Shown in pieces: positions 1-64,000 of a DNA stretch of 64,000 bases (position 1 is the stretch's first letter; each line of letters begins with the position of its first letter). The notes beneath the pieces were generated by a model, which was not told where the DNA came from, did no database searches, and worked only from the letters and a program-made list of their open reading frames with translations. This DNA comes from the human T2T-CHM13v2.0 reference genome, Homo sapiens. The position numbers were made by a program, and so were the translations under genes. The stretch lies in NCBI RefSeq assembly GCF_009914755.1, contig NC_060947.1; one strand, written 5' to 3'.

Positions 1-3000
1 ACAACAAACGTCTGCATTAAAAAGAGTTTCTGGTTGATCAAAGCTGTGCCACATATGTATATATAAATAAATATGGCCTCAGCCCTTCTAGGAAATACCT
101 AGGGAAAATCCCTATTAATTAAGGGCTTCTGGTAATTGGATTCTGATTAACTGAGATTTGTTTGTTTATCATAAGCCTATCATAAGTTCCTCATTATATC
201 TATATTCACTGTTATCCTACTACTCAGATCCAACATATAGTAGATTGCAATACAGATGTATTAAATCAAGGCCTTTTCTCCCACCCTTTAATGCCGCATT
301 TTAGCATTAAGGCTGGTATCTTATTCCAAAATTATAAAAATATGGACCAATTCAAATAGAACAATAAAACTGATGCAAATATCCTCTTTATTTTGAGTTA
401 ATCCCATCACTTAAGTCAAGTGAGATCTCCAATTCATACTTTAAAAAAAAGGAAAGGAAACACTAGCCATATATAGCCATTTCATCCCTCCATAGGCAGT
501 GAATATGTTTTTAGTGGGCAGAGGAAGAAAGAGCCCTAATACCTCTTACTTCATATGACTTACACTGTGAACACTCAGTTAAGCCTTTGCAGACACTGAG
601 AGATTAAGTCCTATGAGTTAGAATTACTAGCTTGTAAACATTAATGAAATTTTTAAAATCATCATCCAGCTTTATTAGGAAATTTTCCCAGATTAAGAGC
701 AACAAAAATGTAGCAATTAGAGTGTTCATCACACAGCTGCATGATTACAGGAGTCTTGTTCTAGATTCTAACAGATGCTGTAACAAACAGTTTTGTGAGG
801 GCTGCAAGAACCATAGTTTACAAAAGCAACACAAAAGCTAGTTATTGTTCAAGCTCACATTGCCACAGGACCCTTATGTTTAAAATAATTTACACTCTTG
901 AGCTCCTCTACTGAGAGGCATCAAGCATGTAAATAGAGCAATAACAAAAAATAAAATAAAATGTGCAGACTCAAGTTCTTCACTGCACTAACATGGAAGG
1001 GCAAGGGACATTAATTGATCCGTACAAAGTTCTGGACTTTGATGAGACCAAATGTGGGAATCAGCCATGGACTAGTTTGATGTCATTGTTACCAAGCCAC
1101 CACCTGGCTCGTCCAGTCAAATTAAGCTCATCCTTTCAGGGACAGCTTTACTTCAGTCCAGATTTGGCAAGGTCAAACTATCTCTGCTCAAAGGTTATGA
1201 CAAATTGACAAGTGAGGGGCATCACTCAATGGGCCCAGGTGGGGGCTTGAGGAGATTGGTGACAATTAGTGTTACATCACTAGGGGTGGAGCCAAAGTGG
1301 AAGAGATTCATAGCCAGATACCACTATTACATATATATATTTAGAAATATATATTATATGTAGCCTCCCAAATACAAACCACCACCACCCTACTCTGAAA
1401 AAGAATAGCAACTGATCAAATATTTCCTAAAGGACTCCAGTATTAAGCCAACGACTAGCAATCTGGCTGAGTTCTATCTATTTCAAGATCATTGTGTGAC
1501 CTTGCACAGCCACCTCACCTTTCATCATCTCAGGAACTTCAGCCATAAACTATAAAAATCCTTTCTTGCCTTACTGGGATGACATTAGGATGAATCAGGC
1601 AATTTCTCTAAGGTATTCTAAGATCCTCAGAGAGGGCAAGTCTACAAATACAAGGTATTATAATTAGAATCACTGCACCTCATTTCTTAAGGGGGAGAAA
1701 ATGAATAAGGAAAGGAATGTGTGGTCACTGAGCTTGAGACTCAAAAGGCATTTAAAAGCTCTTTCTATCATCTGAGGTAAGTCTCAAGAGAGGGAAACTG
1801 ATCTGGTGGAGTCAGAGAAGAGTTCAGTGAAGAACCTTTGTGCCACCTGTGAAAGTGGCTAGGACATGCTCCCAGGACATTAGAAGCCTTCCTGTTTGTC
1901 TTTGACAGTATAACGTTACTTCACTATGATCACCATAAAGGTTTAGATTTGTGAATACCACCAAGAGAGTGGCAAGTGCTTTGATTATGATGTTGTAGGC
2001 CAAAAAGGTCTTGCCTTCCGTAGTGGGATTAATTGTTCATAAAAGAAGAATAGTATATTCAAGCTCAAGTGGTTTAGCTGAAATTGTTTTCATGCCTTTA
2101 ATTATCTCAATAGCAGAAATCATAGCTCTAGGTATAACTGGATAATTAGTGGGGACAGAGAAAGGAAGAATGGGATCCCTTTCAGAGTTCAGCATTGGGC
2201 CAGAATGCGCCTGCTGAGCTTAAGAATGGGGACACAGAAAAAGGATAACTAGGTGAACGGATTTGCAAATCAGAACCTGGGGATTATGCTATCTAAAAGA
2301 CATACACATTTGCGAGGTAAATAAGAGAAAAACCAAAATAGAGTGTGACCTCAGTAATACTCTGTCTTGGATTAAGAGATAAGGATCTAGAGACACTGAA
2401 ACAATGGACTAGGTAGCCAACGAGGGTACTGTAGAAAGCTTCTTAGTGGGCACTTTTAAGTACCTTGCCATCACTATCTTTTGAACAGCTCTGAGGGTCC
2501 TTTTCAGTCCTCTTGACCTATTTCAAACTACTACTTGTGCTTAACTTGAAAACTTCCTACTCAACAAATTGTTCCTCCTGCTTCCTTTGACCAACATAAA
2601 ATCAATTGTTGTTTGACAGAATACTTTGTTGCTGTTTTCTCAAAGGTGCAAAGGGGAAAAAAACACCTTATTTTTGCACACATTAACTTAATTTCAGTCT
2701 TACCTACTCAAGCACAACATAATCCTTCAAACTCTGACCGAAGCCCCTTCACCATTTGGTGTCCATGGCAACCGCCACCAAGCCACTCAGAGAGTTGCAA
2801 GCAGTGGCAGAAAAGTGCATCTCCCAACAGAGCCATTAGCTCTTCTGCATTAACCCCATCAATAAAAGGTGGCAGCAGGCCCAGCCCTGCATTTTCTTTC
2901 ATCAGGGAGGAGGAATGTTGTCCGTGTTTCCTTCCCAGATTGTGAGAATTGGGTGTGGCTACATCTCACACCCAACCTGTTGAAAATAAAGCATTGAGGG

Positions 3001-3197
3001 TAAATTACTGCAACTAAGTCAGAGGACGATTTTCACTTGAGAAAACTTCCCACTGGTATGCTTCCCCAACGACTCTGTCAACTGCAGCCTCCACCACAAC
3101 ACTGCTTGCTAAACTACAGCCAGTAATCTTAAACCCCACAAAGACAATAAACATGAAATCCTAGCCACTTCCTGCTATGGTTCTTAGCACTCAGTGA

Positions 3198-3571
<374 letters not shown>

Positions 3572-4129
3572 CCATCAAACTATATTTTTTAATGAAAAAG
3601 AGCAATGTTAATAATGGTCTAGGTACTGGAGGATTTATGAGCCAATAGTAAATGGTATGGTTTCTCCAAATATAGACAAAGCTGTTCAGTCTACAAACTG
3701 TTTTTATGTGTTCCATATTATTTGCTTTGTTCAGAGCTTAGCTTAAAAGTTGTCAGATAGGAATTTCCCTTTACTGTACTCCAGAGGAAGACTAGGATGT
3801 TTCATGGGGATGGTTCTGTCATTACAACAGAATCCAACATATCTAACAGAGATATTTTTGCATAAAGAGAACCATCTCAGACTAGGTTCTTTGTAGAAAC
3901 TAAAAAGGACCTACTACTCAAGTGTCTTCTTCATAGAATCTACATAAATAGGAATAATATTTAGAGTAGAAGGAACAAGTGAGTGGTTTTATCTTCTCAA
4001 CCGCATGAAAAAGAAAACAGAAGGCTATTATGCACAATCCTTTCCAGTAGGTCCTCTGAAATCTAAGGAAACAATTTCAAGCTCTCCATAAAAAGCAAGA
4101 CATCATGACTAATCACACTGCCTATCTCT

Positions 4130-4380
4130 GTAGTCCTGGATAAGGACTAGTAAAGAAAAAGTGAAAAACCAATAAGACATAGTTCCAGGCCTCAAGAAAC
4201 TCATAGTTCATAGGGAAGCAGCCAAGTAAACAGATGATCATAGTCTAGTGTGATAAGAGCAGTGGCAGAGGGGAACACAGATCTTAATGGAAATGTAGAA
4301 GAAACATCCTAACTCAGCTTGACTCAGATCAGGAAGGCCTTTCTCCTCAGGATTGGTTGAACTAAGTTTCCAAGGACCCA
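4130..4380 (+). mobile_element. L2 LINE fragment
   Basis: Diverged match to L2 3' region motifs (aataagacatagttcc...ctcaagaaactcatag...ggaaggcct). Confidence 0.5.
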
Positions 4381-4682
4381 TTGAAGATCATCTGGTTTGG
4401 AAAGGGATGGAAATGTATAATTGCATAAGTATGACAATCCCCACTTATGTGTCAGCATGAACGCTAGTAAGAAGTGCTGATTCAAAAATTGAAACTGACT
4501 CAGATGTCATAAGACAGAACAGTAAAACCTGATACTAATAAGAATACGGGTTATACTGGCCAGAACACAACTTGACCTTTCATCATGACCTTTGGATCCT
4601 CAAGAAACAGACATTTTCCGTCTGCCAGTACACTAACATGGTATCTGAAATGAGACGATTCTGCTTAGGCATTAAACCACCT

Positions 4683-4815
4683 CCCTTCATTTTACAGTGA
4701 AGAAACTGGGGTGCTGAGAGAGACTGACATACATAATGGCCACACAACTAGTGAGTGAAAGAGCAAGGATTTAAACACAGATTTTACTCCAGTGCTCACA
4801 CTCTTGGTGCCACAC
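4683..4815 (-). mobile_element. MIR SINE
   Basis: MIR core (cattttacag..gaagaaactg...cacacaactagtgagt...ggatttaaacacag). Confidence 0.7.
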
Positions 4816-5269
4816 CACCCAAGACTATGCCATTACATGGACCAAATAAGCATCTATATATGGGTTCACCTGAATAGGTCACCTGCCTTCTTACCCCCAT
4901 TTCACATCCCACCCAACTGTCTGTAATTAGCATTTAGATTAAGATAGCCTATTCACATGAAAGCATACTAAACCAGAGAGATAAAATTTAAAGTTAATAT
5001 TACTTCCCACCCTTCTTCCCAGTTTTTGGAGTCCTTTCCTTTCTCATTATCCACAAACATTAATTGTATATCTGCATACAGGCAACTGTACTGGATGATG
5101 TGCACTCTAAGAAGTATGAAACTGGAGCCCTGTCCTCAAAGACATATCATTTAATTGGGATGGTAAGACATGTGCCCTAAGTTGGGTAAATAATTAGTAG
5201 ACTGAGGGAAAGATGAGAAGTAGAGATTATATAGGAATTCACAGGGGGAAGTGCACTAGACAAATGAAC

Positions 5270-5388
5270 CAGAATATAAGGCTTCATGAGGGCAGGGTGT
5301 TTTGTGTTTTGTTAACTGTCATACCCCTTGCATCTAAAACAGCTTGGAGCTTAGTAAGTACTAAATAAATATTTGTTGAATTAAATAA
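5270..5388 (-). mobile_element. L2 3' end
   Basis: aaggcttcatgagggcaggg...agtaagtactaaataaatatttgttgaat, a typical L2a terminus. Confidence 0.65.
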
Positions 5389-6709
5389 ATATGCTTCTTG
5401 ACTTGTTTTAGGAAAAAAGTCCTGATGTTTATCATTTGGAGACTAACTCTCAGTCCTATATGCATTCCACTTTGTGGATTTTACTCACGGTACACACACA
5501 GCAGGAGCTCTCTAGGGAGACTTGTAGAAATGACTATTCACCCTATGATGACTTAAACCTTTGCAAAACCCTAGCAAAGCTGTGTTCTCTGCTGCTCCCT
5601 GCCACGGATGGGTGTTTCCCAGCGATGAAAAACAACAGGGAGCCAGAGCTTTTTGTTTGTTTATTTGTTCATTATGACCTCAAGCTCTTTTCAGCAAAGG
5701 GCACAGACCTTAGATAGCAATGCAATTCTGGGAAATACAACTCCATTATTTGCTTGGCTCATCTAACAAGATAGAATGCAGACTCTGATTTAAAAGCAAG
5801 CTCCTTTAATGAGTTTTAGTTAGGGTTGATGGATAAACAGTTGTTATTACTGTCAGTAGGCACAGGTTGTAAATGTCTGTTTTCAATGCTTATATTCCAT
5901 TACAGGGAACTCAGATGGGCATCAGAATACAATTTCCTTTAAAAGGTGGAATTAAGGGGAAACAAAAAAGCAATTTCAAATGTGGACATTTTGTGTATCC
6001 CCAGATGGTCAAATTCTTGGTCTTCCAAGGCTCCACATTGCGTTATGATTTTTTGTAACTTATTTCATTTTTACCATTGTACAAATTCTTATTACTTTTG
6101 GCTTCAGGGCTTGGAAAGATACGGACAATTAGAATGTATCAGAACACTGAAAGGAAACCCAAGCATTCATTAAAAAAAAATGAGTGAGGCTAAACCCATC
6201 CTTCTCTCACCATGGCTTACACTAACCTCGCAGCACCACAGTGCTGTGCCAGCAGGTAATTTCAAGTAAAAGATCTATATTAACACAAATGGAGAAGGAT
6301 CTGATTTCATAACAAACAATGCTAAATTTGTGTGCTCTCTGATTTCCTCCAAAAGCTTAGAAAGCCAAAATCGTGTTCAGTTCTGTGGGTGCATCTAAGA
6401 AATTAGAATATCACGTACCACCATACAGGTATTGTGCTAAACATATTGCCCACTATAATCCTTTCACTTTCTGAGAGGTGTAGCTCAGAAGGTACCTGGT
6501 TTATCACGGAGTCTAAAGAAAAAATGAGAGGCCACACCTAAAGCAGGCTTATACTTTAAAAACAAAAATGTTTTATTAGGAAACTTTCCTGAACTAAAGC
6601 AAGAGTAAACACTGCCTTGTAGAGCTTTCCATATTTTTCAAAGATTTTTCCTGAAGTAGCTTCTTCATCCTCTGAAGTAGATAGGACTAAGAGTGGGGTT
6701 TTTTTTTTC

Positions 6710-6830
6710 ATTACATAGATGAGAAACAGACATAAGAAGGTTAAATAACTTGCCTAAGACCACATGGTTAAAAGCACTAAATTTTAATCCTTATTTCCTA
6801 AAGACCTAGACCTATTTTATGTACCACATC
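6710..6830 (-). mobile_element. MIR SINE
   Basis: agatgagaaacaga...ggttaaataacttgcctaagaccaca core. Confidence 0.65.
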
Positions 6831-7711
6831 TAAAGGGATGCATTTGGAAAGACAGCAATGAAATTCTTGTTATACAACATTAACTATGCCTGCCCCAATC
6901 AGCGCCCCCTGCTTTTGAAAGGTATAGCTATAGCTAATAACCTTTACTTTGGGCTTGGACATTTCTCTTTACCCCATCCCCACTCTATTTCCTGAAAGAA
7001 CAATTAAGATCCATCTGGGACTAATTATAGCGATTCTTGAATTTGAACTCGCAGCCATTACCCAATTGAGGTCACTTATTTTAAATTAACTTGCCTGGTC
7101 AGAACACAGGTTTGGTTATCTTCAGAACCCAGTGCAGAGAGGTACCAGCTCACTCAGACTTTTAATTAACTAGCTAAATAACCTGCACTGTGACAAGCTG
7201 CCTATGATTTGATGGACTCATTCATTTGCATTCAGACAAGGATCAAAATACATTGTCAGAGCTTCAGGGACTGAGTCCTAGAAACCTTCACAGTCTCTTG
7301 TTAAAGGCTGTGAGCCACTTCCCTTTGGTTCGCTCTAGTTATTTTTCCTGTGCTTTTGTTCTGATTATCCAACATTCATCACAAGTGCAGCTTGTGATTA
7401 AACAATGACAACTCATGTCATATGCTGATAGGGAATCGAAAATTGGAGCCATGATCATATGAACCAAGCACAAAGCTTTGCAAAATAATTAGGGGAAACC
7501 AAAGGGAATTCCCTGGATGCCCAGCAACAAAGGAGAATTTCCAAAGTTTCGGGCCACAACTGTTCCCCACTTAGGTAATAATACATAATAATGGTAGGTA
7601 CTCAGTCTTTTTTTAATTGAATTCATGGTGGGAGCTGACCATCCCACAATAGTAGTGACAGTTGTTATCATCAATAATTATTATTACAGCTTCCAACATT
7701 TAGTTCCTGGG

Positions 7712-7940
7712 TTCTTGAGTCAGATAAATCAGATTTTGACTTCAAGCTCTATCATTTTCAGCCTGTGAGGCATGAGACAAATTATCCAACCTCTCTGTGC
7801 CTCAATTTCCTTACCTGGAATATAAAATCAATAACAATGCCTACCTTAAAGGATTGTGGTGAAGCTTCAATGAGATGAAGTGTGTGAAAAAATCGTTTAA
7901 CACCATGCGTTGTACATAACAAAAGCTCAGTACATTTTAG
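7712..7940 (+). mobile_element. MIR SINE
   Basis: gagtcagataaatc...aacctctctgtgcctcaatttcc...cctaccttaaaggattgtggtgaag. Confidence 0.75.
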
Positions 7941-8279
7941 CTAACGTTTGTCTTGTTACATCCCACCACCAGGTTTTTATCCAGGGCATCTTTCCACCTG
8001 GGATCCTCTCTTCTCCCTGCCAGCAACAGTTCCCCTCATCATTCAAAACCTAGTCTAAAGATCCTTCTTTTTTCTCCAGTGGAAAGCCTTCCCTGGTTCT
8101 ATCCCCTGCATGTAAACTTGTTCAGTGCCCATCCTTTCAGTACACTTTCTGCAATACACTTTTCAGATTTTCTATTATTTTAAATAGGCCATCTTCTACT
8201 GTTTCATAGGCAATCTGGACTTTTCTTCAGGATGTACTATTGTTTAAGACTTCCAGAATATTTATATAGATAACATATA

Positions 8280-8296
8280 CAGAGAGAGAGAAAGCA

Positions 8297-8336
<40 letters not shown>

Positions 8337-8380
8337 AGAGATTGAGCATCTCATTCAGAGACAGAGAGAGAGAGAGATTG
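8280..8380. repeat. (GA)n compound microsatellite
   Basis: Read directly. It is interrupted by two copies of gattga(g/a)catctcattc. Confidence 0.9.
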
Positions 8381-8389
8381 AGATTGAAC

Positions 8390-8533
8390 ATCTCATTCCA
8401 TTGTCCAGGCTGGAGTGGCGCAATCATGGCTCACTGTAGCCTTGACCTCCTAGTCTCAAGCGATCCTCCTTCCTATGCCCGGCAATTTTTTTTTTTTTTT
8501 TAGAGATAGGGTCTCACTATGTTGCCCAGGCTG
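8390..8533 (-). mobile_element. Internally deleted AluJ-like fragment
   Basis: ccaggctggagt..ggctcactgtagccttgacctcc..., then T-linker and gagatagggtctcactatgttgcccaggctg. Confidence 0.8.
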
Positions 8534-8689
8534 TGAAACATTTACTGAGAACTACTCCAGTGCCACACACTGGGGCTGTATGCTGTGGAGTACAAGAGAT
8601 GAGTAGAGATAGGGATGGGAGAATGGGAAGCAGCATTGGTTGAATCCCCTTATATTGCAGTTGTTCTGTTAGGAATTTTAAAAGCATTT

Positions 8690-8872
8690 TCTCATTTAGG
8701 TCTCACAATAACCCTAAAAGTAAGTGTCCTAGTTACTCTTAATGTACAGATGTGGAAACTGAGGTTCAGAGAGGTAAAACGACTTGTGAAATATCACCTC
8801 ATCTTGGAAGAGGAAGAACTGGTCGATCTGACTCCAGAGTGCACTCTTATCATTAACTATGCTTTACTGCCC
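8690..8872 (-). mobile_element. MIR SINE
   Basis: ctcacaataaccct...tacagatgtggaaactgaggttcagagaggtaaa..acttg...ctgactccagag. Confidence 0.8.
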
Positions 8873-8970
8873 AACTCACAGTTTTGTTTTGTTTTATCAC
8901 TTGCAGTGTTGTATGTCAAAGCAATACATAAACTTTAAAGTGTTACATATGTGACATAAGGTGATTGCAG

Positions 8971-9397
8971 TGTAGCAGATGCTGTTGGTGCCCTACCCAT
9001 ATCCCCTCAGCACTAACCTTTCCTATACCTGCCAAAAGCATCCTATTGTAGGCACATGCTGTTCTCCTCTTGAAGACTTTCTCTCAGCCTGGGAGTGAGA
9101 CAAGTCAGAAGACTGAGGGAGGAATTAATATTTCCCAAAGCAGTTATAAGCTAATGGTGAATGGGAGTTGAAAGTCAAAGACCCCAACTTCCTGGCCCTT
9201 TTGGTAGGTGTATTGTCCATCACCTCCAGAGGTCCCAGAGGTAATTTGCTGATTAATACACTGTTTTGTCACCTTTCTTCTCCCTGTCTCATTTCCTCGC
9301 TCCCCTACTAGTTCTTCATAGAATCACTTCCAATTAAACTACTGGCCCTCAAATCTTTGTCTCAGGGTCTGCCTTCAGGAGAGTCCTGGTTAAAACA
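8971..9397 (+). mobile_element. ERVL solo LTR (LTR16-like)
   Basis: TG...CA ends. Starts tgtagcagatgctgttggtgccc and ends aaactact..ctcaaatctttgtctcagggtctgc...aaaaca, as in the LTR16 family. Confidence 0.7.
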
Positions 9398-9609
9398 ACA
9401 ATGTTTCAGAAATTCTTTTTTGGCTCCTTTCCCAGGAGTCTGGGTGAATTTCCTCATGCTGCTCCCTGCCTACCCAGGACTCACCATGGGTGATCCCTAA
9501 GGGACCACCTCATAGACTCAGTGTGTCCCTTCCTATCCACTTTGATGAGGATCCCATCATTGAGGGTCCTGCTTTTAGATTTTCAAAGTGCATTTATTAT
9601 CAGATGGAA

Positions 9610-9783
9610 AGGTGGTTCTTAAATTTCAGTGTGCATCAGAATCACCAAAGGTGAGATGTTAAAATGCAGGCTCCCTGGCCCTAACCTAGACTTGAGAATT
9701 AGAGTCCCTGGAGAGGAGCTCAGGTGCTTGCATTTTCTAGATTCCCCAGGTGATCCACATAGTGTACACTTTGAGAAATACTG
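9610..9783. mobile_element. MER5A hAT-Charlie MITE
   Basis: gtggttcttaaa...gcatcagaatcacc...ccccaggtgat...cactttgagaaatactg. Confidence 0.8.
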
Positions 9784-10161
9784 TCCTAAGACATCCATGT
9801 AGACTTGGCCTCAAGGGAATGTAGATTATGTTCCTTAGTGCTATCTCTACCTCCAAGGCCTCTGTGGAGTCAAGTAAGAAAGCCTGGAATAGTTATGCTT
9901 CCCTGCTCCTATAATGAAGCACGAATAAGGCCAAGAGCTAGATGCTACTGTCAGAGTAGGGCAGCCCAAGACGCCTAGGCAATGTTCTACAATGCAGAGG
10001 AGATATGCATCTTACTGACTGCCAAATTATTGCTCTCACCTCTCTCACTGCCCACCCCCAACCCCTATTCTCCCCTGTATTGGAAACACTGTGATGACTG
10101 CACATGCCCAGTTAGGTTATGACCTGTGCTCCTTTGTCTCTGAGTGGGAGCCCCCCTTCAC

Positions 10162-10162
<1 letters not shown>

Positions 10163-10212
<50 letters not shown>
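10163..10212. repeat. (CA)n microsatellite
   Basis: About 25 perfect CA units. Confidence 0.98.
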
Positions 10213-10214
<2 letters not shown>

Positions 10215-10669
10215 CCTTCCCAAACAAGGCTACTGTAGAGTTTGAGTTCATGGTTTTGATCAATGCTAGGGGCGGGAGAGGATGGCGCAGGGGAAGGTGG
10301 CAGTGCGGGTTACTTTGTTGTCAGTTTACCCCCAGCTTCTCTTCTCTTGTCCTTTTTGCACTCTCAGCATAAACGCCCAAACTCCAAGTACAAACCTCAA
10401 CTCCTTCCCTCCATCTCCAGCCCAGTGCCATCCTAACCAGTGGCCCCAATACTCCTCTGCACCTGAGTAATGATGCCTTTCCACGGCCCCCATCCCACAG
10501 CAGCAGGAAACCTCTTCTCTACCTTTTGAGCTTGGGGAACAAAAATCAGGGAAGGCTTCTTGGAGGAGGTTGCATATGACCTGCGCCTTGAGGGATTGAT
10601 GTGATTTCTACAGAGAGGGATGAAGGGAAGAGGCATTGAAATAAGGAGTAAGGAAGGGAGAGCATAACT

Positions 10670-11000
10670 AATATAGGATAAGCATTGGGCAATCTGTTAA
10701 GAACTATAGATACATTATTTTATTTATTCCTCACTGCAATTCTATGAAATAGGTACTAATGGTAGACCCATTTTACAAATAATGATACTGAAACCCAGAA
10801 TATTTAAGTTGATTGCCCAAAGTCATACAGCAAAGTAGGAATTCTAAGCCAGGCAGTCTAGCCTGTACTCTTGACTACCCTACTCTACTGCCTCTCGACT
10901 ATTGTAATCCTTATTTTACAGATAGAAAACTGAGGTTGAGAGGTTAGGTAACTTGCCTAAAGTTACACAGCTTATAACTGGCAAAGCTGGGATACATTGT
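10670..11000 (-). mobile_element. Two adjacent MIR SINEs
   Basis: Two MIR cores (cccattttacaaataatgatactga...; ttttacagatagaaaactgaggttgagaggttaggtaacttgcc). Confidence 0.75.
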
Positions 11001-11419
11001 CTTTAGCAGATACCATTCTATTTACTATCTAATCATTCATACCCTCTGTAACTTAGCTTTTTTCACCAATCATTTCAGTCACCACTCCAATTCTTATGGA
11101 GTCAGCCCTGGATACCATCACACCAAATGCTTATAGTTGCTCCCAATAAAAATCTTTCCCCTAGTGTGTAAGCACTGTAAAAGAGCAAGGCTCTTCTGAA
11201 ATCAAGAGAAATAGCCCTCTAAAACACATCTCTCTTCATTTTCAAAATAGCATTCTGTTTAAGTTACCTGTTTGTCAGGTTCCCACTTATAAAAGCTACA
11301 GGAAAAATTTCTCTAGATCTTTAGTTGGAGACAAAGTACTTTCTATCTATAGCAAATTATGAGTTAATCATTCTCTCCTCAGTTGTACCTTGTACATATT
11401 TCTGTTCTTGCACTTCTCC

Positions 11420-11570
11420 CACTGGGTTATAATTGTCTGTTAACTTGGCTTTCTTTCCCACTCGAATGTGAGATCCTCCAGGCTAAGGACCAGGTTACTG
11501 TGACCTCTGTATCTCCATGGTCCAGCCCCAGAATTGGCACAGAGCAGGCATTCAAAAATGTTCATTAAAA
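11420..11570 (-). mobile_element. L2 3' end
   Basis: cccactcgaatgtgagatcctccagg...ggcacagagcaggcattcaaaaatgtt. Confidence 0.65.
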
Positions 11571-11648
11571 GAAGAGAATAATGAAATGTGGTTAATAAAT
11601 GCAGCCCTTCCATCCACTTGAGATTTTAATCAATATTCTTTCTGAATC

Positions 11649-11830
11649 CAGTGGTATGCTGGAAAACTGGCTCCCAGAGAGCAAAATAAAAAGCCCTGAT
11701 TTGTAGTATTGTTCGATTTTTGTGGTGTTAGTACTCTCATCATGGCTGATTTCAAGCAACCAATGGTTTAATAACTGGCTCACAAAATTTCTGAATATTT
11801 AACAATGGGCTTTCAAGAGCCCCCTGTATT
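11649..11830. mobile_element. MER63-like hAT-Blackjack element
   Basis: cagtggtatgctgg...agccctgatttgtag...catggctgatttcaagc...ctggctcacaaaatttctgaatatttaacaat. Confidence 0.65.
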
Positions 11831-14800
11831 TCGCTGAAAGTCTATAATTCTGCCTAGGGTGCTTGAACTGTTAGCGTGTCAGTGTGATCAGAAAGGTGGA
11901 TGAGCTGGCAGAGTGGGGAAAATAATGCCAGATGCAAATAGCAGGAGCGAAAGACCAAACCAAACATTTGTGAATTAAGAGAATTCTGTGTTTGCCTCCC
12001 ATGAACTAAGCCTCTATCATTTGTCATCCATTTGCAAATTGAGATCCACTTAAATGACATGGCTCCCAGTAGAAAGAGAAATCTGCCAAGTAAGCAACTA
12101 TCCTGAAAAATCAAAGGCCCAAAGAACACATTAGGTTTCTCAGAGATATTTACTTTTATTCGAAAATATAAACATGTTCACTCACTTCTTTCAGCAATCA
12201 GAAAATCTCCATAGATGAGGATATCAAGTGCTGGAAGCACTGCACAGATGGAAAATGCATAGACGAGGCATACCTAGGGAGTTCAAAAGGAGAACATCCC
12301 ACCCTCTACATCCCCATATGTTTCTCTTCCCTCCCCACTCGGAGGCTCCATTGTTCTAGGCTGGACTTGGTCTCTAATACAATATCCTACCAGCCATGCT
12401 TAAATTTTGCACACAATAATGGAACTAATAAGTAAATGGCAGGATTTAAATCCAGAACCATCCGACTTCGAGGTTTATGTCTCTTTCTAGTACATCACCT
12501 TTAATAAATACCAATTTGTTTGCAGCTTTAAGGGCAACTCAGATAACATTTACAAAGAATTTTAGACTCTTACAAGTTTAAACACTGTAAGGTATCATTT
12601 TAGGTGTGACGAGTTATTGATCCTAATAAAAACCTAAAGATGGAGAGGTGTGACTCTTGAGCCAATGAAGGAAGTCTTGTTTTATCCCACCCACCCTCAA
12701 GTAGCTGTGGCTGGAAATAACACACATTTGAGTAACTACTCAGCCATATACCCGATGGTGCCATTCCTTAAAAAATAAAAAATCAAAGTAATGAGTTCAC
12801 TGGCACTCTCAAGCTTGCTACTCAGTACCCATACAGTGCTTTCAGTATATCTGTCAGATATTCATGATTATATTGCTTTGGGCCCAAATGATTTTGCAAA
12901 GTCTATAGAGAACACAAAGATACAATTTGATATTTAGAATAAGGGTGTCAATATTAAAACCAAACATTGTTGTGAATGTGAATATAGAAATATATAAATA
13001 GTTCACAGTAAATTTCACAAAAGAAGATATCAGGAATGCTGTAATTTAAAATTTACTCTCTAAAATAAATTTCTTGCTAATTTGGGGAGATAGCTAATAT
13101 CAGAGAAGCTACAGAAGTCATAAACATGGTCGTGTTAAAGAAAAACTAATTTCCCTTTGCTGTGATACTCTAGATTGAATACTAGTTAAAAATCACTCCA
13201 ATTCTGCCTTCCAAAAAAAATCTAGAATATTTCCAAATATAAACAGGGTGCCATGAAAAGTCCTCTAGATAAGGTACTCCAAGAACAGCATTTGAAAATG
13301 CAACATAGCTTGATAAAGCATCATTTTACAGGATGCTGGCTGGTGGAAAGATCCAGGAATTTAAAGTATTTACTGTTGGACCCATGACCAAGGACTCTAG
13401 CTGATCAAAGCTGCAGGCATCCTGTGTGGGAAAATACATGTAAATTGCCTCAGGAAATGGTTTTGTAAGTTTCCAGATTTTTTACACAGTCCCAGGCATC
13501 ATTTGCTACCTTCCGAACTCTGTCCATCATTTTGCTCCTTTACAATACTCAAGAAGATTTGAAAGTAGATGAAGATATTCTTAAAATTTCAACCATAAAT
13601 GGGAAACTAACCTTTCATCAGGACAGGGAAACCTGATCTACATTCTCTCCCCTAAAGATATGATGGCTTTAAGGCAATATTTCCCACCATCCCTGGTGGT
13701 ACACAAGAGGATTTTCAGTGACACCTAGATGAATACATTCTATTTTCATACAGTTGTATTTATTTTCTTGTATTAGTGTCATTGATATTATCCCTCTGGA
13801 CATGACTAGATTTAAGTAGTGACTAGCTATAAAGGAAAAAATTAAGTAAATAATAGTCATGTGATATGCAGATAAGACAAAAATCATTAAGGACGTTTGT
13901 GAAGGAGTGAAATTTGAGAAATGCTGTTTTAGGATTAAGACAATGAAGTGTTCCCACAAAGGTCAACATGTATTTAAATGGCTGTTTATCCCCAATACCA
14001 ATAATAATCTGTTGCTCCTTTAATTTATTCATGGCCATTTATTGCCTCTTATTTGCGTTGGTTCTTTGCCTCTCCTGCTGTTTAGCATTAAATCTTCCAT
14101 GTATTCCATTGAGTCATGATGAATGCAATGTTAAAGTCTGGAAAGTGAAACTTCCCAAAGACATGTTCTTTGGTGAAATCCTTGTTCTCTAATCCTCACA
14201 TCCTAGCATTTTATTTGATGCCTTATTCAATTGCCTTCTCTCTGCATAAGCTTCCCTGTAGATAGCATAAGCATTGATGAGATTCCTCGGTTATACTTCC
14301 GTTTTCCTTCTTTACAAAAAGCTTCAGCCTGTCTTTCTCCATCTGTACCACCCCCACCCCCATTACCATTGGGCTGACTTTGGTATGGGTGATTGGCTCT
14401 TCTCTGCCTCACTAATCCAGCACATTTATTCAAGTCAGATGACTGCAATATGAAGCATTGTCATTCGGTGATAGGAGAGCATGTGTGTGCAGATTAAGAT
14501 TATTAGAAAATAATTCTAACAGAATTGACTTCTGGTATGTATTTACGAAGACTCAGGCAATTTAGTACCTTGGGGGTTTTATTCATGAAGATGAATGCCT
14601 TTTATCATATGGAAGATTTCTTCTGTAAAGTATGGCATGTTTTAAGGCTGATTTCTGTAGCACACCTCTTATTCAACTTCCAACATAGCCAAATGTAAAT
14701 AGGATGCCATAGGACAACAGTATCTTTTTAAAAAAAAATTAACTAGGAGAGCAGGAAAAAATGAAGGGGGCTGAAAAATATCCCCTCTTTGAACATAAAG

Positions 14801-16787
14801 AATGTGGTCTAATAGCTTTTTCTTAAAGAGAAAGTATTCATACAATAAATGAAGAAAACTTGGTGAATTAAACCAGCAATCCCCCACACCCACACTTCTC
14901 TCCTAGCCCCTCAGACATTTGCAGGATGCCTAAATCAAAGAGAAATAGAGTAAGGTGAGCATCAAGGCATGTTGTTCTGTACTCAAAGCAAGATCAATCT
15001 TTATACATAGATCCTTTTTTGGCGCTGATGTAGAAAATCCAAACAAGGAGATACTTAGGTCTACAAATAACCTAATCTGCATACCAGATGGATCTAAGGG
15101 GGAAAAAAACATACACACTTCTCCACACACATATTTTTTTCTAAAATGTGAGCATAGAAAAACAGATGCTTTTGCCTCCCAACGGATCTGTGGGCCTCTC
15201 TCAAGTAGTCTTGTGGAGCAATTTCATTTCAAATTTCTAAAATTATGAAAATGTCTAGATTAAACATTAAATTGAAAAGGAAAGGGCCTCTTACATAGAA
15301 AACCAAATGAATATTTTATGAATTATTTTTAACTGCTCAGTGATACCCAACCCCCAGTTTCACAGATGAGTGGATATGGGGAGGGGGCCAGTAAGAGGAA
15401 GTCTCCCCAGAATGGGTTGACTATGATTCACTAACTTCTTTGACAAATAATTTGATGCTATATGCATCACTCTGTGTGTTAGTATGTAAGAGCTCTTTCT
15501 TCTACGAATGAAACTCTACTGATAAAGCTTCAGTGAATAAGGATTGTGGCATTTTTTTCTTTCAGATCCTATATGTGAGGATTAAAATAAATTTCCTTAA
15601 AACAATAAATTTTATCTATATTTCACACATTTCCCCTTATTACATTTAATATATCTGCTATCATATCAAGCCATCCATCATCTCCAACAAATCTTACAAA
15701 AGCAAAGTGAATACAGAACATGGATTTGGAAACTTGCTATTTCTTCCTTAAATTTCATGGTCGACTGTAAAAACAGCTTTTATACTTGAAGTTCTGCAAC
15801 TAATTCAGAAAGAGCTATTATAATTACTGTAAAAGCAAAGTTGAATATTCTTTTGGTTACCAGAGTCATTAAGTAACTGAGGGTACAATTTATGCCTTGT
15901 TCATCTATAACAGATGGAAAGAACAAAGATTTAGGGTGAGCTGAACAAGAACCACTCCCATTAACTAGTTCCATTATGCATCGCACTAAGTACAATCCTC
16001 CCATCCCACCCTATTCCCATAAGCCCTGTACCAAAAATTCAAAAAAGGGAAAGATCAAGAGCAAAACATGACACTTTTTGTGGTGAGGGCTCCTGTAGCT
16101 CACATCAGTAGGATCATAGCTGCTCCACGTAAGTAAGATTTCAAGATAACTGAAATTTACTGTCTTAAGTATTGGGACTTTGAGCATTTCTTCTGGAAAC
16201 CTTCCCTAAAATATGCATATCCCTGGGTTTTTCAGCAGAGATTACTGAACACAATAAACCATAGCCTGATGACTTAGGGAACATCCATGATTATACTGTG
16301 CACTAGTATGATGTTGTCTCGTTTTCTCATCCCTTCTTTCTCCTTTAAGTCAGTCTGTCACTTCCACTGCTACTAATGTACCTCTTTCTAATATCAGTCC
16401 CTCCCTTCACACACACCCTTTCTAGTTTGCAGCTTTTAATTTACTGTGAACTGGAAAACCAAGATTGGTAAGAACTATATGTTAAGTAAGAGTTAAGGCA
16501 CTGAAAGCAAGGATGAGGAATTAATTATGGGCTTCAATACATCAGCTTTGTGACACTTTAATGTTCCTATCTTTAGATAAGCTTCCTATCCCAGTTTAAA
16601 GCTAAATTTTGAAAGGGTGTTGTTATAAGACAGCTACCTTCAAATAAGTAAATTTGTTCTGAGCAGACCAAAGTGGGCCTGAATTAAAGCAGATATCTTG
16701 ATAGCTCCAAGTTTTTCTGAACCTGAAAAACAATGTCTCAATGAATGACCCCTTCCCACATTTATATAGCATCACACACTTAAATAA

Positions 16788-17099
<312 letters not shown>

Positions 17100-17721
17100 T
17101 CAAACACTTTTGGAGACATTATCCAGTTTGATCCCAGCAACACTTCTGATATAGGCAGGGCCAGATTATAGATAAGGAAATGAAGGCTCAGTAATTTGCC
17201 CACAAACAAACAATTAGTAAATGACAAGACTGGGGTCCTGGGTTCTCATTCACTGTTCTTTTCACAACACTGATGTCTTCTATTGCTCCCTCTCATCTTC
17301 TCTACACACAAAAAAACACTAAACTCTGCCTCTGATGAAAAAGACGTATTCCTTTTCCTTGGGATTCCTTCCTTATTCCCCTCTAAGCATTGCCAGATGT
17401 CTTTAAGAATATTGCTCATTTTTCTAGCAGAACTCAAAACCCTCTGGTTTTATTATGTTGAGAGTTGTCAGTTAATTAAAAATTCAACAAATGTATGGTC
17501 CCAACTTGCCACCAAAAGTTAACAAATGTCACCGGCAAGGATGTTTCTCGCAAGCGGACACTGAAGAATACATCCCAGAAGATACCTAACAGCTCATTTT
17601 GTGTCATGGAAGCATGAGAAATCACATCCTCAAGACATTTATTAACCTTTCATTTCCTCTATAAATAATCAGTCAGAAATGTGGCTCATAATTTAAATTA
17701 ATCAAAAACTGCTCTCTTGTC

Positions 17722-17737
17722 CTCTCTCTCTCTCTCT

Positions 17738-17795
<58 letters not shown>

Positions 17796-17797
17796 CA
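17722..17797. repeat. (CT)n(CA)n compound microsatellite
   Basis: Read directly. Confidence 0.95.
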
Positions 17798-18014
17798 TAC
17801 TTAAAATGACTTGTTGAAATGACTTGAGGGCTTGTAATGCCAGCATCATAGTCAAATGTATGGTTCCACTTCTCTGGGTCAACTTAAACATTGCCTCGTC
17901 CATGAAGCCTTCCCTGTTCATATCAGGCCTTAAATATCTCTTCTTCCTCTTGTCCAAGACTTTATAGCAATTACTAGCATTTGCTATTTAGCATATATTT
18001 AGAAACCATGTGAA

Positions 18015-18240
18015 GTACTGCCAAGAGTATGGGTTCTAGAGGCAAATGGACCCAGATTCCAATCCCAGCTTTACCGCTTCCTAGCTGTGTGGCCTTGGAA
18101 AAATTACATAAACTCTCTCTGACTGAAATTCCTCATCTGTAAAATGAGACTAATGATACTTAATCTGTTAAACTGTTCTGGGGATTAAATACATATAAAG
18201 CACTTAGCACCGTGCCTGCATATACTAGGCACTCAAATAA
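18015..18240 (+). mobile_element. MIR SINE
   Basis: aatcccagctttaccgcttcctagctgtgtggccttgg...ctcatctgtaaaatg...aaagcacttagcaccgtgcc. Confidence 0.85.
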
Positions 18241-18349
18241 GGACAGTTAGACTTATTATTATTACAATCTTTCATGTATAGTTCTGGTTTGATATATGTG
18301 CAATTTTGAGGCCTTCTCACTTTGTTCTAAACCCTTTAATAGCTGCATC

Positions 18350-18515
18350 CAGAGAGAAATTTATCATAAAGCTTAAGCTTAATGGCCCCTCACTTGCATA
18401 GCTTCTTTCCAAGGCCTTGTTCCAAATTATGACATTCATAATTTTATATTTTTTTAAAGAAAGATCCTAAAATTGCATTAGCTTCAGGCCAGTACAAAAC
18501 CTGGTTCCACCTCTG
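18350..18515. mobile_element. MER96-like hAT MITE
   Basis: aagcttaagctt..ggcccctcacttgca...ttccaaggcc...gcttcaggcc..caaaacctggttccacctctg. Confidence 0.6.
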
Positions 18516-18854
18516 GTTGTGTCTTTAACCTCTATGTTATCCTGTTCCGTCCATGGGTACTCATTGTAGTACTTTGTACACAGTCAGTACTCAATAAAAA
18601 TCCTCAGTTAGCCAGAGTTTTTGGTGAATTTGGCTTCAAGGAAATAAACATCAATTATTTAGTCAAAAACTTCTAACTTCTAACCAATACATTTGATTGG
18701 AAAATATTCAGCCCACTCACATATTTTGAGATAATAAAAATGTACTTCGTGAACTGTACAAAGTACATTTTTATTAATACAAAGCCTATTATTAGACTTT
18801 GTACTAATATAGCATTATTCATAAAAATTATGGTAAGAATGATGATACTGAGGA

Positions 18855-19050
18855 AGGGTTTCTCAACCTTAGCACTACTGACATTTTGGGCCTGAGAATT
18901 CTTTATGTGTGGGCTATTCCAAGCATTGTAGGATGTCTAGCGACATCCTTGGCCATTACTCACTAAATGCTAGTAGCACCCTTCCCAGTTGTGACAATCA
19001 AAAATGTCACCAGGCATTGCCAAGTGTCCTCGAGAGGAATCCCTCCTCAG
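18855..19050. mobile_element. MER20 DNA transposon
   Basis: gtttctcaaccttagcactactgacattttggg...cccagttgtgacaatcaaaaatgtc..ggcattgccaa. Confidence 0.85.
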
Positions 19051-19633
19051 TGCCCTAAGGCATCATGATCAGCACCAAAAGATGTACAAGCGATTACAAG
19101 TCTTTCAAACTAAAGCAGGAAAAGGAAGATAATTATTTTAGAAAAGTTTTCAATAAGCAAAAGCAACCTCGGTTAACCTGAAAATCCCATTAACCCCATT
19201 CCTTGAATGTTCTATTCCCTTAGCATTCCAGATAAAAACAACAAAAAAAAAATACTGTACATTCTATTTTCTACTTTGTATGCAAAGTTCAGCTGATTTT
19301 CCATCTCAAAAGCTAAGTACAGAAATCGAGTTCATGAGTGGGGGATCTTCAGCTTCATCACTTTTGCCATCTATTTTAAGTGACAGTGATGCTATTGACC
19401 TGAAAGTTTAGGGAGTTTTTTTCCCCTTGTTTTGACATTTTAAGTTTGGTATTAGCAAGTCTTCCTGTTTTATCTAGTTGAAAGCGAAATGCAACAACAA
19501 GAAATCTGATCCAATTAACTGTGATTTTCCTGTATATAAAAGCTCTAACATTTTGTTCTAGCCACCCCACTGATTGTGCAATTGAAAATGTCCTTCTTGA
19601 ATAAGCAATATGTCTTATTTCTTCTTTCTGCAG

Positions 19634-19687
19634 GTTGTGATCCTAGGGAAACACTCAAGAGGTTATCACTACATGCTCGCTAACCTG
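19634..19687 (+). CDS. GRIA3: GRIA3 coding exon (probably exon 5), 54 nt, VVILGKHSRGYHYMLANL
   Basis: Polypyrimidine tract plus CAG (tttcttctttctgcag) before and gtaaga after. The phase-0 translation matches the GluA3 N-terminal domain and joins in frame to the next exon. It is too short to appear in the ORF track. Confidence 0.96.
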
Positions 19688-20967
19688 GTAAGAACAAGCA
19701 AGTGTCCCTGGGCAATATATCCTATTTAGTTTGAATTTTTCTGTAATCATCCAAAAAGGAAATACATCAAGTACCTAATGCTTTCTCCAGAAACTTGGAG
19801 AAATGACTTCGGTAAATACCAAAACCTGAATGCAATAGCCTTGCTTTCAATTATGCTGTCGTTTTAGCTGTGAAGCAGCTATATTCTTTCCTAATTTAAA
19901 AAATAATTTGATATGATTCATTACTTATTTTTAGATTCAATTTCGGTTTGAAATGTAAACTATTTTAATTGGGTTTGAAAGATAAACCATGGAATTGGGG
20001 ACACAGGAAACTGACTCTTTCCCAATTGATTCAAGTATATGTGCAGATCAGTACTGCATTTGTCCTTTCAGAAGCAGACCACTACCAAATCTTTTTGAGC
20101 AGATGTCAGAGTAGGTTTCAACACAGTACATTATATGACCCTGCCAAAGTGTATAGCCACCTTTCTACTTACATAAAACACAACTTGAATCTTTACTTTC
20201 AAACTTCCCATGCCTTTAAAATTTGTGACACTGTAGAAGCTAGTATTTCATTAAGGTTATTTTATACATTTTCTTTCTCTGGAAGGACAATTTGTTTAGG
20301 AATTAACAAAATTGCTTCTAAATTAGTAATATCTGTTTGGCAGAGGTTCTGAATAATACCATCTCCATGAAATGAAAGAGAAATGTTAAATTATCGCTAT
20401 AATACTAAAAATCTATTAAGTTATTACATGAGTTCTAACCCCAATTTTGTTTCATTAGCACAAGAGAATCATGATCATTGTAAAGCTCTTAAGCCAAAAG
20501 AATAGAAACAAAGGTGAAAGATTATTGTAATTATATTCTTATATTTTTTAATCAAAGAAATATCTAATATCTTATTTTGTTTTCATAATGAATATTTTTT
20601 AAATGAAAAAGGAAATGTTACTTAAACCTCTTTCTTAGGGGTATGTGCATTCAAACACTTTATAAGATGCAGATTAGAGCTACTGCTTTCAAATGTAGTG
20701 TGCATTTTTCTCCAATAATTTGCTCTAAGTGGAGCACTTAGTCCATTTTGGGAATAAATGAATCTAGTCTTTTAGAAGAAGAAATCTTGATTCTTAAATT
20801 ACATCCATATATTTTCAATATGGTTTTTAGGCAACCAACAAATAAAGGACTTTTTTAATGCAATGGAGGTTAAACTGTGGCTTGTCAGGATATATGGATG
20901 TCACAACAAGGCACCTGATACAGTTATTGATGACTTTTTGTCATTACTTTCTCACCAGAAAATATTT

Positions 20968-21092
20968 TGCTCTCCTTCTTTCCTTCCTTTCTGTTTTCCT
21001 TCCTTCCTTTCTTCTTTCCTTCTTTTCTTCCTTCATCTCTTTCCCCTTTCCTTCTCCTCTTCCTTCATCTCTTTCCCCTTTCCTTCTCCTCT
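20968..21092. repeat. Polypyrimidine (CT-rich) low-complexity tract
   Basis: About 125 nt almost purely C/T, containing a ~33-nt internal tandem duplication. Confidence 0.9.
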
Positions 21093-21143
21093 TATTTGTA
21101 TGTCCTAGAAAGCAGCAAGGTTTATAGCACAGTGTTTAAAAAT

Positions 21144-21440
21144 GCAGGGTTCACCAATCACTGACCATACATGAGGTGACTTTAGGTAGTATACGCACGC
21201 AAACTTTTTTATTTTAATGAAAATATATTTCCTTACTATGTATTAGAAAAATATAAAACTAGCATATCAAAATTGAAATTGTATAGATACTATTACTTCA
21301 AACAGGGCTAAAATAGAGATATAACAAAAGTAAAATATGTTTTTAATGTTCAAGTAAACAATAGCAAGGGGGATAAAGAGATATAGCAAAATCTGGGTTT
21401 TGCCTACCTGGTTGTTTTATACATGAATGACTAAGTTTGA
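21144..21440. mobile_element. Old hAT-Charlie-type DNA transposon remnant
   Basis: Collinear similarity to 23830-24128, ending gaatgactaagtttga. Confidence 0.5.
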
Positions 21441-21596
21441 GATATAACATTGAACTGGGGATCAGAAAGTTTGGGTTGTCAAACTGACTTTGCTACTAGC
21501 AAGGTAAGGGACCTTGGGCAAGTCACTTCAACTCTACAGACAGTGTTACAATTCCATTACTTTAACTCAGGTGGGAGTGGTGGGGGGCAGTCATTG

Positions 21597-22063
21597 ATGT
21601 GTCGGATGGGTCATTTGAAAGCAGATAATAATTAGAAGTGCAAGATATTTATTGGGAGTAATACCTGTGAAAGATAAAAGGGAAAGGGACATAAGTAGGC
21701 AGGGAGAGCTTCAGACCACAATACAGGTCTATACCAGTAACAGAAGGGAAAAGGAAGCAAGTTTAATAGGAAAAGCTTCAGACTGTGCTGTAGCATTGAT
21801 AAAATCTTGGCCAACACAACTAGGAGATCAGTTCAAAAGATAGCTCATAGAGGAGTCCTATGCTTCTTCCAAATGGCAAATCATTTCATCCCGACTTTGC
21901 TCAGTCATTAGCTGGCAGCAGCCCAGAAAGCACACACCTTCCACTTGAAAAACTGAGGCAGATCTGAAGGTACCTGAAGCTGGAGGTTGTCAGCTAACTT
22001 AATTCTTTGAGACAGATTTTGTCTTAAAGAGCGATCTGAGCCGTGCATAAGAATGGCTATCTC
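21597..22063 (-). mobile_element. ERVL solo LTR (LTR33/LTR16-like)
   Basis: aagtgcaagatatttattggg..aatacctgtgaaagataaaaggg...gggagagcttcagaccac pattern. Confidence 0.55.
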
Positions 22064-22151
22064 ATTTGGCCTACCATGACCGATGATCTGTAAAGGCCTT
22101 TCCCATTCTATAATTCCAACTGGGTCTCCTTATTTCTACTGACAAACTTTT

Positions 22152-22291
22152 TTATTTTTTTTATTTTTGTGGGTACATACTAGATGTATACATCTGTGGG
22201 TTATATGAGATATTTTCATACAGGCATGCAATGCACAATAACCACACCAGGATAAATAGGGTACCCATCATCTCAAGAATTTATCCTTTGC
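22152..22291 (-). mobile_element. Very short 5'-truncated L1MA 3' end
   Basis: T-rich tail plus L1MA 3' UTR. TSD ctactgacaa(a/t)ctttt at 22136 and 22292. Confidence 0.8.
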
Positions 22292-23671
22292 CTACTGACA
22301 ATCTTTTAAATCAGCTTTTATTGCAATTTTGAGATCCAGACCTGACAAAAATTAAAGTCTATGGAGTGATAGAACTGAAAGAGAAAAATCACTAGGACAA
22401 CGTTGGGAAAAAGAATGGTAAACTGAATCCTATACACACAACTCAGAATTATGAGACTTTGGGGGAATGTCTACTACAAGAACAAGCAAAGTCTGTTCCT
22501 TTAAAAATAAAGTAATGTATAGTATGATGTCAGTCTAAGTAATGAAAATGTGACTTCCTTTACCATGCTTTGAGCTGCCACCCTTTTTCTTCCTTTAGTG
22601 ACCCTCTTTTCATTTGAATTCAGCCGTGTAAGTCCCTGTACTCTATATCAAATTGCATTTGGGTAATAGAGATAGGAGCTGCTGTTCATCTCTGATGATA
22701 ATAATAATGAGCCAAATTATCCCTACTATGGTCCATGGTTCCCAGTTTTTTCAAAGCAGATAAAAATTACCCCAAATGCCTCCATCAAAGACAGACAGAG
22801 AGAGAGAGAGAGAGACAGAGACAGAGAACCAAAACTATTTAGAAGTAAGTTGGATGGTCAAGAAAAGGGGAAGTGGAGATAAGAAGATGTTTCCTTTCAA
22901 GATGAGCCAGCTGGATGAAAGCTGAGGGTGGATATCTATATACAAAAGAGCAAAGTCCAATGTGAGTCTTGGTGTTACAGACAGCACAAAACCACTGCTT
23001 TCTTCTACAAATGTAGAGTCAAGAATATTTAAGCTACTTAACTAAGCTTCCTGGAATCACTTCCTGCAGTTCCCTTTGATACTGAGCTCTATCTGGCAAA
23101 GACATCTTTGTACATTTACATGGAACTTCCCCTGGTAACAATCCTAAAGTGAGAAGACTTGGATATTCCATGAATGCTTTAACGAAGACCTCTCAGAGGT
23201 CAAGATGTACATTTCAGAGTGGACAATGAGCTGCAGAAAATTCTAGCTTGTTGAAATCCCGGAAAGAAACAGAAGATTTCACCAGGAGTACAACCCAGAG
23301 ATGTGATCTACTCAGGCTAGAAGTGGACATCCCAATAGAGCAAGTAAGTCTCTTAGAAATTCTTGTATCAGTTGATGATGTCATTTTTTAGGAGTTGTTC
23401 TGTAATTAATTGTTGTTTTATCTTCCAGGACTCTCTCTAACATGGCGCTGTTTGTCAACGTTAGTCCCAGAATTAGCCATCATGTGTACAATCTGTCAGT
23501 CAAGCAGCCTCTCAATCTCTCATGGTAAGGTCCTGGATCTGGATGCTTTACACTGCATTGTCAGGCATGTTATGTAAAGTGATTTAGTTTTTTTCACCTA
23601 TGTCAGTAATGATAGCTCAGTTACTGTGTGTAGAGCCCTAGAGTAATATTAGGAATAGATGCAAGGGCAGG

Positions 23672-23820
23672 AGGCAGTGTGGTATAATAATAATAAGAAG
23701 AAAAAAAAGCACGAGGCTAGGAGGTAGGAGTCAGGTTTGAATCCCAAGAATTCATCTAACTAGCTATATAGCAAACCAAACCCCTCTGAACCTGATTATC
23801 AATCTGTAAAATGCAGACGT
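23672..23820 (+). mobile_element. MIR SINE
   Basis: ggcagtgtggtata...ggtttgaatccc...ctctgaacct...atctgtaaaatg. Confidence 0.7.
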
Positions 23821-23829
23821 AGACAAGAT

Positions 23830-24128
23830 CAGTATTTCCCAAAATGTACATGAGATGATTTTAGATACTACATAGCAAAACTTCTCTTTTAACTTATTAG
23901 TTTTGAATGTATATTAAATACATATTGGAAAAACAACTATCCCAGCAATTCTGTGATTTTATAGATACCATTCCTTAGAATGAGGCTAAAGTAGATATAT
24001 AGATAAAAGAAACTCAGTCAATGTAAATAAAAATATTAAGTAAATTATAGTTCGGATGGTCCACCTCTATGGCAAAAAATTGAAAAGGTGGTATACTAAT
24101 GACTAGAATTTGGAAAATACACCACTGT
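23830..24128. mobile_element. Old hAT-Charlie-type DNA transposon
   Basis: cagtatttcccaaa...tttggaaaatac..cactg TIR-like ends. Confidence 0.6.
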
Positions 24129-25124
24129 CGCTTCTAGATCTACATTTCTTCCCTCTTGGAGTTCAGTTTGGGCCAGGGTAGGCCAGGTGAATGCTGAGGA
24201 CACAAACAGGGAAGCAAAACCAGAGCCCCGTTATCCTTGGGGATATAAAGTTATAAGGCAGACTAAAGCTTTAAAATCAGTCCAAGGGGGCAAAAACCAA
24301 GATAGATATGAGTATTCTTAGCCAAGTTCTAAGCAGAGCTGAGGATCTGAAGGATCAATCAAAAACAGTCTAGCAGATTACACAGGGCAAATTGGATCTG
24401 GATTGAATGATCCAACAACAGATGTTCATCACTCCCCAAATAAGACCAAAAACAAAAACAAAACAAAACAAAAACCCACAAACAATTGAAGTGCCCAGGG
24501 GAGAACATGAGCCATAGCAGGGCTCATTCAGTGTTGCACCAGTTAACCACTGCCTTAGAAGACCTGACATTTTCCCTGCCTAGGTTGATACTGGTACCAG
24601 AGTTGGAGACAATTGCTGACCCTTTAAGTGGAGGAATTTAGGTAATGTCTGCTGTTAGCAGTAGAGAGCTACAGGCAATCAAACAGGTCATTGTGCAAGA
24701 AGAGAAAATAGAAGAAAGTTCATCTATCTTATATTCCTCTCTGATGTGTTAGCTGTTTTCTTTAGACTTTCATTTAATTTTCTCAGAACTTCTATGAGGA
24801 GAGACTTCTTGCCCACCCACCTTCCTAAGCCTTTTACATATCAGAAAATGGACTCAGAAAATATATATAACTTGCCCAAAGTCTCATAGCTAATCCATTG
24901 CCAAACTAAGTTTTCTATCTAGATTGGTAACACTCTTAGTAGAGCACCTCGCTCTTCCCACTTTACCCACCCAAGCTTCTCAGTGAGATAGAAAGCCAGC
25001 ACCACAAAGGTCACATAAAAGCATTTGCAAAGACACAAATGTAAATAAATGAAGCACAAGCTCTAAATTTATGAGGATGAAGTGATCAGAGATAAAAAGG
25101 GCTTTTAAAAACAAGGACACGTTG

Positions 25125-25507
<383 letters not shown>

Positions 25508-25556
25508 TCAATTACATCCCCATCACTCCCTGCTGTCTAACCATTTTCCTTCCCTC

Positions 25557-25624
<68 letters not shown>
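25557..25624. repeat. (CT)n(CA)n compound microsatellite
   Basis: Read directly. Confidence 0.95.
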
Positions 25625-25625
<1 letters not shown>

Positions 25626-26539
25626 TTTCATTCCCCTTTTTTCTTATGCTTCGTCTTCTCTCTCCCTCCTCATCCAACCTCACTTATGCCAGAAAATAAT
25701 GATGGAAGGGGGGTACTAGATGACATCTAATTTTTCCAAAATTTTACTAAAACAAGAGCATTACTCATAAGATTGAACCCAAACAGGCAGCCAGGAGCTT
25801 CAACAAGCTTGAGGAAGTGAACTCTGCAGCTCACCAGATCTCAGAATGTACTTGAAAAACAGAAGGGCCTATTTTGCTTAGAGAGAAAACAAGTTTAAAT
25901 AAGATTTAGTTATGCTGTTTTGCTTGCCAATAACAACTATTCCCTTCTCTCTTCCCCTTCCAGGTCTTCTTCTTCTGTTCTCTACTTTCCCTTTCTTTGT
26001 TCCGACATTTTTTATGTTCTAAATAAAAAATTCAAATGCTCAAAGCCACGTGTTGTGATCACTGACACCTCAGCAGATGGCATGTAAACACAGAGCTCAC
26101 TGGGCTGGAGCCTGGCTTTGCAGGCAAGGGAGGTGGGCTTGCAGGTAAAAATTCCCCCTGGTCCCAAATGCCAGGGAGCCCAGTCACCTCTCCTGGTGCA
26201 CAACTTCTCTGGTAGCTCAGGATTCACTTTCTTCTCCAAATGGAAATGGTACATAGAACACCAAGGGAATGAGGAGTGGGGACTGGGCTGGTTTCCAACT
26301 TCCTGCCATGCATTTCAAAAGCCACAGGCATTTGTCAGCTTAAAGTTGCGAACTCTGAGACTCCTATTCTCTCTCTCCCAAAATGCCTTTATTATAGTCA
26401 ACCACTGCACTGTGTCTCTCTTCTCTCTCTCCCCTGCCTGAAATTAACAAGGAAAGATCATTTCCTACCCAATGTTATAGCAAGATGAATTAAAAGCATT
26501 TTATCTTCTCCCCAAACTCTCAGATTATGTCCTCTAAAA

Positions 26540-26830
26540 CAGTGCTTCCTAAACTACCTGTGAAGAAGAACCAGTTTTTCCCCCCAAGATCTTCATGGAC
26601 CAGTAAACATGCAACAAAAATAAATTACTTAAAAAATGAAATAAGCAAAATAAGATATATAAAATATAAGTTCAGTATTTTTAGTATTACATTCAATAGC
26701 CATTATATTACCCTGTCAAGTTCCTATGAAGGTTGGTAAAGACTTACCCTCCATTTCTTTCCTTATATCATCTCAGACTGGTAACAAACAATGAACCAGC
26801 ACCAGTCTGCACACATTTTGAGTAGCACTG
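26540..26830. mobile_element. hAT-Charlie-type MITE
   Basis: TIRs cagtgcttcctaaa / tttgagtagcactg. 8-bp TSD-like flanks ctctaaaa / ctctgaag. Confidence 0.7.
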
Positions 26831-26989
26831 CTCTGAAGGTCTTTACAGTAAGTGTTTTTTTCTATATATACCACTGTATGTCCAACAACTTGTTCACTTC
26901 ACAGCAAGGAAAACAGAGTGTATTGTCCTTAAGAACCTTATAATTGTATTGTTCAGACCAGACTTGCATAGCTTATGATAATTGCCACT

Positions 26990-27375
26990 GAGATAGAACA
27001 GGTGCTGGGACAATGAATAAAGAGAAGGCAGATTGTGGAAGTCAATACCGTGGAAGTCTGCATAGTGTAGCCAGAGAAGGCCTTTCAGAAAAGGTGACTT
27101 TGAAACCATAATCTGAAAGAGGAGAAAGATTCAGCTACATGACGAAACAGGGAGAGTTCATGCATAGGGAACAGTACATGTCAAAGTCCTGAGGCAGAAA
27201 ACAGCTTGATGTCTTCCCTGAACAGTCAGAAGGCAATTTTGGGTAGAGCAGAATGAGTGACAGGACAGATTAGATGCCAGGTGGAAGAGTTTTACCCTTT
27301 TTTCAACAGCAACAGAAGGCCCATTGAAGAATTTCAAGCAGGGAAGGGGTATGATCTGATTTATGCTTTTTTAAA
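26990..27375 (+). mobile_element. L2 LINE fragment
   Basis: gaaggcctttcagaaaaggtgactttgaa...gggaacagtacatgtcaaagtcctgaggcag...tttcaagcagggaagg..atgatctgattt. Confidence 0.7.
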
Positions 27376-28299
27376 AATCCGTGTCAAATGGATGAGTTTT
27401 ATGTGATATAAATTATACCTCAATGAAGCTGTTAGTAAAAAAAAAAAAGAGAGAGAGAGAGAGAGAGATCAGTGGCTATTTCCCCATTAATAGAACTTAT
27501 GCCACGTTGTAATTATTTATTTATTCATACAAATAACCCCCACTGAACTGAAGTGCCATGAGGGCAAGGACCAAGTTTGAGATGGCTCGCCATTGTAACA
27601 GCTAGCACTTAATAGGTTTCTAAGTATGTTTGTTGGTCAGACTAGAGAATAAAATCATGAGTGAACAATATAAGCAACTTGTAATCAAGTACTAATTTAT
27701 ATGGTGTAATTGTCAACTCTACACATTGTATCCTCCCAGGAGGATGGATCTGCTTTCTAGAAAAAGACTTGTGTCTCTCATTAGCAATCTGACAACTTGA
27801 ATCACCACAATTACTATGCATTTCTTTACTGAAGCATCACCCAGATGAACAGTACAAATGGCACCAAAGGCAGAGCCAGTCTTCATCCAAAATGTGAGAT
27901 AGATAGTTGTCTTTGGCAGCCTTCCAACCCTCATTCTACTGCTTTTATCTTTCCTATAGGCAAGCCACCTTTTCTCACCCATAATCTATCATCAACTCCT
28001 AAAAGTCACCCAACTTATCTTGTCTCTGTTTTCCCCCTGTACAAAATGTGCCCTAATAATAGTACTGTATGAAGGAAAACTCCACATCATACCTTGAAAA
28101 TAAATGCACTTAATGTAAGCCTTGGATATATTTATTTCCAACTCTCAAATATCCACACTTCCAAAAGTAAAGTGAATTTCAGTATGTGAAAATCAACAAA
28201 GATGGGATAATACCAAAGTCATTTGGATCTTTGGAAGACTGAATTGTCGGGCTATTCTCAAATCATGGATGGTCTGTGTTTGGATGACAGTTGTGTAAC

Positions 28300-28580
28300 C
28301 AGTGTCTATGTGAAAGATGGCTTTGGAGAGTTAATCAACAGAAGCTTACAAGACCCTGCATGAACTGCTTAGGCATAAAGGTCATGTTGGTTTTATATAG
28401 CTGCATTCAGATGTGAGCAAACATGCACTGATCAAACAAACAGACATGATATGATTGAGAAGTGGTGCAATTTATGAAATATAGCAGAACCTACAAATCA
28501 AAATGGGTAGTTTCCGTTTCAGAAGAATCACTTCTGGATATTATACCCATATTTCTAACAAATATCACCATTGTTACACA
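28300..28580. mobile_element. Possible ancient mariner-type (MARNA-like) remnant
   Basis: Weak similarity (ggtcatgttggttttatatagct; caaaatgggtagtttcc...tatacccatatttc). Confidence 0.3.
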
Positions 28581-29190
28581 GAAGCAGTCAAGTGTACAGA
28601 AAACTTAGAACGCAGAGAGTGAGAAAGCAGAATTTCAATTCACCCTACCTATGAGCAGTAGGATTGCTTCCAATCTGTCCCTGCCTTCTCTCATATCTTT
28701 TAATCTCTTCCCACTGCACACAAAGATTACCGTTCAAACCAAAGAAAAGGATACTAACATGGCTAGCCAACAAAACCATTGATTGCAACCAAATAGAATT
28801 GGTGAAATGCAAACAGCACTAGAATTCGATAAGTTTAGTCCAAGCACACAAAAATCATTGAATTTGTAATCAACCCTTAATTATTAAAATCCTTATGAAA
28901 TAATAAGATAGGCTTAACAGAAATTCCATAGCACAACAGGAAATTTGGGACCTTAGAGTCACTTAGCACCTATGTTGTAGAGTATACACATATACTTATT
29001 GCACAGAAGGCATGGGAAGTCATGCAATAATAAGACAAAAATCCATAAACAGTCATCCATATGTACAATAGCCTATGTAATCATTGGGAAGGGGGAGGAT
29101 AAAGGAGCACAATTAGCCCCCTTACTACCTAGTAGAAGATACAGGGACAAATTTGATATAGATGTTCTTAACCATTATTTCACTAATTGA

Positions 29191-30010
29191 AAATGTTAGC
29201 AAGGATGCAGAAAAAAGGGAATGCTTGCACATTGTTAGTGGGAATGTAAATTAGTGCAGCCATTATGGAAAACAGTATGGAGGTTCCTCAAAAAACTGAA
29301 AATAGAACTACCATATGATCCAGTAATCCCATTGCTGGGCATATATCCAAAAGAAACAAATCAGCATATTGAAGAGTTATCTGCACTTTATGTTTACTGC
29401 AGCACTATTCACAATAATCAAGAAGTGGAATCAATCTAAGTGTCCATGAACAAATGGATAAAGGAAATGTGGTATATGTACACAACGGAATACTATTTAG
29501 CCATAAAAGGGTGGAAATCCTGTCACTGTGACATTCATTTGGATGAATCTAAAGGACATTATGTCAAGTGAAATAAGCCAGGCACAAAAAGACAAATACC
29601 ACGTGATCTCACGTATATGTGGAATCTTAAAACGTTGAACTCATAGAAGTAGAGAGCAGAATGGTGGTTACCAGAGGCTAGGGGGTGAGGAGAGAGGGAA
29701 TGAGGAGTTGTTAATAAACAGGTCCAAAGTTTCAGACAGGCAGTAGGAATAGGTTTTGAGAGCTATTGCACAGCAGGGTGCAATAACAATGCATCATATA
29801 TTTCAAACTAAGAGGGTAAATTTCAAATGTCTCACCTTAAAAAATTGTAGGTAAGCAAGGTGATGGATATGTGAATTAGCTTGATCTAATCATTTCACAT
29901 TGTATATGTATATCAAAACATCACATTGTACCCCATAAATGTACACAATTATGATTTGTCAATCACAATAATATTAATAATTAAAAAAGAAAGAAAGGAA
30001 AGAAAAGAAA
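29191..30010 (+). mobile_element. 5'-truncated L1M (L1MA-class) 3' end, sense to GRIA3
   Basis: ORF2 C-terminal peptide [33 protein letters not shown] (ORF 29254..29439), then 3' UTR and an A-rich tail. Confidence 0.9.
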
Positions 30011-30541
30011 ATGGTTCTTGAAGAATGAAATTTCAATAGAGGCACCTAAAGTTGTAAGTAATAAAGTAGGGGCCCTTTGTAGGCAAAGAGAACAAAGATA
30101 CCAATGTTAAAAGAGTGCATGATGTGGCTAGAGCATGAGGTCTGTTGAAGGAAATGGTGTAGATGAGGCCAGGGGAGCAGAAGATAACAGATAATGGAAA
30201 TCCTTGAAAATGAAGTTAAGATATTTGGCTGTTAATAGAAAGTAGGGACTCATTGCAGTCCTTTGAGAAAGGAGTCTTATACACTAACTGGTATTTTAGG
30301 AAGGTAAATTTATTATGTGAAGAATAAACTGGAGAGGGAAAAAAAAAGAAATCAGAGCACCAACTAGGAAGCTAGGACAATAATCTAGGCCAGTGGTTCT
30401 CAAACCCTCTTGTACTTCAAAATCACCTGTTGAATTAGATGCTTGGGCCTCATACTCCGTAAGTCTAAATTAGAGAAAGGGATACAAAAAGAAGAGATTT
30501 TAAAGGAATGTAATCACCTTGCTTTGGGGCACATTCTTTTT

Positions 30542-31460
30542 TTATTTTTTTTAAGTGAAAGCAAGTTTATTAGGAAAGTAAAGGAACAAAGAATAGGCAG
30601 AGCAGCCCCTAGGGCTGCTGGTTGCCCATTTTTATGGTTATTTCTTGATTACATGTTAAACAAGGGGTGGATTATTCATGAGTTTTCTGGGAAAGTGGTG
30701 GACAATTCCCAGAACTGAGGGTTCCTCCCCATTTTAGACCATAGGGTAACTTCCTGACATTGCCACGGCATTTGTAAACTGTCATGGCGCTGGTGGGAGT
30801 GTAGCAATGAGGACAACCAGAGGTCGCTCTCATTGCTATCTTGGTTTTGGTGAGATTTAGCAGGCTTATCAGCAAGTTCTTTATGACCCATATCTTGTGC
30901 TGACCTCCTATATCATCCTGTGACTTAGAATGCCTAACCACCTCGGAATGCAGCCCAGTAGGTCTCAGCCTTATTTTACCCAGCCCCTACTCATGATGGA
31001 GTTGCTCTTGTTCAAATGCCTCTGACATTTCTCCTCTCCCTTTTATAAGAGAACCTTTAATCCTAAGGGTTCTCCTTCGTAGAAGGATGAAGATTCATCT
31101 TCTGTAACTTCTTTAGGCTGAATAGGGCAATGATATTCCCGCTTAACTATTGGTTCCCTTGCATTTGGGGTAGAGAGGAGCTCAGTCAAAATGCTGACTT
31201 GGTATGTCAAGGGCCATTTATAACTCTTGAGTTCCAACAAAAGGTGATATCTGGAAAATTATTAAGTGTTCAATTTAAGAGAACATTGAGTAAGCTTATC
31301 CTGCATTCCTACACGTAGAGTGTAACAGCAATATATTCCACAACAGTAAAGCAAAATAAGCCAAATTATTCCAAGTAAACTAAATAAGAAGGCTTTCCAT
31401 GAACTGGGAAACTGTTGGAACCAAGCTGATATGGGGTTGCTAGCTGACTCCAGTATGTAA
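30542..31460 (-). mobile_element. Processed (L1-mobilised) ERV1 copy: env-TM/3' internal region plus MER41B LTR U3-R plus poly(A)
   Basis: LTR start TGTCAGAGGC at 31027 preceded by a polypurine tract. The LTR stops after AATAAACTTGCTTTCACTT and runs into poly(A). 14-bp TSD ggcacattcttttt at 30528 and 31461. TM-like peptide WKAFLFSLLGIIWLILLYCC in ORF 31262..31483. Confidence 0.85.
30685..30714. promoter_or_regulatory. Tandem GAS (STAT) motifs TTCTGGGAA and TTCCCAGAA in MER41B
   Basis: Both fit TTCN3GAA (30685-30693, 30706-30714), at the position where MER41B carries STAT1 sites. Confidence 0.65.
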
Positions 31461-32028
31461 GGCACATTCTTTTTACAACGCACATGGAATATGTAAGTTA
31501 ATTTAGTCAGCAGGTGGTTAGAGAAGGGAGTTTTAGAGATATGAGAAGGTTTAATTGGAGAGTCATTGGTATCTTATTCAAAGTGAATTCAGGTTGAAAA
31601 TGCCAAAATAAAATAAGAAATTAATTTGTTTTACAGACTCTAAAGCCTCAAAATGTAACAAGTTCATTTTCTGAGGTATTTGTGTGGTAAATGTCATCCT
31701 TTTGAAAAAGCAGATTCTCAGAGCCCGACTTTATGAAAAATCATGAGTATCCCCATAGTCAAACACTCAAAATTAAAAATATAAAAAGGCAAATAAAAAA
31801 GAACAAAAAATTCTAATGTCTTTGGGTAGACGAGAAATGCCAGAAGAAGGTACTTGTTTTCAAGCAGAAAATGAACTGCTGAAGCAGTCTATGATTCAGT
31901 GAAGGGAGAAAGCAGTTGCTGCAAAACAGCTTAAACAAAAGGAACCATTGTTTCTCGCAAAAATATCAAGTCTACTGAAACACATTTTGTTTTCGGTAAA
32001 AATGCTATTTTAAAATATATTATTTTAA

Positions 32029-32457
<429 letters not shown>

Positions 32458-34058
32458 TTCTGGTTGTTGTTTGTTTGTTTGTTTGTTTTTTCTGAATAGT
32501 CGTCATTGGATGAGGAGTTCAGGTCAAGCATTTAAACCCTGAAACAAAAGTCAGAACAAACTAAAAAGACTTAAGAACATGAAACCAAATGTCAACTTTG
32601 TTTGAGCCAAGGACATGAATTAAAAAGTAAAAACTTGTAAAATCGTTTATCATGTATTTAAACTAGTAATCATATACTTTTTTCTAAAGACTTGGATTTT
32701 CTGATAATAAAAATATCTGTCTGTGTTCACATATATTGCTGTCTGGTCACTGCTCTACTTCTACTCACAACAGCATTCATTATACAAGGGAAAAAATGGA
32801 ATATAGGGAGGAGGCTGGGCTGTGGGACAGAGAGAAGTCTGAGTGACAGTAATTGGAGTGTGTCTGATAGGCAGATGCTTCATGGGACTAGTCGGAACTG
32901 ATTGGCTGAGGGAGCTATGTCCCACTCGTGGGTGTTATTATCAGAGAGGAGGAGTGAGAATGGAACTTTCTGGAAAAGGTCACATGATAAAGAGGACCAG
33001 TAAGAGGTAGCTTCACGAATGGAGTCTGAGCCAGCTAGCTATGGAGAATAATTTGACAGCTGGCAGGCAGACAGGTAGGATATGTACCTTCCTCTACTGC
33101 TCCCTACCCCTTAAAACCCCATCTCTTTCTGCTTTTACCTCTCGGGTCTGGGTATTGAAGGCCTAATGCTGTTTCATTCAATTTTTACAGAAGTTTTAGG
33201 AAACCAGGGACTCTAAATTCTCCGACATGGTGAACTGTGGGTGGCCATCTCCAACTGCTGGTGATGCCAGAAACGAAGGCAATGGGGAACCAGGAGGCAA
33301 TACACACCTTCCTTTAGCTAGAAGCTGTCTCCTAAAATATCTGTCTCTACATATTACCCCCACCCTTTCCCTTTCCACTTTTACCTAATGGCTTTCAAGT
33401 GACAAAAACTGTGTGGGCAATTTTACAAAAGTTTCAGAAAGGCCAGACATTTCAATTTCTCAAAAGAGTGAAGTGGCAAGTCCCACTGTAGATCATAATA
33501 CAAAAAAAAAAAAAAATTGGCCAAGAGCTAGGAAACTCTAATAATTTAGCTAATCATTTAGCCAGATTATATGAGCATTTAGCCAGATATTCATATAATA
33601 GCCATCTCTACATTCCTTAACCTTCTCCTGATAGAGATTGGTGCCGGATAGCAAATTCTGTTACAATAATTTTTTGGTAGGGTTTAAAGAAAACAGGGGA
33701 TCAAAATTCCCAAAAGTGCAGACTTTGGGTGGCAAACATCAAGTAAAAATTACCAAAAGGGAAAAAAGCAAAAAGGAGCCACTAACTTTTAATATCTCCC
33801 ACCCTTCCACTCTCTCCTCTCCTCCTTTCCCCTTTTACTTACTGTATGTGTGATACTCAGATCTGTTGATTTAATGTCTTAACAGAGGTTTTATGTGGAT
33901 TCTTCCTCAATTTTCCAAACTCAAGGACTGCGAATTGGAAGCTCACAAAAGGAAATGTAGCAACATGCTATGAGCAAGAATAATCATTTAAAATAAAAGG
34001 ATAGGCAGAAGAGAGCCAAGAGCCAGGCAACCTCTGTCCCATAGGCAAAACATCTCTC

Positions 34059-34104
34059 TTTTTTGTAGGCTAGTCAAGTGCAGCAGTGGGAGTACAGAAG
34101 GCAC
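34059..34104 (-). pseudogene. 5'-truncated Y RNA (RNY3-type) retrocopy
   Basis: aggctagtcaagtgcagcagtgggagtacagaaggcac is the reverse complement of the Y3 3' end, with a short T tail and degenerate TSD aac(a/t)t(c/t)tctctt. Confidence 0.75.
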
Positions 34105-35392
34105 TAGAACTTTTCTCTTAATACAACTATGCCTACCATTCATCCCTTTTTTCCCAGTTGCTCAGATCCTCAATTCCTGTCGAAGATTCGCTGGCCAGCT
34201 CTGCTGAATTAGTGTCTTTGCTGAGATGATAGGGAGCGTCTGGCCTCAATTTTCAAAATGTTGTATGCACTGTGCTTGTCCATGACTCCAATAATGTCTA
34301 GCGATATGTGAAAGAAAACAGAATATATTTTAAAACAATAGAGTAGAGGTGGAAGGTGGACTAAGAGCCAGGCATGTCTGCCTCTCAGCCAGCAACTGTC
34401 TCCGAACTTCCTTCTTTCTACTGTTATTCTTTACCTTTTTCTTTGATCTGTTTACCTATTTGATCTGTATGGTGGCCATTTCTGCTATGTTAGTTGTTTT
34501 ACAGAGGTTTTAGAGCTACTTGGCATTTATATCCAAACTTGAGGTCAGTGTGTTATCAACTCAAAAAAAGAAATCTAGCAAGAGTTATGGATAAGAGAAA
34601 TGTCTTAAAAATAATGAGATTCTAGGTGAATAAGGACCAGGAACCAGCCAACTTCTGCTCTTAGACAGGATCCCTACATTCTACCAGTGACCTTAATCCC
34701 TTTATTTTCCTTTTATCCTCTAGGTGTTCAGTGGACATTTCCACTGCATTAATGTCTTTATAGTGTTGAGTGGGACTTGGGTTCAGTATTCGCACCTACA
34801 ATTCGCAAGTGGTCAGCTAAAGAAGTGAAACCTAAAAATAATTTATGAACAAATGAAATGTCTTAAAGATATTGTGATAGGAGCCAAAACAGGATTAGGA
34901 GCCAGCAAACTGCTGTCCTTCATACAAAAGTGGTCTTCTAATAAGCCCCTTTTTAACACACACCCATCCTACTTTTCCTTCTCCCTCTTACTTCCAGGAT
35001 ATGGGGTGGTCACTGCTGCTGCATCAATTACCTACATGAAATTGTTGGGAGACTCTAATCTCAGTTTTCTATACACTGCTGACTGTATTTACTCATGTCA
35101 GCTACACCATTTAGCAATATGAGATGGAAAAGACAACATGCTTTGAATCACATTAGAAGGTACACAGGGAAACCAAGAGTAAGCCAACTTCTGCCCAATA
35201 GTCAGTACCACTCTCCTGCCTTCCTTCACTCTGCCAACGACCTTCACACATTTGTTTTTCCCATTTCCCTTTCAGGTTTTCAGTGGTCACTTCTGTTGCA
35301 TTATTTTGTTTATAGAGATTTCAGTGGGGCTTGGGAAAATATTCCCACCTGAATCTCTGCAGGTAATCAGAAGTAAGGCCTAGGAATAATGT

Positions 35393-40187
<4,795 letters not shown>

Positions 40188-41521
40188 CTAGGGATAATTT
40201 ATGAGCAATTAAAATGCTTTTAAATGATACGATAGGAAAATGAGCAGGATAAGAGGCAGCCAACTTCACTTTGGCCTTTTTTTAAACCCTCTTAAATTCT
40301 GGATATCTTTTAGTGTTCTCTGTTATATTAGTTCTTTGCTGTAATTGCCCAAATAATCCAGTCTCAGTTTTCTGGACCTGCAGACTGTATTTGCGGATAT
40401 CACCCTTAGAATCTAGCAATATGTGATGGAAAAGTGGCATGCTTTGGGCCACATTAGATGGGAAATAGATGAACCAGTAATCAGCCAACTCTCAACTTTA
40501 GTGAGCACTTATCTCCTAACTCTTCTTTATACCAATAACCTTTGCACATCTATTTTCACCTTTCATCTTCTAGATGTTCTGTGGTCATGTCTGTTGTCCT
40601 ATTTTATTTATAGAGATTTCAGTCAGCTCAGCCAGCTATTCCCACCTCTGAGTCTTCAAGTGGTCATCTCAAGAAATGAAAAACTAGCAACAGTTTGTGA
40701 ATAAGCTAAATGTCTTAAAGTGTTGTCATAGGCAATAAAGCAGGATCAAGAGCCAGCCAACCTGTAAAGTTTATGGAAAAATGGTCTCCTAATATTAACA
40801 GTCCTAGCATACCACTGTCCCCTTCTTTCATTCTCTATCTTATGTCCTGGATATTGGTTACTAAGCTCTGCCACATTAGTGTCTTTACTTATGTTGTCTG
40901 AAGAATCTAGTCTCACTTTCCTGCACCTTGCACACTTTATTTGTGCATGTCAACCATACAATCTAGAAATATGTGACAGAAAAAAAAACAAAATATTTTA
41001 AAATAGAATAGAAGCAAGTGAACTAGGAGGCAGACAACTCCTGCTATTCAGAAAAAAAATTGGGCTTTCAGTGTTTGCCTCTTGCCACAACCTGCCCTTT
41101 TCTTATTTACACCCTTACATCCTGGGTATTTGGTAGGAAACCATCTTATATTCGTGTCTTTGCTAAAGTTGGCATAAGAATCTAGTCTCGGTTTTCTGTA
41201 TCTGTAGACTGTGTTTGCACATATCATGATAGAATCTGGGAATATATGATAGAAAACATAATACACTTTGAACCATGTTAGAAAGGAAACTGGTGAATGA
41301 GGAGTCAGCCAACTCTTGCCCATCAGCCATCCCTTTTCTCCTAACTTCTTTATTTCTTCCAATGTTCTGAGTTTACTTTTCCCCTTTTATCTTTCAGGTA
41401 TTTAGTGGTCATTTCTGTTGTGTTATTTATATAGAGAGATCAGTAGGGTTGGGCCAAATATTCTCACATTTTGGTCTGCAAGTGGTCAGCTCAAGAAGTG
41501 AAACCTGGGAAGAGGTTATGA

Positions 41522-41965
<444 letters not shown>

Positions 41966-43093
41966 TCTTTTCGTTCACTCTTTTCCCTTGTGGATATTTG
42001 TTGGTCACTTCTGTTATATTACTTTCTTTGCTGAAGCTTTCCAGAGGCCGAAGTCTCTTTTGTAACTTGGAGTTTGTATTTGCATATATCAACAGTTGAA
42101 TCTAACAATTTGTGGTATAAAGACATGCTTGAACCCAAATTAAATGGAAATAGGTAAACCACGAAATAGCCAATTCCCTCCCATTAGTTGTAAGTTCCTT
42201 ATTTCTGTCTATGATATTTCTCATTTTATTTTCTCCTATTCCCACATGGATTTTTAAAATTATCTCTGTAACATTAGTATCTTTTGAGAGATTTGAGAGA
42301 GTTTCCACCTTGAAGTCTGAGGTCACAACATCAAACAGAGAAGCTTAGCAAGCATTATAGAAAAGTGAAATTCCTTAAAATAATTAAATAACAAGAAAGT
42401 ATGAACCATGAGCCAGCCAATTTTTGTCTTTGTGCCAAACTATTTATCCTAACTTCCATCATCCTTTATAGCCCCTCCATCATCACCATTCTATTGCCTT
42501 CCTTATACACTCTGGTTGTTGTCTGGGCTCTTGTCTGTGTTATTGTCTTTATATTGGTTTCAAGGATTCACAGCTCAGCTTTACCACCTTGACTACTGTG
42601 GGTGTCTTGCATGATGAAAAAGATTTAACAAGATAGTATAAAAATGTGTATTCCCTTAATATTTTTGGATTTTATAAAAAGAAGTTCCAGAAATCATACA
42701 CCTCCTGTCCTCTATCGAGATCCTCAATCCTAAAATAACTGTGATCCTCAGTCTCCCTATTTCACTTCACTTTTACATATATTCTCATGCTTGCTAAATG
42801 TTTCATGGTCACCTCTCCCCCATCAGTGTCTTTGCTAAGCCTGTGGGAAAAATCAGGCCTCTGTGTTCAATCTTGTGGACTACAGTTTCTTACAATACAA
42901 AGTAGCAGTTTATGAAGAAAAACAGCACGTGCATTACAAAACTTAATTCAGATGGAAGGTGGTCCAGATGCCAGCTGACTTCTACCATTTATTTAACACC
43001 TCTCTCCTAGCTTCCATCTTCTACTGCTGACCTTCTTTCCTCTATTTTCCCCTTTATCGTCCAAATGTTTAATATTCATTTTTGTAGTGCTAG

Positions 43094-43440
<347 letters not shown>

Positions 43441-43644
43441 CAACTTGAGGACCTTTTGTGGCCAACTCTTAAAGAGAAATCTAGCAAGAGTTGTGGGCAA
43501 GTGAAATACCTTAAAATAATGAGATAATAGGTGAAAATGGACCAAGAGTCAGCCAACTCCTGCCCTCAGCCAGAACTTGTATCCCAACTTTTAATTTCTA
43601 TAACTGCCTGTCACCTTTCTTTTCCCCTTCACTATTCAGATTAG

Positions 43645-43697
43645 TTTTTTTTTAATTTGTATAAATGTATGGGGTATAAGTGTAATTTTGTTACATA
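43645..43697 (-). mobile_element. Tiny L1 3'-terminal insertion
   Basis: T tail plus gtataaatgtatggggtataagtgtaattttgttacat. It accounts for the longer array period at this unit. Confidence 0.5.
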
Positions 43698-44354
43698 GTT
43701 AATTTTAAAACTCTACTGTCAGGAGTGGGATTGTTGAAGGTTATTTTTGTTGCATTAATCCCACCTCAAGGTCTCTGTGTAGCCACTTCTTGCAAGAAAT
43801 GAATTCTGGCAAGAGTTATGAACAAATTAAATGTCTTAAAATAATCATACAAGTGGAGAAAGTAAACCAGGAGCCAGCCAACTTCTCCCCTGAATCAGAA
43901 CATTTCTCCTAACTTCTATCACCCTACCACAACCCTCCCTGCCATCACCATTTTATTTCCCTTTTTATATACTCTATGTTTTATAGTGTCCTATACTGTT
44001 TTAGTGCCTTTACATTGATTTCAGGGATACATGGCCTCAATATAAACACCATGAGGGTTTTGTGTGTCCAATGACTAAAATCTAACATGCTATGGAAAAG
44101 TATGGTGCCTTAAAATTCGAAAGCAAAGAGGACCAGGAGCCTGACACCTCCTGCTCTTTAGCCCAAAACCATCTCTTGCTCTCTTCTCTCTTACCACTTT
44201 CTCCCCTTCTTTATTTCCTGTCTACTTGGTGTATGTTTGCTGGTCAGTTTTGTTGCATTAGTTATTGTATTAAATCTGTCGCTAAACTCAGGCCTCAATT
44301 CACAATTTTGCCAACTATGGTTGTACATGACAACAGCCTCTAGCAACTTGTTTT

Positions 44355-45709
44355 TTTTTTTTTTTTTTGTAAAATTTATTTTTTTATTATACTTTAAGTT
44401 TTAGGGTACATGTGCACAATGTGCAGGTTTGTTACATATGTATACATGTGCCATGTTGGTGTGCTGCACCCATTAACTCGTCATTTAGCATTAGGTATAT
44501 CTCCTACTGCTATCCCTCCCCCTCCCCCCACCCCACAACAGGCCCCGGTGTGTGATGTTCCCCTTCCTGTGTCCATGTGTTCTCATTGTTCAATTCCCAC
44601 CTATGAGTGAGAATATGCGGTGTTTGGTTTTCTGTCTTTGTGATAGTTTGCTCAGAATGATGGTTTCCAGCTTCATCCATGTCCCTACAAAGGACATGAA
44701 CTCATCCTTTTTTATGGCTGCATAGTATTCCATGGTGTATATGTGTCACATTTTCTTAATCCAGTCTATCACTGATGGACATTTGGGTTGGTTTCAAGTC
44801 TTTGCTATTGTGAATAGTGCCACAATAAACATATGTGTGCATGTGTCTTCATAGCAGCACGATTTATAATCGTTTGGGTATATACCCAGTAATGGGATGG
44901 CTGGGTCAAATGGTATTTCTAGTTCTAGATCCCTGAGGAATCGCCACACTGACTTCCACAATGGTTGAACTAGTTTACAGTCCCACCAACAGTGTAAAAG
45001 TGTTCCTATTTCTCCACATCCTCTCCAGCACCTGTTGTTTCCCGACTTTTTAATGATCACCATTCTAACTGGTGTGAGATGGTATCTCATTGTGGTTTTG
45101 ATTTGCATTTCTCTGATGGCCAGTGATGATGAGCATTTTTTTCATGTGTCTTTTGGCTGCATAAATGTCTTCTTTTGAGAAGGGACTGTTCATATCCTTC
45201 GCCCACTTTTTGATGGGGTTGTTGGTTTTTTTCTTGTAAATTTGTTTAAGTTCTTTGTAGATTCTGGATATTAGCCCTTTGTCAGACGAGTAGATTGCAA
45301 AAATTTTCTCCCATTCTGTAGGTTGCCTGTTCACTCTGATGGTAGTTTCTTTTGCTGTGCAGAAGCTCTTTAGTTTAATTAGATCCCATTTGTCAATTTT
45401 GGCTTTCATTGCCATTGCTTTTGGTGTTTTAGACATGAAGTCCTTGCCCATGCCTATGTCCTGAATTGTATTGCCTAGGTTTTCTTCTAGGGTTTTTATG
45501 GTTTTAGGTCTAACATTTAAGTCTTTAATCCATCTTGAATTAATTTTCGTATAGGGTGTAAGGAAGGGATGCAGTTTCAGCTTTCTACATACGGCTGGCC
45601 AGTTTTCCCAGCACCATTTATTAAATAGGGAATCTTTCCCCATTTCTTGTTTTTGTCAGGTTTGTCAAAGATCAGATAGTTGTGGATATGTGGCATTATT
45701 TCTGAGGGG
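44355..45709 (-). mobile_element. 5'-truncated L1PA (L1PA3/4-like)
   Basis: ORF2 C-terminal peptides (ORFs 44794..45108, 45065..45643). TSD tagcaacttgtttt at 44341 and 45710. Confidence 0.95.
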
Positions 45710-48414
45710 TAGCAACTTGTTTTAGAAGAAAAAAAGTTCCATGTTTTTAAAAAATGAAATAGATGTAAGAGGTTGAGAGAAGCCAGCAAAGTCTTCCTCC
45801 TTGGCCATCTCTTCTCTCTGAACTTCCATCCATCTATCTATATATTTTATTCTCATCTCTTTTATGTTAGTGTCTTTAGGGAGGTTTTAAGAAACTCAGC
45901 TTCAGTTTTATCTCCTTGAAAACTGTGATCCAACAGCCTAAGGAGAAAATCTAACAAGAGGTTATGGGGTCAGTAAAATGCCTTAAAACAATGACATTCT
46001 GTACTAGGAGAAGGAAGACAAGAAGCCAGCCAGCTCCTCTACCTTAGCCCACACATCTCTCCTAACCTCCATCTTCCTACCACTGACCCTTACCTTTTTA
46101 TTTACTCCATTTTTATTTCTGGATATTATATCATCACCTGTGCTGTGTGAGTATCTTTACATTGGTTTGGGGGGACCATTGGCCTGCCTTAGGGTTATAA
46201 GTGTCATAACCATAAAAATTCATCAAAGATTATTATGGAAAGGAGTAATGTCTTAAAATGTTAGGATAAGAAGTGAAAGAGACCTAGAAGCCAAACAAAT
46301 CCTGCCCTTGTACAGTACCTCTCTCCTAATTTCCATCATCCCTCTCTACCTTTTCTCCTTTCCCCTCTTACTGTTGAATATCAGCTCTGCTGTGTTAGTG
46401 TCTCTGAAGAGGCTGTGGAGAGAATCAGTCTTTAATTTTTGCAATATCATGGACTGTCAGTGGTCACTTAAAGAGTGGAATTTAGCAATAGTTGATACAA
46501 AAGGAAAAGTCTTTATAATAAAAAAGGTATCAGAAAAAGAAAGATGACGAAGAGTCAACAAACTCCTGTCTTTGGCTTGACAATTTTCCTTATATCCACC
46601 TGTCTATTACTCATTTCCCTTCTCTTTTCCTCTTCTACTTCTTTGATACTTATTAATCAGTTCTGCTGCATTAGTGTTTCTTCAGAAGGTTTAGGGAAAA
46701 ATCCAGCCTTGATCATCTCAACCTTGAGGACTATTGGTTGCTCTATCTAAATGCTGGGAACCAGAGTGACAAACAAGTCATAGAATCTGAAGAAAGATAA
46801 CAAGCAAAATGTACACAAATGGGACAGAGGGAGAAGTAGGACCAGGATCCAGTTAACTCTTGCCCTTTAGTAACAAGATCTTTCCTTTCATCTCCCTAAA
46901 CACCTGTTACCTTCTTTCTTTTTTCACCTCACTTCTGCTCTCTTCACCTTGCCAAAGGGGCTGTTAGTGCTTTCTGTCCATATGGCCTGGTAAGCTGTAA
47001 TGGCCCTCAGTAGGAGCTAGTGGTGTGGAGGTCTTGCCAGCTAAAAAAAAAGCAGGTTGTGATGACCTCCCCCTGGTTTAATCTGTGCTGCTGTGGACAC
47101 ATTTTATCCCATGAGCACAGCCAGGCTAATGCCAATTTGCAGTGTGCCAGAACTCATTCCCGGGATGTCTGTCAAAAAACATTAGTCGACTGAGAGACTT
47201 CTAGTTCCTCAGTGATATGGTTGAGGTTGGGTATAGAGATAAGTGCACTGTATTCCTATAAAGGTGTTTCCAAATCACAATGTGTTTATTGGAGATCAAG
47301 ACACCCAGGTGGGAATTTGTGGGGTGTATGCGGCAGGATGAAGCTTCCTGGGAGCAAGGGGTGGTAATTTTTGAGGTGTATTTGAGGTGGACATCTCCTT
47401 TTAGTTTCTCTGCCAGAAAAAGGGTAATTAGGCAAATCTTCAAGAAAAGAGTGGTACAGTAGACAATAACCAGACTGAATTGCTGGCTCTTAGGCCTTAA
47501 GGCAGAAAGTGAGATTTGGGGGACCCTTTCTCCCTCGCTTTTGCTAATTCTACATTGCCATTTTAACATGCTATGAATATTAGGTAAACAGGAGTATGAA
47601 GCTTATCAAAGTGAGAGATACTGCTTTCTAGTGCATGCTGTGCCTATTGACCCTGAGGACTGTAATGGTGGCAGAAGCATTCACAACCCCTTTCTCTCAA
47701 GAAAGATGGCTCTACTTTTCCAGCCCAGGCTTTTAAGATACAGGCCAAGCACAAGAGATCCCATCCTTCACCCACAACAGCAGGTCAATGGGCAGTTGGT
47801 CAATTTTCTTATGTAATATTTGTTAACTGCCAAATGTGGTTAGGCATGGTAAATGAATTAAAGCTATTCATTAAAGATTTTAAATGATACATATTTGTAC
47901 ATATCTGTAGGGTATATGTGATATATTGTCACATGCATAGAATTGTAATGATCAAATCAGTGAATTTAGGATATCCAACACCTTGAGTATTTATCATTTC
48001 TGTGTGTTCGGAACATTTCAAGACCCCTCTTCTGGCTACTATGAAATACACAATACATTGTTGTTAACTATAATTACCCTACTCTGCTATTGAACAAGAG
48101 AACTTTTCCCTTCTATCTAACTGTATGTTTATACTCATTAACCAGCCTCTCTTCATCCTGCCCCCTCTCTCACCCTTCCCAGCCCCTACTAACTATCATT
48201 CTACTCTCTACTTCCGTGAGATCAAAATTTTTAGCTCCCAGATATGAGTGAAAATATACAATATTTGTCTTTCTGAGCATGGCTTATTTCACTTAACATA
48301 ATGACCTCCAGTTCCATCCACGTTGCTGCAAATGACATGATTTCATTCTTGTTTATGGCCAAATAGTTGTCCATTGTGTGTATATACCACATTTTTTGAA
48401 GGCCATTAAACTTT

Positions 48415-50532
<2,118 letters not shown>

Positions 50533-52970
50533 TATATATTTTCTTTATCCACTTGTTCATTGATGAACACACTTAGGTTGATTCCATATCTTTGTTATTG
50601 TTAATAGTGCTGCAATATACATAGGAGTGCAGGTATTCCTTAGATATACTGATTTCTTTTCCTGTGGATAAATACTCAGTAGTGGGATTGCTGGATCATA
50701 TGGTAGTTCTATTTTTAGTTTTTTCATAAATCTTCACACTGTTTTCCATAGTGGCTATACTAATTTACATTCACAACAGTGTACATGAGTTCCCTTTTCT
50801 CCTCATCCTTGCCAGCATCTGGTTGTTGTTGTTTTTGTTTGTTTTTGTCTTTTTAATAGTAGCCATTCTAACCAAGGTAAGATTTTTTGTGTGGTTTTAA
50901 TTTGTATTTCCCATTTGATTAGTGATGTTGAGCATTTTTTCATACACCTATTGGCAATCTGTATGTCTTATTTTAAGAAATTTCTATTCATGTTCTTTGC
51001 CCACTTTTTAACGGGATTATTTGTTTTTGTTTTTGTTTTTGTTTTTTATTGAGTTGTTTGAGTTCCTTGTATATTCTGGATATTAGTCCCTTGTTGGATG
51101 AATAGTTTACAAATATTTTCTGCCATTCAACAGGTTGTCTCTTCACTCTGTTGATTGTTTCCTTTACTGTGCAGAAGCTTTTTGGTTTAATATAGTCTCA
51201 CTTGTCTGTTTTTGTTTTTGTTGCCTGTGCTTTTGAAGTCTTAGCCATAAAATCTTTGCCTACACTAATGTCCTGAAGTGCTTCCCCTATGTTTTCTTCT
51301 AGTAGGTTTATAGTTTCGAGTCTTATGTTTAGGTCTTCAATCCATCTGGAGTTCATTTTTGTATATGATGAAAAATAGGAGTCCAGTTTCATCCTTCCGA
51401 ATATGGATATCTAATTTTCCCAGCACCATTTATTGAAGAGGGTGCCCTTTCCCCAGTGTATGTCCTTAGAAATTTTTTTGAAAATAAGTTGGCTGTAAAT
51501 ATGTGGATTTATTTCTGGGTTCACTATTCTGTCCCATTCATCTATGTGTCTGCCTTTATATGAATACTGTGTCATTTTGATTACTATAGCCTGGTGACAC
51601 ATCTTGAAGTCAGGTAGTATGATGCCTCCAGCTTTGTTCTTTTTGCTCAGGGTTGCTTTGGCTACTTGGACTCTTTATTCATTCCAAGTGAATTTTAGGA
51701 TTTTTTTTCTATTTTCTGTGAAATATGACATTGGTATTTTGACAGGAATTGCATGAAATCTGTAGATTGTTTTGAGTAGTATGGTCATTTTAACAATATT
51801 AATTCTTTCAATCCATGAGCGTGGGGTGTCTTTCCATTTGTGTCCTCTTCAATACCTTTCATCAGAGATTTCCTTGTAAAGGTCTTTCACCTCCTTGGTT
51901 AAGTTTATTCCTAGATATTTCAGTAGCTACTGTAAATGGGATTGCCTTCTTGATTTCTCTCTCAGCTAGATCAATATTGGTGCATAAAAACACTACTGAT
52001 TTCTGTACGTTGATTTTATATCCTGCAATTTTACTGTATTTAATGATCAGATCTAAGAATTTCTTGGTGGAGTCTTTAGGTTTGTCTTGATATAAGCTCA
52101 TGACATATGCAAAGAAGGACAATTTGACTTCCCCCTTTCCAGTATGGACCTTTCTTTTTCCTACTTGGTTGCTCTGGGTACGACTTCCAGTAATACATTG
52201 AATAGGAGTGATGAAAGTGTGCATCCTTGTCTTGTTCCATTTCTCAGAGGAAAGGTTTTCAGCATTTTCCCATTCAGTCTGATTTCAGCTGTGGGTTTGT
52301 CATACATAGCCTTCATTATGTCGAGGTACAATCCTTCTATGCCTAGTTTGTTGAGAGTTTTTATTATGAAGGGATGCTGACTTTTACCCAGTGATTTTTC
52401 TGCGTCTATTGAGATGATCATACAGATTTGGTGTTCATTCTGTTGATGCAATGTATTACATTTATTGATTTGCATATGTTGAACCATTCTTGCATCCCTG
52501 GGATAAATCCCACTTGATCATGGTGTATCTTTTGGATAGATTGTAGGATACAGATTGCTAGTATTTTGTTGAGGACTTTTGCATCTATGTTCATCATGGA
52601 TATTTGCCTGTAGTTTTTTGTTGTTGTTGCATCCTTGTCTGGTTTTGCTGTCAGAGTAATGCTGGCATCATAGAATGAGTTAGGGAGAATTCCCTCCCCT
52701 TGATATTTTTGGAATAGTTTGAGGAGAATTGGTATTAGTTCTTCTTTGTGAGTTTGGTAGAATTCAGCAGTGAAGCATTCAGTCCTAGACTTTTATTTGT
52801 TGAAATACTTTTTATTACTGATTCAATCTCATTACTCATTATTGGTCTGTTTAGGTTTTCAATTTCTTCCTGATTAAATTTTGGTAGGTTGCATGCCTCC
52901 AGGAATTTATCCATTTTCTCAAGGTTTTCCAGTTTGCTATCATCCAGTTGTTCATAACAGTCTCTGATGA

Positions 52971-53273
<303 letters not shown>

Positions 53274-54407
53274 GATTTTTCATATTTCTGTGGTATCAAT
53301 TGTAATGTCTCCTTTCTTATTTCTGATTTTATTTATTTAGATTTTCTCTCTTTTTTGGTTCATCTAGCTAGTGGTTTATTGATTTTATCTTTTGAAAAAA
53401 TTTATTTTGTTGTTCTTTTGTGTTTTTCTTTAGTCTGTTTCATTTAGTTCTGCTCTGATCTTCATTATTGCTTTCCTTCTACTAATTTGGGCTTTGGTTT
53501 GCTCTTGCTTTTCTAGTTCTTTGAGGTGCATCATTAGATTGTTTATTTGACATCCTTCTACTTTTTTGATATTGGCAGTTATTTCTATAAACTTCCCTCT
53601 TAACATTGCTTTTTCTGTTTCCCACAGATTTTGGTATGTTTTGTTTCAATTTCATTTGTGTCAAGAATTTTTTAAATTTCCTCCTTAATTTCTTCTTTGA
53701 CCCAATGGTCATTCGGGAGCATGTTGTTTAATTTCCAGGTATTTGTATAGTTTCCAAAGTTCCTCTTGTTATTGATTTCTAATTAAACTCCTTTGTGGCC
53801 TGAGAAGATATTTGATATGATTTTGATATTCTAAATTTTTTTGAGACTTGTTTTGTATCCTAATGTATAATCTATCCTGGAGAATGTTCCATGTGCTGAT
53901 GAGAAGAATGTGTATTCTATAGCTGTTGGATGAAATGTTCTATAAATCTCTGTTATGTACATTTGGTCTCAAGTGAAGTTTAAATTCAGTGTTTCTTTGT
54001 TAATCTTCCCTCTAGATCATCTGTCTAATACTGACAGTAGGGTGTTCAAGTTCTCACCTATTTTCGTACTGGAGTCTATCTCTCTGTTTAGTTGTAATAG
54101 TATTTGTCTTGGTGCTTTGGTGTCAGAAGCATATATGTTTAGAATTGCTATATAGTACTATTAGATTAATCCCTTTATCATTATGTAATGACCTTCTTTG
54201 TCTCCTTTCACTGTTTTTGACTTAAGTCTGTTTTTTTCTGACATAAGTATAGCTACTCCTGCTTGCTTTAAATTTTTGTTTGCACAGAATGTCTTTTTCC
54301 ATCCCTTTACTTTGACCCTATATGTACATTTACATCTGAGGTGAGTTTCTTGTAGGCAGCATATAGCTGGATCATTTTTTAAATCCATTCAGCCAGTCTA
54401 TATTTTT

Positions 54408-54718
54408 CTTTTGTTTTTGTTGTTGTTGTTGTTTTATTGAAACAAAGTCTCGCTCTGTTGCCCAGGCTGGAGTGCAGTAGTGCGAACTCAGCTCACTGCA
54501 AGCTCCACCTCCTGGGTTCGCCATTCTCCTGGCTCAGCCTCCCAAGTAGCTGGGACTACAGACACCCGCCACCACGCCCGGCTAATTTTTTTGTATTTTT
54601 AGTAGAGACGAAGTTTCACCATGTTAGCCAGGATGGTCTCGATCTCCTGACCTCGTGATCCTCCTGCCTTGGCCTCCCAAAGTGCTGGGATTACAGGCAT
54701 GAGCCACCGCGCCTGGCC
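54408..54718 (-). mobile_element. AluY-like SINE inside L1
   Basis: gcaagctcc, gccattctcc and ttagccaggatggtctcgatc diagnostics. TSD cagtctatat(t/c)ttt. Confidence 0.9.
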
Positions 54719-55128
54719 CAGTCTATATCTTTTAAGTAGAAAGTTTAATCTATTTATATTCAAAGTTATTATTAATATTTGAAGGCTCATTTCTGTCATT
54801 TTATTAATTGATTTCTGCTTATTTTGCATATACTTTGCTTCTTTCTTCCTCTCTTACTGCTTATCATTGTGGTTTGATGGTTTTCTGTAGTGGAAACATT
54901 TGAGTCCCTTCTCTTCCTCATTTGTGTGTTTGCTCTATCAGTGGGTTTTATACTTTCATGTATTTTCATTATGGTATATACTCTCCTTTTTCTTCCAGGT
55001 GTAAGACTCCCTTAAGCATTTTTTATATGGCTAGTCTAGCAGCTATTAATTATTTCAGCTTTTGTTATTTCTCCTTCATTTATGAAAGGCAACTTTCTTC
55101 AGTATAGTATCCTTGGTTGCCAGGTGTT

Positions 55129-55160
<32 letters not shown>

Positions 55161-58029
55161 CAGAACTTTGAGTTTAGCAGCCCATTCTCTCCTGGCCTAT
55201 AACATTTCTGCTGAGAAATTCACTGTCAGTCTAATGGGAACTCCCATCAGACTAAGTGACTAGATGCTTTTCTCTTGCTATTTTTAGAATTATCTTTGAC
55301 TTTTGACAGTTTGACTACAATGTGCCATGGAGAAGACCTTTATAAAGATTTAGGGATCTCTGAGCTTCCTGTATTTGTATGTCTAAATCTTTTGCTACAT
55401 CTGGAAAGTTTTCAGCTATTATTTTGTTAAATAGGTTTTTTATCACTTTCATTTTCTCTTCACCTTCTGGGACACTAAAAATTCACATTATTGGATCACT
55501 TTACAGTGTCCTATATGTCATAGACTTTGTTTATTCTTTTTTAGTATTTTTTCATTTTTGTCTGACTGGGTTATTTCAATGACTTGTCTTCAACTTCTAA
55601 AATTATTTCTTCTGCTTGATCTAGTCTAGTGTTGAATCTTTCAAATGTATTTTATATTTCATTCAATGAATTATTCAGCTTTAGAATTTCTATGTGTTTT
55701 TCTTTTTATTTTAGCTATCTCTTTGGTAAATTTCTCACTCATATCCTGCATTGTTTTTCTGATTTATTTGTATTGTTGTTCTGATTTCTGTGTTCTCTTG
55801 TATCTCACTAAACTTCTTTAGTATCATTATTGTGAATTTTTCTGGGATTTCATAAATTTCTTTTTGATTGGGATCTATTGCTGGAGAAGTATTGTGTTCC
55901 TTTGGAGGCAATGTATTTTTTTTACTTTTTCGTACTTTTTGTGTCCTTGCATTGATATCTGCACATTTGATGTAACAGTTACTTCTTCTAATATTTTAAA
56001 TTTGCTTTTGTAGGGGAGGACTTTTTCCTGAAGATTTACCTATGGTGTTGGTTGGGTAGGACACTTTGGCTTTGATTCTCGGTATGTGCAATAATATAGT
56101 CTCCATGATGATTTATCTGGCTGTAAACAGCATCAGTAGTATTTGTGATTTCCTTGGTGGTATAAGGTGCAGTTGTTGGTGGAGGCTGTGGTGAAGTTTT
56201 TCTGGGGATGGGGACATCAGATGGGCCAGTTCTTGGGCACCAGTGGTAGTAGCAACAGGTCAAACATACCTGTCCATGGGCCTCAGGGAAGTGTACATGG
56301 GCACCAGTGTTAGTGGGTCTAGTCAGGCTGATTCTTGGGCCCTCCAGGCAGCTTGCTCAGATGCCAGCAGCGGCAGTGGTGGGCCGGATGGGTGGGTGGG
56401 TCCTTGGAGCCCTAGCAATTGGGCATAGCATAGGCAATGGTTGTAGCAGAGGCAACACAATCCTCTGACTCCCAAGTGCTTTGTCCTGGTGATGATGGTG
56501 GCTGCAATAGGCTAGGCCAGCCATTCTTGAGGCCTGTAGGTAGCACATGCAGGTGAGTCCCAGCCATGGTGGTAGTGACAAGCTAAGTCAGCCTGTCCTC
56601 AGGTTCCCAGGAGGAGTGCTAAGTTCCAACGGTGGTGAATGGGGCAGAGCAATCTCCAGGCCCCTGGACAGTTTACTCAGGCACTGGGAATTGAGGGGAG
56701 TAGAGCCAGGCCATCTGGTGGTGCACGTGGGTGCTGGCTGTGGTAGGCAGGGGCGAGGTGATCCCTAGATCCCCAGTAGAATGCTCAGGTTGGGGCTGAG
56801 GTGGCTGTGCTGCAGCCCTACTGCTGGAGAAGGCATGGTTGCTTTCAGTGGCAGCAGCCATAAACAGGTAGCTTGGGAGCATGTGCTTTGGCCCTGATAT
56901 AAGCAGGGGAGCCTTTCCTCAGGGCTCTTTTAAATATGTAGCAGCACTGCTACTAGGAGTGACAGGGTCACTGCCAATGACTCGTGTTTCGCCCTGGCAG
57001 CAGCAGCCAACAATAAAGCCCAGCCCTGCATTCAAGGTATTCAACCCCATTGATGGGGTTCCAAGGATGTGGAAATGCAGGGGCTGTTGGGCCCCTGGTC
57101 AGGATGTAGTCTGATGGGGGCTGGGCTCTCAAAATGGCACCCTGCTGTGGCTGCTTAGGACTCTGGGGTATGCAGGAACCACTCAAGCTCCCTCTCTAGA
57201 GAAATGCCATTATACAATCTCTAGGCAACTCCTTCAAAGCCCATGTGGGTTGAGGGCTCTCCCAGGGCTAGGATTGCAGGAGTCCACATTGAGAATATGG
57301 ACTGCTAGGGGTCTCTCACTTGTCCTTTACCCATGCTGGGGCACCTCTTCAGGCTTCCAGATGATCCCAGCCAAGCAGGCTACCTTACTTCTTTCTCATT
57401 CCTTGAGTCAGATGTTTCCTGTCACTTCTCTATTGAATTCCAGCATTCTCTCTTAGGAAATATATTCAAAGTGTGATTATCTACTCACTATTTTATTTCT
57501 TCTTTGTATGGGAGGTGAGTTCTGGATGCCTCTATTCAGCCATCTTGAGGCCCCTTTCATTGGAGTTTTATCCTCAGCATTTTATTTGAATATAAGTTTA
57601 AGGAGTGAGAATGGAGAGTTGGGTAACAGTTAGGCTTAAACCCCAATGGTAGCCTCTGCTAGACTTTCTACACAAGTGAGGCTCTCTGCTGAATTTATTA
57701 CAGGGGGAATAAAATGGGAGAAAACACTGAGTCTTATTTTCCCTCATGAAGAAAGCCTTTGGGAGAAAACTCATCATGATGAATTAATGTTAATTTTTAA
57801 AATACTTTGTGGTTATCAGAATGAAGGAGTGATTCCCAGTGATGTAAACTATTTGACTCTTTGTCCAGTCTCATTGACTCATACCCCACTTATGAAAAGA
57901 AGAGGAAGGGGCTGTAAGTAATAACTGAAAAAGCTGTTTCACTAAAATGTTTTCTAAGACTGTCTTGTTATCCGTGGTAAAGAAATGTAAAATTAAGAGA
58001 AGCACGGATGGAGGTGCTGACTCTACAGA

Positions 58030-58490
58030 TATTGTTTATGTTTAGTTTGTGAATAAATTCACCAAGCTATACACGTAAAGATATGTGCACTTCTCTATAC
58101 AATTATTACACTTCAATAAAACCTTTTTTAGACTGTTAAAAAAGAGAGGAAACATTAAAGAATGGATATGGATTTGGGTAATAAAGGTGTATGCATTTAT
58201 CAAAACTCATCAAGTACATTTCATTGATGTAAATTTTACCTCAAAAAATGAAGAAAGAAAAAGAACTGTAAACAAACACTGAATTTTAGTTAATGACCTG
58301 CATGCTGAAATCTTTAAGGGTGAAGTATACTAATGTCTCCAACTTACTTTGAAATGAACCCCAAAGTGAAATGGTTTGATAGATGAGTAGAAAAATAATT
58401 GTAGAATCTGAGTGTGACTATGTGGGTATTCACTGTATAATTCTTTCTATTTTTCTGTATGTTTGATCATTTTTATATTAAAATGTTGGA
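58030..58490 (+). mobile_element. Old L1ME/L1MC 3' end fragments
   Basis: aattcaccaagctatacac...cttcaataaa; gaagtatactaatgtctccaacttactttgaaatg...ctgtatgtttga...aaaatgttgga. Confidence 0.65.
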
Positions 58491-58792
58491 GGGTTCTAAA
58501 GAAGGGAGGAAGAATTCTACCCATCTGTTTATGAATAGAAATGATGGCTTCAGCTCATTGAAGACCCTAACACATTAATAGTAATTAGCAGGATATAGTT
58601 ATCCAGCAAAAGTAGCAGCAATTCCTAGGCTGCTACTTGTCCCAGAAGATAATAATGCCCAATGGAGCTGGCAGAGCTCACATGGAGATACTCCTTTCAC
58701 AAGGCTTAGGTGGCAGAAGCACCAGATGGTAGCCACAGCAAATTAGAAGAAAGTGGTGGATACTATGTAGTAGTTGTTAAGATTCATTTATT

Positions 58793-59123
58793 GTCTGGGT
58801 GCAGTGGCTCATGCCTGTAATCCCAGCACTTTGGGAGGCCGAGGCAGGCAGATCACTTGAGGTCAGGAGTTCGAGACCAGCCAGGCCAACATGGTGAAAC
58901 CCCATCTCTACCAAAAATACAAAACTTGGGAGGGCATGGTGGCATGCGCCTGTAATCCCAGCTACTTGGGAGGCTGAGGCACGAGAATCGCTTGAACCCG
59001 GGGGGTGGTGTGGAGGTTGCAGTGAGCCGAGATCACACCACTGCACTCCAGCCTGGGCGACACAGCGAGACTCTGCACTCCAGCCTGGGTAACAGAGCGA
59101 GATTCTATCTCAAAAAAAAAAGA
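58793..59123 (+). mobile_element. AluS SINE with a 32-bp internal duplication
   Basis: TSD aagattcatttat at 58779 and 59124. Confidence 0.93.
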
Positions 59124-59584
59124 AAGATTCATTTATGGATACATGTCAGATACCCTGGGATTTGTACCATCATATACAACCAAGCTGTCAGTTTCACTCA
59201 TTGGCATTTCTGTAAATCACAAATTTCTAAAGTACTCATCACTAGAATCTGAAGCAATCCACTGTGTTTATCATGTTAGGCTGAAGAAAAGTTTGCTATA
59301 ACACCCATCGGGTCAAACTTTTTCAACATTTTCCAATTACATAAAGCATTGTATTTGTACGCAATGAAGAAAGACTAAAAATACAGGTAAATGAAACAAA
59401 TCAAAATATTTGCTTAAAGTTGGCACCTATGTTTGTCCATGTGGCAGCCACATTACATAAAGACACATGAACTAAAATGGAAGAATGCATATTTTCTCCA
59501 TTATGCCTGCAGTTTCAGGGACATAGTGCCCTAACAATTAATTTCATATTCAAGGCTGTCTTGATTGCTAATAAATGATCCTAG

Positions 59585-59860
<276 letters not shown>

Positions 59861-60259
59861 TAAAAAACCTAAGGCCAGCTTTTCAAAGTATCTCAGTATG
59901 ATCTTTATACACTAACAGTCATCTTATGATCAAGTGATTTTCCTCAGAAGTGATTCAAAGATGCCACAAAACAACTGCAGGTGATGCTATTGCATTTGAA
60001 AACTAAACCCCTGAATAAAGAAGCTGTTGAGAATGAGATCTTTTAAAATCCAGTGCTTGGAAATAAGTTAACTTAATTTTTAATGAATTTTATTTGTAAT
60101 ATGCCTATAACAATTTACAGTATTACAAGAACCTGAGCCAGGCAAAGGGTGGGGGCAGTGGGAACAGGTAAGGAAGACTGATAGTCTGAAACAGAAAATT
60201 AGATTTTACATTATTTATGTGATTGCTTTGTTTTAATAAGTTCCATGAATCTCAGTACA

Positions 60260-60431
60260 CCCAAGTGAATTAGGGTCTAATAAAGAGTGTACATTGCCTA
60301 TATGTATATTGAATGGAAATGTTTTCCTGCCTGCTAAAGTATCTTAGAAAATAATTAAATTACCTAGATTGCTCATTTTCACAAAATCAAGATAAGAATA
60401 TTAAAAGCAGAAAGTCATGGTTAAAAATGCA
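60260..60431 (+). repeat. Local direct duplication, copy 1 (copy 2 at 61351-61522)
   Basis: About 170 bp collinear match starting cccaagtgaattagg. Confidence 0.9.
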
Positions 60432-60566
60432 CATTTTTCATGTGTTCCCCTATGGCTAGAAATCCTATTATTTAAAAACCAGGAATTAAACAGATAAATT
60501 AGGGGAAAGTTATTCATGCTACACAAAGGACCCTTCAAATATATTTTTAAGTAAATCGTTCCCTCA

Positions 60567-60960
<394 letters not shown>

Positions 60961-61350
60961 GATAAGGGAGAACAGTAGGCAACACAGACCAGAAAAAAGA
61001 TATAGAGATACATTCTGTACCATCTATGCAGCTCCACCTTAAATGGGTTACGTCAGAACATAATACAAGTGAAATCTTACTTTATGCAATTGGTGTGTTC
61101 TAGAAAAGTTATGGGTTAAACATACTTTTTTCGTTCAGTTAAGCCACTTACTAGTTAAATGGTACCCTGTGGTTGTAGCGATTATGCCTGCCAGATTTTT
61201 CCAAGATAGTCTTATTTTAAAACATTCTGTTTTAGGGTCCGATCAAGTGTCCTAATTTGCTTTAGTAAATATGGTCACAATCCCTATGATGAATCCTTTG
61301 TAATCAAAAAAATTTTTAATGTACTAAACTGATATTTACTGGAAAATAAT

Positions 61351-61522
61351 CCCAAGTGAATTAGGCTCTAATACAGAGTGTATGTTGCCTACACATATAT
61401 TGAATGGAAATGTTTTCCTGCTTGCTAAAGTATTTTTGAAAATAATTAGATTACCTAAGTTGCCCATTTTCATAGAAATCAAGATAAAAATATCAAAAGC
61501 ATAAAGTCATGGTTCAAATGCA
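61351..61522 (+). repeat. Local direct duplication, copy 2
   Basis: Matches 60260-60431. Confidence 0.9.
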
Positions 61523-63279
61523 TATTGCATTACATTTAGGTGAGCTTATTCAAATTTAGATTTTTCATAAAACTGCCTACCCACACTGCTTTATGATCTT
61601 TAGATTTACCAGGTAATAGGTAGAAGAGAGAAATTCATTTATTCAATATTTTAGTGGGTTAGTAGTCTGGCACCTACAATGTGCCAGACACTGTGTTAGG
61701 CATGAGAAAATGAGTAATGGTAAGAAGTATGAAAAGGGTACTGAAGAGTAGTTTATGCCTGTGCTGAAGTTGCAGAGCCATACAAAAGAGAAGGAAGCCA
61801 ATCTCAGCTCTGGACTATTCATTGATAACACTTGGTGTGTATAATGTAAAGTTCTAGAACCCACTGAGAAGAAATGTTCATGCTTATAAGTAAAACCCTT
61901 TAAATAACTTTAAAAAATTGAATATTTGAATAGATGTTACAACTTACAGATTACTTTTGCTTAGTATTGGTCATTATAGAACCTTGCACAATATCAATCA
62001 AACCAAAAGCCCACTTTAAAAATTGATGTATAATATTTTTGATTAGGAAATAAAATTGTCTACAGATTAAAAATCCTGATAATTTACTCTATAAACATTT
62101 TCTTTTAGGGCTTGGGAGGGTATTCTCACCCATTGGTAAGTAGAAACTGAATAAAGCAAAAATTAAATAGCTCCTTTGGCATGGTTTGGAAAGGACTACA
62201 TTAAGATTGCTGACAATTTATGCAGTCAGCTGAAAAAATCATCACCATGTTGGCTTCATGTATTGCAAAGATGTGCAGACACAAAGATTTTTCTTCATGA
62301 AAGAACATATGTCCCCTGTTACAGTCACACTTGATGATTTGCTTCTGAAAGACAAGTAACGTGAGAAAAGTCAGAAAAGCTAATTGATAGTTGTAGAGGC
62401 AATAATCTATTCACTCCCAATTGTATTTGGACATACTGTACTAGAGAGAGAGAACTCCCCCTGGGACATTTTGCTACATTTTTAAAAAGTCAACAACATT
62501 CTACATTCTACCAGTATTTGTCACCCCTGCAAAACAGGGGCCAGCTTATTTTAACCATAGTTTGTTATGTTAATTCATTTAATGAAAAAGCATCCACCAT
62601 TTCAAATTGCAGATAATCAAATCCCTTGTATTTAGTGACTGACCTCATCCCTAGTAGAGCATATCAATATATCCAAGGAATAGAAAGTGTTCTTGCCTGC
62701 AAGAGGTGGCATCATGAAGTATTGCCTATGAATTGTCAACATTATCAGATTTAAAACTCAATAATAATTGAAATTTTCTACAATTGAAAAACAGCTTTGG
62801 TTTTTGCTACCCCCAGGAAACAAAAACTCATTTATTGCTGGCCAGAAGTCCCACCTCGCCAGAAACATGGTCCAGACAGAAATGATTAATGTTCTCCTCC
62901 AAATTAATTTCAAGCTGTCTAACTTAGCTATTTCCATTTTCCCCTAAGTAAACACCAGATCTCTACAAACAGCAGTAACCCAGTCTTGCTTTAGGATGTG
63001 CTGTTTCCTCTCCAGTCTATACATGCCATCCTTTAACTTCACACATATTTCTTCCTCTATAAAGGACACAGCCTTTTGGTAGTCACTAACTCAGTATAAA
63101 AAAGAAACAGTATTGAGAGCAAGAGAGAGATTGCCTTGAGCCATTTGATTGTAATAATTGTAACACATGCACACATGAGGTAAGAACTATCACTGTAGAA
63201 TGAATCGAATTCAGGCTTGCCCAGAGAGATCTCTTAAATAAATAGGGGGGTGACTGCATAGAACAATAGGTAGAAATGA

Positions 63280-63564
<285 letters not shown>

Positions 63565-64000
63565 TAAAGACATAAAAAAGATGAGACCTTGATCTTGAGA
63601 GAAGACATACTAAAAGGAATAGGACCAGATTATGTAGAATCTCAGAGTATGCAAAGAGGATAAGTATAGCCATTTCTATAAATCATCCAAACCTAGAAAT
63701 CTAAAAGTTGGAGGTCATTTCTTGAAGCTTGAAAAAAAAAGAGATAAATTTAGGGCAAATGAATTTTTGGTTATGCACTATACTATGGCTAGTAAATGAA
63801 ACTTAGTACTCTCAAAAGTTACAGATTGAATATATAAATAGCTTCAAAAAATTCAAAGCTTTCAAACATATGACATTCTTTAGGGAGATTAGAATATTTT
63901 ATAAGATGTTCCTAACTTCAAGATAGACATTACAAAGGACAGCATCCTCTGGCTCATCAGACAAATGATTAGCCTAGACAGGCTGTGGAACTTAGCCAGT

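What the first reader, a model, noticed from the sequence alone, without database searches (positions are those of the whole stretch)
33100..46930. Hidden ancient ~270-bp tandem array (~26 units) inside a GRIA3 intron
Seen: a motif with consensus GGACCAGGAGCCAGCCAACTCCTGCCC recurs at about 33290, 33523, 33776 (these three faint), 34020, 34365, 34641, 34899, 35177, 40253, 40478, 40750, 41027, 41301, 41570, 42163, 42410, 42690, 42967, 43546, 43870, 44137, 45779, 46022, 46287, 46551 and 46845. Each copy is followed by a C/T-rich stretch, then GTGGTCA..TCTG..GCATTAGTGTCTTT, and AATCTAGCAAGAGTTATG..AAATGTCTTAAAA leads into the next copy. After removing the TSD-bounded insertions (L1MA with nested L1PA, AluY, AluS, L1PA, Y RNA, tiny L1), spacing is ~225-295 bp and the net array is ~7 kb. 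It matches no interspersed repeat or satellite I recognise, and it may be too diverged for default tandem-repeat finders. Inference: it predates the L1MA insertion into it, so it is probably older than the simian radiation.
Basis: partly seen in the sequence, partly recalled or inferred. Interest (0 to 1): 0.85.

Follow-up and report, generated by a model that had tools for sequence, protein, structure and literature searches.

The report
Ancient decayed 272-bp tandem array, GRIA3
A GRIA3 intron holds a real but badly worn head-to-tail array of about 27 copies of a 272-base unit, with a small sister array 62 kb downstream, and it looks like an old neutral relic, not a working element.

Summary
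Profile searches find about 27 units of ~272 bp, all on the + strand and in register, between 33103 and 46936. They appear nowhere else in the window. A reversed-sequence control over 264 kb gave 0 hits at E<=0.01. With the insertions removed (about 7.0 kb net), autocorrelation peaks near 275, 550, 825, 1085, 1350 and 1625. Tandem Repeats Finder misses the array.

Units are 41-71% identical to each other, mean 53%. CpG is at 0.10 of expectation. Site rates are nearly uniform, and there is no coding frame and no maintained hairpin.

Six insertions interrupt the array. The four large ones (two L1, two Alu) have target-site duplications.

New here: a sister array of 5-6 units with paralogous flanks lies at window coordinates ~107,600-109,800, still inside GRIA3. 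A profile scan of 314 kb found no third array, and genome BLAST found no other copy.

Unit end branches (median 0.27 substitutions per site) are about 2.5 times the ~0.11 of the old L1 that split a unit. That puts the last amplification near or before the placental radiation.

Most likely reading: a fossil, locus-specific tandem array. Dfam and other mammalian genomes could not be searched.

The parts
33103..34059 (+). Array segment 1: worn units 1-4 (model hits 33117-33251, 33311-33470, 33596-33769, 33777-34017) and the start of unit 5 (34020-34059)
   Evidence: nhmmer and cmsearch hits, E 1e-15 to 1e-42. The left limit was confirmed with filters off.
34060..34105 (-). Inserted 46-bp fragment resembling the 3' end of a Y RNA; it splits unit 5
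   Evidence: Rfam Y_RNA on the minus strand, 20.9 bits (gathering 38), E 0.03 in a 161-base search. Genome BLAST lists 29 dispersed copies at 82-93% identity. The unit model resumes at 34105 at model position 27.
34106..35392 (+). Array segment 2: rest of unit 5, units 6-8 (34365, 34641, 34899) and most of unit 9 (35177-35392)
   Evidence: Hits at E 1e-34 to 1e-54.
35393..40183 (-). Old L1 3' portion, poly-A side at the left, carrying a nested younger L1 (about 37543-39668); it splits unit 9
   Evidence: Diverged target-site duplication of about 21 bp at both ends. 35828-37592 versus 37809-39569 is 70.7% identical, and 37583-38909 versus 44348-45707 is 91.4%. The outer L1 is 77-83% identical to its best genomic copies over the long matches (40 scored of 21,033 candidates).
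40184..41663 (+). Array segment 3: tail of unit 9, units 10-14 (40253, 40478, 40750, 41027, 41302) and the start of unit 15 (41573-41663)
   Evidence: Hits at E 1e-28 to 1e-56. The motif at 40253 is readable.
41664..41962 (-). Alu insertion splitting unit 15
   Evidence: Poly-T at the left and a 14-bp target-site duplication with 1 mismatch. Sub-threshold Rfam SRP-like hits on the minus strand.
41963..43139 (+). Array segment 4: rest of unit 15, units 16-18 (42163, 42410, 42690) and the start of unit 19 (42970-43139)
   Evidence: Hits at E 1e-27 to 1e-41.
43140..43422 (-). Alu insertion splitting unit 19
   Evidence: Poly-T at the left and a target-site duplication of about 12 bp. Sub-threshold Rfam SRP-like hits on the minus strand.
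43423..44346 (+). Array segment 5: rest of unit 19, units 20-21 (43546, 43871) and most of unit 22 (44137-44346). Unit 20 carries a small dispersed fragment at about 43630-43708.
   Evidence: Hits at E 1e-20 to 1e-44. The fragment has 289 genomic candidates, of which 40 were scored, at 85-98% identity.
44347..45710 (-). Younger L1 3' fragment splitting unit 22
   Evidence: Poly-T at the left and a target-site duplication of 10-14 bp. It is 91.4% identical to the nested L1 at 37583-38909.
45711..46936 (+). Array segment 6: inferred tail of unit 22 (45711-45780), units 23-26 (45781, 46024, 46289, 46552) and truncated unit 27 (46848-46936)
   Evidence: Hits at E 1e-36 to 1e-45, and 6e-07 for the last unit. 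The 70-bp tail of unit 22 is inferred from its length only; the model does not hit it.
32810..32911 (+). Left flank that is paralogous to the left flank of the sister array. The sister block lies OUTSIDE the window at window-style coordinates 107592-109775 (G000:C23:121751592-121753775) and consists of a left flank, a mini-array of 5-6 units at 107817-109296, and a right flank.
   Evidence: 69.9% identity over 103 bp to window-style coordinates 107592-107694. In the sister array the profile hits reach E 7e-45 after iteration, all on the + strand.
47332..47808 (+). Right flank that is paralogous to the right flank of the sister array (47332-47599 strongly, 47760-47808 weakly)
   Evidence: 72.2% identity over 291 bp to window-style coordinates 109310-109599. 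It is the only other match in the whole genome, E 1e-37. A colinear 51-bp piece is 76% identical.

Best explanation
This is a fossil, locus-specific tandem array. A ~272-bp stretch of ancestral GRIA3 intron was multiplied head to tail. Unequal exchange or replication slippage is the inferred mechanism; that part is not shown here.

A small early array together with its flanks was then copied once to a site now 62 kb downstream in the same gene. Each copy went on amplifying separately. In the main array this produced alternating A/B units in the left-central part (a ~545-bp two-unit period) and an A0-C-B2-like order on the right.

Amplification and homogenisation then stopped. This was probably near or before the placental radiation. 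Since then both arrays have decayed at close to the neutral rate, and the main one has taken up L1, Alu and small retro-fragments. I see no sign that it does anything today.
For: Tandem and in register. All profile hits are on the + strand and head to tail. Autocorrelation peaks at about 275 bp and at multiples up to about 1625. Half-unit and third-unit sub-models hit only in register, so there is no shorter hidden period.

Subtypes. The tree of 23 units gives clade A {34641, 35177, 40480, 41302} with support 98/95, clade B {34899, 40269, 40750, 41027, 41573} with 100/99, and clade C {42410, 43871, 46024} with 99/97. A and B alternate along 34641-41573.

Near-star tree. Internal branches make up 14% of total tree length.

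Decay looks neutral. CpG count is 26 against 254.6 expected. The gamma shape is 6.7 and the slowest rate class is 0.56 of the mean. Stop-to-stop frames reach at most 112 aa in pure array sequence. The 6-bp inverted repeat in the junction motif is kept (5 or more of 6 pairs) in 4 of 22 units. Rfam finds nothing in the units.

Age. The unit end-branch median is 0.27. The old L1 stands at about 0.11 per lineage, the Alus at about 0.10 and the young L1 pair at about 0.05.

Sister array. It has colinear flanks at 70-72% identity, which is 0.17-0.19 per lineage. Three of its four usable units cluster together with support 93/89, outside clades A, B and C.

Not an abundant interspersed family. All five array pieces (7,110 bp) and the sister block were BLASTed against the 3.1-Gb genome, and the unit sequence matched only this locus. 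A profile scan of 314 kb found only the two arrays plus one marginal 42-nt hit at E 0.009.
Against: The genome BLAST missed the sister array and found it only through its flank. Copies at about 55-70% identity elsewhere in the genome therefore cannot be excluded.

Rate variation among sites is small but statistically real: 2 x delta lnL = 26.8 for 1 degree of freedom. The best-kept block is the GC-rich 5' motif in an AT-rich setting, which is not what AT-biased decay predicts. It could equally be an alignment-anchor effect.

No other species could be examined. Both neutrality and the age rest on within-genome comparisons, and on substitution rates recalled from memory.

Misalignment of very diverged units inflates branch lengths.
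Confidence: 0.7

Rival explanations
1. Both blocks are two insertions of a rare, old mobile or composite element that carried an internal tandem-repeat region. Local re-insertion of a DNA transposon is one example. On this reading the 'flanks' are the element's non-repetitive ends.
For: The two blocks lie in different introns, because the exons at 59681-59842 and 63358-63525 sit between them. They have the same orientation, and homologous sequence lies on both sides of each array. That pattern fits a dispersed copy, not a simple tandem duplication. The flank divergence of 0.17-0.19 per lineage falls in the era when, by recall, many mammalian DNA transposons were active.
Against: The right flank has exactly one other match in the whole genome, and the left flank and the units have none. 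A family of two copies is not a typical transposon. Comparing the left and right flanks of either copy showed no terminal inverted or direct repeats; the best hits were 18 bp at E 0.26 or worse. The ends of the paralogous block could not be defined, so target-site duplications could not be sought.
Confidence: 0.15
2. The arrays are maintained functional elements of GRIA3. Each unit puts a ~90-nt pyrimidine-rich tract and a GC-rich motif on the sense strand. About 27 + 6 copies could then act as a binding platform on the long pre-mRNA or on chromatin.
For: Two arrays have persisted in the same gene in sense orientation for what appears to be about 100 Myr or more. The 5' motif block is the best-conserved part of the unit in both arrays. 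Rate heterogeneity is statistically significant.
Against: Rates are nearly uniform (alpha 6.7), and the slowest class still runs at 0.56 of the mean. Units average 53% pairwise identity. Insertions totalling about 6.8 kb have been tolerated inside units. The junction hairpin is not maintained. There is no Rfam match. Transitions alone would keep a C/T-rich tract pyrimidine-rich. Old neutral DNA of this age is common in the human genome (established knowledge, recalled).
Confidence: 0.1
3. The periodicity is a chance or low-complexity artefact.
For: Tandem Repeats Finder reports nothing. Identities are low, with a mean column identity of 50%.
Against: Hits have E-values down to 1e-56, are confined to one strand, and occur at only two places in 314 kb. 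The reversed-sequence control gave 0 hits at E<=0.01. The autocorrelation peaks stand about 3-5 sd above the shuffle mean after smoothing.
Confidence: 0.01

Closest known systems
Single-locus minisatellite or satellite-like tandem repeats with units of a few hundred bp, including higher-order-repeat organisation
   Same: Head-to-tail copies on one strand with a constant period of about 272 bp. Subtypes alternate like a two-unit higher-order repeat. The inferred origin is unequal exchange.
   Different: Extreme decay: mean pairwise identity is 53% and there is no sign of ongoing homogenisation. Catalogued arrays are usually found because their copies are alike. The survey of the largest human tandem repeats used Tandem Repeats Finder (PMC2588610; I saw only the search listing and the start of the abstract), and that program misses this array.
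X-linked macrosatellites that bind CTCF on the inactive X (DXZ4, FIRRE, ICCE)
   Same: A tandem array on the X chromosome, in or near genes.
   Different: Those have kilobase-scale or highly homogeneous units, and their sequence turns over fast between species (PMC3491370; start of abstract only). This array has 272-bp units and has not been homogenised for a very long time. I saw no convincing CTCF-like core by eye, and I ran no position-weight-matrix scan.
Tandem repeats derived from transposable elements
   Same: A unit of TE-like size, a second dispersed copy with shared flanks, and an age similar to old mammalian repeats.
   Different: No multi-copy family was found in the genome. The L1 and Alu sequences here are later insertions bounded by target-site duplications, in the opposite orientation. 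Context paper: PMC3389668, search listing and start of abstract only.
Ancient, decayed repeat-derived regions that standard annotation misses
   Same: Old repeat-derived DNA that default tandem-repeat tools do not see.
   Different: The cited work concerns simple-sequence repeats with very short units (PMC7027126; search listing and start of abstract only). Here the unit is 272 bp.

Membership tests
Tandem repeat array (minisatellite or satellite-like) | Adjacent head-to-tail copies of one unit on one strand, in register | tested here: met
   27 units, all on the + strand, each starting where the previous one ends. Sub-models hit only in register.
Tandem repeat array (minisatellite or satellite-like) | A constant period visible as repeated diagonals or autocorrelation peaks | tested here: met
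   Peaks at about 275, 550, 825, 1085, 1350 and 1625 bp once the insertions are excised.
Higher-order repeat organisation | Distinct unit subtypes recurring in a fixed order | tested here: inconclusive
   Clades A and B (support 98/95 and 100/99) alternate across 34641-41573, with one extra B. An A0-C-B2-like order on the right is only partly supported. Mean identity is 0.549 at lag 2 against 0.519 at lag 1.
Interspersed repeat / transposable element family | Many dispersed copies in the genome | tested here: not met
   BLAST of all 7,110 bp of array, both flanks and the sister block found two loci only. The 27-mer with up to 3 mismatches gave 3 array hits and 1 chance hit on C2, which was checked. 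Sensitivity is limited to roughly 70% identity or more.
Interspersed repeat / transposable element family | Match to a curated consensus (Dfam or Repbase) | not testable with these tools
   No transposon library was available.
Interspersed repeat / transposable element family | Terminal repeats or target-site duplications bounding the block | tested here: inconclusive
   Comparing the left and right flanks of either copy showed no inverted or direct terminal repeat, but the true ends of the block are unknown.
Tandem monomers at the 5' end of an L1 | Array joined, in the same orientation, to an L1 body and present in many L1 copies | tested here: not met
   The L1s here lie on the opposite strand and are bounded by target-site duplications inside units. 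The units have no genomic copies beside L1s.
X-linked CTCF-binding macrosatellite (DXZ4 / FIRRE / ICCE type) | Large and/or homogeneous units with CTCF sites and Xi-specific chromatin | tested here: not met
   The unit is 272 bp and mean pairwise identity is 53%, so the homogeneity criterion is not met. CTCF binding and chromatin state cannot be tested here.
Structured RNA or miRNA cluster | Match to a known RNA family, or a maintained secondary structure | tested here: not met
   Rfam at E<=1 hits only the Alus and L1. The junction hairpin is kept in 4 of 22 units.

The most novel reading that the evidence does not exclude
The main array and its sister array are a pair of very old, mammal-wide sense-strand arrays in two GRIA3 introns that have been kept because they work. 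One possibility is that they act as multi-site platforms for pyrimidine-tract or motif-binding proteins on the long neuronal pre-mRNA. Another is that they act as a recombination or chromatin element. The best-kept motif, read on the other strand, contains a string that I recall as close to the classical minisatellite core, but that is a recalled resemblance and was not tested.
Probability: 0.05. Interest if true: 0.65.

Novelty: new member of a known kind. Interest (0 to 1): 0.3.

Why it matters
This is a clean example of repeat-derived DNA that standard tandem-repeat finders miss: 7 kb of an intron of a disease-relevant X-linked neuronal gene that would otherwise count as 'unique' sequence.

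Its internal subtypes, its sister copy and its dated insertions record the stages of an array's life, from amplification through local duplication and arrest to decay.

If the orthologous introns of other mammals carry it, it would be a useful marker for calibrating array turnover and neutral rates on the X. As it stands it is most likely inert, and a repeat specialist would find it only modestly surprising.

Tried and rejected
- Tandem Repeats Finder at a low threshold found nothing with a period near 270.
- The single outside match of the 27-mer, on contig C2, was fetched and tested. It is the motif only (5.6 bits), with no array and no periodicity, so I take it as chance.
- I wanted to pick a second consensus-derived pattern for a genome scan.
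- The profile does not recognise either paralogous flank as a worn unit, despite a resemblance by eye (best hit E 1.4). I therefore call them flanks.
- The unit has no hidden shorter period, no coding frame and no maintained junction hairpin.
A 50-kb request succeeded and added only one marginal 42-nt hit.
- Literature searches: GRIA3 with 'tandem repeat' and 'intron' returned 29 papers, of which 15 were listed and none was pertinent by title. GRIA3 with 'tandemly repeated' returned 1 irrelevant paper. GRIA3 with CHM13 and 'repeat' returned 1 paper, and its one passage naming GRIA3 is irrelevant. The six-term search listed no paper that holds GRIA3. I found no description of this array in these searches. 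Subscription journals and repeat databases were not covered.

Full report
**Observation**

A 15-base core with up to 3 substitutions matches 11 times, all between 34645 and 46850. Self-BLAST of 30000-50000 shows + strand pairs of 67-79% identity at offsets of 257, 275, 325, 548 and 821 bp, and at larger offsets that span the insertions.

One unit used as an nhmmer seed found 19 hits. The iterated profile found 31, all on the + strand and within 33094-46929. I aligned 17 near-complete units (363 columns, mean column identity 50%) and built a sequence-only covariance model from them. Over the whole window that model gives 30 matches at E<1e-4, all on the + strand and inside 33110-46936.

With filters off, nothing lies beyond 33103 on the left or 46936 on the right. 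A reversed-sequence control over 264 kb gives no hit at E<=0.01. After cutting out the insertions, base-match autocorrelation of the 7.0-kb array shows regular peaks near 275, 550, 825, 1085, 1350 and 1625 bp. Tandem Repeats Finder at minimum score 30 reports no period above 17 in 32000-48000.

**Anatomy**

I count 27 units: 26 plus a truncated last one. Net length is 7,051 bp, GC is 0.38, and there are 26 CpG against 254.6 expected. The other four lie in units with worn or deleted 5' parts that still hit in register. Half-unit and third-unit sub-models hit only in register, so 272 bp is the true monomer.

Six insertions interrupt the array:
- a 46-bp piece at 34060-34105 that weakly matches the 3' end of Y RNA on the minus strand (20.9 bits, E 0.03 in a 161-base search);
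- a 4.8-kb old L1 with a younger L1 nested in it (35393-40183);
- two Alus (41664-41962 and 43140-43422);
- a small dispersed fragment at about 43630-43708 (289 genomic candidates);
- a 1.4-kb L1 fragment (44347-45710).

Target-site duplications are readable for both Alus and both L1s, and the model resumes after each insertion where it broke off.

**Internal structure**

Among the 23 units with at least 190 aligned columns, pairwise identity averages 53% and ranges from 41 to 71%. Identity to a majority consensus averages 67%.

A maximum-likelihood tree has three well-supported clades:
- clade A: 34641, 35177, 40480, 41302 (support 98/95);
- clade B: 34899, 40269, 40750, 41027, 41573 (support 100/99);
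- clade C: 42410, 43871, 46024 (support 99/97).

A and B alternate from 34641 to 41573, with one extra B, which gives a two-unit period of about 545 bp. On the right an A0-C-B2-like order recurs, but support for it is weaker. The array therefore grew in at least two stages: first monomers, which diverged, then multi-unit blocks.

**Signs of function: none found**

Internal branches are 14% of tree length. A gamma model does fit better than equal rates (lnL -5483.4 against -5496.8), but the shape is 6.7 and the slowest class runs at 0.56 of the mean. Pure array sequence has no stop-to-stop frame above 112 aa. Rfam at E<=1 hits only Alu and L1 parts. The 6-bp inverted repeat in the junction motif is kept in 4 of 22 units.

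**Age**

Unit end branches are 0.17-0.41 substitutions per site, median 0.27. In the same window:
- the old L1 that split unit 9 is 77-83% identical to its best genomic relatives over the long matches (40 scored of 21,033 candidates), about 0.11 per lineage;
- the Alus stand at about 0.10;
- the young L1 pair stands at about 0.05.

The last amplification is thus roughly 1.5-4 times older than that L1. With recalled dates for such L1s (tens of millions of years), this points to a time near or before the placental radiation. Misalignment inflates these distances, and the rates are recalled, so this is only an estimate.

**A sister array**

BLAST of the right flank (46937-47886) against the window's own genome found one other match. 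It is 72% identical over 291 bp and lies at window-style coordinates 109310-109599.

Directly upstream of that match the array profile finds 5-6 units at 107817-109296 on the + strand, with E down to 7e-45 after iteration. Upstream again, 107592-107694 matches the main array's left flank 32810-32911 at 70%. A further colinear 51-bp piece lies on the right. The profile does not recognise either flank as a unit.

The block lies inside the GRIA3 span given by the hub. It is in a different intron from the main array, because two exons lie between them. I did not map the exons downstream of the window.

Three of the four usable sister units cluster together (support 93/89) near the main array's edge units and outside clades A, B and C. 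This suggests that each array amplified on its own after the copy was made. Flank divergence of 0.17-0.19 per lineage resembles that within clade A.

**Is it a known or dispersed family?**

All five array pieces (7,110 bp), both flanks and the sister block were BLASTed against the 3.1-Gb genome. Unit sequence matched only this locus. The outside matches were the two small inserted fragments and the one flank paralogue described above.

The 27-mer with up to 3 mismatches gave 3 array hits and one hit on another chromosome. I fetched that hit and found it to be the motif alone.

A profile scan of 314 kb covering nearly all of GRIA3 found only the two arrays and one marginal 42-nt hit at E 0.009. 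The unit therefore does not belong to any abundant old family, since such families would be present many times in 314 kb (recalled densities).

The caveat is serious. The genome BLAST itself missed the sister array, so rare copies at 55-70% identity could exist elsewhere. The profile could not be run genome-wide, and no Dfam library or other mammalian genome was available.

**Literature**

Searches combining GRIA3 with tandem-repeat terms found no description of this array. For the context papers cited as closest known kinds I saw only the search listings and the starts of their abstracts.

**Verdict**

The most likely explanation (0.7) is a fossil, locus-specific tandem array with one local duplicate, now decaying neutrally. 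The rivals are a rare mobile element with internal repeats (0.15), a maintained functional array (0.1) and chance (0.01).

It is a new member of a known kind and of modest interest.

Noticed in passing
window-style coordinates 107592-109775 (G000:C23:121751592-121753775; loci L004 and L009): A sister mini-array of 5-6 units with paralogous left and right flanks lies 62 kb downstream in another part of GRIA3. It is more GC-rich (0.44) than the main array and has 2 CpG against 71 expected.
   Followed up: yes
window 34060-34105 (-): A 46-bp inserted fragment aligns to the 3' end of Rfam Y_RNA below the gathering score (20.9 bits against 38). Genome BLAST lists 29 dispersed copies at 82-93% identity.
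   Followed up: partly
window 43630-43708: A small dispersed fragment of about 55-80 bp sits inside unit 20. It has 289 genomic candidates at 85-98% identity.
   Followed up: partly
L028 8710-8751 (window-style coordinate about -111,290): An isolated 42-nt match to unit positions 9-50 (E 0.009 in 50 kb) lies in an upstream GRIA3 intron. It has no neighbouring units and is probably chance.
   Followed up: partly
L003 4919-4969 (G000:C2:15553211-15553237): This is the only genome match of the 27-mer outside the array (3 mismatches). It is the motif alone, with no related unit or periodicity around it.
   Followed up: yes
unit junctions, e.g. window 41564-41590 and 43539-43565: Read on the minus strand, the best-kept motif contains an 8-base string that I recall as part of the classical minisatellite core. 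It is intact in 3 main-array units and 2 sister-array units, and it occurs once on each strand in the other 50 kb of the window. The resemblance is recalled and was not tested.
   Followed up: partly
window 41779-41830, 43255-43306, 32272-32323 (-) and 32196-32255, 43179-43238 (+): Sub-threshold Rfam hits to mir-1268 and mir-3135 fall inside Alu elements. They are most likely Alu-derived look-alikes.
   Followed up: no
window 35393-40183: The old L1 carries a nested younger L1 (about 37543-39668) that is 91.4% identical to the separate L1 fragment at 44348-45707. Both are of similar, later age.
   Followed up: partly
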